NCBI GenBank assembly: GCA_964391035.1
Contig: CAYMLW010000001.1
Coordinates: 1-54,898 of the forward strand
DNA: 54,898 nucleotides
From: an uncultured Gemmatimonadaceae bacterium
GTDB taxonomy: Bacteria > Gemmatimonadota > Gemmatimonadetes > Longimicrobiales > RSA9
Direction: 5' to 3'
The translations under genes and the position numbers were made by a program. The notes below the pieces were generated by a model. The model worked only from the letters and a program-made list of their open reading frames with translations, was not told the origin of the DNA and did not search any database. Below are positions 1 through 54,898 of this stretch, piece after piece (position 1 is the first letter of the stretch; each line of letters begins with the position of its first letter).

Positions 1-75
1 AACGTGGACCCCAGGCCGGGACGTGGGCCCGCGACGAAAGTCCGCCGCTCCACCCCATCGCAGCGCCCCGCAGCG

Positions 76-495
76 TCAGGCCGCCGCGGCCTCCGCCGGC
101 TGCTCGATCCGGACCGCTACCTCCGCGCCCTCCACCAGCGTGTGATGCGCAGGGCAGCTCCGGGCCACACGCTCCAGGATCGACTCGTACTCCGCCGGTA
201 CCGGCTCCGGCAGCTTCACACCCACCTCGAACGTCCCGATCCGGTTCGGGCTCCGGGCCCCGACCATCCCCACTTCCACGCGCATCCCCTCGTGTGGGAT
301 GCCCCGCGAATGACAGAACTGCTGCACGTACAGCGCCACACAGCTCCCGATCGACGCCCCCATCAGCTCCAGAGGCGTGGGCGCCTCGTCCCGACCGGGA
401 CCCGGCTGATCCACGAGCACACGGTGCCCGCGGATATCCGTGGCGAACTTGAGCCCGCCCTCATGCGTCACGACCATCGGTGTATTCCCTGCCAT
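76..495 (-). CDS. OsmC/Ohr-family peroxiredoxin-like protein (140 aa)
   Basis: C-terminal 140 codons of track ORF 76..666. ATG at 495 is preceded by GGAGGGTGGAG (Shine-Dalgarno); the upstream 57 codons are Arg/Gly-rich junk. MAGNTPMVVTHEGGLKFATDIRGH...IGSCVALY...ARSCPAHHTL fits the OsmC fold with two conserved Cys. Confidence 0.85.
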   Translation of the reverse strand: MAGNTPMVVTHEGGLKFATDIRGHRVLVDQPGPGRDEAPTPLELMGASIGSCVALYVQQFCHSRGIPHEGMRVEVGMVGARSPNRIGTFEVGVKLPEPVPAEYESILERVARSCPAHHTLVEGAEVAVRIEQPAEAAAA

Positions 496-510
496 GCTCC
501 ACCCTCCGCC

Positions 511-543
511 ATAAAGTAGTAATCTATCATACAGTATAATAAG
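511..543. promoter_or_regulatory. AT-rich patch upstream of the OsmC gene (probable promoter/operator)
   Basis: ataaagtagtaatctatcatacagtataataag is a ~33-nt AT-rich island in an otherwise very GC-rich sequence, 16 nt upstream of the OsmC ATG. It contains a TATAAT hexamer on the + strand and TACTTT/TTATAC-like hexamers on the - strand. The exact promoter elements are not resolved. Confidence 0.35.
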
Positions 544-760
544 GGAGGTGGGAGGCTCGCCAGGCCCCACCTCTGGGTGCCGCCGCCGTCCCCCATCCCG
601 GCCTCTCGCCAACAGGAGACGATCTCTGCTGCGCGATGAAGTCCGATCCCACCGCCCCCCGGACACTCGTCGCGTCCGTCGCGTCGTCGCGGTCCCTTCG
701 ATGTTGGCCTTCGCGTCGTCGCGGTTCGGGGGCGTCGGGGCGCCCGGGCGGAGGTCCGTT

Positions 761-1831
761 CTACTGGTACTGGATGTAGACCGGCATGGGGTCGAGCTCG
801 AGGATCTCGTCGGGTGTCATGAGGCGGGAGCCGCCGCGGAGGTCGTTCTTGAAGAAGACCTTGAAGCCGGTGAACTGGTCGGCCTCCGGCGCGACGATAT
901 CGGTGTAGGCGCGGCGTTTGTTGGGCGGAGCCCCCCAGCCGTCCATGTTGATGACCACCTGGACGCGGGGATCGACTCGAATGTTCTCGGCGTTGCGGAT
1001 CATGCCCTGGGTGAAGCGGTGCACGACGAGGACCTTCGGGGGGAGGTCGTGCTCCTCGACGATCTCGGCGAGGAAACCGATGGCGTGGTTGATGGCGTCG
1101 GCATCCATGGCTCCGATGCGTGTGCCGGGGCGGACGCCGGCGGGCATGGTCCACTCGGGGTCGAGGGCCAGGTGGATGTGGGGTCGGGTGAGCCATTTCC
1201 GGAGCCGGGGCAGCTCCTTCCGTACGGTGCTCTGTCCGGGCTGGATATCGAGGAAGACGAGAGCGTTCCTTCGCTCGGCCCAGTCGACCACGGTTTCGAT
1301 GCGCCAGTCGGGCATCCGCAGGCGGAACAGGCTGTCGCGTCCCGGGTCGCCGGTGGCCATGACCGCGATCATGTGGAGCGCCGGGCGGACCGGCACGCCG
1401 GGATCCGCCCGTCGCCATCTCGCCACTTCACGGTCGAGCCGGGCGAGCATCTCGTCGGGTGGCAGCTCGCCCAGGATGCCCATGTTCTTCGAGGCCGGGT
1501 TGCCGTAGAAGGCCACGATCCGGTTCCAGGGCAGGACCGCGCCGGGAAGGACGGGCACCGTGGGGCGGGGGCGGGCCCGGGGCCGGGGCGTCGGCTCCGG
1601 TTCGGGCTCGACGTCCGGCTCCGGCTCCACCTCCGGCTCCGGCTCCACCTCCGGCGCTGGCCTCTCCGGCTCCGCGACCGTATCCGACGGCTCCACCACC
1701 ACCGGCTCCCCCACGGGCCCCATCGTGTCCGGCGGCGGCGCGGGCTGCGCCGGCGGCGGCGCCCGTCCGCACGCGCCCACCGCTACCAGAAGGGCCAGTG
1801 CCCAACGCGCCGCGTCTCTCGAATTCCTCAC
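761..1831 (-). CDS. Secreted lipoprotein of unknown function with a Pro/Glu-rich repeat linker
   Basis: Track ORF 761..1876. Lipobox LVAVGA|C. The in-frame GTG at 1831 gives a 21-aa signal peptide, so the start is either 1831 or 1876. A PEVEPEPEVEPEPDVEPEPEP linker is followed by a ~270-aa globular domain ending PMPVYIQYQ. GC3 is high. Confidence 0.7.
   Translation of the reverse strand: MRNSRDAARWALALLVAVGACGRAPPPAQPAPPPDTMGPVGEPVVVEPSDTVAEPERPAPEVEPEPEVEPEPDVEPEPEPTPRPRARPRPTVPVLPGAVLPWNRIVAFYGNPASKNMGILGELPPDEMLARLDREVARWRRADPGVPVRPALHMIAVMATGDPGRDSLFRLRMPDWRIETVVDWAERRNALVFLDIQPGQSTVRKELPRLRKWLTRPHIHLALDPEWTMPAGVRPGTRIGAMDADAINHAIGFLAEIVEEHDLPPKVLVVHRFTQGMIRNAENIRVDPRVQVVINMDGWGAPPNKRRAYTDIVAPEADQFTGFKVFFKNDLRGGSRLMTPDEILELDPMPVYIQYQ
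1592..1656. repeat. Tandem 18-nt repeat (ccggctccggctccacct) encoding the (EVEPEP)n linker
   Basis: Two perfect 18-nt units at 1615-1632 and 1633-1650, with degenerate copies on both sides. It lies inside the lipoprotein gene. Confidence 0.8.
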
Positions 1832-1926
1832 CGAACCTGTCCCTTGTTCCGATTCGTTCAACGGTCCCGGGACCACGGTGCAACAACCGGGCGAGCCCCG
1901 GCGTTCCCCTTTCGCGCCGGCCGGCG

Positions 1927-1951
1927 ATTGATCAATCTACAACTGTACAGT
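1927..1951 (+). promoter_or_regulatory. Two perfect 10-bp palindromes (ATTGATCAAT, ACTGTACAGT) upstream of the ArsR gene; candidate operator
   Basis: ATTGATCAAT lies at 1927-1936 and ACTGTACAGT at 1942-1951, in an AT-rich patch 19 nt upstream of the ArsR-family ATG (1970). ArsR/SmtB repressors typically autoregulate through inverted repeats overlapping their promoter. Confidence 0.45.
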
Positions 1952-1969
1952 AGAACAACGGAGGCCCGG

Positions 1970-2308
1970 ATGGGACACGAGACCGGCAACCTGTCGCCGG
2001 AGCTGATGGAGCTGGTGGCGGATCGCTTCAAGGCGTTGGGCGAGCCGGCCCGGCTCCAGATCCTCCAGGCGCTGCGGGCCGGCGAGCGGACGGTGTCGAG
2101 CCTGGTGGAGGCAACGGGACTCGGCCAGGCCAATGTTTCGAAGCACCTGCAGCTCCTGCACGGTCTGGGATTCGTGGATCGGCGCAAGGACGGCCTGTAC
2201 GTCCATTACCGGCTGGCGGGAGAGGATGTCTTCCGGATCTGCGACCTGATGTGCGGCCGGATCGAGGAGGAGGCGGAGCGTCGACGGGACGTTGTCCAGG
2301 GACGGTAG
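1970..2308 (+). CDS. ArsR/SmtB-family transcriptional regulator (112 aa)
   Basis: Last 112 codons of track ORF 548..2308. ATG 1970 is preceded by ACGGAGG. FKALGEPARLQILQALRAGERTVSSLVEATGLGQANVSKHLQLLHGLGFV is a classic ArsR winged-HTH. Confidence 0.9.
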   Translation: MGHETGNLSPELMELVADRFKALGEPARLQILQALRAGERTVSSLVEATGLGQANVSKHLQLLHGLGFVDRRKDGLYVHYRLAGEDVFRICDLMCGRIEEEAERRRDVVQGR

Positions 2309-2460
2309 CCCGGTCCGATCCCCAGCTGTCGATCCCTGGTGGGCCGTCTCCCAGGACTGGTGAGCAACGACCCGGCTCGGGGTGCATACGCGCTCGAGAT
2401 GCCATCGTTTCTCCAGAGACGGTCCACCCAGCACGTCGTGGTTCAGAGGGCGGCCCGGCG

Positions 2461-3051
2461 CTACCGATCGTCGAGCGCTCCGGACAGGCACTCTCGCCAC
2501 TCTGCGTCGGCCTTGATCCGCTGGAGTGCGCGGCGGACAATGACCTCGTTGCCCGGACCGATGACCTTCCAGTACCGGATGAACTGACGCCTCGCCTCCT
2601 CGTCTGTGGCCTCGATTCTGGCTTCGTAGCGCAGGACCGAATCGTCGTAGCCCCGGGGGTCGACGCGGGAGGAGACGGCGAGCTTGAGGTAGCCGGGCTC
2701 GTCGAAGTCCCGGAACTCATCGGGCGCGACGTCCCGGGCCCCGTAGTCGCGACGCCAGAACCGCCCGACCGCGCCCAGGACCAGCTCCCGGTCTTCCTCC
2801 TCCGCCAGGGTGATCCACCCCGGGCCGACGTCGGGGATGTTCCGGAACGAGATGTTCTCCCTCTTCCTGCCGCCGCCGAAACCCCGGGCCAGGACATTGG
2901 GCAGGTCCCGAACCGCGAAGAGGGTGGAGATGACGGGGTCCCGGAGATCCGATTCCTTGATGGAGGCCATGACCGCCGCGGGCACGGCCTCCACGTCGAT
3001 CTCGCGCAGCTCGACGAAGTCGGGCTCGGGGATGAAGCGGTCGATCAACAT
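2461..3051 (-). CDS. Conserved hypothetical protein (possibly SRPBCC/START-like fold)
   Basis: Track ORF 2461..3051, 196 aa. GAGGAG RBS before the ATG. It starts 15 nt downstream of the Trx-VKOR gene stop, so probably shares its operon. Coding-type composition. The fold assignment is tentative. Confidence 0.6.
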   Translation of the reverse strand: MLIDRFIPEPDFVELREIDVEAVPAAVMASIKESDLRDPVISTLFAVRDLPNVLARGFGGGRKRENISFRNIPDVGPGWITLAEEEDRELVLGAVGRFWRRDYGARDVAPDEFRDFDEPGYLKLAVSSRVDPRGYDDSVLRYEARIEATDEEARRQFIRYWKVIGPGNEVIVRRALQRIKADAEWRECLSGALDDR

Positions 3052-3066
3052 GGGGGGCTCCTCTCT

Positions 3067-4530
3067 CTATGGAATCGAGTGCGACACCGCCGCCGTCGCG
3101 CGGCCGGCTCGCCGCTCGGGCGTCGCGGCCAGCAGGATCAGGGTGGTGATCACGGCCGACGTGAGGCACCAGGCGCAGGTCGCGCCGATGACGAACGGCT
3201 CCAGGAACGTCAGGTACACCGAGAACAGCACGGCCCCGAGGGCGAGGATCCAGAGCGGCATCCGCGCCGCCCCACGCATCGCCGCTGATCCGCCGCGGAC
3301 CAGGGCCCAGGCGGCCAGGAGCACGACGTAGCCGACGAGCCCCAGGCCTCCCACGGGGATCGCCCCGAAGAGGGTGGCGTACGGGCTCTGCTGGACCGTG
3401 TTGCAGTCTCCTACCGGTCCACAGACCGCCTCCATACCCGTGACCTCGATGTAGGTCAGGTACGCCGCGACGCCCACGCCCACGAACGCCAGCACGGGGA
3501 CCGTCCAACCCGGCCATCGCGGGATCCGGATCCGGCCGGCCACGTCCGCCCCCACCAGCCCGAGGGCCGCCAGCATCAGGATCAACACCACCACCGACAT
3601 CGCATTGCCGGTCGGATCGAGAAGGAACCGGTCTGTCATGCTCAACGTGTGGGCGACCTCCCCGTCGAACGCCACCACCAGATCGTCGCCCGTCGGGGCC
3701 GGCGGCGGGGCACCCGACCCGGCCGCGGCCTCGCCCGGAGCGGCTGCCCCCACGCCCTCCGCGGCTCCTCCCACGCCCTCCGCGGCGACCTCCGTCGGGA
3801 CGCGCTCCCCTGAGGCGGAGCCGTCCGACACGGACTCCGCGGCGACGACTGCCCCCTCTTCGGCTCCCGCCGGGAGGGCCTCTTCGGTGTCCGGCGTTCC
3901 CACGGTGCGTCCCTGCGCCGCGATCGGCTCCGGCTCGGATGGTTCTGCGCCGGCTTCCGCTTCCGATCTCTCCGGGTCCGGTGTCGCAGCGACACGCGAC
4001 CGGGGCCCGGCCTCCTCGTCGGGCGCTTCCGCGGGGTCAGCCGGGGCGTCGGACGGGCCCTGGACCGCGAGAGCCTGCTGGATCAGCGGCACGTCGGGCC
4101 AGTCGATTCCATCGGCCTCGAGTGCCCGGTCCACGATCCCCGGGAGCAGCTCCGGGATCTCGAGGGCGCCCACCAGGGTTCGGGACCCCACCAGGAGGGT
4201 GGGGACGCCGATCCGGGAGCGGGGGAGCTGGTGGTGTTCGATCGTGGCCCGGTACAGCACCTGCCCGCCGGGCGTCGCGGTGTTGACCGCGGCGATCTGG
4301 AGCTGTGTCCCGTAGCGCGCCAGCACCGGCGGCAGCGTCTCGGTCATGACCTCCCGGCAGTGCGGACAGCCCGGCGAGTAGAAGAGGACGCCGCGCACCA
4401 CGGGCTGTGCCCGGACCGCCGGATCCGCCGTAGCGGGTGGCGCACCCGCGTTGGCTGGTGCCGGATCCTGGGCAGGCAGCGCGCCGGGAAGCAGGCACCC
4501 CAGCACGAGGGCGATTGCGCGTCTGTTCAT
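3067..4530 (-). CDS. Thioredoxin-like (CPHC) domain fused to a vitamin K epoxide reductase (VKOR) membrane domain
   Basis: Track ORF 3067..4530. Signal peptide MNRRAIALVLGCLLPGALPAQ. Trx-like YSPGCPHCREV. A ~125-aa Ala/Glu/Pro-rich linker. C-terminal multi-TM domain with VKOR loop cysteines (VCGPVGDCNTVQQSPYA) and the active-site CAWC. Confidence 0.85.
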   Translation of the reverse strand: MNRRAIALVLGCLLPGALPAQDPAPANAGAPPATADPAVRAQPVVRGVLFYSPGCPHCREVMTETLPPVLARYGTQLQIAAVNTATPGGQVLYRATIEHHQLPRSRIGVPTLLVGSRTLVGALEIPELLPGIVDRALEADGIDWPDVPLIQQALAVQGPSDAPADPAEAPDEEAGPRSRVAATPDPERSEAEAGAEPSEPEPIAAQGRTVGTPDTEEALPAGAEEGAVVAAESVSDGSASGERVPTEVAAEGVGGAAEGVGAAAPGEAAAGSGAPPPAPTGDDLVVAFDGEVAHTLSMTDRFLLDPTGNAMSVVVLILMLAALGLVGADVAGRIRIPRWPGWTVPVLAFVGVGVAAYLTYIEVTGMEAVCGPVGDCNTVQQSPYATLFGAIPVGGLGLVGYVVLLAAWALVRGGSAAMRGAARMPLWILALGAVLFSVYLTFLEPFVIGATCAWCLTSAVITTLILLAATPERRAGRATAAVSHSIP

Positions 4531-4749
4531 CGTCTCTCCTTGCCCGGCCGGAGACCGGGCCGCTTCGACGCGGGTGGGACTGGTCTGGAACCTAACACCC
4601 CGACCCGCTTCCCTCTATCGGGTCATCCCCCACAGGAATGCCGGTCACTCCCCGACAGACCGCGAGACCCGGATGTGTACCTTGACGGGCCGGGCCTTCG
4701 CCGAGGAGGTTACGGCGCGGTTTCGGATCTCGATCGAGGAGCGGAATTG

Positions 4750-5961
4750 ATGGAAACACAACGGTATCTGGAAGAGGCCGAGCGGTACAGCGCCCACAAC
4801 TACCATCCCCTGCCGGTGGTGCTCACCCGCGGCGAGGGCATCTGGGTGTGGGATGTGAACGGGAATCGGTACCTGGACATGCTCTCGGCGTACTCGGCGG
4901 TGAACCAGGGTCACGCCCATCCCAGGATCGTGCAGGCACTGATCGACCAGGCGCAGCGCCTGCCGCTGACGTCCCGGGCTTTCCACAACGACCGGATGGG
5001 TCCATTCCTCCGGAGACTGTGCGAGCTCTCCGGCTACGAGAAGGCCCTGCCGATGAACACCGGGGCCGAGGCCGTCGAGACCGCCATCAAGGCCGTCCGG
5101 AAGTGGGCCTACGAGGTGAAGGGCGTGCCCGAGGACCGGGCCGAAATCCTGGTCTTCAGCGGCAACTTCCACGGTCGTACGACCACGGTCATCAGCTTCT
5201 CGGCCGACGAGCTCTACAAGAAGCACTTCGGGCCACTCACTCCCGGCTTCCGCATCCTCCCGTACGGCGATCTGGGCGCCGTCCGGACCGCGATGAACGA
5301 CCATGTGGCCGCAATACTGGTCGAGCCGATCCAGGGCGAAGCCGGCGTCGTCGTCCCGCCAGACGGATTCCTCCAGGGGCTCCGCTCCCTGTGCGACGAC
5401 CACGGTGCCGCCCTCATCGCCGACGAGATCCAGACCGGCCTCGGCCGGACCGGCCGCCTCTTCGCCTGCGACTGGGACGACGTGCGCCCCGATGTCATGA
5501 TCGTCGGCAAGGCCCTCGGCGGCGGCGTCTATCCCGTCTCCGCCATCATGGCCGACAGCGAGATCATGGACGTCTTCACTCCGGGTACCCATGGCTCTAC
5601 ATTCGGCGGCAACCCGACGGGCGCCGCCGTGGGCATCGCGGCTCTCGACGTTATCGTCGATGAGAACCTCGCCGAGCGGGCGAACGAGCTGGGGAACTGG
5701 TTCATGGACGAGCTGCGCAGGATCGACTCACCGGCGATTCTCGAAGTCCGTGGTCGCGGCCTGATGGTCGGGGTGGTCCTGAACACCGCCGCCAGACCCT
5801 ACTGCGAGGCCCTTCAGGCACGAGGCATGCTCGCGAAGGAGACCCACGAGAACGTGGTCCGCTTCGCGCCACCGCTCATCATCGAGAAGGAGCAACTGGA
5901 AGCGGTGCTCCCGGACATCCGGGATGTGCTGAGCCAGGTGCCGGCGGCGGTTACCGCGTAG
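4750..5961 (+). CDS. rocD: Ornithine aminotransferase (class III PLP aminotransferase)
   Basis: ATG at 4750 within track ORF 4231..5961. YSAHNYHPLPVVLTRGEGIWVWDVNGNRYLDMLSAYSAVNQGHAHPRI... and ...DEIQTGLGRTGRLFACDW...VGKALGGG are diagnostic of OAT-type aminotransferases. Confidence 0.9.
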   Translation: METQRYLEEAERYSAHNYHPLPVVLTRGEGIWVWDVNGNRYLDMLSAYSAVNQGHAHPRIVQALIDQAQRLPLTSRAFHNDRMGPFLRRLCELSGYEKALPMNTGAEAVETAIKAVRKWAYEVKGVPEDRAEILVFSGNFHGRTTTVISFSADELYKKHFGPLTPGFRILPYGDLGAVRTAMNDHVAAILVEPIQGEAGVVVPPDGFLQGLRSLCDDHGAALIADEIQTGLGRTGRLFACDWDDVRPDVMIVGKALGGGVYPVSAIMADSEIMDVFTPGTHGSTFGGNPTGAAVGIAALDVIVDENLAERANELGNWFMDELRRIDSPAILEVRGRGLMVGVVLNTAARPYCEALQARGMLAKETHENVVRFAPPLIIEKEQLEAVLPDIRDVLSQVPAAVTA

Positions 5962-5974
5962 GCGGCCGCACCAC

Positions 5975-6009
5975 GGGGGCGGGGATCAGACACCCCGCCC
6001 TCTTTTCTT
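5975..6009 (+). terminator. Rho-independent terminator after rocD
   Basis: GC stem GGGCGGGG (5977-5984) pairs with CCCCGCCC (5993-6000), with an 8-nt loop. It is followed by TCTTTTCTT, 14 nt after the rocD stop. Confidence 0.65.
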
Positions 6010-6062
6010 GGCCTGGCCCTGTTCGTAACGGAAAGGTCATTGAACCATCACGAAACGGTAAC

Positions 6063-7241
6063 GTGAGTTCACCCGTGTCGTCGCCCCGACCCCCGGTGGC
6101 CGAGCGCCAGTGGCTCGACCACGCCGGCGTCCGCGCCCTGGCCGTGCTTCTGCTGCTGTACACCTTCCTGGTCGGGGTCAACGGACTGGGGAGCGGGTTC
6201 AGGCTGCTCAGCCAGGATTTCCTGGAGAACTTCTTCACGGCCACGGCGAACCCCTTCGTGGGACTCATGGTGGGGATCCTCGCGACGACGCTGGTCCAGA
6301 GCTCGTCGGTCACGACTTCCCTCATCGTGGGCCTGGTGGCGGCCCCGGAGAACCCGCTCCCGGTGGCGAACGCGATCCCGATGGTCATGGGCGCCAACAT
6401 CGGCACGACCGTGACCAACACGATCGCGTCCATGGCCCATATCGGCTGGAAGCAGGAGTTCCGCCGGGCGTTCGCCGTCGCCACCTGCCACGACTTCTTC
6501 AACTACCTGGCCGTCCTGATCCTGCTGCCGGTGGAGCTGCTGACGGGCTACCTCGGCCGCTCGGCGACGGCGCTGACCGGTCTCCTGGGCGGGCTGAGCG
6601 GCGCCGAGTACGAGAGTCCGATCAAGGGGGCGATCAAGGCCGGCGGGAGGCCCATCCAGGACCTGATCCATGTGGTGACGCCGTCGGAGGGCTGGGCGGC
6701 CACGCTGTACATCTTCGTCAGCGGGGCCATCATCTTCCTGAGCCTCATGGGCATCGTGTCGGTGATGCGCTCGGCCATGAAGAGCCGGGTCGAACGGCTG
6801 GTGACCCGGGCCTTCGGTAACCGGGCCGTGATCGCCATGCTCGTGGGCATCGTGGCGACGGTGATGGTCCAGTCCAGCTCCATCACGACATCCCTGCTCG
6901 TGCCCCTCGCCGGCGCAGGCGTCCTCACGCTGCCCCAGGCCTTCCCGATCACTCTCGGAGCCAACGTGGGCACGACGGTCACGGCCTTGCTCGCGGCGCT
7001 GGCCGCCACCGGCGAGCATGCCGCGGCCGGTCTGACCATCGCCCTCGTTCACCTGCTCTTCAACGTGTCCGCGATCCTGTTGATCTACCCCGCGGAGCGC
7101 ATTCGCAACCTGCCACTCGCGGCCGCCCGTACGCTGGCCGATCTGGCCACCCGGTCGAAGACGCTGGCCATCCTGTACGTGCTCGCGCTCTTCTACGGGG
7201 TCCCCGCTCTCTTCGCTATCTTCGGCCACGCCTTCGGATAG
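6063..7241 (+). CDS. Na+/phosphate cotransporter family protein (NptA/YjbB-like membrane domain)
   Basis: Track ORF 6063..7241 (GTG start). Duplicated motif QSSSVTTSLIVGL...GANIGTTVTN / QSSSITTSLLVPL...GANVGTTVTA is typical of the Na/Pi cotransporter repeat. Confidence 0.85.
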   Translation: MSSPVSSPRPPVAERQWLDHAGVRALAVLLLLYTFLVGVNGLGSGFRLLSQDFLENFFTATANPFVGLMVGILATTLVQSSSVTTSLIVGLVAAPENPLPVANAIPMVMGANIGTTVTNTIASMAHIGWKQEFRRAFAVATCHDFFNYLAVLILLPVELLTGYLGRSATALTGLLGGLSGAEYESPIKGAIKAGGRPIQDLIHVVTPSEGWAATLYIFVSGAIIFLSLMGIVSVMRSAMKSRVERLVTRAFGNRAVIAMLVGIVATVMVQSSSITTSLLVPLAGAGVLTLPQAFPITLGANVGTTVTALLAALAATGEHAAAGLTIALVHLLFNVSAILLIYPAERIRNLPLAAARTLADLATRSKTLAILYVLALFYGVPALFAIFGHAFG

Positions 7242-7251
7242 GAGGAACCTG

Positions 7252-7956
7252 ATGTTGCGTGAACTGCTGGACCTATTCCGATCCAATGACGCCATCTCGG
7301 AGATGGGCGACGACTTCCAGGAGATGATGCAGCTCGCGATCGAGCTCACGCTGGAGGCGGGGGCCCACTTCTTCGACACGCCGCCCACGCCCGAGGACCG
7401 GACGTCGGTATCGAAGCGTGACATCCGGTTGAACAAGCTGGAGCGAAGCATCCGGAAACAGGTGATCACGCATCTGACCCTGGGTGAGGACACTGGCCGC
7501 GAGGCACCCTACTGCCTGCTCCTCATGAGTCTCGTGAAGGACGTCGAGCGCATCGGCGACTACTGCAAGAATCTGGTCGAGATCTACGATGAGGGCGGCG
7601 GCCCGATCCCCGACGACGAGAACGGCGCGGAGCTCCGTGAGATCCGGGCCGAGGTCGAGGCTTCCCTCACGGCCATCGACAACGTCTTCAGCACGTCGGA
7701 CACCGAGGCGGCCCTCGGCCTCATGCGGCGGGGACGGGAGGTGAACCGCAGGTGTGACATGCTGGTCTCCCGGGTCGCACGAAGCCAGTACGACGCTTCG
7801 AGGACGACCACCATGGTCCTGGGGGCCCGCTACTACAAGCGGATCCAGTCCCACCTGCTCAATATCCTCTCCGGCGTGATCATGCCGCTCCACAAGCTGG
7901 ACTACTACGACGAGCGGCTCCTCCCGGGCGGGGAGTACGCGGACGAGGAGGCGTAG
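7252..7956 (+). CDS. PhoU-domain protein (split-off regulatory half of YjbB-type Na/Pi transporters)
   Basis: Track ORF 7252..7956. GGAGGA RBS, 10 nt after the transporter stop. PhoU-like motifs IRLNKLERSIRKQVITHL and DVERIGDYCKNLVEI. Confidence 0.75.
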   Translation: MLRELLDLFRSNDAISEMGDDFQEMMQLAIELTLEAGAHFFDTPPTPEDRTSVSKRDIRLNKLERSIRKQVITHLTLGEDTGREAPYCLLLMSLVKDVERIGDYCKNLVEIYDEGGGPIPDDENGAELREIRAEVEASLTAIDNVFSTSDTEAALGLMRRGREVNRRCDMLVSRVARSQYDASRTTTMVLGARYYKRIQSHLLNILSGVIMPLHKLDYYDERLLPGGEYADEEA

Positions 7957-7972
7957 CGGCCGCCGGACCGGT

Positions 7973-9394
7973 CTACACGTCGAAGTACAGCCCGACCTCG
8001 TAGGGGTGCGGCCTTGCCCGCACGGCGCGGACTTCCTTCTCCCGCTTGGTCCGGATCCAGCGGTCGATCAGCTCGTCGTTGAAGACGCCGCCCTCGGTCA
8101 GGAAGTCGTGGTCGGCTTCCAGCGCGTCGAGGGCCTGGCCGAGCGAGGTCGGGAGCTGTCCGATCTCGGCCAGCTCCTCCGCCGGCAGCGAGAAGACGTC
8201 CTCGTCGATGGGCCCGAACCCGGCCTCCGTGGGGTCGATCCGGCGACGGATCCCGTCGATCCCGGCCATGAGCTGGGCCGCCATGGCCAGGTAGATGTTG
8301 CCGCTGGCGTCCGGCGGCCGGAACTCCATGCGGACGGCGTCGGGCGCCGTCGCGTACTTGGGGATCCGGACGGCGGCGCTGCGGTTGGCCAGGGAGAAGA
8401 AGGTGCGGACGGGGGCCTCGAAGCCCGGGACGAGTCGCCTATACGAGTTGGTGCTCGGGTTCGTCAGCCCGAGAAGCGCCGGCGCGTGCTCCAGCAGCCC
8501 GCCGATGTAGAACCGGGCCATCTCGCTCAGGAGCCCGTAGCCGTCCGGGTCGTAGAAGAGGTTCTCGTCGTCCCGTCCCAGCCGCTGGTGGAAATGCATG
8601 CCACTGCCCGCTTCACCGTAGAGCGGCTTCGGCATGAACGTGGCCGTCTGCCCCTTCCGGAAGGCGACCATCTTCGACACGTATTTCACCAGCATCCCCA
8701 TGTCGCCGGCCGATACGATCCCGGCGAGAGGGATCTCCAGCTCGACCTGGCCCGGCCCGCCCACCTCGTGGTGGTGGTAGTATACCGGGACGCCCATGTC
8801 CTCGAGGTGGAGCGAGATCTCGGACCGCAGATTGAACAGCCGGTCCTTCGGCCCGATGGCGTGGTAGCCGCCGCCCACCGGGATCACGTGGCCGTGACTC
8901 CCGTTCGCCGACGACCATTCCGCTTCCTCCGAGTCGACCCGGTACGCGGCCCGGTTCACCCCGTTGTCGATGTGCACGTGGTCGAACACGTAGAACTCGA
9001 ACTCGGGGCCCCACAGACTCTCGGCGCCTTCCACCTGCTGCGCCAGGTAGGTCTCGGCCCGGGCCGCCGTGTTGCGCGGGTCGTGGGGGTACGGCGTCTT
9101 GCTGTCCGCCTCCATGGCGTAGCAGATGAAGCCGAGGCACGGCTCGTCCCAGAACGGGTCCATGGCGCCGGTCGACAGATCGGGGACCAGGACCATGTCC
9201 CCGGATGCGACGCTCCGGAACCCGACGCTCGAGCCGTCGAACCCCACCCCCTCGCCCATCACCTTCTCCGTGAACCGCCCGGCCGGCAGCGTCACGTGGT
9301 GCCATCGCCCCCAGAGGTCGATGAACTTGAGGTCCACCATCCGCACCCCTGCGCCCTCGATGTGGCGGCGGGCTTCGTCGAAGTCCCTGAACAT
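7973..9394 (-). CDS. glnA: Glutamine synthetase, type I
   Basis: C-terminal 473 codons of track ORF 7973..10000, from ATG 9394 (MFRDFDEARRHIEGAGVRMVDLKFIDLWGRWHH...). Contains FEFYVF, HHEVGGPGQVE, KPLYGEAGSGMHFHQ and NSYRRLVPGFEAP motifs. The upstream 200 codons of the ORF are non-coding-like. Confidence 0.9.
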   Translation of the reverse strand: MFRDFDEARRHIEGAGVRMVDLKFIDLWGRWHHVTLPAGRFTEKVMGEGVGFDGSSVGFRSVASGDMVLVPDLSTGAMDPFWDEPCLGFICYAMEADSKTPYPHDPRNTAARAETYLAQQVEGAESLWGPEFEFYVFDHVHIDNGVNRAAYRVDSEEAEWSSANGSHGHVIPVGGGYHAIGPKDRLFNLRSEISLHLEDMGVPVYYHHHEVGGPGQVELEIPLAGIVSAGDMGMLVKYVSKMVAFRKGQTATFMPKPLYGEAGSGMHFHQRLGRDDENLFYDPDGYGLLSEMARFYIGGLLEHAPALLGLTNPSTNSYRRLVPGFEAPVRTFFSLANRSAAVRIPKYATAPDAVRMEFRPPDASGNIYLAMAAQLMAGIDGIRRRIDPTEAGFGPIDEDVFSLPAEELAEIGQLPTSLGQALDALEADHDFLTEGGVFNDELIDRWIRTKREKEVRAVRARPHPYEVGLYFDV

Positions 9395-9725
9395 ACGCTG
9401 TATCCCTTCTCGGTCGCGTCCTGACCCGGTGTGTCGCTCCTCCGCTGCCCGCCGGTGGACATCCGCCCCGGCGGGGCTTGGAAGGTACCGGGGTTGGGGC
9501 CCGTTATCCACCACGGCCCCGCCAGCCGCTGGTGACGGCGCCGCCCCTGCGCGGTCGACCGCCACTCGAATAGACGTCCGTCTCTGGACAACGGAGCGAC
9601 ACGGGCCCAACGCTTGCAGCGACCTGGAAGGCGAGAGTACCGCCGACGGCTGACGGGCCATCGACCTCGGGCGTCGTGATCGGCATCGGTCCGGCGGGAG
9701 GAACACTCGATCTGATGGAGGAGCC

Positions 9726-10103
9726 ATGAAGTCACTGCGACTCGCCCTCGCCCCGGTCCTGGCGCTCGTGCTCATCGCCGGATGCGCCAGTGCCGGCGGG
9801 ATGAGTGGGGCGATGGACGACGAGAGCCTTACCGTACGGGTGGACAACGGCCTGATCCCGGCCGCTTCGGTCAATGTCTGGCTGATCTCCGAGTCCGGAT
9901 TCCGCGACATGCTGGGCAGGGTCTCGCCGAACAGCGTGCGGTCGCTGGACGCGCGGAGCGCCAGCTCGTTGGGGGAGTACCGCCTGATCGCCGAGCGCAC
10001 CGGCGGCCGGGAGGTGGTGTCCCGGCCCTTCTACCTGACCCGCGCCGCGCACACGGTCCGCTGGGACCTGAGCACCAATACGGTCACGGTCGTCGAGAAC
10101 TGA
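9726..10103 (+). CDS. Small lipoprotein, unknown function
   Basis: Track ORF 9726..10103. GGAGGAG RBS. Signal peptide with lipobox LIAG|C. Confidence 0.65.
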   Translation: MKSLRLALAPVLALVLIAGCASAGGMSGAMDDESLTVRVDNGLIPAASVNVWLISESGFRDMLGRVSPNSVRSLDARSASSLGEYRLIAERTGGREVVSRPFYLTRAAHTVRWDLSTNTVTVVEN

Positions 10104-10110
10104 CCGGCTC

Positions 10111-12522
10111 CTACTCGGACCGGAGCGCCTGGACCGGGTCCGTCCGGCTGGCCCGGAGCGCAGGCATCACGGTGGCGGCAAGGGCCGCGAGGCCCAGCAC
10201 CACTATGGTCCCGATGAACGTCCAGGGATCGGCCGCGCTGACGCCGTGCAGCAGGCCCCGGAGGAGCCGGATGAAGAACACGGCGCCCGCCAGCCCGAAG
10301 ACCAGGCCCGCGGCGGTCAGCCTGAGCCCCTCCGACAGGATCGAACGGAGCACCTCCTGGCGGGCGGCACCCAGCGCCATCCGGATCCCGATCTCCCGGC
10401 TCCGTAGCGCAACGGCATACGCCATCACGCCGTAGATTCCGGCGGCGCCGAGCACGAGCGCGATGATGGCGAACAGCGCCACGAGGAGCGCGTTGAAGCG
10501 CGGCCCCCGGAGCCGACCCGCGAGTCTTTCTTCCAGCGTCATCATGGACACCGGCGAGATCTGCGGCTCCAGTTCGGTCACGGCGCTGCGCACCACGGCG
10601 GCCACCTCCGTCGGGTCCCCATCGCCCGCGATCCGCAGCAGGAAGAAGCTCGCGCCCCGCAGGTACTGCCGGTTCGATACGTAGATGGCCGGCTCGACCG
10701 CTTCCTCGGGCAGGAAAGGCCGGAAATCCGGTACGACCCCCACGACCTCCACCTGCGTTGTCCACTGCGGCAGCACCAGCAGGGCGCCCACCGGCGAGCC
10801 GGCGGGCCAGTGCTCCCGTGCCATCGTCTGGTTCACCAGGGCCACGGGCGTACTCCCGTACCGGTCATCTTCCCGGATGTTGCGGCCTTCCATGATTTCG
10901 ACACCCAGGGTGGGGAAGTAGCCGGGTCCGGCGTCGTACCAGCGGACCCGCGGCGCGTCCTGGAGCGGCGGTTCCGGCTGGCCCACGACCAGGAACGGCG
11001 TGGCGCCATCCGACCCCCCGAAAAGGGGCCCGGCGGAGGCGGATCCGACGACCTCGACCCCGGGAATCGCTTCGAACCGCTCCCGGGCCCCGCGGTAGAA
11101 CGCGGCCAGGGCCTCGTCCTCGTAGCCGGCCTGGTAGGGATAGAGCTGGAAGGTGAAGAGCCGGTCGTATTCGAAGCCCGGATCCCAGGCGGCGAGGGTG
11201 CCGAAGCTGCGCAGGAGCAGCCCGGCGCTCAGGACGAGCACCAGCGCCAGCGAGAGCTCGGTCACGACGAGCGCCCGCCGCAGCCGCGTCTCGCGACGCC
11301 CTCGCCCTCCGCCCCGGGCGTCCTTCAACGCGGCCGCCGCATTGAAGCTCCGCAGCCGGAGCACCGGGGCGAGACCGAAGAGCGTCGCGCTGCCGAAGCT
11401 CACGGCCACGGCGAAGGCCAGGACCCGCAGGTCCACGCCCACCTCGTCGATCCGCGGCACGTCCGAAGGGGCCAGCGCGACGAAGGCATCGGTGGTCCAG
11501 AGGGCGACGACGGCGCCGGCGACCGCCCCCAACACCGCGAGCATCCCGGCCTCGACGGCGAGCTGTCGCGCGACCACGGCCCGGTCGGCGCCCAGCGCCA
11601 CGCGCACGGCCAGCTCCCGCTCCCGGGTCGTCGCCCGCGCCAGGAGCAGCCCCGCCAGGTTGACGCTCACGATCAGCAGGACGAGCGCCACCGCGCCCAG
11701 GAACAGGAGCAGCAGCGGTCGGGCCGGACCCACCAGCCGATCCTTCATGGTCGTCACCCGGGCACCCCACCCCCGTACGGACTCCGGGTACGTCTCCGCC
11801 AGCGACGCCTGGATCCGGCCCAGCTCCGACTCCGCGTCCATCACACTGGCAGCCGCCGCCAGCCGGCCATAGCCGTGGAATCCACGCCAGTCCCGGAACT
11901 CTTCCGCCGACGGATCGAACTGGAGCGGCGTCCACACTCGCACACCCTCCAGGTGAGGGACGTCCACCCCCTCGGGCAGCACGCCCACGACCGCGTACGG
12001 TTCGCCGTTCAGGGTCAGCGTCGCGCCGGGCAGCTCCGATCCCCCCAGCTCGGTCTGCCAGAACCCGTGGCTGACCACGGCCACGCGGCCCGCACCGAGC
12101 GGCAGCATGTCCTCGTCTCGCAGCAGGCGACCTCGGGCCGGTGACACCGCGAGCGCCCGGAACAGCCCGGGCGTGGCCAGTCCGCCGTACACCCCCTGCG
12201 TTCCATCCGCCGTTGCCATCCGGAACGATGTCCCACGACCGAGACCGACCGCGTCCAGCGTCTCCGCCCGCTCCGCCCACGCCTCCGCGTTCGGCGGAGA
12301 TACCCCGAAACATGTTTCCCGCGGGTGGTCCTCGCACAGCCACACGAGCCGGTCCGAATCCGGCAGGTCCAGCGGCCGGAACAGGATGTTGTCCACCGCA
12401 CCGAAGATCGCCGTGCTCCCGCCGATACCCACGCCCAGAACGAGGACGGCGGCGGCGGTGAACCCCGGAGAGCGGGCCAGCTGTCGGAGCGCGAAACGGA
12501 GATCGAGGATCAGACGGTCCAT
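10111..12522 (-). CDS. ADOP-type duplicated FtsX/MacB-like ABC permease (orphan, no adjacent ATPase)
   Basis: Track ORF 10111..12522, 803 aa. N-terminus MDRLILDLRFALRQLARSPGFTAAAVLVLGVGIGGSTAIFG. Two FtsX-like 4-TM modules, each preceded by a large periplasmic domain. C-terminal RASRTDPVQALRSE. Confidence 0.85.
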   Translation of the reverse strand: MDRLILDLRFALRQLARSPGFTAAAVLVLGVGIGGSTAIFGAVDNILFRPLDLPDSDRLVWLCEDHPRETCFGVSPPNAEAWAERAETLDAVGLGRGTSFRMATADGTQGVYGGLATPGLFRALAVSPARGRLLRDEDMLPLGAGRVAVVSHGFWQTELGGSELPGATLTLNGEPYAVVGVLPEGVDVPHLEGVRVWTPLQFDPSAEEFRDWRGFHGYGRLAAAASVMDAESELGRIQASLAETYPESVRGWGARVTTMKDRLVGPARPLLLLFLGAVALVLLIVSVNLAGLLLARATTRERELAVRVALGADRAVVARQLAVEAGMLAVLGAVAGAVVALWTTDAFVALAPSDVPRIDEVGVDLRVLAFAVAVSFGSATLFGLAPVLRLRSFNAAAALKDARGGGRGRRETRLRRALVVTELSLALVLVLSAGLLLRSFGTLAAWDPGFEYDRLFTFQLYPYQAGYEDEALAAFYRGARERFEAIPGVEVVGSASAGPLFGGSDGATPFLVVGQPEPPLQDAPRVRWYDAGPGYFPTLGVEIMEGRNIREDDRYGSTPVALVNQTMAREHWPAGSPVGALLVLPQWTTQVEVVGVVPDFRPFLPEEAVEPAIYVSNRQYLRGASFFLLRIAGDGDPTEVAAVVRSAVTELEPQISPVSMMTLEERLAGRLRGPRFNALLVALFAIIALVLGAAGIYGVMAYAVALRSREIGIRMALGAARQEVLRSILSEGLRLTAAGLVFGLAGAVFFIRLLRGLLHGVSAADPWTFIGTIVVLGLAALAATVMPALRASRTDPVQALRSE

Positions 12523-12760
12523 GGCTCGTGCCTCGGATCAGTGGGTCACGTCGTCGCCCGGACAGGAGGCAACCGGAGTGCCGGGACCGCGGACCGTGTA
12601 AGTGACTTGTAGAAAGCCACTTGGACGGGCTGTAGGGAGCCGCCCCACGTCCGACCCTGGCACGGGGCATCCCGATTGCGGACACACGCGAGCGGGGGAC
12701 TCGACCGTACGACCGGCCGAGCCCCCCGAATCGCTGCGCCAGGATCGGCGGCCTGGATGC

Positions 12761-14761
12761 CTACGTCGTGACCCTCTCCTCCGCCTCCTCCGCCGCGCGC
12801 CTCGACCGGCTCCAGAAGAACCAGAGGACGAGCGGGAAGACCAGCAGGCCGAGGAGCCCCTGGATCAGCGTGTCTTCGATGAGCGCGGGCAGCGCGATGT
12901 TCGCGACGATCAGCGCCGCGATCAGCACACCCATCAGTGCTTCGCCGGCGACGAACCCCGAAGCGACCAGGATCCCGGCATTGTCGGCCCGTTCGATGGG
13001 CTCACCTCCCTCATGGAACCGCCGTTCCATGGCCCGGTCGACGAGCCACCGGAACACGCCGCCGACGAAGATCGCGAAGGTGCTCCAGATCGGCAGGTAC
13101 ATCCCCACGGCCACGAGCATGACGGATGGAGCCCGCACCAGGATCAGGACCACCGCGAACAGCATCCCGCCGATGAAGAGCGGCCAGGGCATCTCGCCGT
13201 TGATGATCCCGGTGCTGACCAGCGCCATCAGCCCCGCCTGCGGTGCCGGCAGGGCGGTGGCCGGGTCGGCCCCCGGCGCGCCCGCGAAGCCGTACGCGGA
13301 GCCCAGCAGCATGAGCACCACCGCCAGGCCCGGCGCGGCCAGCAGCACCGCGATGAGCTCGCCCTTCTCCATATTGGCCGGGGTCCCGCCGAGGATGTGA
13401 CCCACCTTCAGGTCCTGCATCATGTCCCCGGCAATGCCCATGGCGGTACACACCACCGCGGCCACGCCGAGCACGGCAAGGACGCCACGATCACCGGTCA
13501 TGCCGATGGCCACCATGAGCAGCGCGGCCAGGATCAGCGTGGACAGGGTGAGGCCGCTGATGGGGTTGTTGCTGCTGCCGATCAGGCCCACGAGGTACCC
13601 GGCCACGGCGGCGAACAGGATCCCGGCGATCACCATCACCACGGCGGCGAGGATGGACCCGCCGAAGCTCTGGGTGAAGTAGTAGTACAGGACGGTGATG
13701 GGGACGAGCAGCCCGAGGATCCCGAAGACGATCCACTTGTAGCGGATGTCCGTCTCGTGTCGGTCGGTCGCGCCCGTGGCCGTGACACTGCCGCTCTTGA
13801 TGTCCGCGAACACCCGGGCGAACCCGCTGCCCAGACTCTTCCGCATCAGCCAGAGCGTCCACACGGCACCGACCACCATGGTGCCCACCGCCAGGGGCCG
13901 GACCTGCTGCTGCCAGACGATATTCTGGGCCACGGTCGCGAAGCCCTGGGCGTCCGCTGTAGCCGCCAGGTCGCGGTTCACGAACATCAGGACCGGGACC
14001 AGACCCCACCAGCCCAGCACGCCGCCCGCGAAGACCACGGCGGCCAGCGCGGGTCCGATGATGTAGCCCACGCCGAGCAGCGCCGGCGACGCGGACGGGG
14101 TCGACGCGAACATGCCGCCCGTGTACATCGACCCTTCCGGCCCGCCGATCCGGGCGCCCGTCGCCGTACCCCACGACCACCAGCCGGTCATCTGCGACTG
14201 GAGCGCCTGGAGCCCCGACGAGTTCTTCAACAGCTCGATCCCCGCCGCGATCGAGCCCGCGACGACCAGCAGCTTGCCGCCACCGGATCCTGTCTGCCCC
14301 GCCTTGTGGATCTCCGATGCCGCGATCGACTCGGGGAACGGCAGTCCCGACTCCTCCACGAGCGTGCGGCGCAGGATGATCACGAAGAGCACGCCCAGGA
14401 CGCCGCCCACCGCCATGATGAAGGTGGCGATCCAGAAGTTGATGCTCTCCCACACGCCAGCGATGACGAAGGCCGGGATCGTGAAGATCGCACCCGCCAC
14501 CAGCGCTTCGCCCACCGACGCCGTGGTCCGGGCCACATTCTCTTCCAGGATCGTCCCGCCCACCGGGCGCAGCAGCGCGAGCGCCACGACCGCCGCCGGG
14601 AAGGTCGCGGCAATCGTGAGGCCGGCCACCAGCCCGATGTAGGCGTTCGCCGCGCCCAGGATCACCGCCATCACCACGCCCAGCGCGACCGCCCGGAAGC
14701 TGAATTCGCGGACCTTCTGATCCGCGGGGATGAACGGCTCGTACGGCAACTGGTCCGCCAT
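12761..14761 (-). CDS. OPT-family oligopeptide transporter
   Basis: Track ORF 12761..14761, 666 aa, polytopic. N-terminus PFIPADQKVREFSFRAVALGVVMAVILGAANAYIGLVAGLTIAATFPAAV is characteristic of bacterial OPT proteins. Confidence 0.9.
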   Translation of the reverse strand: MADQLPYEPFIPADQKVREFSFRAVALGVVMAVILGAANAYIGLVAGLTIAATFPAAVVALALLRPVGGTILEENVARTTASVGEALVAGAIFTIPAFVIAGVWESINFWIATFIMAVGGVLGVLFVIILRRTLVEESGLPFPESIAASEIHKAGQTGSGGGKLLVVAGSIAAGIELLKNSSGLQALQSQMTGWWSWGTATGARIGGPEGSMYTGGMFASTPSASPALLGVGYIIGPALAAVVFAGGVLGWWGLVPVLMFVNRDLAATADAQGFATVAQNIVWQQQVRPLAVGTMVVGAVWTLWLMRKSLGSGFARVFADIKSGSVTATGATDRHETDIRYKWIVFGILGLLVPITVLYYYFTQSFGGSILAAVVMVIAGILFAAVAGYLVGLIGSSNNPISGLTLSTLILAALLMVAIGMTGDRGVLAVLGVAAVVCTAMGIAGDMMQDLKVGHILGGTPANMEKGELIAVLLAAPGLAVVLMLLGSAYGFAGAPGADPATALPAPQAGLMALVSTGIINGEMPWPLFIGGMLFAVVLILVRAPSVMLVAVGMYLPIWSTFAIFVGGVFRWLVDRAMERRFHEGGEPIERADNAGILVASGFVAGEALMGVLIAALIVANIALPALIEDTLIQGLLGLLVFPLVLWFFWSRSRRAAEEAEERVTT

Positions 14762-15022
14762 CAGACCCTTCCATCGTTCGGGGGATGCCTCGCCCGCTGG
14801 CTCGGACGCCCATGCGGGCCTTGAACCACAGAGCCGGCAACACGGTGATTCCCCGACCGGGCACTGTCAAGGAACTCGCTCGCACGCGTGGCGCGCCCGA
14901 CGCCCGGCAGCCATCCTGATCCAGGCGTCCCCTCGGACTCGCCGCCCTCTCGTTTGCCGGGAACCGCGCCGGGCCCGGCCTGTCCGCCGATGACCTGGTT
15001 CGCGGCTTCCACGACCACGGCA

Positions 15023-15351
15023 TCAATACCTTCCTCGCCAGCTCCCTGATGCCACGGATCTGCGAGGGCGTGCGTCGCCGCATCCGGGTGGACTGCGCGA
15101 CCAGCTCGTTCTCGTGTCCGAGGTCGGGATCCCCCTGCCCGGCTCCGTACGACGCGGCCTCGAGCGCCACCTCCGGCTCCTCGACACCGACCACCTCGAT
15201 GTCTGGCTCTTTGGCTGGGTCCGCGCACGCTGGCACGTACGATCCGCCGACGAGCTGATAGGAGAGGCGCTCGGGGTCATCGAGGGGCCGCTCGACCCCG
15301 ATCGGCTCGAGGAGACCCGCCGATTCGGCGATGTGGTCACGAGAACGCCCG
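15023..15351 (-). other. Coding-like stretch without a usable start or stop (probable frameshifted continuation of the upstream small gene)
   Basis: The minus-strand frame of track ORF 13491..15590 shows protein-like composition here (DHIAESAGLLEPIGVERPLDDPERLSYQLVGGSYVPACADPAKEPDIEVVGVEEPEVALEAASYG...). GC3 is about 80-84%, and the same-phase plus-strand frame scores equally, so the strand call is tentative. There is no in-frame start before the Val codon in ...SYVPAC..., and no stop until the frame runs 1.3 kb into the OPT gene. Confidence 0.3.
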
Positions 15352-15636
15352 CTACGGACGGCGCTGGATGTTCCGGTCCTCGTCCGACTGAGGCCGCGCG
15401 GCGGTGTCGCGGGCAAGCCCCCGGTAACGACCTGTCCGCTCCAGGAACTCCGCCGGGTCACCGACGTCGGTATAGACGTATGCGTAGACGGAGAGGTCCC
15501 GGGCGAGGCTGTTGCGGACGAGGTCGCCGGCGGGCCCGGCCAGGGACCCGCTCCAGCGGTGCAGCCCGGCAATTCCGAGGACCAGCCCACCGCAGACGGT
15601 GAGGAGGACCAGCCAGCGCACGGCCCGGGCTCGCAT
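15352..15636 (-). CDS. Small single-pass membrane protein (94 aa as read; possibly truncated by a frameshift)
   Basis: Tail of track ORF 15352..16419 from ATG 15636. The start overlaps the upstream gene stop (TGATG). TM helix WLVLLTVCGGLVLGIAGL. High GC3. Confidence 0.6.
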   Translation of the reverse strand: MRARAVRWLVLLTVCGGLVLGIAGLHRWSGSLAGPAGDLVRNSLARDLSVYAYVYTDVGDPAEFLERTGRYRGLARDTAARPQSDEDRNIQRRP

Positions 15637-16925
15637 CAGCCCGGCGGCGGGAAGATCACGCCGCCGAAGGCGATCCAGGCCATGAGCAGCGTGAGGATGA
15701 TGTTGAAGCTCTGGCCGACGGCGTAGAGGATGATCGGCTTCCCGCCCACCAGCTGACTGGCGAGCTCGCGGAAGTTGGATTCGAGGCCGATGGCGACGAA
15801 GGCGAGGCAGAAGAGCCAGCCCCGGAGCGTGCTGGAGGTCTCCAGGATGTCGGCCACGGCTACGTCGCCCAGCATCGGGATCAGCACGAAGCTGAAGACC
15901 ACCGAGGCCGCGGCGAACCCGAGGATGAACTTCGGGAACCGATACCAGATCTCCATGGGCCCGGGGCGCGGGGCCCCCGGCTCCCGGTCGACCCGGGTGA
16001 CCCAGAAGAGCGCCACCACGAAGGCCACCACGCCGATGAGCACGTTCTGGATCATCTTCACGACCGCGGCCACCTTCTCGGCCAGCTCGCCCAGGAACGC
16101 CCCCGCCGCTACGACCGCCCCCGTCGAGTCGATGGTCCCGCCAAGCCAGCCACCCGCCACTGCCGGACTCATGTCCACCAGCCGCGCGATCAACGGCATG
16201 AAGATCATCATCAGCACGGTGAAGATCATCGTCATCCCCACCGCCAATGTCAGCTCCGACTTCTTCGCCCGGCACGCCGCCGCCACCGCGATCGCCGCCG
16301 ACACGCCGCATACCGACGTCGCCGCCGCAATGATGACCGTCAGCGTCTTCGACGGCAGCTCCAGCACCCGGGTCCCGTACAGCCACATGAAGACGATCAC
16401 GGTGGGCGTCACCACCCACGCCACCAGCAGACCCGGAACGCCGAGTTCAAGGATCTCGCTGAACAGGATCTCACCGCCCAACAGCACCAGCCCCGTCTTG
16501 ATGAACAGCTCTGAGCGGGCGCCCTCGAGCAGCCACCTCGGCGTCCCGATGGTGTTGGAGATCAACAGCCCGAAAAAGAGGGCCCAGATGGCGTAGCCCA
16601 GGCCCCAGGCACGCACCGTCACCTGCGCCGCCACCAGGTAGGATACGATAGCGAGGAGATAGACGACGCCGAACCCCCCGAGATACGGCTTCCAGCGCTC
16701 CCGCATCGCCCCCACCCCGACCGCCGTCACCACCGCCAGTGCAAGGCCGAGCAGCGCCAGCGACCCCACCCGACCGGTCATTGCCACGACCGGATCCGCC
16801 ACCCACCGCTGGAGCCTCGGGATCTCGGTCACCAGGCCCAGGGCGACCACGAGGAACGCGAATGCGGCGAACCAGATCGACCAGTAGTCCTCCGATCGCC
16901 AGAGCTTCCGTAGCTCCTCGCCCAT
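15636..16925 (-). CDS. YeiH/UPF0324-family membrane transporter (putative sulfate exporter family)
   Basis: Track ORF 15636..16925, 429 aa, polytopic. Conserved block TLTVIIAAATSVCGVSAAIAVAAA is typical of the YeiH family. Confidence 0.85.
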   Translation of the reverse strand: MGEELRKLWRSEDYWSIWFAAFAFLVVALGLVTEIPRLQRWVADPVVAMTGRVGSLALLGLALAVVTAVGVGAMRERWKPYLGGFGVVYLLAIVSYLVAAQVTVRAWGLGYAIWALFFGLLISNTIGTPRWLLEGARSELFIKTGLVLLGGEILFSEILELGVPGLLVAWVVTPTVIVFMWLYGTRVLELPSKTLTVIIAAATSVCGVSAAIAVAAACRAKKSELTLAVGMTMIFTVLMMIFMPLIARLVDMSPAVAGGWLGGTIDSTGAVVAAGAFLGELAEKVAAVVKMIQNVLIGVVAFVVALFWVTRVDREPGAPRPGPMEIWYRFPKFILGFAAASVVFSFVLIPMLGDVAVADILETSSTLRGWLFCLAFVAIGLESNFRELASQLVGGKPIILYAVGQSFNIILTLLMAWIAFGGVIFPPPG

Positions 16926-17064
16926 GTGGCCTCCTCGCCTTATCCGAGCGGCACTTGACGGAGGTTAATCAATGCCTCCCAGCCCGGCAATGCGGCGTGT
17001 CGGTTCATGCCCGGGCAGGGCCATCGGGGAGAGTGGGGCCGATTCGAGACAGGGACGATCCCGG

Positions 17065-18783
17065 TCAGCGCCACTCGAAGATGGAGATCCTCGGTGCCAC
17101 GGTACGGACCCGGCCCACAGGACGCGGCTCTCGCCAGCGGGAAGGCAGCTCGGCGCTGACGCCGATCTCGACGCCGGCACCGCCCGTGGGCACCAGGGGC
17201 ACGGCCACATCGAGCCGCAGGAGGCGCCGGGAATCCTGGGGCACGGCCAGGAGCAGGCTGCCGCCGACGGACGGGCGTGGCGTGGTCGTCCGGCCGAAGG
17301 GGATCCCGCCGGCCCAGACGGTGCCGATATCCGAGAACGCGGCCACGCCGATCCCGACGTGGTCTCCCAGGACGCCCAGGAACCAGCGGGACTCGCCCCG
17401 CACGACCAGTCGTCGCGCGCCGGCCAGTCCGGTCCCCCGGTAGCCGCGGACGCCGTCGTCGCGACCGAGCTCGAGCTGGAACGGCTGTCGGCCGCGCCAG
17501 ACCCCGGCGTACTCGGCCGCCAGAATGAAGGTGCGCCGGGCCGAGCTCTTCTGGTACCACGCCAGACGTCCGGCGGCGACGGCGTCGTGCCAGTCCGCGT
17601 CGAGCCCCTGCCGCTCCCAGGCGACCTCCAGAGTCAAGAGCGACCGGTTCCCACCGATCCCCACGTAGAGGTCCGACGAGAGCACGACACTGTTCTCGAC
17701 GAGTGACCGGCCGATGGCCGTCGTGGCGACGACGCCCCGGGGCACGTCCTCCGCGCCCGCCAATGACTGGAATCCGCGCACGGTCCTGTACGACAGGGCC
17801 CGGAACCCGAGCACCAGTCCCGCCCCGCTGCTTGTCCGGGCGGTGAAGCGGTCGTGCAGCCGGATGTCGTCGGCGGCGACCAGCCCGGAATCCGAGGCGA
17901 TGACCGCCGAGTCGGCCGGCTCGACCCGGTCGTGGCTGAGGAAGAACCCGCCGAACACGCCGAGAGTACGACCACCCACCCGGGCCACGGCCCCGGCATC
18001 GAACCGGTTGCGTTCAAGGGCCAGGGACAGCGGCTCGTTCTCCGGCCGGGAGTAGCGGTAGTAGCTGTCGTCCCGGTCGATGTCCACGTACCACGCGCCC
18101 CGTTGGGCCGAGGTGAGGAACGGGCGTCCGGCGGCGAGTCGGAGGGTGCGGCCGAGAGGTTGCCGGACCACATCGATCCGCAGTCGATACGGCTGGCCGA
18201 GCACGTGGGAGTTCAGGTACCGGAGCTCGAAGCCGTCCCGGTACGCGAAGCCTTCGCGCCACCCCGCGGCGAGAAGCTGGCCCCGTCCGAAGATGTTGCG
18301 GTTGCCGAGCCTGACCGAGGACAGCGAGCTCCGGCGCACGCCACCGGTCACCACGATCGGGATCTCGTCCTGTGTCCGGACGGTCAGGATCAGACCACCG
18401 CCCGGGGCGGGCGTCGTCGTGATCTCGGCATCGGAGAGGTGGTGCTGCGCGCGCAGGAGACGCTCCGATTCCGCGACCAGGAAGGGATCGCACGCGTCGC
18501 CCTCTTCCAGGAGGAGGAAAGGCACGACCGCCTCGGGCCCCGACGTCCAGGGGTAGACCAGAAAGCGTACGAGCGGCCGCAGCCCCCGGGGGATCCGGTC
18601 CTGGCCCAGGTCCGGCGGGGCGGATTCCAGCTCGACCGCCGTGACCGTGTACCCCGCGCACAACACGCTGTCCGTCGGCGGGGCGGTCGTGTCAGCCACC
18701 TGCGCGCCGAGCGGACCACCGGCGAACGCGAGGAGCACGACCGCCGCCCAGCCGAACCCGTACGGGCGCCCCGCGATGGGCAT
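17065..18783 (-). CDS. Omp85/BamA-superfamily outer-membrane beta-barrel with a single POTRA-like N-terminal domain
   Basis: Track ORF 17065..18945 trimmed to ATG 18783 (MPIAGRPYGFGWAAVVLLAFAGGPLGAQ signal peptide). The start overlaps the upstream stop (TGATG). It shows an alternating beta-strand pattern and the GVRGYRG loop-6-like motif. Confidence 0.7.
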   Translation of the reverse strand: MPIAGRPYGFGWAAVVLLAFAGGPLGAQVADTTAPPTDSVLCAGYTVTAVELESAPPDLGQDRIPRGLRPLVRFLVYPWTSGPEAVVPFLLLEEGDACDPFLVAESERLLRAQHHLSDAEITTTPAPGGGLILTVRTQDEIPIVVTGGVRRSSLSSVRLGNRNIFGRGQLLAAGWREGFAYRDGFELRYLNSHVLGQPYRLRIDVVRQPLGRTLRLAAGRPFLTSAQRGAWYVDIDRDDSYYRYSRPENEPLSLALERNRFDAGAVARVGGRTLGVFGGFFLSHDRVEPADSAVIASDSGLVAADDIRLHDRFTARTSSGAGLVLGFRALSYRTVRGFQSLAGAEDVPRGVVATTAIGRSLVENSVVLSSDLYVGIGGNRSLLTLEVAWERQGLDADWHDAVAAGRLAWYQKSSARRTFILAAEYAGVWRGRQPFQLELGRDDGVRGYRGTGLAGARRLVVRGESRWFLGVLGDHVGIGVAAFSDIGTVWAGGIPFGRTTTPRPSVGGSLLLAVPQDSRRLLRLDVAVPLVPTGGAGVEIGVSAELPSRWREPRPVGRVRTVAPRISIFEWR

Positions 18784-19739
18784 CACCCGGTCCGGATCGC
18801 TTCCGCCGGGTCCGTACCCCGGTCGAGTTCCTCGTAGTCCAGCTCGCTGCCCCGCAGGCTGTGCGGCACCAGGTAGACCACGAGCATCACGGCCGTTGCG
18901 GCCAGCACGGCCCCGCGACCGGCGGGACCGGGGCGTCGGGACCACTCCCGATCGTCCGACTCTCCCCGCTCCGGATCACGTCGCGCGCGCTCCCACACCA
19001 GGACCCCACAGGCCAGGACCCATACCAGCCACATGATCAGGGTCTTGTTGTCGGTCAGGTCGTAGCCCATGGGGAACCCGGTCCAGTACGCGCCGAAGGC
19101 GTGCTTCTGGACGACCGGACCCATGGCCATGCCACCCACGGACATCAACCCGAGGGCAATCCAGGCGTAGCGCGCGTCCCACCGCCCCACCGCAGCGCCG
19201 AGTCCCGCTCGGAGCCCCACCAGGATCGCTAGAAACATGAGGATGACGTGGGGCAGGAGAGCGGCCAGGGGGACGGGGTCCTTGAAACGGATGATCGGGT
19301 TTTCCCCGGCCGTCACCGGCAGACGCGCCGACCCGGCACCCGTCAGCTCTACGTAGTACTCGAGCTTCCCCGCGGCCGGCTGCCGCGGGAGGGGCGCCAC
19401 GAGGGTGGCGTTGTCGGTGGGCGTGAACCGGACCCGCCGGAACGGCTCGTCGACCGGGTACCTCCGGAAGAACAGCTCCGCGACCGCTCCGGCACCCGGA
19501 TTCGGGATCTCCACGACCGCGTCCTCCGTCGACGTCCCGCTCCGGACCAGCGCGTACTCGAGCCGTTCTCCCCCAAAGACGACGACGCCATTGAGGGGAT
19601 ACGTCGGTCCCGTCGTCCGCTGCCACCCTGCGGCCCCGAACATCCCGGCGATCGCCGCTGCCCAGAGGAATGCGCCGAGCCAGCGGGCGTCCTGCCACGC
19701 GCGCCGTTCGCCCCGGACATCGGCCTGCCGTATCGTCAT
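18783..19739 (-). CDS. Polytopic membrane protein of unknown function, translationally coupled to the Omp85-like gene
   Basis: Track ORF 18783..19838 trimmed to ATG 19739 (MTIRQADVRGERRAWQ...). An N-terminal TM helix is followed by a ~150-aa soluble domain and four further TM helices. Confidence 0.65.
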   Translation of the reverse strand: MTIRQADVRGERRAWQDARWLGAFLWAAAIAGMFGAAGWQRTTGPTYPLNGVVVFGGERLEYALVRSGTSTEDAVVEIPNPGAGAVAELFFRRYPVDEPFRRVRFTPTDNATLVAPLPRQPAAGKLEYYVELTGAGSARLPVTAGENPIIRFKDPVPLAALLPHVILMFLAILVGLRAGLGAAVGRWDARYAWIALGLMSVGGMAMGPVVQKHAFGAYWTGFPMGYDLTDNKTLIMWLVWVLACGVLVWERARRDPERGESDDREWSRRPGPAGRGAVLAATAVMLVVYLVPHSLRGSELDYEELDRGTDPAEAIRTG

Positions 19740-19950
19740 GAGAGAACTTACGTACCGACCGTGGCTCCGACTCGCAACCCCGCGATGCCGGCCGTTCGCG
19801 GACCGGCAGCCCTGTCCGGCGGAGCGCCCGGCGACCATGTTCTAGGGCACGACACGTCCGTCACGCCGGCGCCTCCGCGGCGGCTGCCGCGCTCCTCGTG
19901 CTCGGTCTCTGCCCCCCCGATCTCCACCCGACCCCGTCCAGGATCCGGGC

Positions 19951-20709
19951 TCAGCCACCCATCAGCCCGCCCGCCAGCGTGGGCAACGCGGCGATCAGCC
20001 AGACCAGGATCGCCACGATCCAGGCATTGGCCCGGGCCAGCCGCGTGACGGTGGCGAGTCCGATGGCGATCAGGGCCGTGGCCCAGAGCGTGAACAGATC
20101 GACCCGGGACGCCAGGCCCAGGGCCATGGCGCTCGCTTCCGGCTGGTCCATGAATCGGGCCACGCTCCAGCCCACGTCGTGGATCGAGTCCAGCCCTGCC
20201 ACGCCGAAGACCGTGGCCTGGAGCAGTCCGAGGACGAACCCGAGGATCCGCACGATCTGGGCGTACGCCACGACCATCAACATGGTGCCGAAGGTGGCGG
20301 CCGCGCCGAAGAGCCGGGCCAGCACCCAGGTCACCAGCGCCGCGAGCACGACACCGAGGGGGAACGCCAGGGCGAAGCCCACCACGGAGGCGACGGGCCC
20401 CATCGAGCGCATCGCCTCGAACTGCTGCGGGTCGACGTCCGGATTCTGCGTCACCGCTTCCGCGATCGTGCGGTCCATCTCGACGTCGAGGACGGGGCCG
20501 ACCGACCGCTGCCACGCGAAGAAGAGGAGCGTCAGGATCACGGTCACGATCAGCAGGATCAGCCAGCCGGAGCGGTCGCGCCGTCGCTGGAATACGGAAA
20601 ACGGCGCGTAGAAGATGTCCAGGAAGTCCTCCCAAAGGGCGGCCCTGGGGGAATCCGGCCCCGGGGAGGCCGAGGCGGCGTTGCCTTCGTCGGGCATGGC
20701 GATCTCCAT
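19951..20709 (-). CDS. Yip1-domain membrane protein
   Basis: C-terminal 252 codons of track ORF 19951..21273 from ATG 20709. LWEDFLDIFYAPFSVFQRR is followed by five hydrophobic helices. The upstream part of the ORF is a shadow of the opposite-strand gene. Confidence 0.65.
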   Translation of the reverse strand: MEIAMPDEGNAASASPGPDSPRAALWEDFLDIFYAPFSVFQRRRDRSGWLILLIVTVILTLLFFAWQRSVGPVLDVEMDRTIAEAVTQNPDVDPQQFEAMRSMGPVASVVGFALAFPLGVVLAALVTWVLARLFGAAATFGTMLMVVAYAQIVRILGFVLGLLQATVFGVAGLDSIHDVGWSVARFMDQPEASAMALGLASRVDLFTLWATALIAIGLATVTRLARANAWIVAILVWLIAALPTLAGGLMGG

Positions 20710-20749
20710 GTGACGGGATCCGACTGTCGAAGGTGACTCCCCGCGCTCC

Positions 20750-22054
20750 ATGAGTGTGGCATCGGAGGCGGCACGCGCAATGTCCGCTGATTGCCTGGCG
20801 CGGAGGGCCGTACCACGTTTACGGCTCACTCCGGATCCCTGTTCACTCCGTTCGACAACGCCGGTGACCAAGACCTCCAGTGCACCCGCGTCCGGCACGA
20901 CGACATCGCCGGCCCCCGCCGCCGACTCGGCCCTCGCCGGTCCCGCCGCGCCCGCCGGCCGGCTGGTCTCCCTCGACGCGTTCCGGGGCGCGACCATCGC
21001 GGCCATGCTGCTGGTCAACAACCCCGGCAGCTGGGCCCACGTCCATGCCCCACTCCGCCACGCCGAGTGGCACGGCTGGACCCCCACCGACCTGATCTTC
21101 CCGTTCTTCCTGTTCATCGTGGGCGTCGCGATGACCTTCTCGTTCGGGAAGCACCGGGCCTCCGGCGCCGACCGCAGGGCGCTTCTCGGCAAGGCGACGC
21201 GCCGCGCCGCCATCCTCTTCGGCCTCGGCCTCCTCCTCCACGCGTTTCCCTGGTACGATGTCGACCTGAACACGCTCCGGATCCCCGGCGTGCTCCAGCG
21301 GATCGCCGTGGCCTACCTGGCCGCTGCCGTCATCGTCCTCTTCCTCGGACGCCGGGGCCTGCTGCTGACGACGGCCGCACTGCTCCTCGGGTACTGGGCC
21401 CTGATGACCCTGGTCCCGGTCCCGGGCGGGACGGCGGGCGACCTCTCGCCGGACGGGAACCTCGGCGCCTGGCTCGACCGGACCGTGCTCGGTACCGACC
21501 ACCTCTGGGCCTACTCCCGGACCTGGGACCCGGAGGGCATCCTGAGCACGCTCCCGGCCGTGGCCACGGTCCTGACGGGCATCGTGGCGGGACGCTGGAT
21601 CCGGTCGGGCCGGAGCGGGACGCGCGTCGCGGGTGAGCTGGTCGCCGGGGGCCTGGCCGGGATCGCCGTCGGCTGGCTTTGGGGCCTCGTCTTCCCCATC
21701 AACAAGAACCTCTGGACGAGCTCCTACGTGGTGTTCACCAGCGGGATGGCGGCCCTGACGCTCGGGGCCTGCTACTGGGCCATCGATGTGAAGGGGTGGA
21801 AAGCGTGGGCCACGCCCTCCGTCGTGTTCGGGGTCAATGCCATCGCCGCCTACTTCCTGTCCGGCATTTTCGCGCGGCTGACCACGCTGATCGAGGTCGG
21901 CGGCGTCCCCCTCAAGACATGGACGTACGAGACGCTCCTCGCCTCCTGGGCCGGCCCCCTCAACGGCTCCCTGGCGTACGCCATCGCCTTCGTGCTGCTC
22001 TGGCTCGGGCTGATGTGGATCCTCTACGCCCGCCGGATCTACATCAAGGTCTGA
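20750..22054 (+). CDS. Heparan-alpha-glucosaminide N-acetyltransferase-like membrane acyltransferase (DUF1624/DUF5009 type)
   Basis: Track ORF 20750..22054. RLVSLDAFRGATIAAMLLVNNPGSWAHVHAPLRHAEWHGWTPTDLIFPFFLFIVGV is typical of the family. The first ~70 codons are low-complexity, so the true start may be the GTG at 20864. Confidence 0.8.
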   Translation: MSVASEAARAMSADCLARRAVPRLRLTPDPCSLRSTTPVTKTSSAPASGTTTSPAPAADSALAGPAAPAGRLVSLDAFRGATIAAMLLVNNPGSWAHVHAPLRHAEWHGWTPTDLIFPFFLFIVGVAMTFSFGKHRASGADRRALLGKATRRAAILFGLGLLLHAFPWYDVDLNTLRIPGVLQRIAVAYLAAAVIVLFLGRRGLLLTTAALLLGYWALMTLVPVPGGTAGDLSPDGNLGAWLDRTVLGTDHLWAYSRTWDPEGILSTLPAVATVLTGIVAGRWIRSGRSGTRVAGELVAGGLAGIAVGWLWGLVFPINKNLWTSSYVVFTSGMAALTLGACYWAIDVKGWKAWATPSVVFGVNAIAAYFLSGIFARLTTLIEVGGVPLKTWTYETLLASWAGPLNGSLAYAIAFVLLWLGLMWILYARRIYIKV

Positions 22055-22133
22055 CCGCCCGCCCCTTGTGCGGGTCCGGCTACCCGGGCCACACTGACCA
22101 TCGAGCCCCTGCCCCCCTTCGACAGGAGGAGGC

Positions 22134-22490
22134 ATGGCCAGGCGGATCGGCATCATCTACTGCCAGAGCATTCAGGACACGACCTGCGTCGGGTGCGCCA
22201 AGTGCTACAAGGCGGTCAACGAGAAGACGTACACGTTCGCCGGGGACGACGATGTCCGGGTCGTCTTCAAGACTTCCTGTGGCGGCTGTCCCGGTCTCGT
22301 GCTCCCGAAGCTGGACCTCCAGGCGGTCGTTCTCGATGACCTGGATCAGAGCGTGGACGCGATCTATTTCGGCACCTGCGTCAAGAAGGCCAGGGCACTC
22401 ATGTCCTGCCCGATGAACCTCGACGCCATGAGGGCCAAGATAGAAGAGAAATGGCAGGTCCCGGTGGCCGTGGGCACCCACGACTACTGA
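22134..22490 (+). CDS. CGGC-domain protein (Cys-rich, 118 aa)
   Basis: Track ORF 22134..22490. AGGAGGAGG RBS. IIYCQSIQDTTCVGCAKCY...KTSCGGCPG...YFGTCV... matches the CGGC domain. Confidence 0.8.
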   Translation: MARRIGIIYCQSIQDTTCVGCAKCYKAVNEKTYTFAGDDDVRVVFKTSCGGCPGLVLPKLDLQAVVLDDLDQSVDAIYFGTCVKKARALMSCPMNLDAMRAKIEEKWQVPVAVGTHDY

Positions 22491-22523
22491 GTCCGGGCGA
22501 CAGGGAACGGCCCGGGGCCGACC

Positions 22524-22549
22524 GGAACCCTCCGGCGTCTTCTCCGGTT
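22524..22549 (+). promoter_or_regulatory. ECF-type promoter candidate GGAAC-N18-GTT upstream of sigma copy A
   Basis: GGAAC at 22524-22528, exactly 18 nt, then GTT at 22547-22549, 37 nt upstream of the GTG start. This matches the SigR-type consensus GGAAT-N18-GTT apart from one base. Confidence 0.4.
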
Positions 22550-22585
22550 GGGCCCCGCCACGACAAGCCAGGAGGGGGAACGGGC

Positions 22586-23281
22586 GTGAGCCGCGAGACG
22601 ATCTGGGAACAGGTGCGCATGGGGTGGGCCATGCTCTCCGGCCGCACCGAGCGCGACGTGCAGCCCGGGCGACCGCGCGAGGCTCGCCCGGGCCCGTCCG
22701 CCGACTCACCCGGGCTCGCGGCCGAAGGCTTCGCCGAGGAGGCGCTCCCCTGGCTCGACGCGGTCTACGCTTTCGCCATGCGCCTGACCCGCGGAGACCA
22801 GGAGGCGGCTGAAGACCTCGTCCAGGACACCTTCCTGCGAGCGCATCGGTTCTGGCACACCTATGAGCGGGGCACGAACGCCAAATCGTGGCTCTTCACC
22901 ATCTGCCGGAACACCTTCCTCCACGACAAGAAACTGGCGCGGAACCAGCGGGAGCAGCCGGCGGCCGACCTGGACGCCCGGGTGGAAGCACTGGCCGCGG
23001 CCTCCGCCTTCGAAGAGGCGCCCCCGGATCCGGAAGAGATGTTCTTCGGCCGCCTCCTCGACGACCGCGTGGTCGAAGCCATCGACGAGCTTCCGGAGGA
23101 ATTCAGGGAGGTGCTGGTGCTGAGCGACCTGGGCGACCTCAAGTACCGGGAAGTCGCCGAAGTACTGGGGATCCCGGTGGGCACGGCCAAGAGCCGTCTC
23201 TTCCGGGCCAGGAGACTGTTACAGGACCGGCTTCGGGAGTTCGCTGTCCGGTCCGGGTACATCGAGGAAACCGCATCATGA
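22586..23281 (+). CDS. ECF (group 4) RNA polymerase sigma factor, copy A
   Basis: GTG 22586 is preceded by GGAGGGGG. The N-terminus VSRETIWEQVRMGWAMLSG aligns with MSREAMWDRVRMAWSMLSG of copy B, which has an ATG start. Region 2 is DLVQDTFLRAHRFWHTYERGTNAKSWLFTICRN. Region 4 is LPEEFREVLVLSDLGDLKYREVAEVLGIPVGTAKSRLFRAR. Confidence 0.9.
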   Translation: MSRETIWEQVRMGWAMLSGRTERDVQPGRPREARPGPSADSPGLAAEGFAEEALPWLDAVYAFAMRLTRGDQEAAEDLVQDTFLRAHRFWHTYERGTNAKSWLFTICRNTFLHDKKLARNQREQPAADLDARVEALAAASAFEEAPPDPEEMFFGRLLDDRVVEAIDELPEEFREVLVLSDLGDLKYREVAEVLGIPVGTAKSRLFRARRLLQDRLREFAVRSGYIEETAS

Positions 23282-23547
23282 TCGAGTCCATGGGGATGAT
23301 CTCGTGTGAAGACGCCCTGGCACGCCTCTGGGAGTTCCTGGACGGGGAGCTGCCGCCCGAGGACGAGGCCGCGGTCAAGAAGCACCTGGATATCTGCAAT
23401 CGCTGCTACCCCCAGTACGACTTCCAGAGGGCCTACTTCGAGTTCACCCACCGATTGAGGGAGCGGGAGCACGCGCCGCCGTCGCTGCGACGACGACTCT
23501 TCCGGCGCATCCTGGAGCAGGCAACCGCCCAGGACGAGCAGCCATGA
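23278..23547 (+). CDS. RsrA-like zinc-binding (ZAS) anti-sigma factor, cytoplasmic, 89 aa, copy A
   Basis: ATGA overlap with the sigma stop. Cys10 ... His36-x3-Cys40-x2-Cys43 (HLDICNRC). No TM segment. Confidence 0.85.
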   Translation: MIESMGMISCEDALARLWEFLDGELPPEDEAAVKKHLDICNRCYPQYDFQRAYFEFTHRLREREHAPPSLRRRLFRRILEQATAQDEQP

Positions 23548-23710
23548 GGCTGAGGACGCCCGCCCCCTTTCACGGGTGTCCTGCTCCTCCGCCTCGCCGC
23601 CCCGGGAGTCAGGGGGCTCCCCCCGAGCGGGTACTGGCCCGCTCTGCAACACGGCATGGGCCGTATTCCGCCCGGACACGGAGATCCGCCGCTGAAGGAG
23701 GGAGACGACC

Positions 23711-24946
23711 TTGGAAAATCGAAGAATCAGCTTTCCCGGCACGGACGGCTCAACGCTGAGCGCACGGCTCAGTCTACCGGCCGACGGACACGTGCGGGCC
23801 TGCGCCCTCTTCGCACACTGCTTCACCTGCTCGAAGGACCTGAAGCCGGTGGTGAACATCAGCCGGGCCCTGACACAACGAGGGATCGCCGTGATGCGGT
23901 TCGACTTCACCGGACTCGGAGAGAGCGAGGGCGACTTCGCGGACACCACCTTCTCCTCCAATATCGGGGACCTGGTGGCGGCCACGGAGTACATGCAGAA
24001 CCAGTACGAGACCCCGGCCCTCGTCATCGGCCACTCTCTCGGCGGCGCCGCCGCGATCCAGGCGGCCGCGCGGCTCCCCGGCATCCGGGCCGTCGCCACC
24101 ATCGGGGCACCCTTCGATCCGGCTCACGTGAAGAACCTCTTCGCAGACACGCTCGAGGACATCGAGGCCGAGGGCCACGCCGAGGTGGTCCTCGCCGGTC
24201 GGCGGTTCACCGTACGCCGCGAGTTCATCCAGGACCTCGAGCGTCACCGGGTCGAACAGGTGATCCGGTCCCTCGAGCGACCGCTCCTGATCATGCACTC
24301 CCCCGTCGATGAGACCGTGGCGATCGAGAACGCCGCCCGCATCTACGAGGCCGCCCGGCACCCCAAGAGCTTCATCTCACTCGACGACGCGGACCACCTC
24401 CTGCTCGATGAGCGCGACTCCCTCTACGCCGGCGCCGTGCTGGCGGCATGGGCCGGGCGCTACATTGATCCTCTGCCCCAGCCCGAGACGAAGGAGGAGC
24501 TGCGGGACGCCGGTGGCGTGACCGCGCGCACGGCGGCCGGTGAGTTGCGCACCGAGATCATCGCCCGGGGCCATCCCATCGTGGCCGACGAGCCGGTGGC
24601 CGTAGGCGGGAGCGACCGCGGGCCGACGCCATACGACCTCCTGGGCGCGGCCCTCGGCGCGTGCACCACCATGACCCTCCAGATGTACGCCGCGCGCAAG
24701 AAGTGGCCATTGAAGGAGGCGGCGGTCCAGGTCAGACATTCGAAGGTGCACGCCGAGGACGAGGAGCACTGCCAGGACGACCACGCCCGCATCGACCGGC
24801 TCGAACGAGACGTGACGCTCGTTGGCCCGCTGGACGAGGCGCAGCGTGACCGTCTCCTCGATATCGCCGAGCGGTGTCCCGTCCACCGAACCCTCACCGC
24901 CGGGCTCCGTATAGAGACGAGGGAGACCGGCGACGCCGCCCTCTGA
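23711..24946 (+). CDS. Alpha/beta hydrolase fused to a C-terminal OsmC domain
   Basis: Track ORF 23711..24946 (TTG start after AGGAGGGAG). Nucleophile elbow GHSLGG. The C-terminal ~140 aa ([25 protein letters not shown]...ERCPVHRTL) are OsmC-like. Confidence 0.85.
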
Positions 24947-24948
24947 CG

Positions 24949-25695
24949 CTACCGGTACTCCGGGTTGGGATGGTCGAACCGGCAACCGGCCTCCCACGCG
25001 GCCCGCTGGTTGCCGTGGGCCGGAATGCCTCCGGCGTCACGGAGCATGCGCGCCAGGTGAAGCAGGTTCCACGTCATGAACGTGGTGTTGCGATTCGTGA
25101 AGTCGTTTTCGGGACCGCCAGAGCCGGAATCCAGGTAGGACGGCCCCGGCCCCGCCTCACCGATCCAGCCGGCATCCGCCTGCGGAGGGATCGTGTACCC
25201 GAGGTGCTGGAGCGAGTACAGGATATTCATGGCGCAGTGTTTGATCCCGTCCTCGTTTCCCGTCACGAGACACCCGCCCACTCGCCCGTAGTAGGCGTAC
25301 TGCCCATCCTCGTTCAACTCGCCCGAGAAGCCGTACAACCGCTCGATTACCCGCGTGCAGACCGATGACTTCTCCCCCAGCCAGATCGGCGTGCCCAGTA
25401 CGAGGATATCCGCCGCCATGATCCTCTCCTGGATCCCGGGCCAGTCGTCCCGGTCCCAGCCGTGCTCGGTCATGTCCGGGTAGACACCGGCCGCAATCTC
25501 GTGGTCGACGGCACGGATGACCTCCACTTCCACCCCGTTTCGCTCCATGATCGTCCGGGACACGTCGATCAGCCCCCGGGTGTGTGACACCTTCGGGCTC
25601 GGCTTCAACGTGCAGTTGATGAACAGGGCGCGCAGGTCGGAGTAGTCCCGCTCGCCAACGGACACGTCCTGCTCAGGCTTCTGTGTAGGGGACAT
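24949..25695 (-). CDS. Flavodoxin-like fold NAD(P)H-dependent FMN reductase family protein
   Basis: Track ORF 24949..25695. ALFINCTLKPSP...ADILVLGTPIWLGEKSSVCTRVIERL is typical of multimeric flavodoxin / FMN reductase proteins. Confidence 0.8.
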   Translation of the reverse strand: MSPTQKPEQDVSVGERDYSDLRALFINCTLKPSPKVSHTRGLIDVSRTIMERNGVEVEVIRAVDHEIAAGVYPDMTEHGWDRDDWPGIQERIMAADILVLGTPIWLGEKSSVCTRVIERLYGFSGELNEDGQYAYYGRVGGCLVTGNEDGIKHCAMNILYSLQHLGYTIPPQADAGWIGEAGPGPSYLDSGSGGPENDFTNRNTTFMTWNLLHLARMLRDAGGIPAHGNQRAAWEAGCRFDHPNPEYR

Positions 25696-25735
25696 CGCGG
25701 GTTCGCTCTGGTATACCGTGGGTCGTGTGGCGCGC

Positions 25736-26179
25736 CTACGCCCGGGCCGTCTGCGCGTTGGCTCCCGAGTCCGCGGGGACGGGGCCGTATACGGCTCCCA
25801 CCACTGCGCCGTACACCAGATGGCCGATCAGGCTGCCCATCGCCATCACCGCGGACCCGGCGAAAAGGGGCATTCCCATCATGGGCATCACCACGATCTG
25901 GGCGACCAGGAACGGAGCGATCCCGTACAGCGCCCCCCTCAACGCCGGGGCACCCACCAACCGCGGCGCCACCACGGCATAGATCAGTGCGAGGATCGTC
26001 CCGATCATGAAATGGGCGATCCAGCCCAGCGCCATGCTCCCGCCCATCGGCTCCGCGAGCATACGCGCCGGATTCATGGCGGGCATCCCCATGAGCGGCG
26101 CCACCCACACCCCGACGGCGGTCATCACCGCCGTCCCGAGGATTCCGCCCGCCACTGCGTTTCCGATCCTGATGTCCAT
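25736..26179 (-). CDS. Small Gly/Met-rich polytopic membrane protein, unknown function
   Basis: Track ORF 25736..26215 trimmed to ATG 26179, which is preceded by AGGAG. Four predicted TM helices. Confidence 0.6.
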   Translation of the reverse strand: MDIRIGNAVAGGILGTAVMTAVGVWVAPLMGMPAMNPARMLAEPMGGSMALGWIAHFMIGTILALIYAVVAPRLVGAPALRGALYGIAPFLVAQIVVMPMMGMPLFAGSAVMAMGSLIGHLVYGAVVGAVYGPVPADSGANAQTARA

Positions 26180-26386
26180 CTCAGCTCCTGTGTCGAGGTG
26201 ACCAGCCGGCGCCATTGCGCCGCTGCGGCCTGGGCCGCGCTCCGGTGAGTCAACCGGAAAGGCCCGCCAAGGGTTCCCGGCCGTCCACTCCCACCTCGCG
26301 GGTCGACCTGGTGCGGCCGGTATCTCGGCGCTCCTCGGTCACTGGCTCCCTCTCCGGTGGGGGAGGGATCGGGCCGATCGGTGGTC

Positions 26387-26698
26387 TTACGCCTCGACGA
26401 GCCGTTCGTACGTGCGGTACTGCTTCCGGATCCGGCTTCGCAGCCGCTTGATCAGTTCGCTGTCCTCCTTCGACGCCCACCGGGGCTCGTGGATCGAGAA
26501 CAGCACGTGGTGCAGGTCGTCGAGGAGACGGTCCGTGGCCTCACACCACTCGTCGGTGCACACCTCCTGGACCTCCGCCGCCTGATTCAGGCACTCCTCC
26601 ATCTGATCCAGCGTCGCCTCCAGCCCCTCCAGGTAGTCGTGCCAGGCGCCGCCGTAGCTGTGCTGGACGTTGCCGTGGATCGTCTGGGTCGTCGTCAT
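26387..26698 (-). CDS. Small acidic helical protein, unknown function (103 aa)
   Basis: Track ORF 26387..26716 trimmed to ATG 26698, which is preceded by GGGAGGGAGAG. High GC3. Confidence 0.55.
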   Translation of the reverse strand: MTTTQTIHGNVQHSYGGAWHDYLEGLEATLDQMEECLNQAAEVQEVCTDEWCEATDRLLDDLHHVLFSIHEPRWASKEDSELIKRLRSRIRKQYRTYERLVEA

Positions 26699-26734
26699 TC
26701 TCTCCCTCCCGGGCATTCAGATCATTAACCGTAG

Positions 26735-27421
26735 TTACACACCTGTCTGAGTGTGCAAGTCCGGTTCCGCCGGCCGACCGGCAGGCCGGTCAGAGCTGTG
26801 GATGGGATCCGGCTCCGGGGCCGCGGGCAGCCCGAACCGCTTCCAGATCAGCGCGACGACCAGCCACGCGGCCACCGCGGACAGCACGACATCGCTGACG
26901 AAGTGGTCCTGGTCGGCGACGCGAGTGAAGGCGCAGCCAGCGGCGGCGAGGTACCAGACGGGGCCGGTCCCGGGGAGGAGTCGTGCGAGGATGGCGGCGC
27001 CGGAGAAGGCCACCATGCCGTGGCTGCTGGGCAGCGCGAGCCCCCCGCTGGAGAGGGGCTCGTCCGTCCAGGGTCGGAAGGCGTAGAGCCCATCGAGGAC
27101 TTCCGGGCGCCGGCGGCGCATGGTCAGCTTGAGGATCTCGGCGACCAGCCCGCCGCCGGCCACGGCGCCGAAGACGAGACCCGCCCGGTGGAAGGGCGAG
27201 GCGGGGGTGCGGTGGGCGCGGTCGTACAGCCAGAAGGCGAGGCAGGGGATCAGCCAGGTGGGTCCGTAGCCCAGAGCCCGGAGCAGCTCGCCTGCGTCGC
27301 TCCCCTCCCAGCCGGGGAAGTGGAGGTTGTGATAGGCCCAGAAGTCGACGAGATGCGCGAGGGTCAGGGCCGCCAGGGAGAGCAGGGCGAAGCGCCGCCA
27401 GGGGATCGCGGTCCGGGGCAT
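26735..27421 (-). CDS. PAP2-family lipid phosphatase (copy 1)
   Basis: Track ORF 26735..27421. The three PAP2 motifs are present: KLTMRRRRP, PSSHG, TRVADQDHFVSD. Multi-TM. Confidence 0.8.
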   Translation of the reverse strand: MPRTAIPWRRFALLSLAALTLAHLVDFWAYHNLHFPGWEGSDAGELLRALGYGPTWLIPCLAFWLYDRAHRTPASPFHRAGLVFGAVAGGGLVAEILKLTMRRRRPEVLDGLYAFRPWTDEPLSSGGLALPSSHGMVAFSGAAILARLLPGTGPVWYLAAAGCAFTRVADQDHFVSDVVLSAVAAWLVVALIWKRFGLPAAPEPDPIHSSDRPAGRPAEPDLHTQTGV

Positions 27422-27425
27422 CGGC

Positions 27426-28526
27426 TCAGCCGTCGTGGTTGTCGGACAGGAGCTCGTTGTAGAGCTCGATGTGTGCGTCGGTCATGGTCTGGACGGAGAA
27501 CTCCTCCACGGCCAGTCGGCGGCCGCCGTGGGCCAGTTTCAACGCGCGCCCGTCGTCATTGAGCACGCCGAGTGCGGCCCGGGCAAGGCCCCGGACATCG
27601 CCGGGCTCGACCAGGACGCCGTTGACATCGGGCCGCACGACCTCCGGGATCCCGCCCGCCCGACAGGCCACGACGGGCACGCCACACGCCGCGGCCTGCA
27701 TCAGGGCGACGCCGAGTCCCTCCCGGCGAGCCGGATGCATCAGCAGTCGCAGGCCCGGCAGGATCCGGGGGAGGTCGTCCCGGAACCCGGCGAAGACAAA
27801 CGCGCCGTCGAGGCCGAGGGAGCGTACCCGGCCCCGGATGGCGGCTTCGCGGGGCCCGCGTCCAAACAACAGGAAAACGGCTGAAGGGCGTTCGTGCAAG
27901 ATCATCGGCGCTGCGGCCACGAGGTCGTCGTGGCCCTTCCGGTCGATGAACTGGGCCACCATCCCGATCGGGAGAGCGTCCGGCGCGAGCCCGAACCGGG
28001 TCCCGAGCCAGCCGGCGTCGTCGGGGGCGGGGCGGTAGAGCTCCACATCGACGGCGCTCCGGATGCATGTCAGGCGGTGCTGCGGGATCCCGGCATCGCG
28101 CAGGAGGTCGTGGATCGCCCGGGAGATGGCGACCACCCGGTCGGGCAGGCGGTACCGGAGCCGGGCCAGCCAGGCGGGCTCCGGGTTGTCCACTCGCCGG
28201 CTTAGGACCACCGGGACGCCGGCCCAACGGGCGGCGATGGCGCCGAGAGTATCGGCGCCGCGTCGGCTGTGCAGGTGGACGAGGTCCGGTCGATGGCGGC
28301 GGACGCTCCGGGCCAGGCGGGCGACCATGGGCAGGTCGGCTTCCCCGCGCATCGGGATGGGCTCGCGGCGGGCCGGCAGATCCCGATAGGCGGCCGCCAC
28401 CTCGCTGCCTTCGGCGCACACGACCACCTGGTCGATCCCGGCGTCGGCCAGGCCCCGGACCAGGTATCCGACCTGCTCGGCGCCGCCGTACCTGTGGCGA
28501 CCCGCCTCGACGTGGAGGACCTTCAC
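27426..28526 (-). CDS. Glycosyltransferase family 4 (GT-B, RfaG/WaaG-like)
   Basis: Track ORF 27426..28646 trimmed to GTG 28526 (VKVLHVEAGRHRYGGAEQV...), which forms a GTGA overlap with the upstream GT9 stop. C-terminal EGLGVALMQAAACGVPVV motif. Confidence 0.85.
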   Translation of the reverse strand: MKVLHVEAGRHRYGGAEQVGYLVRGLADAGIDQVVVCAEGSEVAAAYRDLPARREPIPMRGEADLPMVARLARSVRRHRPDLVHLHSRRGADTLGAIAARWAGVPVVLSRRVDNPEPAWLARLRYRLPDRVVAISRAIHDLLRDAGIPQHRLTCIRSAVDVELYRPAPDDAGWLGTRFGLAPDALPIGMVAQFIDRKGHDDLVAAAPMILHERPSAVFLLFGRGPREAAIRGRVRSLGLDGAFVFAGFRDDLPRILPGLRLLMHPARREGLGVALMQAAACGVPVVACRAGGIPEVVRPDVNGVLVEPGDVRGLARAALGVLNDDGRALKLAHGGRRLAVEEFSVQTMTDAHIELYNELLSDNHDG

Positions 28527-29635
28527 CGGTCCGGTGCGCCTGCCCCGACCAGCTCCCGGGCGGTCCGGAGCGCTTCGTCCACGCCGATCCGCTTCATGCA
28601 GGTGAACGCCCCGTTGCAGGTCGGGTGCGCGACGCACGGGGAGCACGGCAGCCGGTGATACAGGATGCGGGTCGAGTCCACGCCGGGATCGAGGTAGGGC
28701 GTGGTCGCCCCGAAGAGAGCCAGGGTCGGGACCTGGAGCGCGGTGGCGAGATGTGTGAGGGCCGTGTCCACGCCGATCAGGAGCCGGGCATCGCGGACCA
28801 CGGCGGCCGCTTGACCGAGCGTGGTCCGGTCGACCAGGTCCACGGTCGTGTCGGGCGCGTCGGCGAGGATCCGGTCTGCCGCAGCCCGGTCATCGGGTCC
28901 GCCGAGGATCACGGTGGGGAGCCCGAGCTCGCGCTTCACGCCCTCGATCACGGCGGACCAGCGGTCTTCCACCCAGTGCTTCTGCGGCTTGGTGGTGAAC
29001 GGCACAATGGCGACATAGCCGTTGCCGAGCCCGTGGCCCTCGATTGCGTCGCGGGCGAAGGCGGCGTCGTCGTCCCCGAGCACGACGTCGAGGGCGAAGT
29101 CGTCGGTCTCGAGCCCGAGCAGATCGGCCAGCCCCCGGTACTCCGAGCTCATGGTCCGGGGATCCCAGAGGTCGCGGGGGACAACATGCGTCATGAGCAC
29201 GCCGCTCCCCTCGCGGGGCCCGAAGCCGATGCGGATCGGCGCGCCGGAGAGCCAGGCCGCGAACCCGCTCTTGGCCAGGCCCTGGAGGTCGATGGCGACA
29301 TCGAAGTCCCACGCCCGCAGCTCCGAGCGGAACAACCGGATCTCTCGCCAGGCCCGCGCCAGGTGCCCGCCGCGCAGCAGCTCCGCCCAGCGCTTGCGGG
29401 GGAGCGTCAGGACGCCATCGAGCTCCGGATGGTGCGCCACGAGGTCGGCCGTCCGGGGCTCGGCGAGCCAGACCAGCCGGGTGTCCGGGTAGCTCCGACG
29501 GAACGCCCGGATCAGGGGCGTCGCGAAGACCAGGTCGCCCCGCGCACTCATCCGGACCAGGAGGATCGCGGACGGGGACGACGGCAGCGATGGTGGGAGC
29601 ACGTCCACAGCAACGGGTCCGTCAGCAGGTGACAT
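28523..29635 (-). CDS. Glycosyltransferase family 9 (ADP-heptose:LPS heptosyltransferase-like)
   Basis: Track ORF 28523..29635. ILLVRMSARGDLVFATPLIRAFRRSYPDTRLVWLAEP and the ...GVDTALTHLATALQVPTLALFG motifs are typical of GT9. Confidence 0.85.
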   Translation of the reverse strand: MSPADGPVAVDVLPPSLPSSPSAILLVRMSARGDLVFATPLIRAFRRSYPDTRLVWLAEPRTADLVAHHPELDGVLTLPRKRWAELLRGGHLARAWREIRLFRSELRAWDFDVAIDLQGLAKSGFAAWLSGAPIRIGFGPREGSGVLMTHVVPRDLWDPRTMSSEYRGLADLLGLETDDFALDVVLGDDDAAFARDAIEGHGLGNGYVAIVPFTTKPQKHWVEDRWSAVIEGVKRELGLPTVILGGPDDRAAADRILADAPDTTVDLVDRTTLGQAAAVVRDARLLIGVDTALTHLATALQVPTLALFGATTPYLDPGVDSTRILYHRLPCSPCVAHPTCNGAFTCMKRIGVDEALRTARELVGAGAPDR

Positions 29636-29726
29636 TCGGCGATTGGGCGCGCATGATAGACGAAACTAGCCCAACTCCGTAGGATTTCGCACTACCGACT
29701 ACGCAACAGTAGCCAGGCGGTTCCGC

Positions 29727-30992
29727 TTGTCCACCCGGGTCGACATCGCGTACGCGGCCCTCGCCGGCCTCACTGTGCCCGTCTGGGCGCCGGGTATGAT
29801 CCGGTCCGGGAAGTGGCGTACGGACTGGCGAGGTCGATTCGGTCACGTCGAGGCGTCGCCCCCGGGCGAGCCGACGGTCCTCTTCCACGGCGTGAGTGTG
29901 GGCGAGGTCGCGGCCATCCGGCCGCTCATCGACCGACTGGACCGCACGCTGCCGGGAGCCTCGGCCGTCATTGCGGCCACCACCGACACGGGCGTGGCCC
30001 GGGCCCGATCGCTGTACGGCGCCCGACGCGTCGTCCGATACCCGTTCGACTTCTCGTGGATGGTCCGCCGCTTCCTCGACGAGACGCGGCCGGACCTGGT
30101 GGTCCTGGTGGAGCTCGAGGTGTGGCCCAACTTCTCCGAAGAGTGCGTCCGCCGGGGGATCCCGATCTGTATCGTAAACGGCCGGCTGAGCCGGTCGAGC
30201 TACCGGGGCTACCGACGGATTCTGCCCGTGACCCGCCGGGTGTTCGAGCGCCTGACCGCGCTCGGGGTCCAGACGGAGGAGTACGCCGAGCGGTTCGCCG
30301 CGCTCGGTGTGGACCCTGCCAGGATCACCGTGACCGACACGCTGAAATGGGACGCCGCGCCGATCGCGGAGCCGGACGGGACCGAGGAGCTGGCCCGGAC
30401 GCTCGGCCTCGACCCGGACCGCCCGCTCCTCGTCGGCGGGTCCACCGGCCGCGGCGAGGAGCAGGCGCTGCTGCGGGGTCGGCCGCCCGGCGCGCAGCTC
30501 CTCCTCGTGCCCCGGCACCCGGAGCGGTTCGACGCGGTGGCCCGCCTGGACCCGGCCATGGTCCGCCGGACCGCGCCCGGGCGGCCCACCGGCGCCGACG
30601 TCTTCCTGCTGGACACCATGGGCGAACTCGCTCGTGCCTACGCCCTCGCCGATGTCGCCGTCGTGGGCCGCAGCTTCGGCCGCGACCGGGGCGGGTCGGA
30701 CCCGATGGAGCCGGCCGCGCTGGGCAGGCCTGTCGTCATCGGTCCCCGGCACGAGCACTTCGCCGACGTGGTGCGGGCGCTGGCGGAGGACGACGCCATC
30801 GTGGTGGCCGACGACCCGCCGGCGGTCGCCGCGGCGCTTCTCGACGACGCCGGCCGGGCCGCGGAGCTCGGGGACCGGGCACGTCGTGTGGTGGCCCGGC
30901 ATCGGGGAGCCACGGACCGCACGGTGGCCATGCTCCGGGACGCGCTGGGGGTCGATCACCTGGCGGGCGCAGGCGGCGGAGCCGGCGGCTAG
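29727..30992 (+). CDS. waaA: 3-deoxy-D-manno-octulosonic acid (Kdo) transferase
   Basis: Track ORF 29727..30992 (TTG start, uncertain). LFHGVSVGEV, ...LLVPRHPERF..., ...VGRSFG...GGSDPMEPAALGRPVVIGP are KdtA/WaaA hallmarks. Confidence 0.85.
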   Translation: MSTRVDIAYAALAGLTVPVWAPGMIRSGKWRTDWRGRFGHVEASPPGEPTVLFHGVSVGEVAAIRPLIDRLDRTLPGASAVIAATTDTGVARARSLYGARRVVRYPFDFSWMVRRFLDETRPDLVVLVELEVWPNFSEECVRRGIPICIVNGRLSRSSYRGYRRILPVTRRVFERLTALGVQTEEYAERFAALGVDPARITVTDTLKWDAAPIAEPDGTEELARTLGLDPDRPLLVGGSTGRGEEQALLRGRPPGAQLLLVPRHPERFDAVARLDPAMVRRTAPGRPTGADVFLLDTMGELARAYALADVAVVGRSFGRDRGGSDPMEPAALGRPVVIGPRHEHFADVVRALAEDDAIVVADDPPAVAAALLDDAGRAAELGDRARRVVARHRGATDRTVAMLRDALGVDHLAGAGGGAGG

Positions 30993-30993
30993 C

Positions 30994-31908
30994 ATGCGGG
31001 CAGCGCTCGGGTGGGTCGTCGGCATCGGGCTGTTCATCGGCCTCACCGTGCTCGTCCAGACCACGGTCGGCTGGCGCGAGATGGTCCGGCCCTGGCAGAC
31101 GCTTCCGCCGGGCAGGCTCGGGCTCGCCTTCTCGCTCATCGTGGGCAGCTACGCCGTCCGGACCGCGCGCGTGCACCACTACTTCCGGCCCGCCACCACC
31201 GGGCATTTGCCACGCACCTTCCGGCTCGTCCTGCTCCACATCCTGTTCAACAACCTCCTGCCAATGCGGAGCGGGGAGGCGTCGTTCCCGCTGCTCATGA
31301 AGCGGGAGTACGACATCGGGTACGCCCGGTCCGTCGGCGCGCTCCTCTACCTCCGGCTCCTCGACCTCCACTTCATCGCCGTGCTCGCCGCGGCCGTGCT
31401 CCTGGCCGGGGCCGTCCCGGGCGGCTGGGTGGTCCCGGTGCTGCTGGCCCCGGTCCCGTACCTCGCCTTCCGGCTCCAGGAACGGCTCGCGGAGCGCGCC
31501 CCGGCAGGCGGCTGGATCGGTCGACTCGTGGCCGGACTTCCCGACTCCGCCTCGCTGTTCTGGACCACGTTCGGCTGGACCGCCGTCAACTGGACGGTCA
31601 AGCTCGCCGTGTTCGCCTGGGTTCTCCGACTTCTGGAGCCGATGTCGTACGACACGGCGGTGCTGGGGAGCGTGGCCGGCGAGCTTTCGTCGGCGCTCCC
31701 GATCCACGGCCTCGCCGGCGCCGGCACCTACGAGGCGGGGGTGCTGGCCGCGCTCGTGCCCCTCGGGGTCGAGGCGGAGGCGGCGCTGCGGGCGGCCGTC
31801 AACCTCCACCTCTTCGTCCTCGGCTGCTCGGTGCTGAGCGGCGCACTGGCGCTCCTGCTGTCCGTGGGTGAAGCATGGAGTCACACCGCCGGCGCTCGCA
31901 CCCGCTGA
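30994..31908 (+). CDS. UPF0104 / lysyl-PG-synthase-TM-like 'flippase-like' membrane protein
   Basis: ATG 30994 lies 1 nt after the waaA stop, within track ORF 30634..31908. Polytopic, with ...NNLLPMRSGEASFPLLMK... typical of the family. Confidence 0.7.
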   Translation: MRAALGWVVGIGLFIGLTVLVQTTVGWREMVRPWQTLPPGRLGLAFSLIVGSYAVRTARVHHYFRPATTGHLPRTFRLVLLHILFNNLLPMRSGEASFPLLMKREYDIGYARSVGALLYLRLLDLHFIAVLAAAVLLAGAVPGGWVVPVLLAPVPYLAFRLQERLAERAPAGGWIGRLVAGLPDSASLFWTTFGWTAVNWTVKLAVFAWVLRLLEPMSYDTAVLGSVAGELSSALPIHGLAGAGTYEAGVLAALVPLGVEAEAALRAAVNLHLFVLGCSVLSGALALLLSVGEAWSHTAGARTR

Positions 31909-31930
31909 GCTACTCCCGAACCCCGCTCCG

Positions 31931-33526
31931 ATGAACGCCGTCGACCGGACCCGCGTCCTCCTCCTCGCCCTGGCCATGGGGCTCGCGTTCTTCGTGAACC
32001 TCGGGAAAGCGCCCCTCTTCGACCGGGACGAGGGCGCCTTCAGCGAGGCGACCCGGGAGATGGTCGAGAACGGTCAGTACATCTCCACCACGCTGAACGG
32101 CGAGCCCCGGTACGACAAGCCGATCCTCACGTACTGGATCCAGGCCGTGGGCGTGGCCGTGCTGGGCTGGAACGAGTGGGGGCTCCGGATCCACTCGGCG
32201 CTGGCCGCCGTGCTCTGGGTCCTGGCCGTCCGGGGCTTCGGACGCCGGGAGTACGACGACGAGACCGGCTGGGTCGCGGCCATGCTCACCGCCACGACCC
32301 TCTGGGTGGTCATCATCGGGCGCGCCGCCACGGCCGACGCGCTCCTCAACCTCTTCCTGGCCCTCGCCCTCTTCGACCTCTACCGCTTCTGGAAGACCGA
32401 CGCGAAGCCGCCCCTCTACCGCCTGTTCTTCTGGTCGGCCCTCGGGTTCCTCACCAAGGGGCCCATCGCCGTGGCCATCCCCGTGGCCGTGGCGCTGATT
32501 CTGGCGGCGGTACGGGGCCGGCTCCGCCGCTGGGTCCGGGCCGTCTTCCACCCCGTCGGTTGGCTCGTCTTCCTCGGCGTGGCCGGGCCCTGGTACCTGG
32601 CCGTCTGGCTCCGCGACGGCCAGGCATTCATCGACGGCTTCTTCCTCCGCCACAACCTGAACCGGTTCGCCGACACCATGGAGAGCCATGGCGGCCAGCT
32701 CTGGTACTTCATCCCCGTCATCCTCGTGGTGCTGCTGCCCCACACCAGCCTATTCCTGAAGACGCTGCCCCGGATCCGCCGCGCCCTGGACGATGATCTC
32801 GAGCTCTTCCTCTGGATCTGGTTCGGCTTCGTCCTCCTCTTCTTCAGCGTCTCCAGCACACAGCTACCTCACTACATCCTGTACGGGGCGACGCCGCTCT
32901 TCCTCCTCATGGCCCGGTACCGGACCCGGCTCCAGAACGACCTGTTGACCCTGCTCCCCGTCCTCTTCCTCGCCAGCCTGCTGTTCTTCCTCCCGGACCT
33001 CTGGCCACTCGCCGAGCCCCTGGTCGATGACGACTTCACCCGCGCCATCATGTCCGTCGCACCCGAGACCTTCCGCTGGTCCTATCGCCTGGCGAGCGGC
33101 CTCGGCCTGGCCGCGGCCATCGCGCTGGTGTTCGTGCCGGGCTGGCAGCCGTGGCAGAAGCTGATGGGGGCCGGGGTCATCACCGCGGGTCTCATCGGGT
33201 TCGGGCTCTTCCCGACCTACGGCGCCATCCAGCAGGGGCCGACGAAGGAGGCGGCGTTGACGGCGAAGGCGGAGGGCTGGGACGTCGTCATGTGGCGTCT
33301 CGACATGCCCTCGTTCGCGCTCTACTACCGGGACATCACGCCGCTGCGGCCGCCGGTGCCCGGCGAGGTGGTCTTCACCCGCGTGACACGCCTGGACGGC
33401 CTGAACGTGCCGACCGAGGCGGTCTGGCAGAAGGGCGGAGTAGTGCTGGCCCGGGCGCTGGAAGCGCCGGGAGCGGAGGAGATGGAGCCCGGCATGGCGC
33501 CGGGCGCGGGCAAGGGCGGCCGATGA
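31931..33526 (+). CDS. ArnT/PMT-like (GT83/GT39-type) lipid-linked sugar transferase
   Basis: Track ORF 31868..33526 trimmed to ATG 31931. LGKAPLFDRDEGAFSEATREMVENGQYISTTLNGEPRYDKPILTYW is the ArnT-like N-terminal loop with the DE motif. About 11 further TM helices. Confidence 0.85.
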   Translation: MNAVDRTRVLLLALAMGLAFFVNLGKAPLFDRDEGAFSEATREMVENGQYISTTLNGEPRYDKPILTYWIQAVGVAVLGWNEWGLRIHSALAAVLWVLAVRGFGRREYDDETGWVAAMLTATTLWVVIIGRAATADALLNLFLALALFDLYRFWKTDAKPPLYRLFFWSALGFLTKGPIAVAIPVAVALILAAVRGRLRRWVRAVFHPVGWLVFLGVAGPWYLAVWLRDGQAFIDGFFLRHNLNRFADTMESHGGQLWYFIPVILVVLLPHTSLFLKTLPRIRRALDDDLELFLWIWFGFVLLFFSVSSTQLPHYILYGATPLFLLMARYRTRLQNDLLTLLPVLFLASLLFFLPDLWPLAEPLVDDDFTRAIMSVAPETFRWSYRLASGLGLAAAIALVFVPGWQPWQKLMGAGVITAGLIGFGLFPTYGAIQQGPTKEAALTAKAEGWDVVMWRLDMPSFALYYRDITPLRPPVPGEVVFTRVTRLDGLNVPTEAVWQKGGVVLARALEAPGAEEMEPGMAPGAGKGGR

Positions 33527-34353
33527 AGCGGGTCCGGGCGGCGAGCAACGCGGTCAGCAGACGGTCTCTCGTCCAGGCGCCCGCCTGGCTGGTCGTCGCG
33601 GTCCCGCTGGTGGCCCTGGCCCTCCTGGTGGCGGTCGAGGTTGCGGGCGGCGACCGGGCGGTATTCCTGCGTCTGAATGCGCTGTCGGACGCGACCGGGG
33701 CCGGCGTCTGGGCCCAGCTGGACCTCCTGGGCGATGGCCTGGTGTGCGCGGTCCTGCTGGTGCCGTGGATGGGGAAGCACCCGGAGCGGGTCTGGGCGGC
33801 GTTCCTGGGGGCCATCGTGATGATGGTCGTGCTATGGATCTTCAAGGAGTTCCTGAGCGTGCCCCGGCCGCTGGCGGTATTCGGCGCCGACGCCATCACC
33901 CTCATCGGACCCGGCCACCGACGGAGCGCCTTCCCGTCCGGTCATGCCGCCACGGTGTTCGTCTATGCCGGCGCGTGGATCCTGGCCGAGCGCTGCCCAC
34001 GATGGAGCCTCGTCCTTCTCGGGCCCGCGGCGGCCATTGGCCTTTCACGGGTGGTCGTGGGCGTGCACTGGCCGTCCGACGTGCTCGCCGGCGCCCTCGT
34101 CGGGTGGGTCGCCGCTTGGTTGGGGCTCCGCTGGGCGGCCCGCGCCCGGGAGGTCCTCGCCCGCAGCGACCGCCTACTCATGGGCGCGCTCCTGCTGTCC
34201 GCCGCAGCGCTCTTCTTCATCGACCACACGGGGCACACCGGCGTGGTCTGGCTCCAGCGATGGGTCGCGGTGCTGTGTCTCGGCTGGGGGATCTGGATCG
34301 CCGTCCTGGCCTCGCGAGAGCGAGCCCGGGACCTGCCCGCGACCCAGCGGTAG
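33523..34353 (+). CDS. PAP2-family lipid phosphatase (copy 2; LpxE/LpxF-like context)
   Basis: ATGA overlap with the ArnT-like stop. PAP2 motifs KEFLSVPRP, PSGHA, SRVVVGVHWPSD. Confidence 0.8.
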   Translation: MKRVRAASNAVSRRSLVQAPAWLVVAVPLVALALLVAVEVAGGDRAVFLRLNALSDATGAGVWAQLDLLGDGLVCAVLLVPWMGKHPERVWAAFLGAIVMMVVLWIFKEFLSVPRPLAVFGADAITLIGPGHRRSAFPSGHAATVFVYAGAWILAERCPRWSLVLLGPAAAIGLSRVVVGVHWPSDVLAGALVGWVAAWLGLRWAARAREVLARSDRLLMGALLLSAAALFFIDHTGHTGVVWLQRWVAVLCLGWGIWIAVLASRERARDLPATQR

Positions 34354-34371
34354 TGACCCCAACCTCTCGGT

Positions 34372-35040
34372 TCAGGCCCGCAAGGTGAATGGCGGGTACG
34401 CGTCGGTGAGCAGCAGCAGATAGGCCTCCACGCGCGTGGACCAGGCGAGCACGCCGAGCCCGAACCCGTAGAGCATTTCGGGGAACCGGCCGGTGAGCAG
34501 GATCGCCGCCCAACCCAGGGCCGTGGTGAACGCCCAGACGATGTTCAGCACCCCCAGGGCGACCATGTGCGGGATCGCGAGGACGATCCGGAACAGGACC
34601 GACAGGACGTCCCGCGAGCCCTCCCGCTCGGGGACGACGAGCTCGGCCGGGTACGGCCCGTCGCCGAACGGCGGGTACTCGTCCCGGAGCAGTGTCGCGT
34701 ACGCGATGGCCCGCAGCCGCCAGCGGAGGTACCAGAGCGAGAGCCGCCGGAGCGGGGCCGGGTAGCGGGCGGTGAGCAGGATCGCGAACCAGGCGAAGAT
34801 CACGGCGAGGAAGACCACGACCCCGATGAGCCCGCCCGATCCGTAGCTGAGCTCCAGCCCCGATTCCGACTGCCAGTCGACCGAGACGATCATCGCCACC
34901 GGCCCGCCGACCATGAGGAAGTGGGGCAGCGCGAGGAAGAACCGGAACACGGCCGTGAGCCGGTCGCGGCCTTCCGTCCGGGCTTCCACCCGCACTTTCA
35001 CGGGGTACAGCTCGTCGGCCTGCTCCTCCGTATTCGACAT
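34372..35040 (-). CDS. DUF4389-type membrane protein
   Basis: Track ORF 34372..35115 trimmed to ATG 35040. Internal duplication of the R..(F/L)FR..LA(L/I)PH...(G/A)...L(L/T)(A/G)R(Y/F)P... motif typical of DUF4389. Confidence 0.7.
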   Translation of the reverse strand: MSNTEEQADELYPVKVRVEARTEGRDRLTAVFRFFLALPHFLMVGGPVAMIVSVDWQSESGLELSYGSGGLIGVVVFLAVIFAWFAILLTARYPAPLRRLSLWYLRWRLRAIAYATLLRDEYPPFGDGPYPAELVVPEREGSRDVLSVLFRIVLAIPHMVALGVLNIVWAFTTALGWAAILLTGRFPEMLYGFGLGVLAWSTRVEAYLLLLTDAYPPFTLRA

Positions 35041-35212
35041 CCCGCGTCTCCTTTCCGGACGTCTCCTCCATGGAACGGGGCCCGCAGAAGGTATACGGGG
35101 CCGGCGTGCCGACACTTCACGAAGGGCTGCTCGTTGCCGAAGCCAATGCGCGGACGCGGAGACCTGCTAGATTCCGGATTCCGCTGGACAGGTCGGCGAG
35201 ACGGGGGGTGCA

Positions 35213-36319
35213 ATGAGAATGGCGTTCGTGCTGCTCCTGACCGTGCACGGACTGACTCATATGATGGGGTTCGTGAAAGGGGTCGGGCTGTTCGAAGTGC
35301 CCGAGCTCCGGAGCCCGGTGTCGCAAGCGCAGGGGCTGCTCTGGCTGGTCGCCGGGCTGCTCTTCCTCTTCGGCGGCACCCTGCTGGTCGTGGCGCCGAC
35401 GTACTGGTGGGTCCCGACCGCGGTCGGGTTGGTCCTGTCACAGACGCTCATCCTCTCGGCATGGAGCGATGCCCGGGTCGGCACGATCGCCAATGCGATC
35501 ATCCTCGTCCCCCTCGTGGTGACACTGGCGAACCTCCGGTCCTCGAGCCTCCACTCGCAATACGAGGCCGCGGTCGACCGGGCCCTGGCCAGCACGGCCC
35601 CTTCCGGCGAGATGATCACGGAGTCGGACCTGGAGGCGCTGCCAGCGCTCGTCGCCGGGTACCTGCGGCGCGTGGACGTGGTGGGCCAGCCACGGGTGGC
35701 GGGAGTCCATGCGGTGTTCGATGCCCGGATCCGGGGCGCAGCCGACGATCCGTGGATGACCGGAACGGCGGAGCAGTACGAGTTCTTCGACCCGCCGGTC
35801 CGACTCTTCTTCATGAAAGCGTGGCGCGCCGGGCTGCCGGTGTACGTCTACCACCGCTACGCCGGCTCGGACACGACCATGCGAGGGAAGCTGCTCGGCC
35901 TGTTCACCGTCCTCGACGTGTCGGGCCCGGAGCTCACCCGGAGCGAGACCGTCACGCTCCTGAACGACATGGTCTTCCTCGCCCCCGGCGCGCTGGTGGA
36001 CGCCCCGATCGAATGGCAGACGCTCGACGGGCGGCGCGTGCATGCCACCTACCGCAACGCCGGCTACACCGTCTCGGCCGTCCTCCACTTCGACGAAGCG
36101 GGTGACATGGTCGACTTCGAATCCCGGGACCGCTATCGATTCGACGGCGGCTCCCACGTGCTGGAGCGCTGGTCCACTCCCTTCTTCGAGTACGGCCGCT
36201 TCGGGCCGTACCGCCTGCCCACGGGCGGCGTAGCGCAGTGGGGCGAGTCGGGGGAAGAGTGGGCCTACGGCGAGTTCCTGCTGGACCGGATCACCTACGA
36301 CCCCTGGTCGGAGCGGTAG
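35213..36319 (+). CDS. Conserved hypothetical membrane-anchored protein (resembles DUF6544-type proteins; tentative)
   Basis: Track ORF 35213..36319. Three N-terminal TM helices, then a ~250-aa soluble domain. High GC3. Confidence 0.55.
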   Translation: MRMAFVLLLTVHGLTHMMGFVKGVGLFEVPELRSPVSQAQGLLWLVAGLLFLFGGTLLVVAPTYWWVPTAVGLVLSQTLILSAWSDARVGTIANAIILVPLVVTLANLRSSSLHSQYEAAVDRALASTAPSGEMITESDLEALPALVAGYLRRVDVVGQPRVAGVHAVFDARIRGAADDPWMTGTAEQYEFFDPPVRLFFMKAWRAGLPVYVYHRYAGSDTTMRGKLLGLFTVLDVSGPELTRSETVTLLNDMVFLAPGALVDAPIEWQTLDGRRVHATYRNAGYTVSAVLHFDEAGDMVDFESRDRYRFDGGSHVLERWSTPFFEYGRFGPYRLPTGGVAQWGESGEEWAYGEFLLDRITYDPWSER

Positions 36320-36329
36320 GCCCGGCCGG

Positions 36330-37829
<1,500 letters not shown>

Positions 37830-37957
37830 TCAAACCGTGAGTCGCTCGAACGGGATCGGGACCTGTCCGGGCGCTCCCGGGGCCCCTACCTTGGCCCGAC
37901 ACCCGTGGGCGCGCCGCTGGCCGCGCCCCCATTGCGCCTTCAGCCGGATGGCTCGCC

Positions 37958-38578
37958 GTGGCGAACAAGAAGACGAAGACGGTTCGCGTCGTACGAACCC
38001 GCAAGGGAGTGAGGGAATACACGCACCTGGGCTGCCCGCTCACCCGGAACCGGACGGCCTGGTGCTATCGGCTGTGTGTACCGGACGTCGATGGGAAGGG
38101 GGAGTGCGGCCGGCTGGCGCCCCACGGCCTGAAGAGCCGGACGCAGCGGGCGATCGAGGAGCACAACCAGAAGCTGCGGGCGGCGAGACTCGAGGAGCTG
38201 GAGTCGGCCTATCTGGCCGCGCCGGACCTCGAGGGCCGGGACCCCGGCGTACGCGTGGCGGGCGGCGAGGCCGAGGTCGTCCTGCAGATCAACGAGGGCG
38301 ACCTGGTGGCCGGCGCCGTGTCGCCGACCCTCTGTTTCCGTGGCATGCACGACTCGGCGCGGCTGGTGGTTGCGTCACTGGTGTTGGAGGAGACCGTGGC
38401 GGCGCTGGAGTTCGACATGAAGCTCACCGGGGCGGAGACGCCGGGCGACCTCCTGATCGCCCGTAGCCTGTTCGTCGGCCAGTCCGATGACCACTACATC
38501 ATCGAGTCGGTGCTGGCGGACGACGAGGGCCGGGAGCTGGGGCGGGGGACTGGGACGTTCGTCGTTCAGTCGACATAG
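37958..38578 (+). CDS. Two-domain protein: basic Cys-rich N-terminal region plus C-terminal hotdog (PaaI-thioesterase-like) domain
   Basis: Track ORF 37958..38578 (GTG start). The N-terminus has 4 Cys (GCPLTRNRTAWCYRLCVPDVDGKGECG), followed by a predicted helix. The C-terminal ~110 aa resemble PaaI/DUF4442-type hotdog folds (tentative). Confidence 0.6.
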   Translation: MANKKTKTVRVVRTRKGVREYTHLGCPLTRNRTAWCYRLCVPDVDGKGECGRLAPHGLKSRTQRAIEEHNQKLRAARLEELESAYLAAPDLEGRDPGVRVAGGEAEVVLQINEGDLVAGAVSPTLCFRGMHDSARLVVASLVLEETVAALEFDMKLTGAETPGDLLIARSLFVGQSDDHYIIESVLADDEGRELGRGTGTFVVQST

Positions 38579-38621
38579 CGGCTCAGGTGTTGGTCGGTGG
38601 CCGGTTCCCGCGCCCGGCGGC

Positions 38622-39596
38622 TCAGCCGCCGGACTCCTTCCACGGGTGGGCCGGAACCAGTGTCTCACCGGCGCGCCAGCCGCGGACGTGGAACTCCCGG
38701 GCGCCGCTCACGCTCCGGCCGGTTTCCCGGTCCGTGACGGTCACCGTGAGCCGGTACCTCCCCCGGGGAAGCGACGCCTGGACGTAGCGCAGCTCCGGGA
38801 TCATCGCGTCCGGCCCCGGCAGCGCCTCGCCCGCGAACCGCAGGCCCACCGGGTCGTCGGCCCCTTCACCGGCGAGGGACTCGACCTGGATCTGTGTGGT
38901 ATACGGGTGCCCGTGTGGCAGGTTGTAGATCTCGTAGTAGACATTGAACGAGCTGGAAGGGAACTGGTTGGTCGGCAGCAGCGCGAGCGTTACGTCGCCG
39001 CGTCGCCAGCCGTCGCGGGCGTCCACGGGCTGGGCCAGGGCGACGTCGCTGAGCATGAGGTCGGTACCCCGGTAGTCGCGGATCGGGAAGGGCGAGTGGT
39101 AGAGCTGACCGACGCCCGGCGCCGTCGCTTCGAGCATGACCACACGCTGCTCGATGTCCCGGGACGGCTCGGCCTCGACCTGGATGTGCGTGTAGAGCAG
39201 GTGGTCCCGGCGCAGCGCCCGCGGGAGCGCGACGTACACCGAGTCATCGGTCCGTGAGACCGAGCGCTCGGCCGTGTCGGCCAGGACGAGGCTGACATCG
39301 AACCGGTACCGGACGCCCTTCTCGACATGCTCCGCCCGCAACTCACCGGCAGACACGGCGAACGCGGCAACGACCGAGGTCTCGCCGCCATCGCCGCGGA
39401 AGGTGTAGAGGTCGTAGTAGAAAGGCAGGTTGCCCGGGTACGAGCCGGCGGACTCGTCGCCGCCATCGGGGGTAGTCTGGGCCGCGGCCGGTGCCACCGC
39501 GACGGGGGCCCACGCCACGAGCAGCACGGCTAACGCACGGACCGGCAGACGGGCCCGCACGCGGGGCGGACCGGGGACGTGGTGATTCCGTTGCAT
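38622..39596 (-). CDS. Secreted protein of unknown function (324 aa)
   Basis: Track ORF 38622..40010 trimmed to ATG 39596. Signal peptide ...ALAVLLVAWAPVAVAPAAAQ. Beta-rich composition. Confidence 0.65.
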   Translation of the reverse strand: MQRNHHVPGPPRVRARLPVRALAVLLVAWAPVAVAPAAAQTTPDGGDESAGSYPGNLPFYYDLYTFRGDGGETSVVAAFAVSAGELRAEHVEKGVRYRFDVSLVLADTAERSVSRTDDSVYVALPRALRRDHLLYTHIQVEAEPSRDIEQRVVMLEATAPGVGQLYHSPFPIRDYRGTDLMLSDVALAQPVDARDGWRRGDVTLALLPTNQFPSSSFNVYYEIYNLPHGHPYTTQIQVESLAGEGADDPVGLRFAGEALPGPDAMIPELRYVQASLPRGRYRLTVTVTDRETGRSVSGAREFHVRGWRAGETLVPAHPWKESGG

Positions 39597-39837
39597 ATCT
39601 GAACGATGATGGGGCAGGTCGTCTCTGCCAACTCCGATGAAGGGCATCGCGGCCCAGAGTCGAGTACCACGGCCCGGACCGCGGGGTTCCGACGGGGAGG
39701 GACAGGGGCTGTCGACTCGCTCCCGTCGTGGGGGCGATACGGGCGAGGGGGGAGGGATGTCCCGCGGCTGGCGACCGGCTCGCCGCCAGCGCAGATTGGG
39801 AGCGTTCCAGTCGCCGCGTTCACCAGCGTACCGACCC

Positions 39838-40152
39838 ATGCGCACCCTCGTGCTGCTCGCCATGCTGACGCCTGCCACCGCCGCCGCCCAGATCCCGGAA
39901 GGCTGGACCGACTTCGACCGCCAGTTCCGGGAGTACGTGGAGAGGGACGGCGTGGTGGGCGCGAGTGTCGTTTTCGTGAAGGACGGCCGCGTGCTCGCGC
40001 GGAGCGACACGGGCCACGCCGATCGGGCCTTCCTCTACCTCAATCCCCGGACCCGGGCCGCCGTGATCGCCGCCTTCAACACCACCAACTACGCCTCGCC
40101 CACCGACCGGGTCGCGCGGGTGCGGGAAGCTGCCATCGCGCTCCTGCGGTGA
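39838..40152 (+). pseudogene. Beta-lactamase-family serine hydrolase remnant (in-frame internal deletion, 104 codons)
   Basis: The signal peptide and N-terminal strand (MRTLVLLAMLTPATAAAQIPEGWTDFDRQFREYVERDGVVGASVVFVKDGRVLARSDTGHAD) join directly to a family C-terminus (AFLYLNPRTRAAVIAAFNTTNY...). The catalytic SxxK core is missing. Confidence 0.55.
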
Positions 40153-40420
40153 GCCCGGGCCACCGGCCCGCCTCATCAGCGACAGCACCTCCGACCGCAG
40201 CTCGCGGTTGTCGGCTCTTGCCCCCGGCACGGCCGTCGTCACCATGCGCGCGCCCTCCTCGCGGGCGTACACGTCCACCGTCCGCGCCACGGGCCGCCCG
40301 CGCCGGCGTCACCCGGGGACCCTCCCGACGATGGGACCTGGACCCGGTACTGCCCGGACGCCTGCGTCCTGTTATCGTAGCGCGAGACGGGGCGGGCGGA
40401 ATCGGAACCGGGGACGGCAC

Positions 40421-41431
40421 ATGACCGGATCGAGGCGTGTGGCCCTCGTGCTGGGCAGCGGCGGCGCCCGCGGGTATGCCCATATCGGGGTCATCCAGGA
40501 GCTGGAGGCCCAGGGCTTCCGGATCGGCGGGATCGCCGGCACCTCCATGGGCGCGCTGGTGGGGGGGCTGTACGCGGCGGGTCGACTCGAGGCGTACACC
40601 GACTGGGTGCGCGGTCTCAGCTACCGGGACGTGCTGCGGCTGCTGGACCCGGTGCTCATCGGGCCCGGTGCTGTCCGTGCCGAGAAGATCCTGGCCAAGG
40701 TGACGGAGCTTGTGGGCGATACCGCGATCGAGGAGCTGCCGATCCCGTTCACCGCCGTGGCCACCGACCTGAGCGCCCAGAAGGAGGTCTGGTTCCAGCA
40801 GGGCCGCCTCGACGCCGCGATCCGGGCGTCCATCGCGATTCCCGGGCTGATCACGCCGGTTGTCATGCACGGTCGACTGCTGGCCGACGGCGGGCTGCTG
40901 AACCCGCTGCCGGTCGTCGCGACAGCGGCCATCCCCGCGGATGTGACGATCGCCGTATCTCTCTGGGAGGATCACGTCACCCCCGGGGGTTGGCCACCGG
41001 ATCCGGCCCGGCGCCATGCGGGAACGGTCACGGAGGCGGACGAGCAGTCGGAGCCTCCGGGCTGGCGGGACCTCGAGCTGATGCGGACGCTGGCCGGGTG
41101 GCTCGACAGCCTGCGCGGTCCCTTCGACCAGGATGCGGAGCCGGGAGCCGGGAACGGGGAGCGAGACGGGGAGCGGCCCGGCGTCTTCGAGGAGCTGCCG
41201 CCCGGATTGCGGACCCGCGACGTCCTCGAGCTGGCCCTCGACACGCTGCGGGGGGTGGTGGCGAAGTACCGACTGGCCGGCTATCCCCCCGACGTCCTCA
41301 TCACCATCCCCCGGGACGCGTGCGGGGCCATGGAATTCCACCGGGCGGAAGAGATGATCGCCCTCGGTCGGGAACGGGCCCGGACCGTGCTCGCGCGTCT
41401 GGACGGGGGCGAGGCACAGCCGGGTCGCTGA
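40421..41431 (+). CDS. Patatin-like phospholipase (RssA-like)
   Basis: ATG 40421 within track ORF 40208..41431. GSGGARG oxyanion motif, GTSMG nucleophile, DGG catalytic Asp motif (LLADGGLLNPLP). Confidence 0.9.
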   Translation: MTGSRRVALVLGSGGARGYAHIGVIQELEAQGFRIGGIAGTSMGALVGGLYAAGRLEAYTDWVRGLSYRDVLRLLDPVLIGPGAVRAEKILAKVTELVGDTAIEELPIPFTAVATDLSAQKEVWFQQGRLDAAIRASIAIPGLITPVVMHGRLLADGGLLNPLPVVATAAIPADVTIAVSLWEDHVTPGGWPPDPARRHAGTVTEADEQSEPPGWRDLELMRTLAGWLDSLRGPFDQDAEPGAGNGERDGERPGVFEELPPGLRTRDVLELALDTLRGVVAKYRLAGYPPDVLITIPRDACGAMEFHRAEEMIALGRERARTVLARLDGGEAQPGR

Positions 41432-41483
41432 GCCGGTCGCCCGCTACCGCCGACCGCAGCTGCAGCCGGCGCGAGCGGCGGGC

Positions 41484-42779
41484 TCACTCCGGCTCCGGCG
41501 CATGGACGACCCGCGCCTCCTGGACCCCGCGGCCCCGTACCGCCGACACTTCGAGCACGACGTCCTCGTGCTCGATTCGATCGCCCACGGAGGGCGGACG
41601 ACCGAGCCCGGCGATGATCAGCCCGCTCACCGTATCCACCTCCTCGTGCTCGAGGACCAGGCCGAGGGCCTCGCCCAGCTCGTCCAGCCGGACCGTTCCG
41701 GCCACCGCAAGGCGGTCCGCCTCGTCCCTACGGATCGACGGGCGTTCGCCCGGGTCCGCGATGTCGCCGACCACTTCCTCGAACAGGTCCTCGAGGGTCA
41801 GGAGTCCGGCGGTACCGCCGTGCTCGTCGATGACGACGGCCATCTGGGAGCGAATCCGACGCAGCGTGGCGAGCACGCGGTCGAGGGGCTCGGTTGCCGG
41901 AACGAACGGGATGTCCCGGACGAAGGCCCGGTCCAGGGTTCCACCGCCCTGGAGCTGGGCGAGGAGGTCCTTCACGTGGACGAACCCGACGATCTGGTCC
42001 ATGTCGCCGTCGTAGACCGGGTATCGGGTATGGCGCTCGGTCTCCAGGGACGCCGCCACGTCGGCTCTCGTTGCGCCCAGCGGGAACGCGATCACCTGCG
42101 TTCGGGGAACCATCACTTCGCCCGCCGTCAGGTCCGAGAACTCCAGGAGCTCCTGGATGATCCGGGCCGGCTCCCGGGCCAGCAGGCCTCCGGCGCGGCT
42201 CTCGGCCACGATGAAGCTCAGCTCGTCCGCCGTCCGGTAGCTCTCCTCGCTCACGGCGGTCCGCTCCACGCCCATCAGCTTCAGGATGCCGTTGCCGATG
42301 CCGTTCAGCGTCAGGACCAGGGGATAGAGGGACACCTCCACGACCCGCATGGGGAGAGCGATGAGCCGTGCGACGGTGCCAGGCGACTGGAGGGCCAGCG
42401 ATTTCGGGACCATCTCGCCGAGGACCACGTGGAGATAGGTGAGGAACGCCACGGCCAGGACGCTCGCCAGCGCGTGGGCCCCGATCCACCGGAACACCCC
42501 CAGCGCTTCGAGCTGATGGGCCAGCCACTCGGCCAGGAGGTGCTCGCCGTACATACCGAGAGCGAGACTCGCCGACGTGATCCCGAGCTGCGCCGTGGCA
42601 ATGTAGCGGTCCTGTTCCCGGGCGTCCCGGAGGACCCGGTGGACCAGCTTCGCCAGACGATCTCCCTGCCTCGCCGCCCGCTCGAACGCAGGGCGTGAGG
42701 ACCCGATGATCGCGAACTCCGCGGCCACGAACAGGCCGTTCAGGAGGATCAGCAGCGCGATGATCAGGGCCGGGATCAC
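41484..42779 (-). CDS. CNNM/CorC/HlyC-family transporter (DUF21 + CBS pair + CorC_HlyC), paralog 2
   Basis: Track ORF 41484..43814 trimmed to GTG 42779 (VIPALIIALLILLNGLFVAAEFAII...). This start forms a GTGA overlap with the upstream paralog stop. The remaining 345 codons of the track ORF are out-of-frame overlap with that paralog. Confidence 0.85.
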   Translation of the reverse strand: MIPALIIALLILLNGLFVAAEFAIIGSSRPAFERAARQGDRLAKLVHRVLRDAREQDRYIATAQLGITSASLALGMYGEHLLAEWLAHQLEALGVFRWIGAHALASVLAVAFLTYLHVVLGEMVPKSLALQSPGTVARLIALPMRVVEVSLYPLVLTLNGIGNGILKLMGVERTAVSEESYRTADELSFIVAESRAGGLLAREPARIIQELLEFSDLTAGEVMVPRTQVIAFPLGATRADVAASLETERHTRYPVYDGDMDQIVGFVHVKDLLAQLQGGGTLDRAFVRDIPFVPATEPLDRVLATLRRIRSQMAVVIDEHGGTAGLLTLEDLFEEVVGDIADPGERPSIRRDEADRLAVAGTVRLDELGEALGLVLEHEEVDTVSGLIIAGLGRPPSVGDRIEHEDVVLEVSAVRGRGVQEARVVHAPEPE

Positions 42780-44095
42780 GACGCCTCCCCGTCCGCGGGC
42801 CTGCGGGGCGCCACCAGGACCGTCACGACGGCCCGCCGCTCGACCTTCTCGACCTCGGCCGCCACGCCGTCGATCTCCAGACGGTCGCCCGGCTGGGGGA
42901 CCCGGCCGAGCCGCTCCATGACGAGCCCGCCCACCGTGTCGGAATCCCCCTCCCAGCGAGTGCCGACCCAACGCTCCGTCTCGTCGAGCAGCATGTCCCC
43001 GGGGATCCGTACATGGCCGTCTGGCAGGCGCTCGGGCGCGCCGCCAGCGTGCTTGAACTCGTCGGCCACGTCGCCCAGGAGCTCGCTGAGGATGTCCTCC
43101 GTGGTGATGATCCCGGAGGTGCCGCCGAAGTCGTCCACTACCACGGCCATCACACCCCGCTCCTCGCGCATGAGGGTGAGCACCCGGTCGGCGGACACGG
43201 CCTCGTGCACCGCGAGGATCGGTCGGATGTAGCCGTCGAGGGTATCGTCGGGCGGCCCGTCGGCCAGGGCGGTGGCGGCGAGGTCCTTGACGTGGACCAG
43301 CCCGATGACCTGGTCGATCGACCCGTCGTAGACCGGCAGACGGGTGTACGGCATCGTCGCGGCCACCTCGACGGCCCTGGCCACACCGCCGGCCCGGGGC
43401 ACGGCAACCACGCGGGTGCGCGGGACCATCAGCTCCCGGGCGGTGCGGCGGGTGAGACCGAGGGCCTGGTTCAGCCGACGCTGCTCTTCCGGCCGGAGGT
43501 GCCCGCCTTCCCGGCTCTCGGCGACCAGGTACTTGATCTCCTCCGCCGAGTGCAGGTGCCGGTGCGCCTTCGGCTCCACTCCCAGCAGCTTCAGGACGAT
43601 CCAGCCGCTGCCGTTCAGGATCACGATGAACCAGGCCAGCAGCTTCTCCGACCAGCGCATCGGGACCACCGTGAGCAGCGCGAGCCGTGTCGGATACTGG
43701 AGCGCCAGCGATTTCGGCACGAGCTCGCCCAGGATCATCTGGAGCGTGGTCAGCCCGATGAGGATCACGGCCGCCGAGGTGGACTGGGCCGCCACCACCT
43801 GCATGTCTCCCCACGACTCGAACACCGGGGTGAGCGCTTGACCCAGGGTCGCCTGCCCGTATGCCCCCAGGACGAGGCTCGAGACCGTGATGCCGACCTG
43901 GCAGGCCGCGATATAGCGGTCCAGCCGGGGCGCTTCCTTCAATGTCGGGAGGAGCGCACGGGCCAGGGCGTTCCCCTCCTCGGCCATCTGGCGGATCCGG
44001 CTCCGGCGGACGCTCACCGCCGCGAACTCCGCCGCCACGAAGAGCCCGTTGAAGCCGATGAGGACCGCGATCAGGAGCCAGGTGAACGCGGTCAC
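42776..44095 (-). CDS. CNNM/CorC/HlyC-family transporter, paralog 1
   Basis: Track ORF 42776..44095 (GTG start). GTGA overlap with the APC permease stop. FNGLFVAAEFAAVSVRRSRI..., a CBS pair and a CorC_HlyC C-terminus. Confidence 0.9.
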   Translation of the reverse strand: MTAFTWLLIAVLIGFNGLFVAAEFAAVSVRRSRIRQMAEEGNALARALLPTLKEAPRLDRYIAACQVGITVSSLVLGAYGQATLGQALTPVFESWGDMQVVAAQSTSAAVILIGLTTLQMILGELVPKSLALQYPTRLALLTVVPMRWSEKLLAWFIVILNGSGWIVLKLLGVEPKAHRHLHSAEEIKYLVAESREGGHLRPEEQRRLNQALGLTRRTARELMVPRTRVVAVPRAGGVARAVEVAATMPYTRLPVYDGSIDQVIGLVHVKDLAATALADGPPDDTLDGYIRPILAVHEAVSADRVLTLMREERGVMAVVVDDFGGTSGIITTEDILSELLGDVADEFKHAGGAPERLPDGHVRIPGDMLLDETERWVGTRWEGDSDTVGGLVMERLGRVPQPGDRLEIDGVAAEVEKVERRAVVTVLVAPRRPADGEAS

Positions 44096-46236
44096 GACTC
44101 CGCCGCCTCCCCGGGACCCGGTTCCGCGCTCCCGAACCGCTCCGCCAGGCTCCGCATCGCTTCCGGGCCCCCGATCACCGTGAGACGGTCACCCTCGCGC
44201 AACAGCGTCGAGCCCTGAGGTACCAGTCCGTGACCTCGACGCCGGATCAGGGCGACCAGGGTGTTGGGCGGCAGGCTCAGCTCGGCGACGGTCCTGCCGA
44301 TCCACTCGGCTGCGGGACTCCCGGCACCGAGGTGGAGGGACAGGGACCGCTCCTCTCGCAGCAGCGTCAGCTTCAGCTCCTGCTCGTTTCGGGCCGCGAG
44401 CCACCGGGGGAGGAAGGCCTCCTCGTCCACGTGCGTGGCCAGGTGGCCGAGCAGACGGAGATGCTGCCCCGGCTCGTGCTCCGGGCTGACCAGGAAGAAG
44501 ACGGCATGGAGCACGGACTCCTCTTCAGGCTCACCCTCCTTGCGGTAGCGAACACCCTCGGCCGACCGCGCCAGGAGCAGCTCCGGGTGTTGCAGGCCCG
44601 CGACCCGAAGGTGCGGCATCGCCGCGCCCCGGGCCATGGGGACGAAGCCGACCCGCAGCTCGTCGAGGAACCCCTCGAGGAGGATGTTCATGGGCACCCC
44701 TGTTCGCTCGGACAGCCGTGAGGAGGCCAGTCCGATCACCGCCGCCAGGTTCACCGACTCGATCTCGATCACGTCCGCCCTCGCCACCACCTCGTCGAAG
44801 GGGTCCTCCTCCCGGAGTCCCTTCTCCTTGACGATTCCCCGCAGCTCGAGATCGAGGCCGGCGTACTGCGCTTCGCCCCAACGTGCGAAGGTGTGGAAGA
44901 TCGCCCCCGCCCGTTCGACCCGCGGCCGGGCGTAGTAGAAGTACCATCCGGTGGTGAGGGCGACGAGACCGAGGCTGAACAGTATGGCCAGGTCGCCCAT
45001 CTCGCCTATGAGCCAGAACGGCGTGAGCCCGCCCAGGATCTGCATCCAGGGGTAGAGCGGGGAGCGGAAGCCGGGGTCGTACCCCGCGATCCGGCTCTCC
45101 CTCATGACGATCACCGCGAGGTTCAGGAAGGCGAACAACAGGAGCTGGAAGGCGCTCGCGAGCTTGGCGATCGCGGCGATGTCCAGCAGCAGGATCGACG
45201 CGATCATCAGCAGGCCGGTGGCCACGATCGCGACGACCGGCGTGTGGAACCGGCCCAGGCGGCCGAAGGGCTCGGCGACCAGCCGATCCCGCGCCATGGC
45301 CAGGGGATAGCGCGACGCGGACAGGATGCCCGCATTGCCCGTCGACGCGAACGCCGCGATGGCGGCCACGACGATGAGCAGCACGCCCGCGGAGCCGGGC
45401 AGCCAGTCGAAGAAGGCCTGTGCCGCCGTCGCCACCGGCGTCAGGTCTCCGCGGAGCGCGGACGGGTCCAGCACCGCAACGATGATGTAGACGCCGACCG
45501 TGTAGATCACGGCCGCGGTCAGCAGCGAAAGGGTCATCCCGAGGGGGATGTTCCGGTCCGGGTCCCGAACCTCTTCCGACACGCTGGCCACTTTCGTCAG
45601 CCCCGCGTAGGAAACGAAGACGAAGCCCACCGTGGCCATGAAGCCCTGGAACCCGAACGCGAAGAACGGCGTGAAGCGCTCGGCGGTGACGGTCGAGAAG
45701 CCCCGGGTCGCGACCTCCGCGAGCCCCTGCACGATGAAGAACGCCAGGATCGCGACGAGCGCCGTGACCAGGACCCGCTGGAGCCCGCTCGTCTCCTTCG
45801 CCCCCACGATGTTGACCACCATGAAGACCACGGTCAGCGCCACCGCGAGCGGCTTGATGGGGATATCCACGAAGATGGCGAGGTACGCCCCCATCCCCAC
45901 CAGGGCGAACGCGCTCTTCAGGACCAGCGCCAGCCACGTCCCCAGCCCCCCCACCGTGCCGACCATCGGCCCGAGGGCCCGGTCGAGGAAGTAGTAGGCG
46001 CCGCCGGCGCGGGGCATGGCGGTCGACAGCTCGGCCACGCTGAACATCGCCGGCAGGATGAACAGGCCGGCGACCAGATACGCCAGCGACACCGACGGCC
46101 CCGTCTGGGCCGCGGCGAGGCCGGGGAGCAGGAAGAAGCCGGAGCTGAACATGGCGCCGGTACTGATGGCGTAGACATCGAACAGCCCCAGCTCCTTCTT
46201 GAGCCGGGCGCCGGCGCCGCCAGTGGAATCAGGCAC
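44092..46236 (-). CDS. APC-superfamily amino acid permease with C-terminal PTS-EIIA(Ntr)-like and TrkA-C (RCK_C) regulatory domains
   Basis: Track ORF 44092..46236 (GTG start). About 12 TM helices (LFDVYAISTGAMFSSGFFLLPG...). The cytoplasmic tail contains ...AAMPHLRV...FFLVSP...HLRLLGHLA... (EIIA-like) and ...VAELSLPPNTLVALIRRRGHGLVPQGSTLLREGDRLTVIG (RCK_C). Confidence 0.85.
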   Translation of the reverse strand: MPDSTGGAGARLKKELGLFDVYAISTGAMFSSGFFLLPGLAAAQTGPSVSLAYLVAGLFILPAMFSVAELSTAMPRAGGAYYFLDRALGPMVGTVGGLGTWLALVLKSAFALVGMGAYLAIFVDIPIKPLAVALTVVFMVVNIVGAKETSGLQRVLVTALVAILAFFIVQGLAEVATRGFSTVTAERFTPFFAFGFQGFMATVGFVFVSYAGLTKVASVSEEVRDPDRNIPLGMTLSLLTAAVIYTVGVYIIVAVLDPSALRGDLTPVATAAQAFFDWLPGSAGVLLIVVAAIAAFASTGNAGILSASRYPLAMARDRLVAEPFGRLGRFHTPVVAIVATGLLMIASILLLDIAAIAKLASAFQLLLFAFLNLAVIVMRESRIAGYDPGFRSPLYPWMQILGGLTPFWLIGEMGDLAILFSLGLVALTTGWYFYYARPRVERAGAIFHTFARWGEAQYAGLDLELRGIVKEKGLREEDPFDEVVARADVIEIESVNLAAVIGLASSRLSERTGVPMNILLEGFLDELRVGFVPMARGAAMPHLRVAGLQHPELLLARSAEGVRYRKEGEPEEESVLHAVFFLVSPEHEPGQHLRLLGHLATHVDEEAFLPRWLAARNEQELKLTLLREERSLSLHLGAGSPAAEWIGRTVAELSLPPNTLVALIRRRGHGLVPQGSTLLREGDRLTVIGGPEAMRSLAERFGSAEPGPGEAAES

Positions 46237-46238
46237 GG

Positions 46239-46696
46239 TCAGAGCGCGCTACTCCTGTTTCGGGTTTCGAGCGGCGGCGAGGAGACCGGGTCCGGCGGCT
46301 TCCGCTCCAGCGGGTCGTGGATCACCGGGTCATGGGCCTCCACCGCCTTCGGCCAGGCGAGGGATGCCAGGACGGAGGCCGTGAGGACCGGCGCGATCAC
46401 GCCCAACGACAACCCGACCGGGACCTCGAATATATCTATCAACAGCATCTTGGCGCCCACGAACACGAGGACAACGCTGAGGCCCGGGTTCAGATGATGG
46501 AATCTGCGGACCACGCCGGCGAGGAGGAAGTATAGCGCCCGCAGTCCCAGGATGGCACCACGAACAGCGGCGTGGCGACCCGGCGCATCCGACCCGCCAC
46601 GTCCTCCCGCACGAACAACTTCTGGCCGTGGCATACGCTGGTCACGGGGATGAGCCCGCGGACCAAACGGATCACCGGGTTCGACTCGGGCTCCAT
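46239..46696 (-). pseudogene. TerC-family membrane protein remnant (N-terminus missing, internal out-of-frame deletion)
   Basis: One frame (track ORF 46490..47095) reads NPVIRLVRGLIPVTSVCHGQKLFVREDVAGRMRRVATPLFVV. At 46556 the homology jumps to another frame (track ORF 46239..46634): AILGLRALYFLLAGVVRRFHHLNPGLSVVLVFVGAKMLL... The conserved block normally between these two segments, and the N-terminal TM helices, are absent. Confidence 0.7.
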
Positions 46697-46800
46697 GGCG
46701 TGCGGGCTACCGGGGCACCAACCCCGCCGGGCTACCGGGGCACGGGCCCCGCCGCTATCCTCCGTGGCCGGTCGTGGAGATCCGACGAAAGGAGCGAGGC

Positions 46801-47022
46801 GTGAGCAGGACGGGATGGGTGACGGCGCTGGTGCTGGCCGCGACCGTCGTGGTCGTACTCGCCGCCCTCTTCTGGGAGGCCGCCTCGGGCCCGACATTCC
46901 GGGCGGAGGATTACGACTCGTACCGGGAGTGCATCCAGAACATTCCGGCGGGGTGGGGTCCCGGCAGTCCTCAGCGGGATGGCGCCGAGGATGCCTGCAT
47001 GTACGTCCACGCCCGGCGATAG
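46801..47022 (+). CDS. Small membrane-anchored protein, unknown function (73 aa)
   Basis: In-frame GTG 46801 within track ORF 46774..47022, preceded by AAAGGAG. One TM helix (WVTALVLAATVVVVLAALFW), then a short domain with 2 Cys. Confidence 0.45.
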   Translation: MSRTGWVTALVLAATVVVVLAALFWEAASGPTFRAEDYDSYRECIQNIPAGWGPGSPQRDGAEDACMYVHARR

Positions 47023-47096
47023 AACGCGCAGGGCGCACGGCGATCGCGAACCACCCGAGGTTCGGGCGGCGAGACCGCCGGACGGATCGGGGCACC

Positions 47097-49799
47097 TCAG
47101 TTCGGGACCCGCGCCTTCAGCTCCTCGAACCAGTTCAGCACGAGGATCAGCTCCTCGGTCTCCGCCTGCTCGCGGCGGAGCATCACGAACCGCGCGTCGT
47201 CGGGCATGATGTCGTACAGCGTGTAATCCGCGTTCTGTGGAATCATGAATTCGGAGCCAATGGCGAAGAGGCTCTCACGATCCCGGACCGCGAAGGAGGG
47301 CGTCGTGGAGACCCGGACCTCCACCATCTCCCTGGCGGCATTCACGTAGAAGATCCGACTCCCGTCCCGGGACCACAGCGGCATGGCGCCCCCGCCGACG
47401 GACACCGCCCACTTGCCCGCGCCGACCTCCGGGAAGGGTCGTACGTAGATCTCGTTCCGGCCGGTTTCGTCCGACTCGTACACCAGCCAGCGTCCGTCGG
47501 GGGACAGCATCACGGCCTTCTCGTCGAACCCGGTGGCGATCAGCGGTGTCGGCCCGGAGTCCACCCCCGGACGGATCCCGATGACGTCCTTGCCGCCAGG
47601 CTTGCCGTCGACGCTCACGCCCCTGCCGACCCGAGCGATCAGCCATTCGCCGGTCCCGGAGAGGGCGCCCTCCATGATCGGCCTCTCGTGGCGCAGCAGG
47701 AGCTCCGCGCTTCCGGTCCCGTCTGCGTTGCGGGCGTAGAGCGCGCCCGGCCCCCACCGGAAGGAGACGTAGCTGACTCGCCCGTCCCGGGCCCAGCGCG
47801 GCCGCGTTTCCTGATTGGCGCCAAAGGTGAGGCGCGTCAGGGCCCCCCGGGGAAGCTCCTTGATCCAGATGTCCTCGTGGACGTCGCCCATGATGCTGAC
47901 GGCCAGCCGCGTCCCGTCCGGAGAGACCGAGAAGCCGGGGTCTCGGCCCGGGTCGTATCCCCATGCGGGATCGATGGGAGTCGCCGCGCCGCCGCGATCG
48001 ACCCAGACCGGCTGGAATCGCCTCGAACTCACCTCGGTGGTGTAGACGAGGGTGCCGTTCTCGGAGAGGGTCAGCGAAGAGTAGTATTCTTTGAACACGA
48101 GGCCCCAAACGAGGGGCACGGCGGGGCCGGTCACCACCATCTCCTCGGCGTCGAACGGGACGGCGGTGAGCACACCGGCGGGAGTCATGTACACCAGGTG
48201 GCCCGTGCGCGTGTGGTGGGGCCGTACGCCGCCGGAGACCACCGTCGTGACTTCACGGCTCGCCAGGTCCACCGCCCGGATCTGCGGCACATCTCCAACA
48301 TTCACCACGAAGAGGACGGCGTCGCCCTCCTCGACGAACCACGGATTGTAGTGGGGGGTGTCCTCGCCTTCCTGCCGCTCCGTGATCCGCTGCACCGACC
48401 CGCCTCCTGGCGAGATCCGGCTGATGCCCCCGGTCTCCGCGTCCATGAAGTACACGTATCCGTCCGCGCCCCAGCGAGGATAGCCCCGGATCGGCTCGTG
48501 CAGCAGCCGGGGCACGCCGCCGTCGAGGGACGTGACCATCAACCGGTCCTGGCGGCTCGCCACCAACCCTGACTGGTTCCTGCCGCCCCGGTCCATGTAC
48601 GAGATCTCCCGACCGTCGGGCGAGAACGAACCGTGGACACCGCCTGTGGTGCCCGGAAGGGGCGAGGCGTTCGACTCGCTCCACCGCCGGACCCAGAGCT
48701 GGTGGGTCCCCACCTCGCTCGGCCCTTCGTACACCAGCGCCGAGCCGTCCCTCGACAGAGCGATGGTCCCGAGGCCGCCGGTCCTGGGCTCCGGGAGCAC
48801 GATCGACACCCGGGTCGTCGGCGCCGGAGGAGGGGCACGAGTGAGCGCCCATGCCGAGACCAGGGCTAGCGCCAGGGCGGCGAGTCCGACGGCGAGGGTG
48901 CCGGCCCGCCATCGCCGGTGTGTGGCAATCGGCACGCCCGCCGCCTCGCCATACCGGAACGACGGATCGGTCAACGCCTTCGCGAAGTCCGCGGCCCTAT
49001 CGAATCGGTCCGCGGGCAGCCGCTCGAGCGCCTTCCGCAGAGCAGCGTCCACGTGCGCGGGAACGGATTTCCGGGCGGCCGCGGCGGAGACCGACCCTCC
49101 CTGGAGCAGCCGGGCAAGTCGTGCCTGGGCCGTCGTGCCCGCGTACGGCGGTTCCCCCACGAGCAGCTCGTAGAGGACACACGCCAGCGAGAAGACGTCG
49201 CTGGACGGGCCGACGGGGTGGTCGCCGGTGACCTGCTCCGGTGACATGTACCGGGGCGTCCCGACGCTCAGTCCGGTCTCCGTCAGCCGGCTCTCCGCTG
49301 CGCCTCCGACGGCGAGGGCGATTCCGAAGTCGGCGACGAGCGGCTCGCCACGGCTGAGGAGGATGTTGGCCGGCTTGATGTCGCGGTGAACGACCCCCGC
49401 ATCGTGGGCGGTCTGGAGCGCGTCGGCCACGCCGGCCGCGATGCGCAGCACGTCCTCGACCGGGAGCTGTCCCTCCCGAGCGATCCGCTCCTGCAGCGTC
49501 TCGCCGTCCACGTACGGCATGACGTAGAAGAGCGAGCCGTCGGCTTCGCCGGAATCGAAGAGGGGGAGGATGTGCGGGTGCTGGAGCTTGCCCGTGGTCC
49601 GGATCTCCGCGAGGAACCGCTCCGCCCCCAGCAGCGCCGCGACCTCGGGCTTGAGGACCTTCAATGCGACGGCGCGATCGTGTCGCTGGTCGTGGGCCAT
49701 ATAGACCGTCGCCATGCCGCCCTCACCGAGCTGTCGCTCGATCCGGTACCGGCCTTCCAGAGTCCGGTTCAACCGAAGGATGGGAGCGGAGTGATCCAT
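47097..49799 (-). CDS. Ser/Thr protein kinase with a TM segment and a C-terminal TolB-like beta-propeller region
   Basis: Track ORF 47097..49799. Kinase motifs GEGGMATVY, AVALK, HRDIKPANILL, DFGIA, GTPRYMSPE. TM helix GTLAVGLAALALALVSAWAL. Repeated ...SPDG(R/T)..(V/L)(A/Y)... propeller blades. Confidence 0.9.
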   Translation of the reverse strand: MDHSAPILRLNRTLEGRYRIERQLGEGGMATVYMAHDQRHDRAVALKVLKPEVAALLGAERFLAEIRTTGKLQHPHILPLFDSGEADGSLFYVMPYVDGETLQERIAREGQLPVEDVLRIAAGVADALQTAHDAGVVHRDIKPANILLSRGEPLVADFGIALAVGGAAESRLTETGLSVGTPRYMSPEQVTGDHPVGPSSDVFSLACVLYELLVGEPPYAGTTAQARLARLLQGGSVSAAAARKSVPAHVDAALRKALERLPADRFDRAADFAKALTDPSFRYGEAAGVPIATHRRWRAGTLAVGLAALALALVSAWALTRAPPPAPTTRVSIVLPEPRTGGLGTIALSRDGSALVYEGPSEVGTHQLWVRRWSESNASPLPGTTGGVHGSFSPDGREISYMDRGGRNQSGLVASRQDRLMVTSLDGGVPRLLHEPIRGYPRWGADGYVYFMDAETGGISRISPGGGSVQRITERQEGEDTPHYNPWFVEEGDAVLFVVNVGDVPQIRAVDLASREVTTVVSGGVRPHHTRTGHLVYMTPAGVLTAVPFDAEEMVVTGPAVPLVWGLVFKEYYSSLTLSENGTLVYTTEVSSRRFQPVWVDRGGAATPIDPAWGYDPGRDPGFSVSPDGTRLAVSIMGDVHEDIWIKELPRGALTRLTFGANQETRPRWARDGRVSYVSFRWGPGALYARNADGTGSAELLLRHERPIMEGALSGTGEWLIARVGRGVSVDGKPGGKDVIGIRPGVDSGPTPLIATGFDEKAVMLSPDGRWLVYESDETGRNEIYVRPFPEVGAGKWAVSVGGGAMPLWSRDGSRIFYVNAAREMVEVRVSTTPSFAVRDRESLFAIGSEFMIPQNADYTLYDIMPDDARFVMLRREQAETEELILVLNWFEELKARVPN

Positions 49800-50014
49800 G
49801 CCGGAAGATAGCCCCTCATGCCGGGAAAACCGCCGGTCTCGTCGTGGCGAAACCCCCGGGGCCCGCCGTCACGGAGCGGCGACGTGCGTTCGACCCCACC
49901 GTCCCTGACCTCGTGTATCCGCTCCCGGCCACCTTCGGGGCCCGGCACGCGCGCTACGCTCCGTCGTCCGCGGCCGGGTCGGGTGAACCGTCGGGCGCGG
50001 CATCAGCAGATGGA

Positions 50015-50311
50015 TCAGGCGCGATCGCCGCCCGCTACTGTGAGCGGCTCGCCGCCCGGCGGCGGGACCCGGATGTTGGCCGCGGCCGCGAAGAAGGGCG
50101 CCTTTCGCCCGTCGTCCATCGCCAGCTCGAGCAGGCGGCCGCCCGAGCCGGTCCTGCCCAGGAGACGCACCACGACGGCCGTCCCCTCGTTCGTGTAGAC
50201 CCGCTCACCGGGCGAGGGCAGCCTCTCCGCCCCGCTCACCGATCCCGGGAACCTGTCCGGGTCGACGCGCAGCGCGCGCAGACCACGCGGCACATCGGTC
50301 TCGTCCTGCAT
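50015..50311 (-). CDS. Hypothetical protein (98 aa)
   Basis: Tail of track ORF 50015..51133 from ATG 50311, preceded by GGGAGGG. GC3 is about 90% over the whole ORF. No recognisable family. Confidence 0.55.
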   Translation of the reverse strand: MQDETDVPRGLRALRVDPDRFPGSVSGAERLPSPGERVYTNEGTAVVVRLLGRTGSGGRLLELAMDDGRKAPFFAAAANIRVPPPGGEPLTVAGGDRA

Positions 50312-50406
50312 CTCCAGCCCTCCCGGGACATGGCGTCCCGCTCTGCAGGGTCGGTCCGAGCCGGTCGAACCGGAAAGCCGGCCGGGCCTAAGCCCGGTGG
50401 CCCGGC

Positions 50407-50586
50407 TCAGCGGCCCTCCGTGTGCATCCGTTTCCTCACCGGATCGAAATGGACACCGCGCATCCGCTTCACACCGCCCTCGGTCTGCTTGTAGACCGTC
50501 TTGCGATCCCGGGCGGACGTTTCCTTGTCCGACCAGAAGTATGGCGACGGGTTGCCATCCGGCCTGTTGATCCTGACCTTGGCCAT
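50407..50586 (-). CDS. Small basic protein (59 aa), below the ORF-track length cut-off
   Basis: Read by hand: ATG 50586 (GGAG 7 nt upstream) to TGA 50407-50409. Translation MAKVRINRPDGNPSPYFWSDKETSARDRKTVYKQTEGGVKRMRGVHFDPVRKRMHTEGR. GC3 is about 85%. Confidence 0.5.
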   Translation of the reverse strand: MAKVRINRPDGNPSPYFWSDKETSARDRKTVYKQTEGGVKRMRGVHFDPVRKRMHTEGR

Positions 50587-50702
50587 GGGACTGCTCCAGT
50601 TCTGCGAGAGGGACTCGAACCACGGGAGGCGTTCGAAGGAGTGAGGACTCTACTACACTGCGCGAGGCCGTTGGATCCCGCGGCCCCTCCCAACCGGTTT
50701 CA

Positions 50703-50907
50703 ATGGCGGACCCCAGCCATCGGACCGGATCACTTCCGCTCGATCTTCGCCGACTCGCAAGACGCCATCCTGCTCCTGGACGTGGAGCGGGACCGTATCG
50801 TGGAAGCGAACCCCCGGGCGGCCCACATGTCTGCAGCGGGAGAACCGGTCGAACGGCTGAAGCGGCGGTCGGGAACCTTCCGCGTCGTTGTCCGGTTGGG
50901 GCCGTGA
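50703..50907 (+). pseudogene. N-terminal PAS-domain remnant of a sensor kinase gene
   Basis: In the frame of track ORF 50422..50907, codons from 50728 read DHFRSIFADSQDAILLLDVERDRIVEANPRAAHM, a typical PAS start. Similarity is then lost and the frame stops at 50907. The only nearby ATG (50703) is in a different frame. Confidence 0.5.
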
Positions 50908-51003
50908 CGACCACCGGAGATCCGAGGACCAACGTATCGCTGGCACCGTGGGACCCACGAAACGAACGACTCCGACGAGCCGCATCGTCCCGGATACGAT
51001 CCC

Positions 51004-51708
51004 ATGAGCCGTGAGGCCATGTGGGACAGAGTCCGGATGGCGTGGTCGATGCTCTCCGGGCAAACGGATCGGGACGTTCGACCCGGTCGGCCACGGGAAT
51101 CGCGGCCGCAGCAGGAACCCGGTGCCGATACATCCGCCATTACGGCCGAGGGGTTCGCCGAGGAGGCGCTGCCTTGGCTCGACGCCGTCTACCGCTTCGC
51201 CATGCGCCTGACCCGCGGGGACGAGGACGCCGCCGAGGACCTGGTGCAGGAGACGTTTCTCCGGGCCCACCGCTTCTGGCACACCTATGAGCGCGGCACG
51301 AACGCCAAGTCGTGGCTCTTCACCATCTGCCGGAACACGTTCCTCCACAGGAAGGCGCTGGTGCGCAACCAGCGGGAGACGCCGGCGTCGGAGCTGGCGG
51401 ACGCGCGGGTCGAAGCGCTGGGCGCCGGGTCGGCGTTCGCGGCGCAGTCGTCGGACCCGGAGGAGGAGTTCTTCGCGAAGCTGATCGACGATCAGGTGGT
51501 GGAGGCGATCGACGCGCTGCCGGAGGAATTCCACGAGGTGCTGGTGCTCAGCGACCTCGGCGACCTGAAGTACGCCGAGATCGCGCAGGTACTGGATGTA
51601 CCGGTCGGGACGGTGAAGAGCCGCCTCTTCCGGGCGAGAAAGCTGCTGCAGGGCCGGCTGCGCGAGTTCGCGGTCGAGTCCGGCTATGTACCGGAGATCA
51701 CGCGATAA
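51004..51708 (+). CDS. ECF (group 4) RNA polymerase sigma factor, copy B
   Basis: Track ORF 51004..51708. Collinear with copy A (DLVQETFLRAHRFWHTYERGTNAKSWLFTICRN...LPEEFHEVLVLSDLGDLKYAEIAQVLDVPVGTVKSRLFRAR). Confidence 0.9.
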   Translation: MSREAMWDRVRMAWSMLSGQTDRDVRPGRPRESRPQQEPGADTSAITAEGFAEEALPWLDAVYRFAMRLTRGDEDAAEDLVQETFLRAHRFWHTYERGTNAKSWLFTICRNTFLHRKALVRNQRETPASELADARVEALGAGSAFAAQSSDPEEEFFAKLIDDQVVEAIDALPEEFHEVLVLSDLGDLKYAEIAQVLDVPVGTVKSRLFRARKLLQGRLREFAVESGYVPEITR

Positions 51709-51974
51709 TGGAGTCCATGGGCATGATCCGCTGCGAGGAGGCGCTCGCCCGCCTCTGGGAGTTCCTGGACGGCGAGCTTCAGCCCGGGGAAGAGGAAGCT
51801 GTGAAGAAGCACCTCGACATCTGCAACCGCTGCTACCCGCAGTACGACTTCCAGCGGGCGTACTTCGAGTTCACGCGCCGGATCCAGGACCGGGAGCACG
51901 CCCCCTCGTCGCTCCGGCGTCGCCTGTTCGAGAGGATCCTGGAGCAGGAGGCGAACAACGGGAAGGCGTCATGA
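51708..51974 (+). CDS. RsrA-like zinc-binding (ZAS) anti-sigma factor, 88 aa, copy B
   Basis: TAATG overlap with the sigma stop. Cys9 ... HLDICNRC. Near-identical to copy A over most of its length. Confidence 0.85.
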   Translation: MESMGMIRCEEALARLWEFLDGELQPGEEEAVKKHLDICNRCYPQYDFQRAYFEFTRRIQDREHAPSSLRRRLFERILEQEANNGKAS

Positions 51975-53059
51975 CACGCACCGTGCTGCTGGCCATCTCG
52001 CTCCTGCTGGCGTCGGGGCACCTTGCCGCCCAGGAGGAGTGGAGGACCGACTTCTCCAAACACACGGTCCCGCTGGATGAGATCGTTCCCGGCGGGCCCC
52101 CGAAGGACGGGATCCCGGCCATCGACGATCCCCGGTTCGTTTCGGTTCGCGCGGCCGACCGGTGGCTCGAGGACCGGGAGCCGGTGATGGTGGTGGAGCA
52201 CGGTGGCGACGCGCGAGCGTACCCGTACCAGATCCTCATCTGGCATGAGATCGTGAACGATGTAGTGGGCGGCCGACCCCTCGTCGTCACGTTCTGCCCG
52301 CTCTGCAACATCGCCCTCGTCTTCGACCGCGTCCACAGGGGGCGAACCCTCGATTTCGGCACGACCGGCCGGCTCCGCCACTCGGACCTGGTCATGTACG
52401 ACCGGCAGACCGAGAGCTGGTGGCAGCAGGCGACGGGCGAGGCCATCGTCGGTGACTTCGCCGGCGATACCCTGTCGTTCCTCCCCGCGCAGACGCTCCG
52501 CTGGGCCGACTTCAGGAAGACACATCCGGAGGGCCAGGTCCTGTCCCGGGAGACCGGGCACGACCGCCCCTACGGCCGGAACCCGTACGTCGGATACGAC
52601 CAGGGCGACGGCCCGCTCCGCGGCTTCCTCTCCCGTGAGGTGGATCAGCGCCTCCCGGCCATGGAGCGAGTGGCGGCGGTTCGGCTGGATGGCGCTTCCG
52701 TGGCGTACCCGTTCAGCGCGCTGAGCGAGCGGCGCGTGATCAACGATGAGATCGGGGACGAGGCGTTGGTCGTCTTCTGGGCACCCGGCACGGCCAGCGC
52801 ACTGGACGAGATCACGGTGGCCGGTGGACGCGACGTCGGCACGAGCGGCGTCTTCCGTCGCTCCGTCGAGGGCCGGGTCCTCACCTTCACCGCTGACGAG
52901 GAGGGCTACCGGGACCGGGAGACCGGGAGCGCCTGGGACCTCACCGGACGCGCCGTCTCCGGTCCGCTCCGGGGCACGCGACTCGAGGCCATCCCCCACG
53001 GCGACTACTTCTGGTTCGCCTGGGCGGCCTTCCGGCCGGACACCGAGATCCGCCGCTGA
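51971..53059 (+). CDS. DUF3179-domain periplasmic protein
   Basis: ATGA overlap with the anti-sigma stop, within track ORF 51686..53059. Signal peptide, then ...IVPGGPPKDGIPAIDDPRF...ARAYPYQILIWHEIVND...VTFCPLCN...WWQQATGEAI... typical of DUF3179. Confidence 0.85.
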   Translation: MTRTVLLAISLLLASGHLAAQEEWRTDFSKHTVPLDEIVPGGPPKDGIPAIDDPRFVSVRAADRWLEDREPVMVVEHGGDARAYPYQILIWHEIVNDVVGGRPLVVTFCPLCNIALVFDRVHRGRTLDFGTTGRLRHSDLVMYDRQTESWWQQATGEAIVGDFAGDTLSFLPAQTLRWADFRKTHPEGQVLSRETGHDRPYGRNPYVGYDQGDGPLRGFLSREVDQRLPAMERVAAVRLDGASVAYPFSALSERRVINDEIGDEALVVFWAPGTASALDEITVAGGRDVGTSGVFRRSVEGRVLTFTADEEGYRDRETGSAWDLTGRAVSGPLRGTRLEAIPHGDYFWFAWAAFRPDTEIRR

Positions 53060-53311
53060 GGCACCATTCACGACGGAGCTGCACGAATCGACCGGGAAGC
53101 GATCGTGATCGCCGAGGTGACCGAGCGCCTGGCCCGGGCCATGGGCGGCGACCCCGTCGTCGAGAATCGCCCCGACGGCGGCGCCCGCTCCACTGTGCGC
53201 CTGCCGCTGGAACAGGATGGCCTCGAGCATGCGGGGTCGCGCGAGACTGCGACTGGCGGTACTCTCACCACTGTTCCTTCCAACGAAGCCCGATCGAGCA
53301 TCGATGTCTGA
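53060..53311 (+). pseudogene. C-terminal remnant of a histidine kinase HATPase_c domain
   Basis: The frame opens at the first codon after the DUF3179 stop and reads ...REAIVIAEVTERLARAMGGDPVVENRPDGGARSTVRLPLEQ, the last ~40 residues of a GHKL kinase domain. There are no H-box or N/G1 boxes and no plausible start. Confidence 0.5.
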
Positions 53312-53888
53312 GCACACGCGCGCCGACGAACCCGGGGCCGCGCCCCCCGCCTGGATCGACACCGTCGCTCCGGAGGACGCCGATGGCACCCTCGCCGAAG
53401 TCTACCGGCGGATCGGCGGCCGGTCCGGCCTTGTGTCCCATATCCTCCGCTGCCAGTCGCTCCATCCCGAGGGTCTGCGTGACCACTACGCCCTCTACCG
53501 GACGGTCATGTTCGACCGCGGCGCCCTTTCACGGGCCGAGCGCGAGTCCATCGCCGTGGTGGTTTCGGCGGTAAACCGGTGCCGCTACTGAATCGAACAG
53601 CACGGGGCGGCGCTCCGTCAGGTCACGCGGGACGAAGATCTCGTGCGGTCCCTCTCCGAGGACTGGCGTGCGGCCGACCTCGATGAGCGACTCCGCGCCA
53701 TCCTCACCTTTGCGGAGAAGCTCACCCTTCGCCCGCAGGAGGTCCGGCGAGACGATCACCGGCCTCTGCACGAGGCCGGGCTGGACGACCGGGGGATCCT
53801 GGAGGTCGTCGAGGTGACCGCCTACTTCGCCTTCGTGAACCGTCTCGCGGACGGGCTCGGTGTCTCCCTCGAAGGTGGAGGCCGGTAG
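53304..53888 (+). CDS. AhpD-core / carboxymuconolactone-decarboxylase-family 'peroxidase-related' protein with an in-frame TGA at 53589-53591 (candidate Sec codon, or a nonsense pseudogene)
   Basis: Track ORFs 53217..53591 and 53643..53888 share one frame and are interrupted only by the TGA. The motif reads VNRCRY[TGA]IEQH, against the family signature CxxCxxxH. The downstream part (AEKLTLRP...AYFAFVNRLADGLGV) is intact. Confidence 0.75.
53602..53618 (+). other. Hairpin 10 nt downstream of the in-frame TGA (SECIS-like position)
   Basis: ACGGGGC-GGC-GCTCCGT: 7 bp including one G-T pair, with a G-containing triloop. The apical loop lies about 20 nt from the U of the UGA. Confidence 0.3.
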
Positions 53889-53963
53889 GTCGGAACCATT
53901 CCGCCGGTGTCTCTGTTGGCGTACCGGAGCTGGGGACCATCGGGCAACAGGAGGAGACGCGGT

Positions 53964-54320
53964 ATGGCGAAGATCTCGGTCGTGGTGCTGGCAGGCACCG
54001 AATCGCATTCGGATCTCGGGCGGGTGCTGAACGCCCTCGAGCTGGTGAAGGAGGCGGCCCAGGAGGGGGACCGGACGGAGCTCGTGTTCGACGGCGCGGG
54101 CGTGCAATGGATCCCCGAGCTCAGCGACCCGGAGCACAAGCTGCACGGCATCTATGAGGACGTGCGCGGGTTCGTCGCCGGGGCATGCCAGTTCTGCGCG
54201 AACGCGTTCGAGGTGAAGGAGCAGGTGCAGGACGCGGACGTGGCGCTGCTGGGCGAGTTCGAGGGACACCCGAGCCTGCGGCAGCGCGTGGCAGACGGCT
54301 TCGAGATCGTCACGTTCTGA
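53964..54320 (+). CDS. DsrE/DsrF-like family protein (118 aa)
   Basis: Track ORF 53907..54320 trimmed to ATG 53964, preceded by AGGAGGAG. MAKISVVVLAGTESHSDLGRVLNALELV...AGACQFCANAF... fits the DsrE-like fold. Confidence 0.75.
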   Translation: MAKISVVVLAGTESHSDLGRVLNALELVKEAAQEGDRTELVFDGAGVQWIPELSDPEHKLHGIYEDVRGFVAGACQFCANAFEVKEQVQDADVALLGEFEGHPSLRQRVADGFEIVTF

Positions 54321-54342
54321 CGAAGGTCCAGTGCAGAATTCT

Positions 54343-54380
54343 GAGCCGGCGCGCCCCTGGTGCGTCGGCTCTTCTGCTGC
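54343..54380 (+). terminator. Possible intrinsic terminator after the DsrE-like gene
   Basis: GAGCCGGCGC...GTGCGTCGGCTC forms a 10-11 bp stem (54343-54371), followed by TTCTGCTGC. The T-tract is weak. Confidence 0.4.
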
Positions 54381-54463
54381 TGGCCGCCATGGCGGCGGAA
54401 CCCTCCCGCAGGCGATCCGGTTCGAGCCACGAGACGAGTACCCCATCGAGCAACGGAGGCTCT

Positions 54464-54898
54464 CATGACGCCGGCCATCAAAGCCGCGGGCAGCATCCTG
54501 ACGTTCACGACGATCACCCTTCTGGCTGCGTGCGCGGACGCGGGCGACGCGGCGGACACCGACCAGCAGGCCCGGCCGCCAGCGGAGGCCACGACCACCG
54601 CGGAGGCCGAGCCGCGGGCCGCCGCCCCCGACACCACGGCCGGGGCGGTTTGGGCGTTCCTCGAAAGTCAAGCGTACCGGGAGAACTGGCGTCTCTGGCC
54701 CGGCAAGGACCGGCTGTATCCGGGTACGGAGCCCCACGGCATGCTCCTCACCACCTACGCGAACAGCACCGCCTACCAGGCGCTGCAGGACGACCAGGTG
54801 ACGGACCTGCCGGCGGGTTCGATCATCGTGAAGGAGAACTGGATGCCGGACTCGACCTTTGCGGCTGCGACCGTGATGTACAAGGTCGACGGCTACAA
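54464..54898 (+). CDS. Cytochrome P460-family lipoprotein (5' partial; runs off the window)
   Basis: Not in the track because it has no stop. ATG 54464 follows GGAGG. Lipobox LLAA|C. ...WRLWPGKDRLYPGTEPHGMLLTTYANSTAYQAL...GSIIVKENW... is typical of the P460 domain. The C-terminal CxxCH would lie beyond the window. Confidence 0.7.

Follow-up and report, generated by a model that had tools for sequence, protein, structure and literature searches.

The window, by which we mean the whole 54,898-nt stretch of DNA analysed here, contains a gene of the AhpD-like family that is interrupted by a single in-frame UGA codon, together with three genes upstream of it (Table 1). These three genes, encoding an ECF-type sigma factor, a zinc-finger anti-sigma factor and a DUF3179 protein, appear to form a translationally coupled operon: the anti-sigma gene overlaps the sigma stop codon (TAATG), and the DUF3179 gene in turn overlaps the anti-sigma stop codon (ATGA). 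The AhpD-like gene lies just downstream. The original prediction had joined two open reading frames (53217..53591 and 53643..53888) into one gene, and a check of the frame agreed with this, both lying in one frame and being parted by the TGA alone. Translation of the joined frame yielded 194 residues followed by the terminal TAG, with a single internal stop at codon 96. Downstream of this stop 98 codons are open, and a second stop or a frameshift is absent. An in-frame ATG is present upstream at 53217; the start codon is more plausibly ATG 53304, which fits because homologues begin 13-37 residues ahead of the conserved AWI(E/D)TV motif.

Table 1. Genes, codons and RNA element at the AhpD-like locus
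Feature	Position	Strand	Details
ECF-type sigma-70 factor gene, start codon uncertain	51004..51708	+	Sigma70_r2, Sigma70_r4_2; TIGR02937 sigma70-ECF 91.8 bits (cutoff 42.9)
Zinc-finger anti-sigma factor (zf-HC2) gene	51708..51974	+	PF13490, E = 3.9e-11; H-x3-C-x2-C motif (HLDICNRC)
DUF3179 protein gene	51971..53059	+	PF11376, E = 7.6e-111; N-terminal hydrophobic leader, CPLC motif
AhpD-like (TIGR01926 peroxidase-related enzyme) selenoprotein CDS, complete, predicted	53304..53888	+	194 residues, Sec at 96, TAG 53886-53888
Glu81 codon (GAG)	53544..53546	+	12 residues ahead of Cys93; position of Mtb AhpD Glu118, proton relay; invariant in alignment A1
Cys93 codon (TGC), first Cys of CxxU, predicted resolving residue	53580..53582	+	invariant column in alignment A1
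In-frame UGA, codon 96, predicted Sec	53589..53591	+	second Cys of CxxC replaced (C93-R-Y-U96)
His100 codon (CAC)	53601..53603	+	4 residues past Sec96; position of Mtb AhpD His137; invariant in alignment A1
Bacterial SECIS core hairpin, predicted	53602..53618	+	stem 53602-53608/53612-53618, 7 bp; loop GGC 53609-53611

The read-through product had been described as collinear with the peroxidase-related enzymes, and this description held. With Cys put at position 96, residues 16-187 match positions 1-173 of the 178 in TIGR01926, that is nearly end to end, at 165.5 bits (cutoff 81.8), and the Pfam CMD profile (PF02627) also matches the protein. The family profile furthermore matches the solved structures 6k40 (AhpD), 3c1l (Mlr4105), 2oyo, 2pfx and 2prr, with E values from 5e-44 (6k40) to 3e-31. 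Like the window protein, these are full-length homologues with an N-x-C-x-Y-C-x-x-x-H-G-A-A-L-R segment; unlike it, all of them carry Cys and no Sec, and they are mostly structural-genomics entries without a defined substrate. On the canonical AhpD model (TIGR00777, cutoff 191.95) the protein scores 19.1 bits; by analogy it would work like AhpD, but it is not an AhpD orthologue. Nor does it belong to two families that share with it the AhpD fold and are modelled by NCBI as selenoproteins with a CxxU-type motif, namely NF041238, AhpD-related CFYUT (seleno)protein (64.6 bits, cutoff 175), and NF053654, YciW-related (seleno)protein (25 bits, cutoff 310).

As originally read, the TGA takes exactly the place of the second Cys in the C-x-x-C-x-x-x-H signature, with the His at +4 kept (NRC-R-Y-[TGA]-I-E-Q-H). 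An alignment of orthologues had been named as the way to check this column. Among 84 non-redundant related loci, the codon is TGA in 50 and TGC or TGT in 34, forming a Cys/Sec pair. The 50 TGA forms comprise 49 tabulated loci and the closest relative of the window, L089, which was read separately. In all 49 tabulated loci the frame stays open for at least 94 codons past the TGA, and its end coincides with that of the Cys homologues; L089 also reads through to the full-length C-terminus; thus the TGA relatives do not show decay downstream. They span Gemmatimonadota, Chloroflexota, Acidobacteriota, Bacillota, Actinomycetota, Cloacimonadota, SAR324, Marinimicrobia and other groups. That the stop is always TGA and never TAA or TAG is weak evidence, because TGA alone among the stops is one substitution away from TGC and TGT.

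L089, with about 80% identity, has the same TGA, 7 of 7 hairpin pairs (see below) and an intact C-terminal half. A neighbor-joining tree pairs the window with L089 as sisters, within a clade of Gemmatimonadota rich in TGA forms; the TGA is also found in L007, L009 and L001 and in most other members of the clade, while two TGT forms, L090 and L091, are nested in it. A complete Longimicrobiales chromosome (OZ245028.1, L083) and a 512-kb contig (JBDHBD010000002.1, L012) likewise bear TGA forms. The TGA of the window is thus inherited. Comparison of the window with L089 gave dN/dS values of 0.125 for the part upstream of the TGA and 0.150 for the part downstream, at a dS of about 0.8, with amino-acid identities of 0.82 and 0.79, respectively. 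Purifying selection is thus as strong on the downstream half as on the upstream half. What would be expected of a pseudogene was not seen: dN/dS is low, no further lesion is present and the TGA is common to the closest relative.

The hairpin originally noted 3' of the TGA is present in the sequence. It begins 10 nt past the TGA and consists of the arms ACGGGGC and GCUCCGU, which form 7 bp including one G-U pair, around the G-containing triloop GGC (17 nt in all). It overlaps the codons of H100-G-A-A-L-R105, the last two bases of the His100 codon being the first two of the stem. A check of this region with a bacterial SECIS predictor had been suggested, and we applied the published bSECIS criteria (PMC13188914, Fig. 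2) with our own script. They comprise a loop of 3-9 nt with G in its first two positions, a stem of 4-16 bp, a spacing of 16-37 nt and an MFE of at most -7.5 kcal/mol (PMC13188914). The window hairpin passes all four, with its 3-nt loop GGC, 7 bp, 17 nt from the UGA and -9.0 kcal/mol. Like the SECIS elements of E. coli fdhF and fdnG, it is a stem-loop that follows the UGA directly within the coding sequence and has a G in the apical loop, at the distance that SelB binding would need; these are the features that the criteria describe. The E. coli elements are experimentally defined; the window hairpin is a predicted SECIS, is much shorter (17 nt, 7 bp, triloop), lacks a bulged U and has no sequence similarity to them.

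Taken alone, the hairpin is unexceptional. The 62 nt after the UGA have an MFE z-score of -0.64, which is thermodynamically unremarkable in sequence of 70% G+C, and the MFE structure of 53589-53650 differs from the 53602-53618 hairpin, so that thermodynamics alone cannot decide whether it is a SECIS. Codon shuffles of the downstream 60 nt passed the criteria in 8.4% of cases. Rfam gave no match in the whole window at the gathering threshold, any SECIS models included, and on 53500-53720 at E <= 10 only chance-level matches (E > 3). The significance of the hairpin therefore rests on its recurrence in dozens of divergent orthologues and its absence in Cys forms. The published criteria are satisfied by 29 of 50 TGA forms and by none of 32 Cys forms. 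When the register is fixed, at least 6 of the 7 pairs form in 36 of 49 TGA forms, compared with 2 of 32 Cys forms. Across the TGA forms 85.7% of hairpin cells are paired, compared with 31-49% in slid registers. Both sides change in 4 of the 7 pairs, and the observed covariation score was reached in none of 500 shuffles. The window has a perfect copy, the same as the commonest variant. These comparisons show that conservation of the hairpin, with compensatory changes, is confined to TGA forms and that Cys forms lack it.

That TGA serves as an ordinary stop elsewhere in the window had been part of the original prediction, and several Pfam domains bear this out, reaching the end of their profiles within 2-12 residues of a TGA stop: DUF3179 at position 292 of 292, CGGC at 106 of 106, OsmC at 99 of 100, CorC_HlyC at 79 of 81 and TrkA_C at 71 of 71. 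As TGA is a normal stop in the neighbouring genes, the genetic code is not globally reassigned. ARAGORN detected no tRNA-Sec in the window or in 48 TGA loci, and Pfam scans of about 40 window ORFs detected no SelA, SelB or SelD domain. With E. coli SelA, SelB and SelD as tblastn queries, the sole match across the window and related loci totalling about 1.3 Mb was a generic GTPase, in an archaeal Cys-form locus. A scan of the window for in-frame TGA codons that have coding-like flanks and might mark further selenoprotein genes flagged only the stretch past the DUF3179 stop, which has no family match.

The inherited TGA, the purifying selection downstream of it and the conserved hairpin strongly favor a CxxU selenoprotein over a nonsense mutation or an error, the alternatives that the original prediction had left standing. 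The stop inside the AhpD-like gene is thus almost certainly a selenocysteine codon. We put the probability at nearly nine in ten that positions 53304-53888 encode one 194-residue cytoplasmic thiol/selenol oxidoreductase of the AhpD-like family (TIGR01926), in which UGA 96 is read as Sec. Under another explanation the gene is a fossil: the TGA and the SECIS were inherited, the Sec machinery was lost recently and translation now stops at codon 95. The lack of sel genes and tRNA-Sec within the window would fit such a loss, as would the nested TGT forms L090 and L091, which imply that the clade sometimes abandons Sec, and the unusual Gln99 of the window protein, a residue that is His in at least 90% of relatives. 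However, where Sec is given up in this clade, the codon seems to become TGT, and TGA is not kept. The frame that stays open for 98 codons, the perfect hairpin of the commonest variant and the downstream dN/dS of 0.15 also speak against a fossil, although all three measures are blind to a very recent loss. We consider a fossil gene very unlikely.

It is highly improbable that the locus yields two products, a 95-residue N-terminal one and a C-terminal one from GTG 53643, or that the UGA is suppressed by a near-cognate tRNA inserting Trp or Cys. Gene callers do give two ORFs in the window and its relatives, and in many relatives an ATG follows directly after the TGA. However, two products parted at the TGA would each hold just a portion of the one CMD/AhpD domain, with the break running through the catalytic helix and its C-x-x-[C/U]-x-x-x-H active site; moreover, the next in-frame start in the window lies 17 codons downstream, so that His100 would be lost. 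The stop aligns with Cys only, and a correctly placed, conserved hairpin is predicted by Sec insertion and not by simple leaky termination.

A recent nonsense mutation from TGC or TGT to TGA, which would make the gene a new pseudogene of this genome, would take one substitution, and hairpin-like structures are common in DNA of 70% G+C. Yet the same TGA is found in L089, an independent assembly, in L007, L009 and L001 and in most of the clade; at a dS of about 0.8 from L089 the window bears no second lesion, L089 and the other TGA loci are not decayed and have no frameshifts, and the hairpin is specific to TGA forms. Such a mutation is hardly tenable and effectively excluded as the cause of the TGA. 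The chance of a sequencing or assembly error at 53589-53591 is negligible and this cause is likewise effectively excluded: the window is a single sequence, but 49 further non-redundant loci, which stem from many independent assemblies and sequencing projects, have the same codon, and the window bears the hairpin specific to Sec forms.

If the UGA is read as Sec, the established bacterial pathway suggests how. SelB carrying Sec-tRNA(Sec) would bind the 17-nt hairpin while the ribosome is at the UGA and would deliver Sec at codon 96, in competition with release factor 2. The resulting active site would correspond to the proton-relay set of M. tuberculosis AhpD, its second Cys being replaced by Sec, and would comprise Glu81, Cys93, Tyr95, Sec96 and His100. 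In alignment A1 the E81, C93, Y95, C96 and H100 columns are invariant. The spacing of these residues equals that of Glu118, Cys130, His132, Cys133 and His137 in M. tuberculosis AhpD and that of Glu36, Cys48, Tyr50, Cys51 and His55 in PA0269. M. tuberculosis AhpD and the window protein have in common the CMD/AhpD core domain, the C-x-x-C-x-x-x-H signature and a Glu that precedes the first Cys by 12 residues. The two differ in that the window motif is C-R-Y-U and not C-S-H-C, with a central Tyr instead of His and Sec replacing Cys133, and in that no ahpC gene is adjacent in the window.

Position 96, equivalent to Cys133 of M. tuberculosis AhpD, is presumably the attacking nucleophile. On the model of that enzyme, the target of the selenolate at 96 would be an oxidised partner: a peroxiredoxin-type sulfenate or disulfide, or else a hydroperoxide attacked directly. 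Cys93 would then resolve the intermediate, giving an intramolecular selenenylsulfide that a cellular reductant would reduce.

The genes upstream of the AhpD-like gene recur elsewhere. ECF sigma homologues adjoin AhpD-like genes in five related loci (L090, L009, L007, L011 and L012), and in L090 the same sigma/zf-HC2 pair lies upstream; DUF3179 homologues flank AhpD-like genes in nine related loci. This conserved neighbourhood suggests that the AhpD-like gene is probably part of an oxidative or thiol-stress response. For the ORF at 53964-54320, which had been called DsrE-like, the Pfam and NCBIfam profiles gave nothing at E <= 0.01 and thus do not support that name.

AhpD-like proteins (COG2128/TIGR01926) with a CxxU motif are already listed as selenoproteins (PMC1088965, PMC2398784, PMC13188914), in agreement with the original prediction. 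They appear in selenoproteome surveys from 2005 to 2026, including the Sargasso Sea and GOS data, a 2026 prokaryotic review and BSepDB. As in the window, the known members score above the TIGR01926 cutoff, have Sec as the second residue of the CxxC pair and carry a small SECIS with an apical-loop G just downstream, and their Cys homologues are widespread. Nothing essential separates the window gene from them; its copy comes from a genome of 70% G+C that probably belongs to Gemmatimonadota, and most of the published examples are reads from marine metagenomes. The window gene is thus a further member of an already recognised selenoprotein family, genuine but ordinary, and leaves existing knowledge of selenoproteins unchanged. 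For Se incorporation in the AhpD-like family, the literature found gives computational prediction and no biochemical result, and in the literature searched no specific description of Sec use in Gemmatimonadetes/Gemmatimonadota was found.

The observations can be joined into a wider reading, which we put forward tentatively and hold to be rather less than an even bet. Gemmatimonadota would be a Sec-using phylum, and the AhpD-like selenoprotein would be the effector of a redox-sensing module made up of the ECF sigma factor and the zinc anti-sigma factor with its H-x3-C-x2-C motif, with DUF3179 as a conserved partner. The SECIS would be a minimal 17-nt hairpin embedded in the H-G-A-[A/G]-L-R codons, and the need for this RNA would fix the peptide motif by which Sec forms can be told from Cys forms (HH[A/S]EAL[N/R]). 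In a Chloroflexota subgroup a different hairpin further 3' would have taken its place. With 50 TGA and 34 Cys forms of one enzyme and a very small, well-defined SECIS, the set of loci compared here offers a convenient natural experiment, which bears on the interconversion of Sec and Cys and on how an RNA signal within a coding sequence constrains the protein.

The main consequence concerns annotation. Standard gene callers split the AhpD-like gene in two, and likewise across public databases; the resulting half-protein entries conceal a functional redox enzyme and lead to an underestimate of Sec use in phyla of soil and sediment, among them Gemmatimonadota, Chloroflexota and Acidobacteriota. 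In the protein collection searched, at least 16 such half-proteins of the AhpD-like family are present, either ending in '...C-x-Y' or starting with 'M-x-H-H-G...'.

The AhpD-like gene is read in a single frame from ATG to TAG (194 codons and a stop), and the sole internal stop of this frame is the TGA at codon 96, in the context S-A-V-N-R-C-R-Y-[TGA]-I-E-Q-H-G-A-A-L-R. As the original prediction had stated, the mechanically called ORFs 53217..53591 and 53643..53888 both lie in this frame and are split by the TGA alone, as seen in both sequence and translation. We predict a functional selenoprotein gene, with a probability of roughly 0.88; the shared TGA, selection on the downstream segment and a SECIS hairpin linked to the TGA forms support the CxxU reading that had been favoured. 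The chief remaining alternative is that the gene is a fossil and its lineage has lately lost Sec. No tRNA genes and no SelA, SelB or SelD domains were found in the window, nor were tRNA-Sec, SelA, SelB or SelD found beside the related loci. TGA is an ordinary stop in the neighbouring genes, as had been proposed: in five genes (DUF3179, CGGC, OsmC, CorC_HlyC and TrkA_C) the Pfam match runs to the end of the profile, and a TGA stop lies only a few residues from that point. Since TGA ends these genes at the expected place, the genetic code is not reassigned.

Profile libraries were scanned with Cys put in at codon 96. The product matched NCBIfam TIGR01926 ("peroxidase-related enzyme") over nearly the whole profile, with 165.5 bits (cutoff 81.8), as well as Pfam CMD (PF02627). 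It scored below the cutoffs of the canonical AhpD model TIGR00777 (19.1 bits, cutoff 191.95) and of two models named "(seleno)protein" by NCBI, NF041238 (64.6, cutoff 175) and NF053654 (25, cutoff 310). The family profile strongly matched solved Cys-form structures, 6k40 (E = 5e-44) followed by 3c1l, 2oyo, 2pfx and 2prr. The catalytic residues align exactly with the proton relay published for AhpD of M. tuberculosis and PA0269 of P. aeruginosa (PMC3141380). Glu81, the first Cys (Cys93), the middle Tyr95, the second Cys position (codon 96) and His100 correspond to Glu118, Cys130, His132, Cys133 and His137 in the former and to Glu36, Cys48, Tyr50, Cys51 and His55 in the latter.

A search of a protein collection returned full-length Cys homologues together with unusually many half-length proteins. 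The N-terminal halves stop at N-G-C-(R/H)-Y, the C-terminal halves start with M-x-H-H-G-A-A-L-R, and in the DNA both abut in one frame with TGA between them. Database entries that are half-genes of the family, cut at the Sec codon, number at least 16 (P0010, P0031, P0036, P0039, P0040, P0044, P0050, P0058, P0061, P0069, P0107, P0108, P0115 and P0118-P0120). Two further proteins, P0114, with an out-of-frame continuation after C-H-Y, and P0117, with an N-terminus unrelated to the family, seem to result from frame errors or mis-called starts. The AhpD-like family is systematically mis-annotated, and mending this split-gene annotation is one practical value of the analysis; the other is that Sec and Cys forms of one family, with a minimal SECIS, can be compared side by side. 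On the contig of one TGA-form locus (L005), a glycine/sarcosine/betaine reductase B (GRDB) gene at 6812-7786, adjoining a glutaredoxin-domain gene, is called as two abutting ORFs of 230 and 92 aa and seems to be a further selenoprotein gene divided at the codon for Sec.

An orthologue scan with one genome per species gave 80 loci, from which duplicates were dropped and to which metagenomic loci were added. In the non-redundant set, the codon-96 column holds TGA in 50 loci (TGA forms) and TGC or TGT in 34 (Cys forms), the TGA loci coming from Gemmatimonadota, Chloroflexota, Acidobacteriota, Bacillota, Actinomycetota, Cloacimonadota, SAR324, Marinimicrobia and other groups. Each of the 49 tabulated TGA loci has at least 94 open codons past the stop, ending where the Cys homologues end. 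The TGA is thus conserved and not peculiar to the window. Taken alone, the constant use of TGA as the stop carries little weight, because TGA is the sole stop one substitution away from TGY. At codon 99 the window has Gln where at least 90% of the relatives have His (U-x-x-H-H), one wobble-position substitution just 5' of the SECIS stem; two loci (L044, L073) have Ala there.

The closest relative, L089, was read separately from the tabulated loci and comes from an independent assembly. Its protein shares about 80% amino-acid identity with that of the window, and its gene shares the TGA and the hairpin and keeps its C-terminal half complete. Near the hairpin the only amino-acid change is Ala to Val, located in the loop. 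A neighbour-joining tree of 84 sequences pairs the window with L089 as its sister, inside a clade of Gemmatimonadota-type sequences that is rich in TGA forms. L090 and L091 (both TGT) are the two nearest Cys forms; their nested position in this clade, with 6/7 hairpin pairs retained, points to recent Sec-to-Cys conversions; about five Sec/Cys switches suffice for the whole tree. By the Nei-Gojobori method, dN/dS between window and L089 was 0.125 upstream and 0.150 downstream of the TGA (dS about 0.8), and values were similar against six more distant relatives. These ratios and the inheritance of the TGA in L089 indicate that the segment 3' of the TGA is maintained as protein. A recent nonsense mutation, the rival reading in the original prediction, is thus ruled out for practical purposes. 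The same holds for a sequencing error, the independently assembled L089 carrying the same TGA.

The hairpin beginning 10 nt 3' of the TGA (ACGGGGC / GGC / GCUCCGU) is present as described. Explicit criteria for bacterial SECIS elements (2026 review, PMC13188914) are an apical loop of 3-9 nt capping a 4-16-bp stem, a G in loop position 1 or 2, 16-37 nt from UGA to loop, and an MFE <= -7.5 kcal/mol. The window hairpin agrees with all four, having a GGC loop (3 nt) on a 7-bp stem, G at both of the first two positions, a spacing of 17 nt and an MFE of -9.0 kcal/mol. The local MFE z-score is -0.64, and when the codons of the downstream sequence are shuffled, 8.4% of the results likewise satisfy the criteria. 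By itself the hairpin is weak evidence for a SECIS, whereas the comparative evidence is strong. In a fixed register (+14..+20 with +30..+24, counted from the U of UGA), at least six of seven pairs form in 36/49 TGA forms versus 2/32 Cys forms, and the published criteria are satisfied by 29/50 and 0/32, respectively. Paired cells make up 85.7% of the TGA-form alignment, and sliding the partner by 1-3 columns lowers this to 31-49%. Both partners have changed in four of the seven stem pairs, as in G-C to C-G with Gly to Ala and CUC to CUG, and none of 500 shuffles reached the observed covariation score. In TGA forms the hairpin is encoded within the codons for H-G-A-[A/G]-L-R; at this site the Cys forms read HH[A/S]EAL[N/R] and lack the stem. 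A Chloroflexota subgroup of TGA forms (L013, L030, L031, L034; H-H-A-R-N-L-R-Q-L-T-G-D) lacks the usual hairpin and has another, CUCCGUCAGUUGACUGGAG, some 10 nt further downstream (about +25 to +43 after UGA), which suggests that a single protein family has exchanged one SECIS for another. No Rfam model matched the hairpin region in scans of the whole window and of 53500-53720.

AhpD-like CxxU proteins were reported as a new selenoprotein family from the Sargasso Sea metagenome (27 sequences, COG2128; PMC1088965). In the GOS data "AhpD-like 1", with 299 sequences, was among the most abundant selenoprotein families (PMC2398784). The family is listed in the 2026 review as "AhpD-like protein, TIGR01926, CxxU" (PMC13188914) and can be browsed in BSepDB. 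The window gene agrees with it at every sequence-level criterion and thus counts as a further member of an already known selenoprotein family.

Features of the AhpD-like gene and its surroundings in the window
Feature	Coordinates	Remarks
CGGC-domain protein	22098-22490	PF08821; small; weak ferredoxin-like match
alpha/beta-hydrolase-OsmC fusion	23696-24946	30 kb from AhpD-like gene
ECF sigma factor	51004-51708	upstream of AhpD-like gene
zf-HC2 anti-sigma factor	51708-51974	H-x3-C-x2-C motif (HLDICNRC), zinc anti-sigma type
DUF3179	51971-53059	leader peptide, CPLC motif
Possible gene remnant	53060-53311	83 codons, GC3 0.82
AhpD-like gene	53304-53888	+ strand
In-frame TGA	53589-53591	codon 96
Codon 99	53598-53600	CAG
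Hairpin	53602-53618	17 nt
ORF with C-x-x-C	53964-54320	118 residues (ACQFC)
P460-like ORF	54345-54896	cut by window end

The sigma, anti-sigma and DUF3179 genes form a translationally coupled operon (TAATG junction 51706-51710, ATGA junction 51971-51974). The same sigma/anti-sigma pair lies upstream of the AhpD-like gene in L090, and sigma-factor homologues adjoin it in L009, L007, L011 and L012. DUF3179 adjoins AhpD-like genes in nine loci of several phyla, both Sec and Cys forms. Other recurrent neighbours are a hydrolase-OsmC fusion and a P460-like gene. The AhpD-like gene may plausibly have a role in a regulon for thiol or oxidative stress. Neither a sigma-70-type promoter nor an intrinsic terminator was detected around the gene. 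Several window genes have their best matches in Gemmatimonadota MAGs, and the window therefore probably stems from this phylum.

The ORF with C-x-x-C had been called DsrE-like, but at E <= 0.01 it matches neither a Pfam nor an NCBIfam profile. Because a P460-like gene directly follows the AhpD-like gene in L090, L007 and L089, this ORF seems to have been inserted between them. The truncated ORF behind it is 72-85% identical to the genes following the AhpD-like gene in L090, L007, L008 and L089, which are annotated Cytochrome_P460, and itself has a weak Pfam match (E = 0.007). In frame right after the DUF3179 TGA stop, a stretch of coding-like composition encodes a peptide (…GGDPVVENRPDGGARSTVRLPL…) that, judged by eye, is similar to the C-terminus of a histidine-kinase ATPase domain. 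Pfam gave no match for it at E <= 0.01, and the stretch may be a gene remnant. In L009 and L091 the gene directly after the AhpD-like gene is an orthologue of the OsmC fusion (71% and 55% identity). In the window, the fusion, the CGGC-domain gene and an FMN reductase gene form a second redox-gene cluster.
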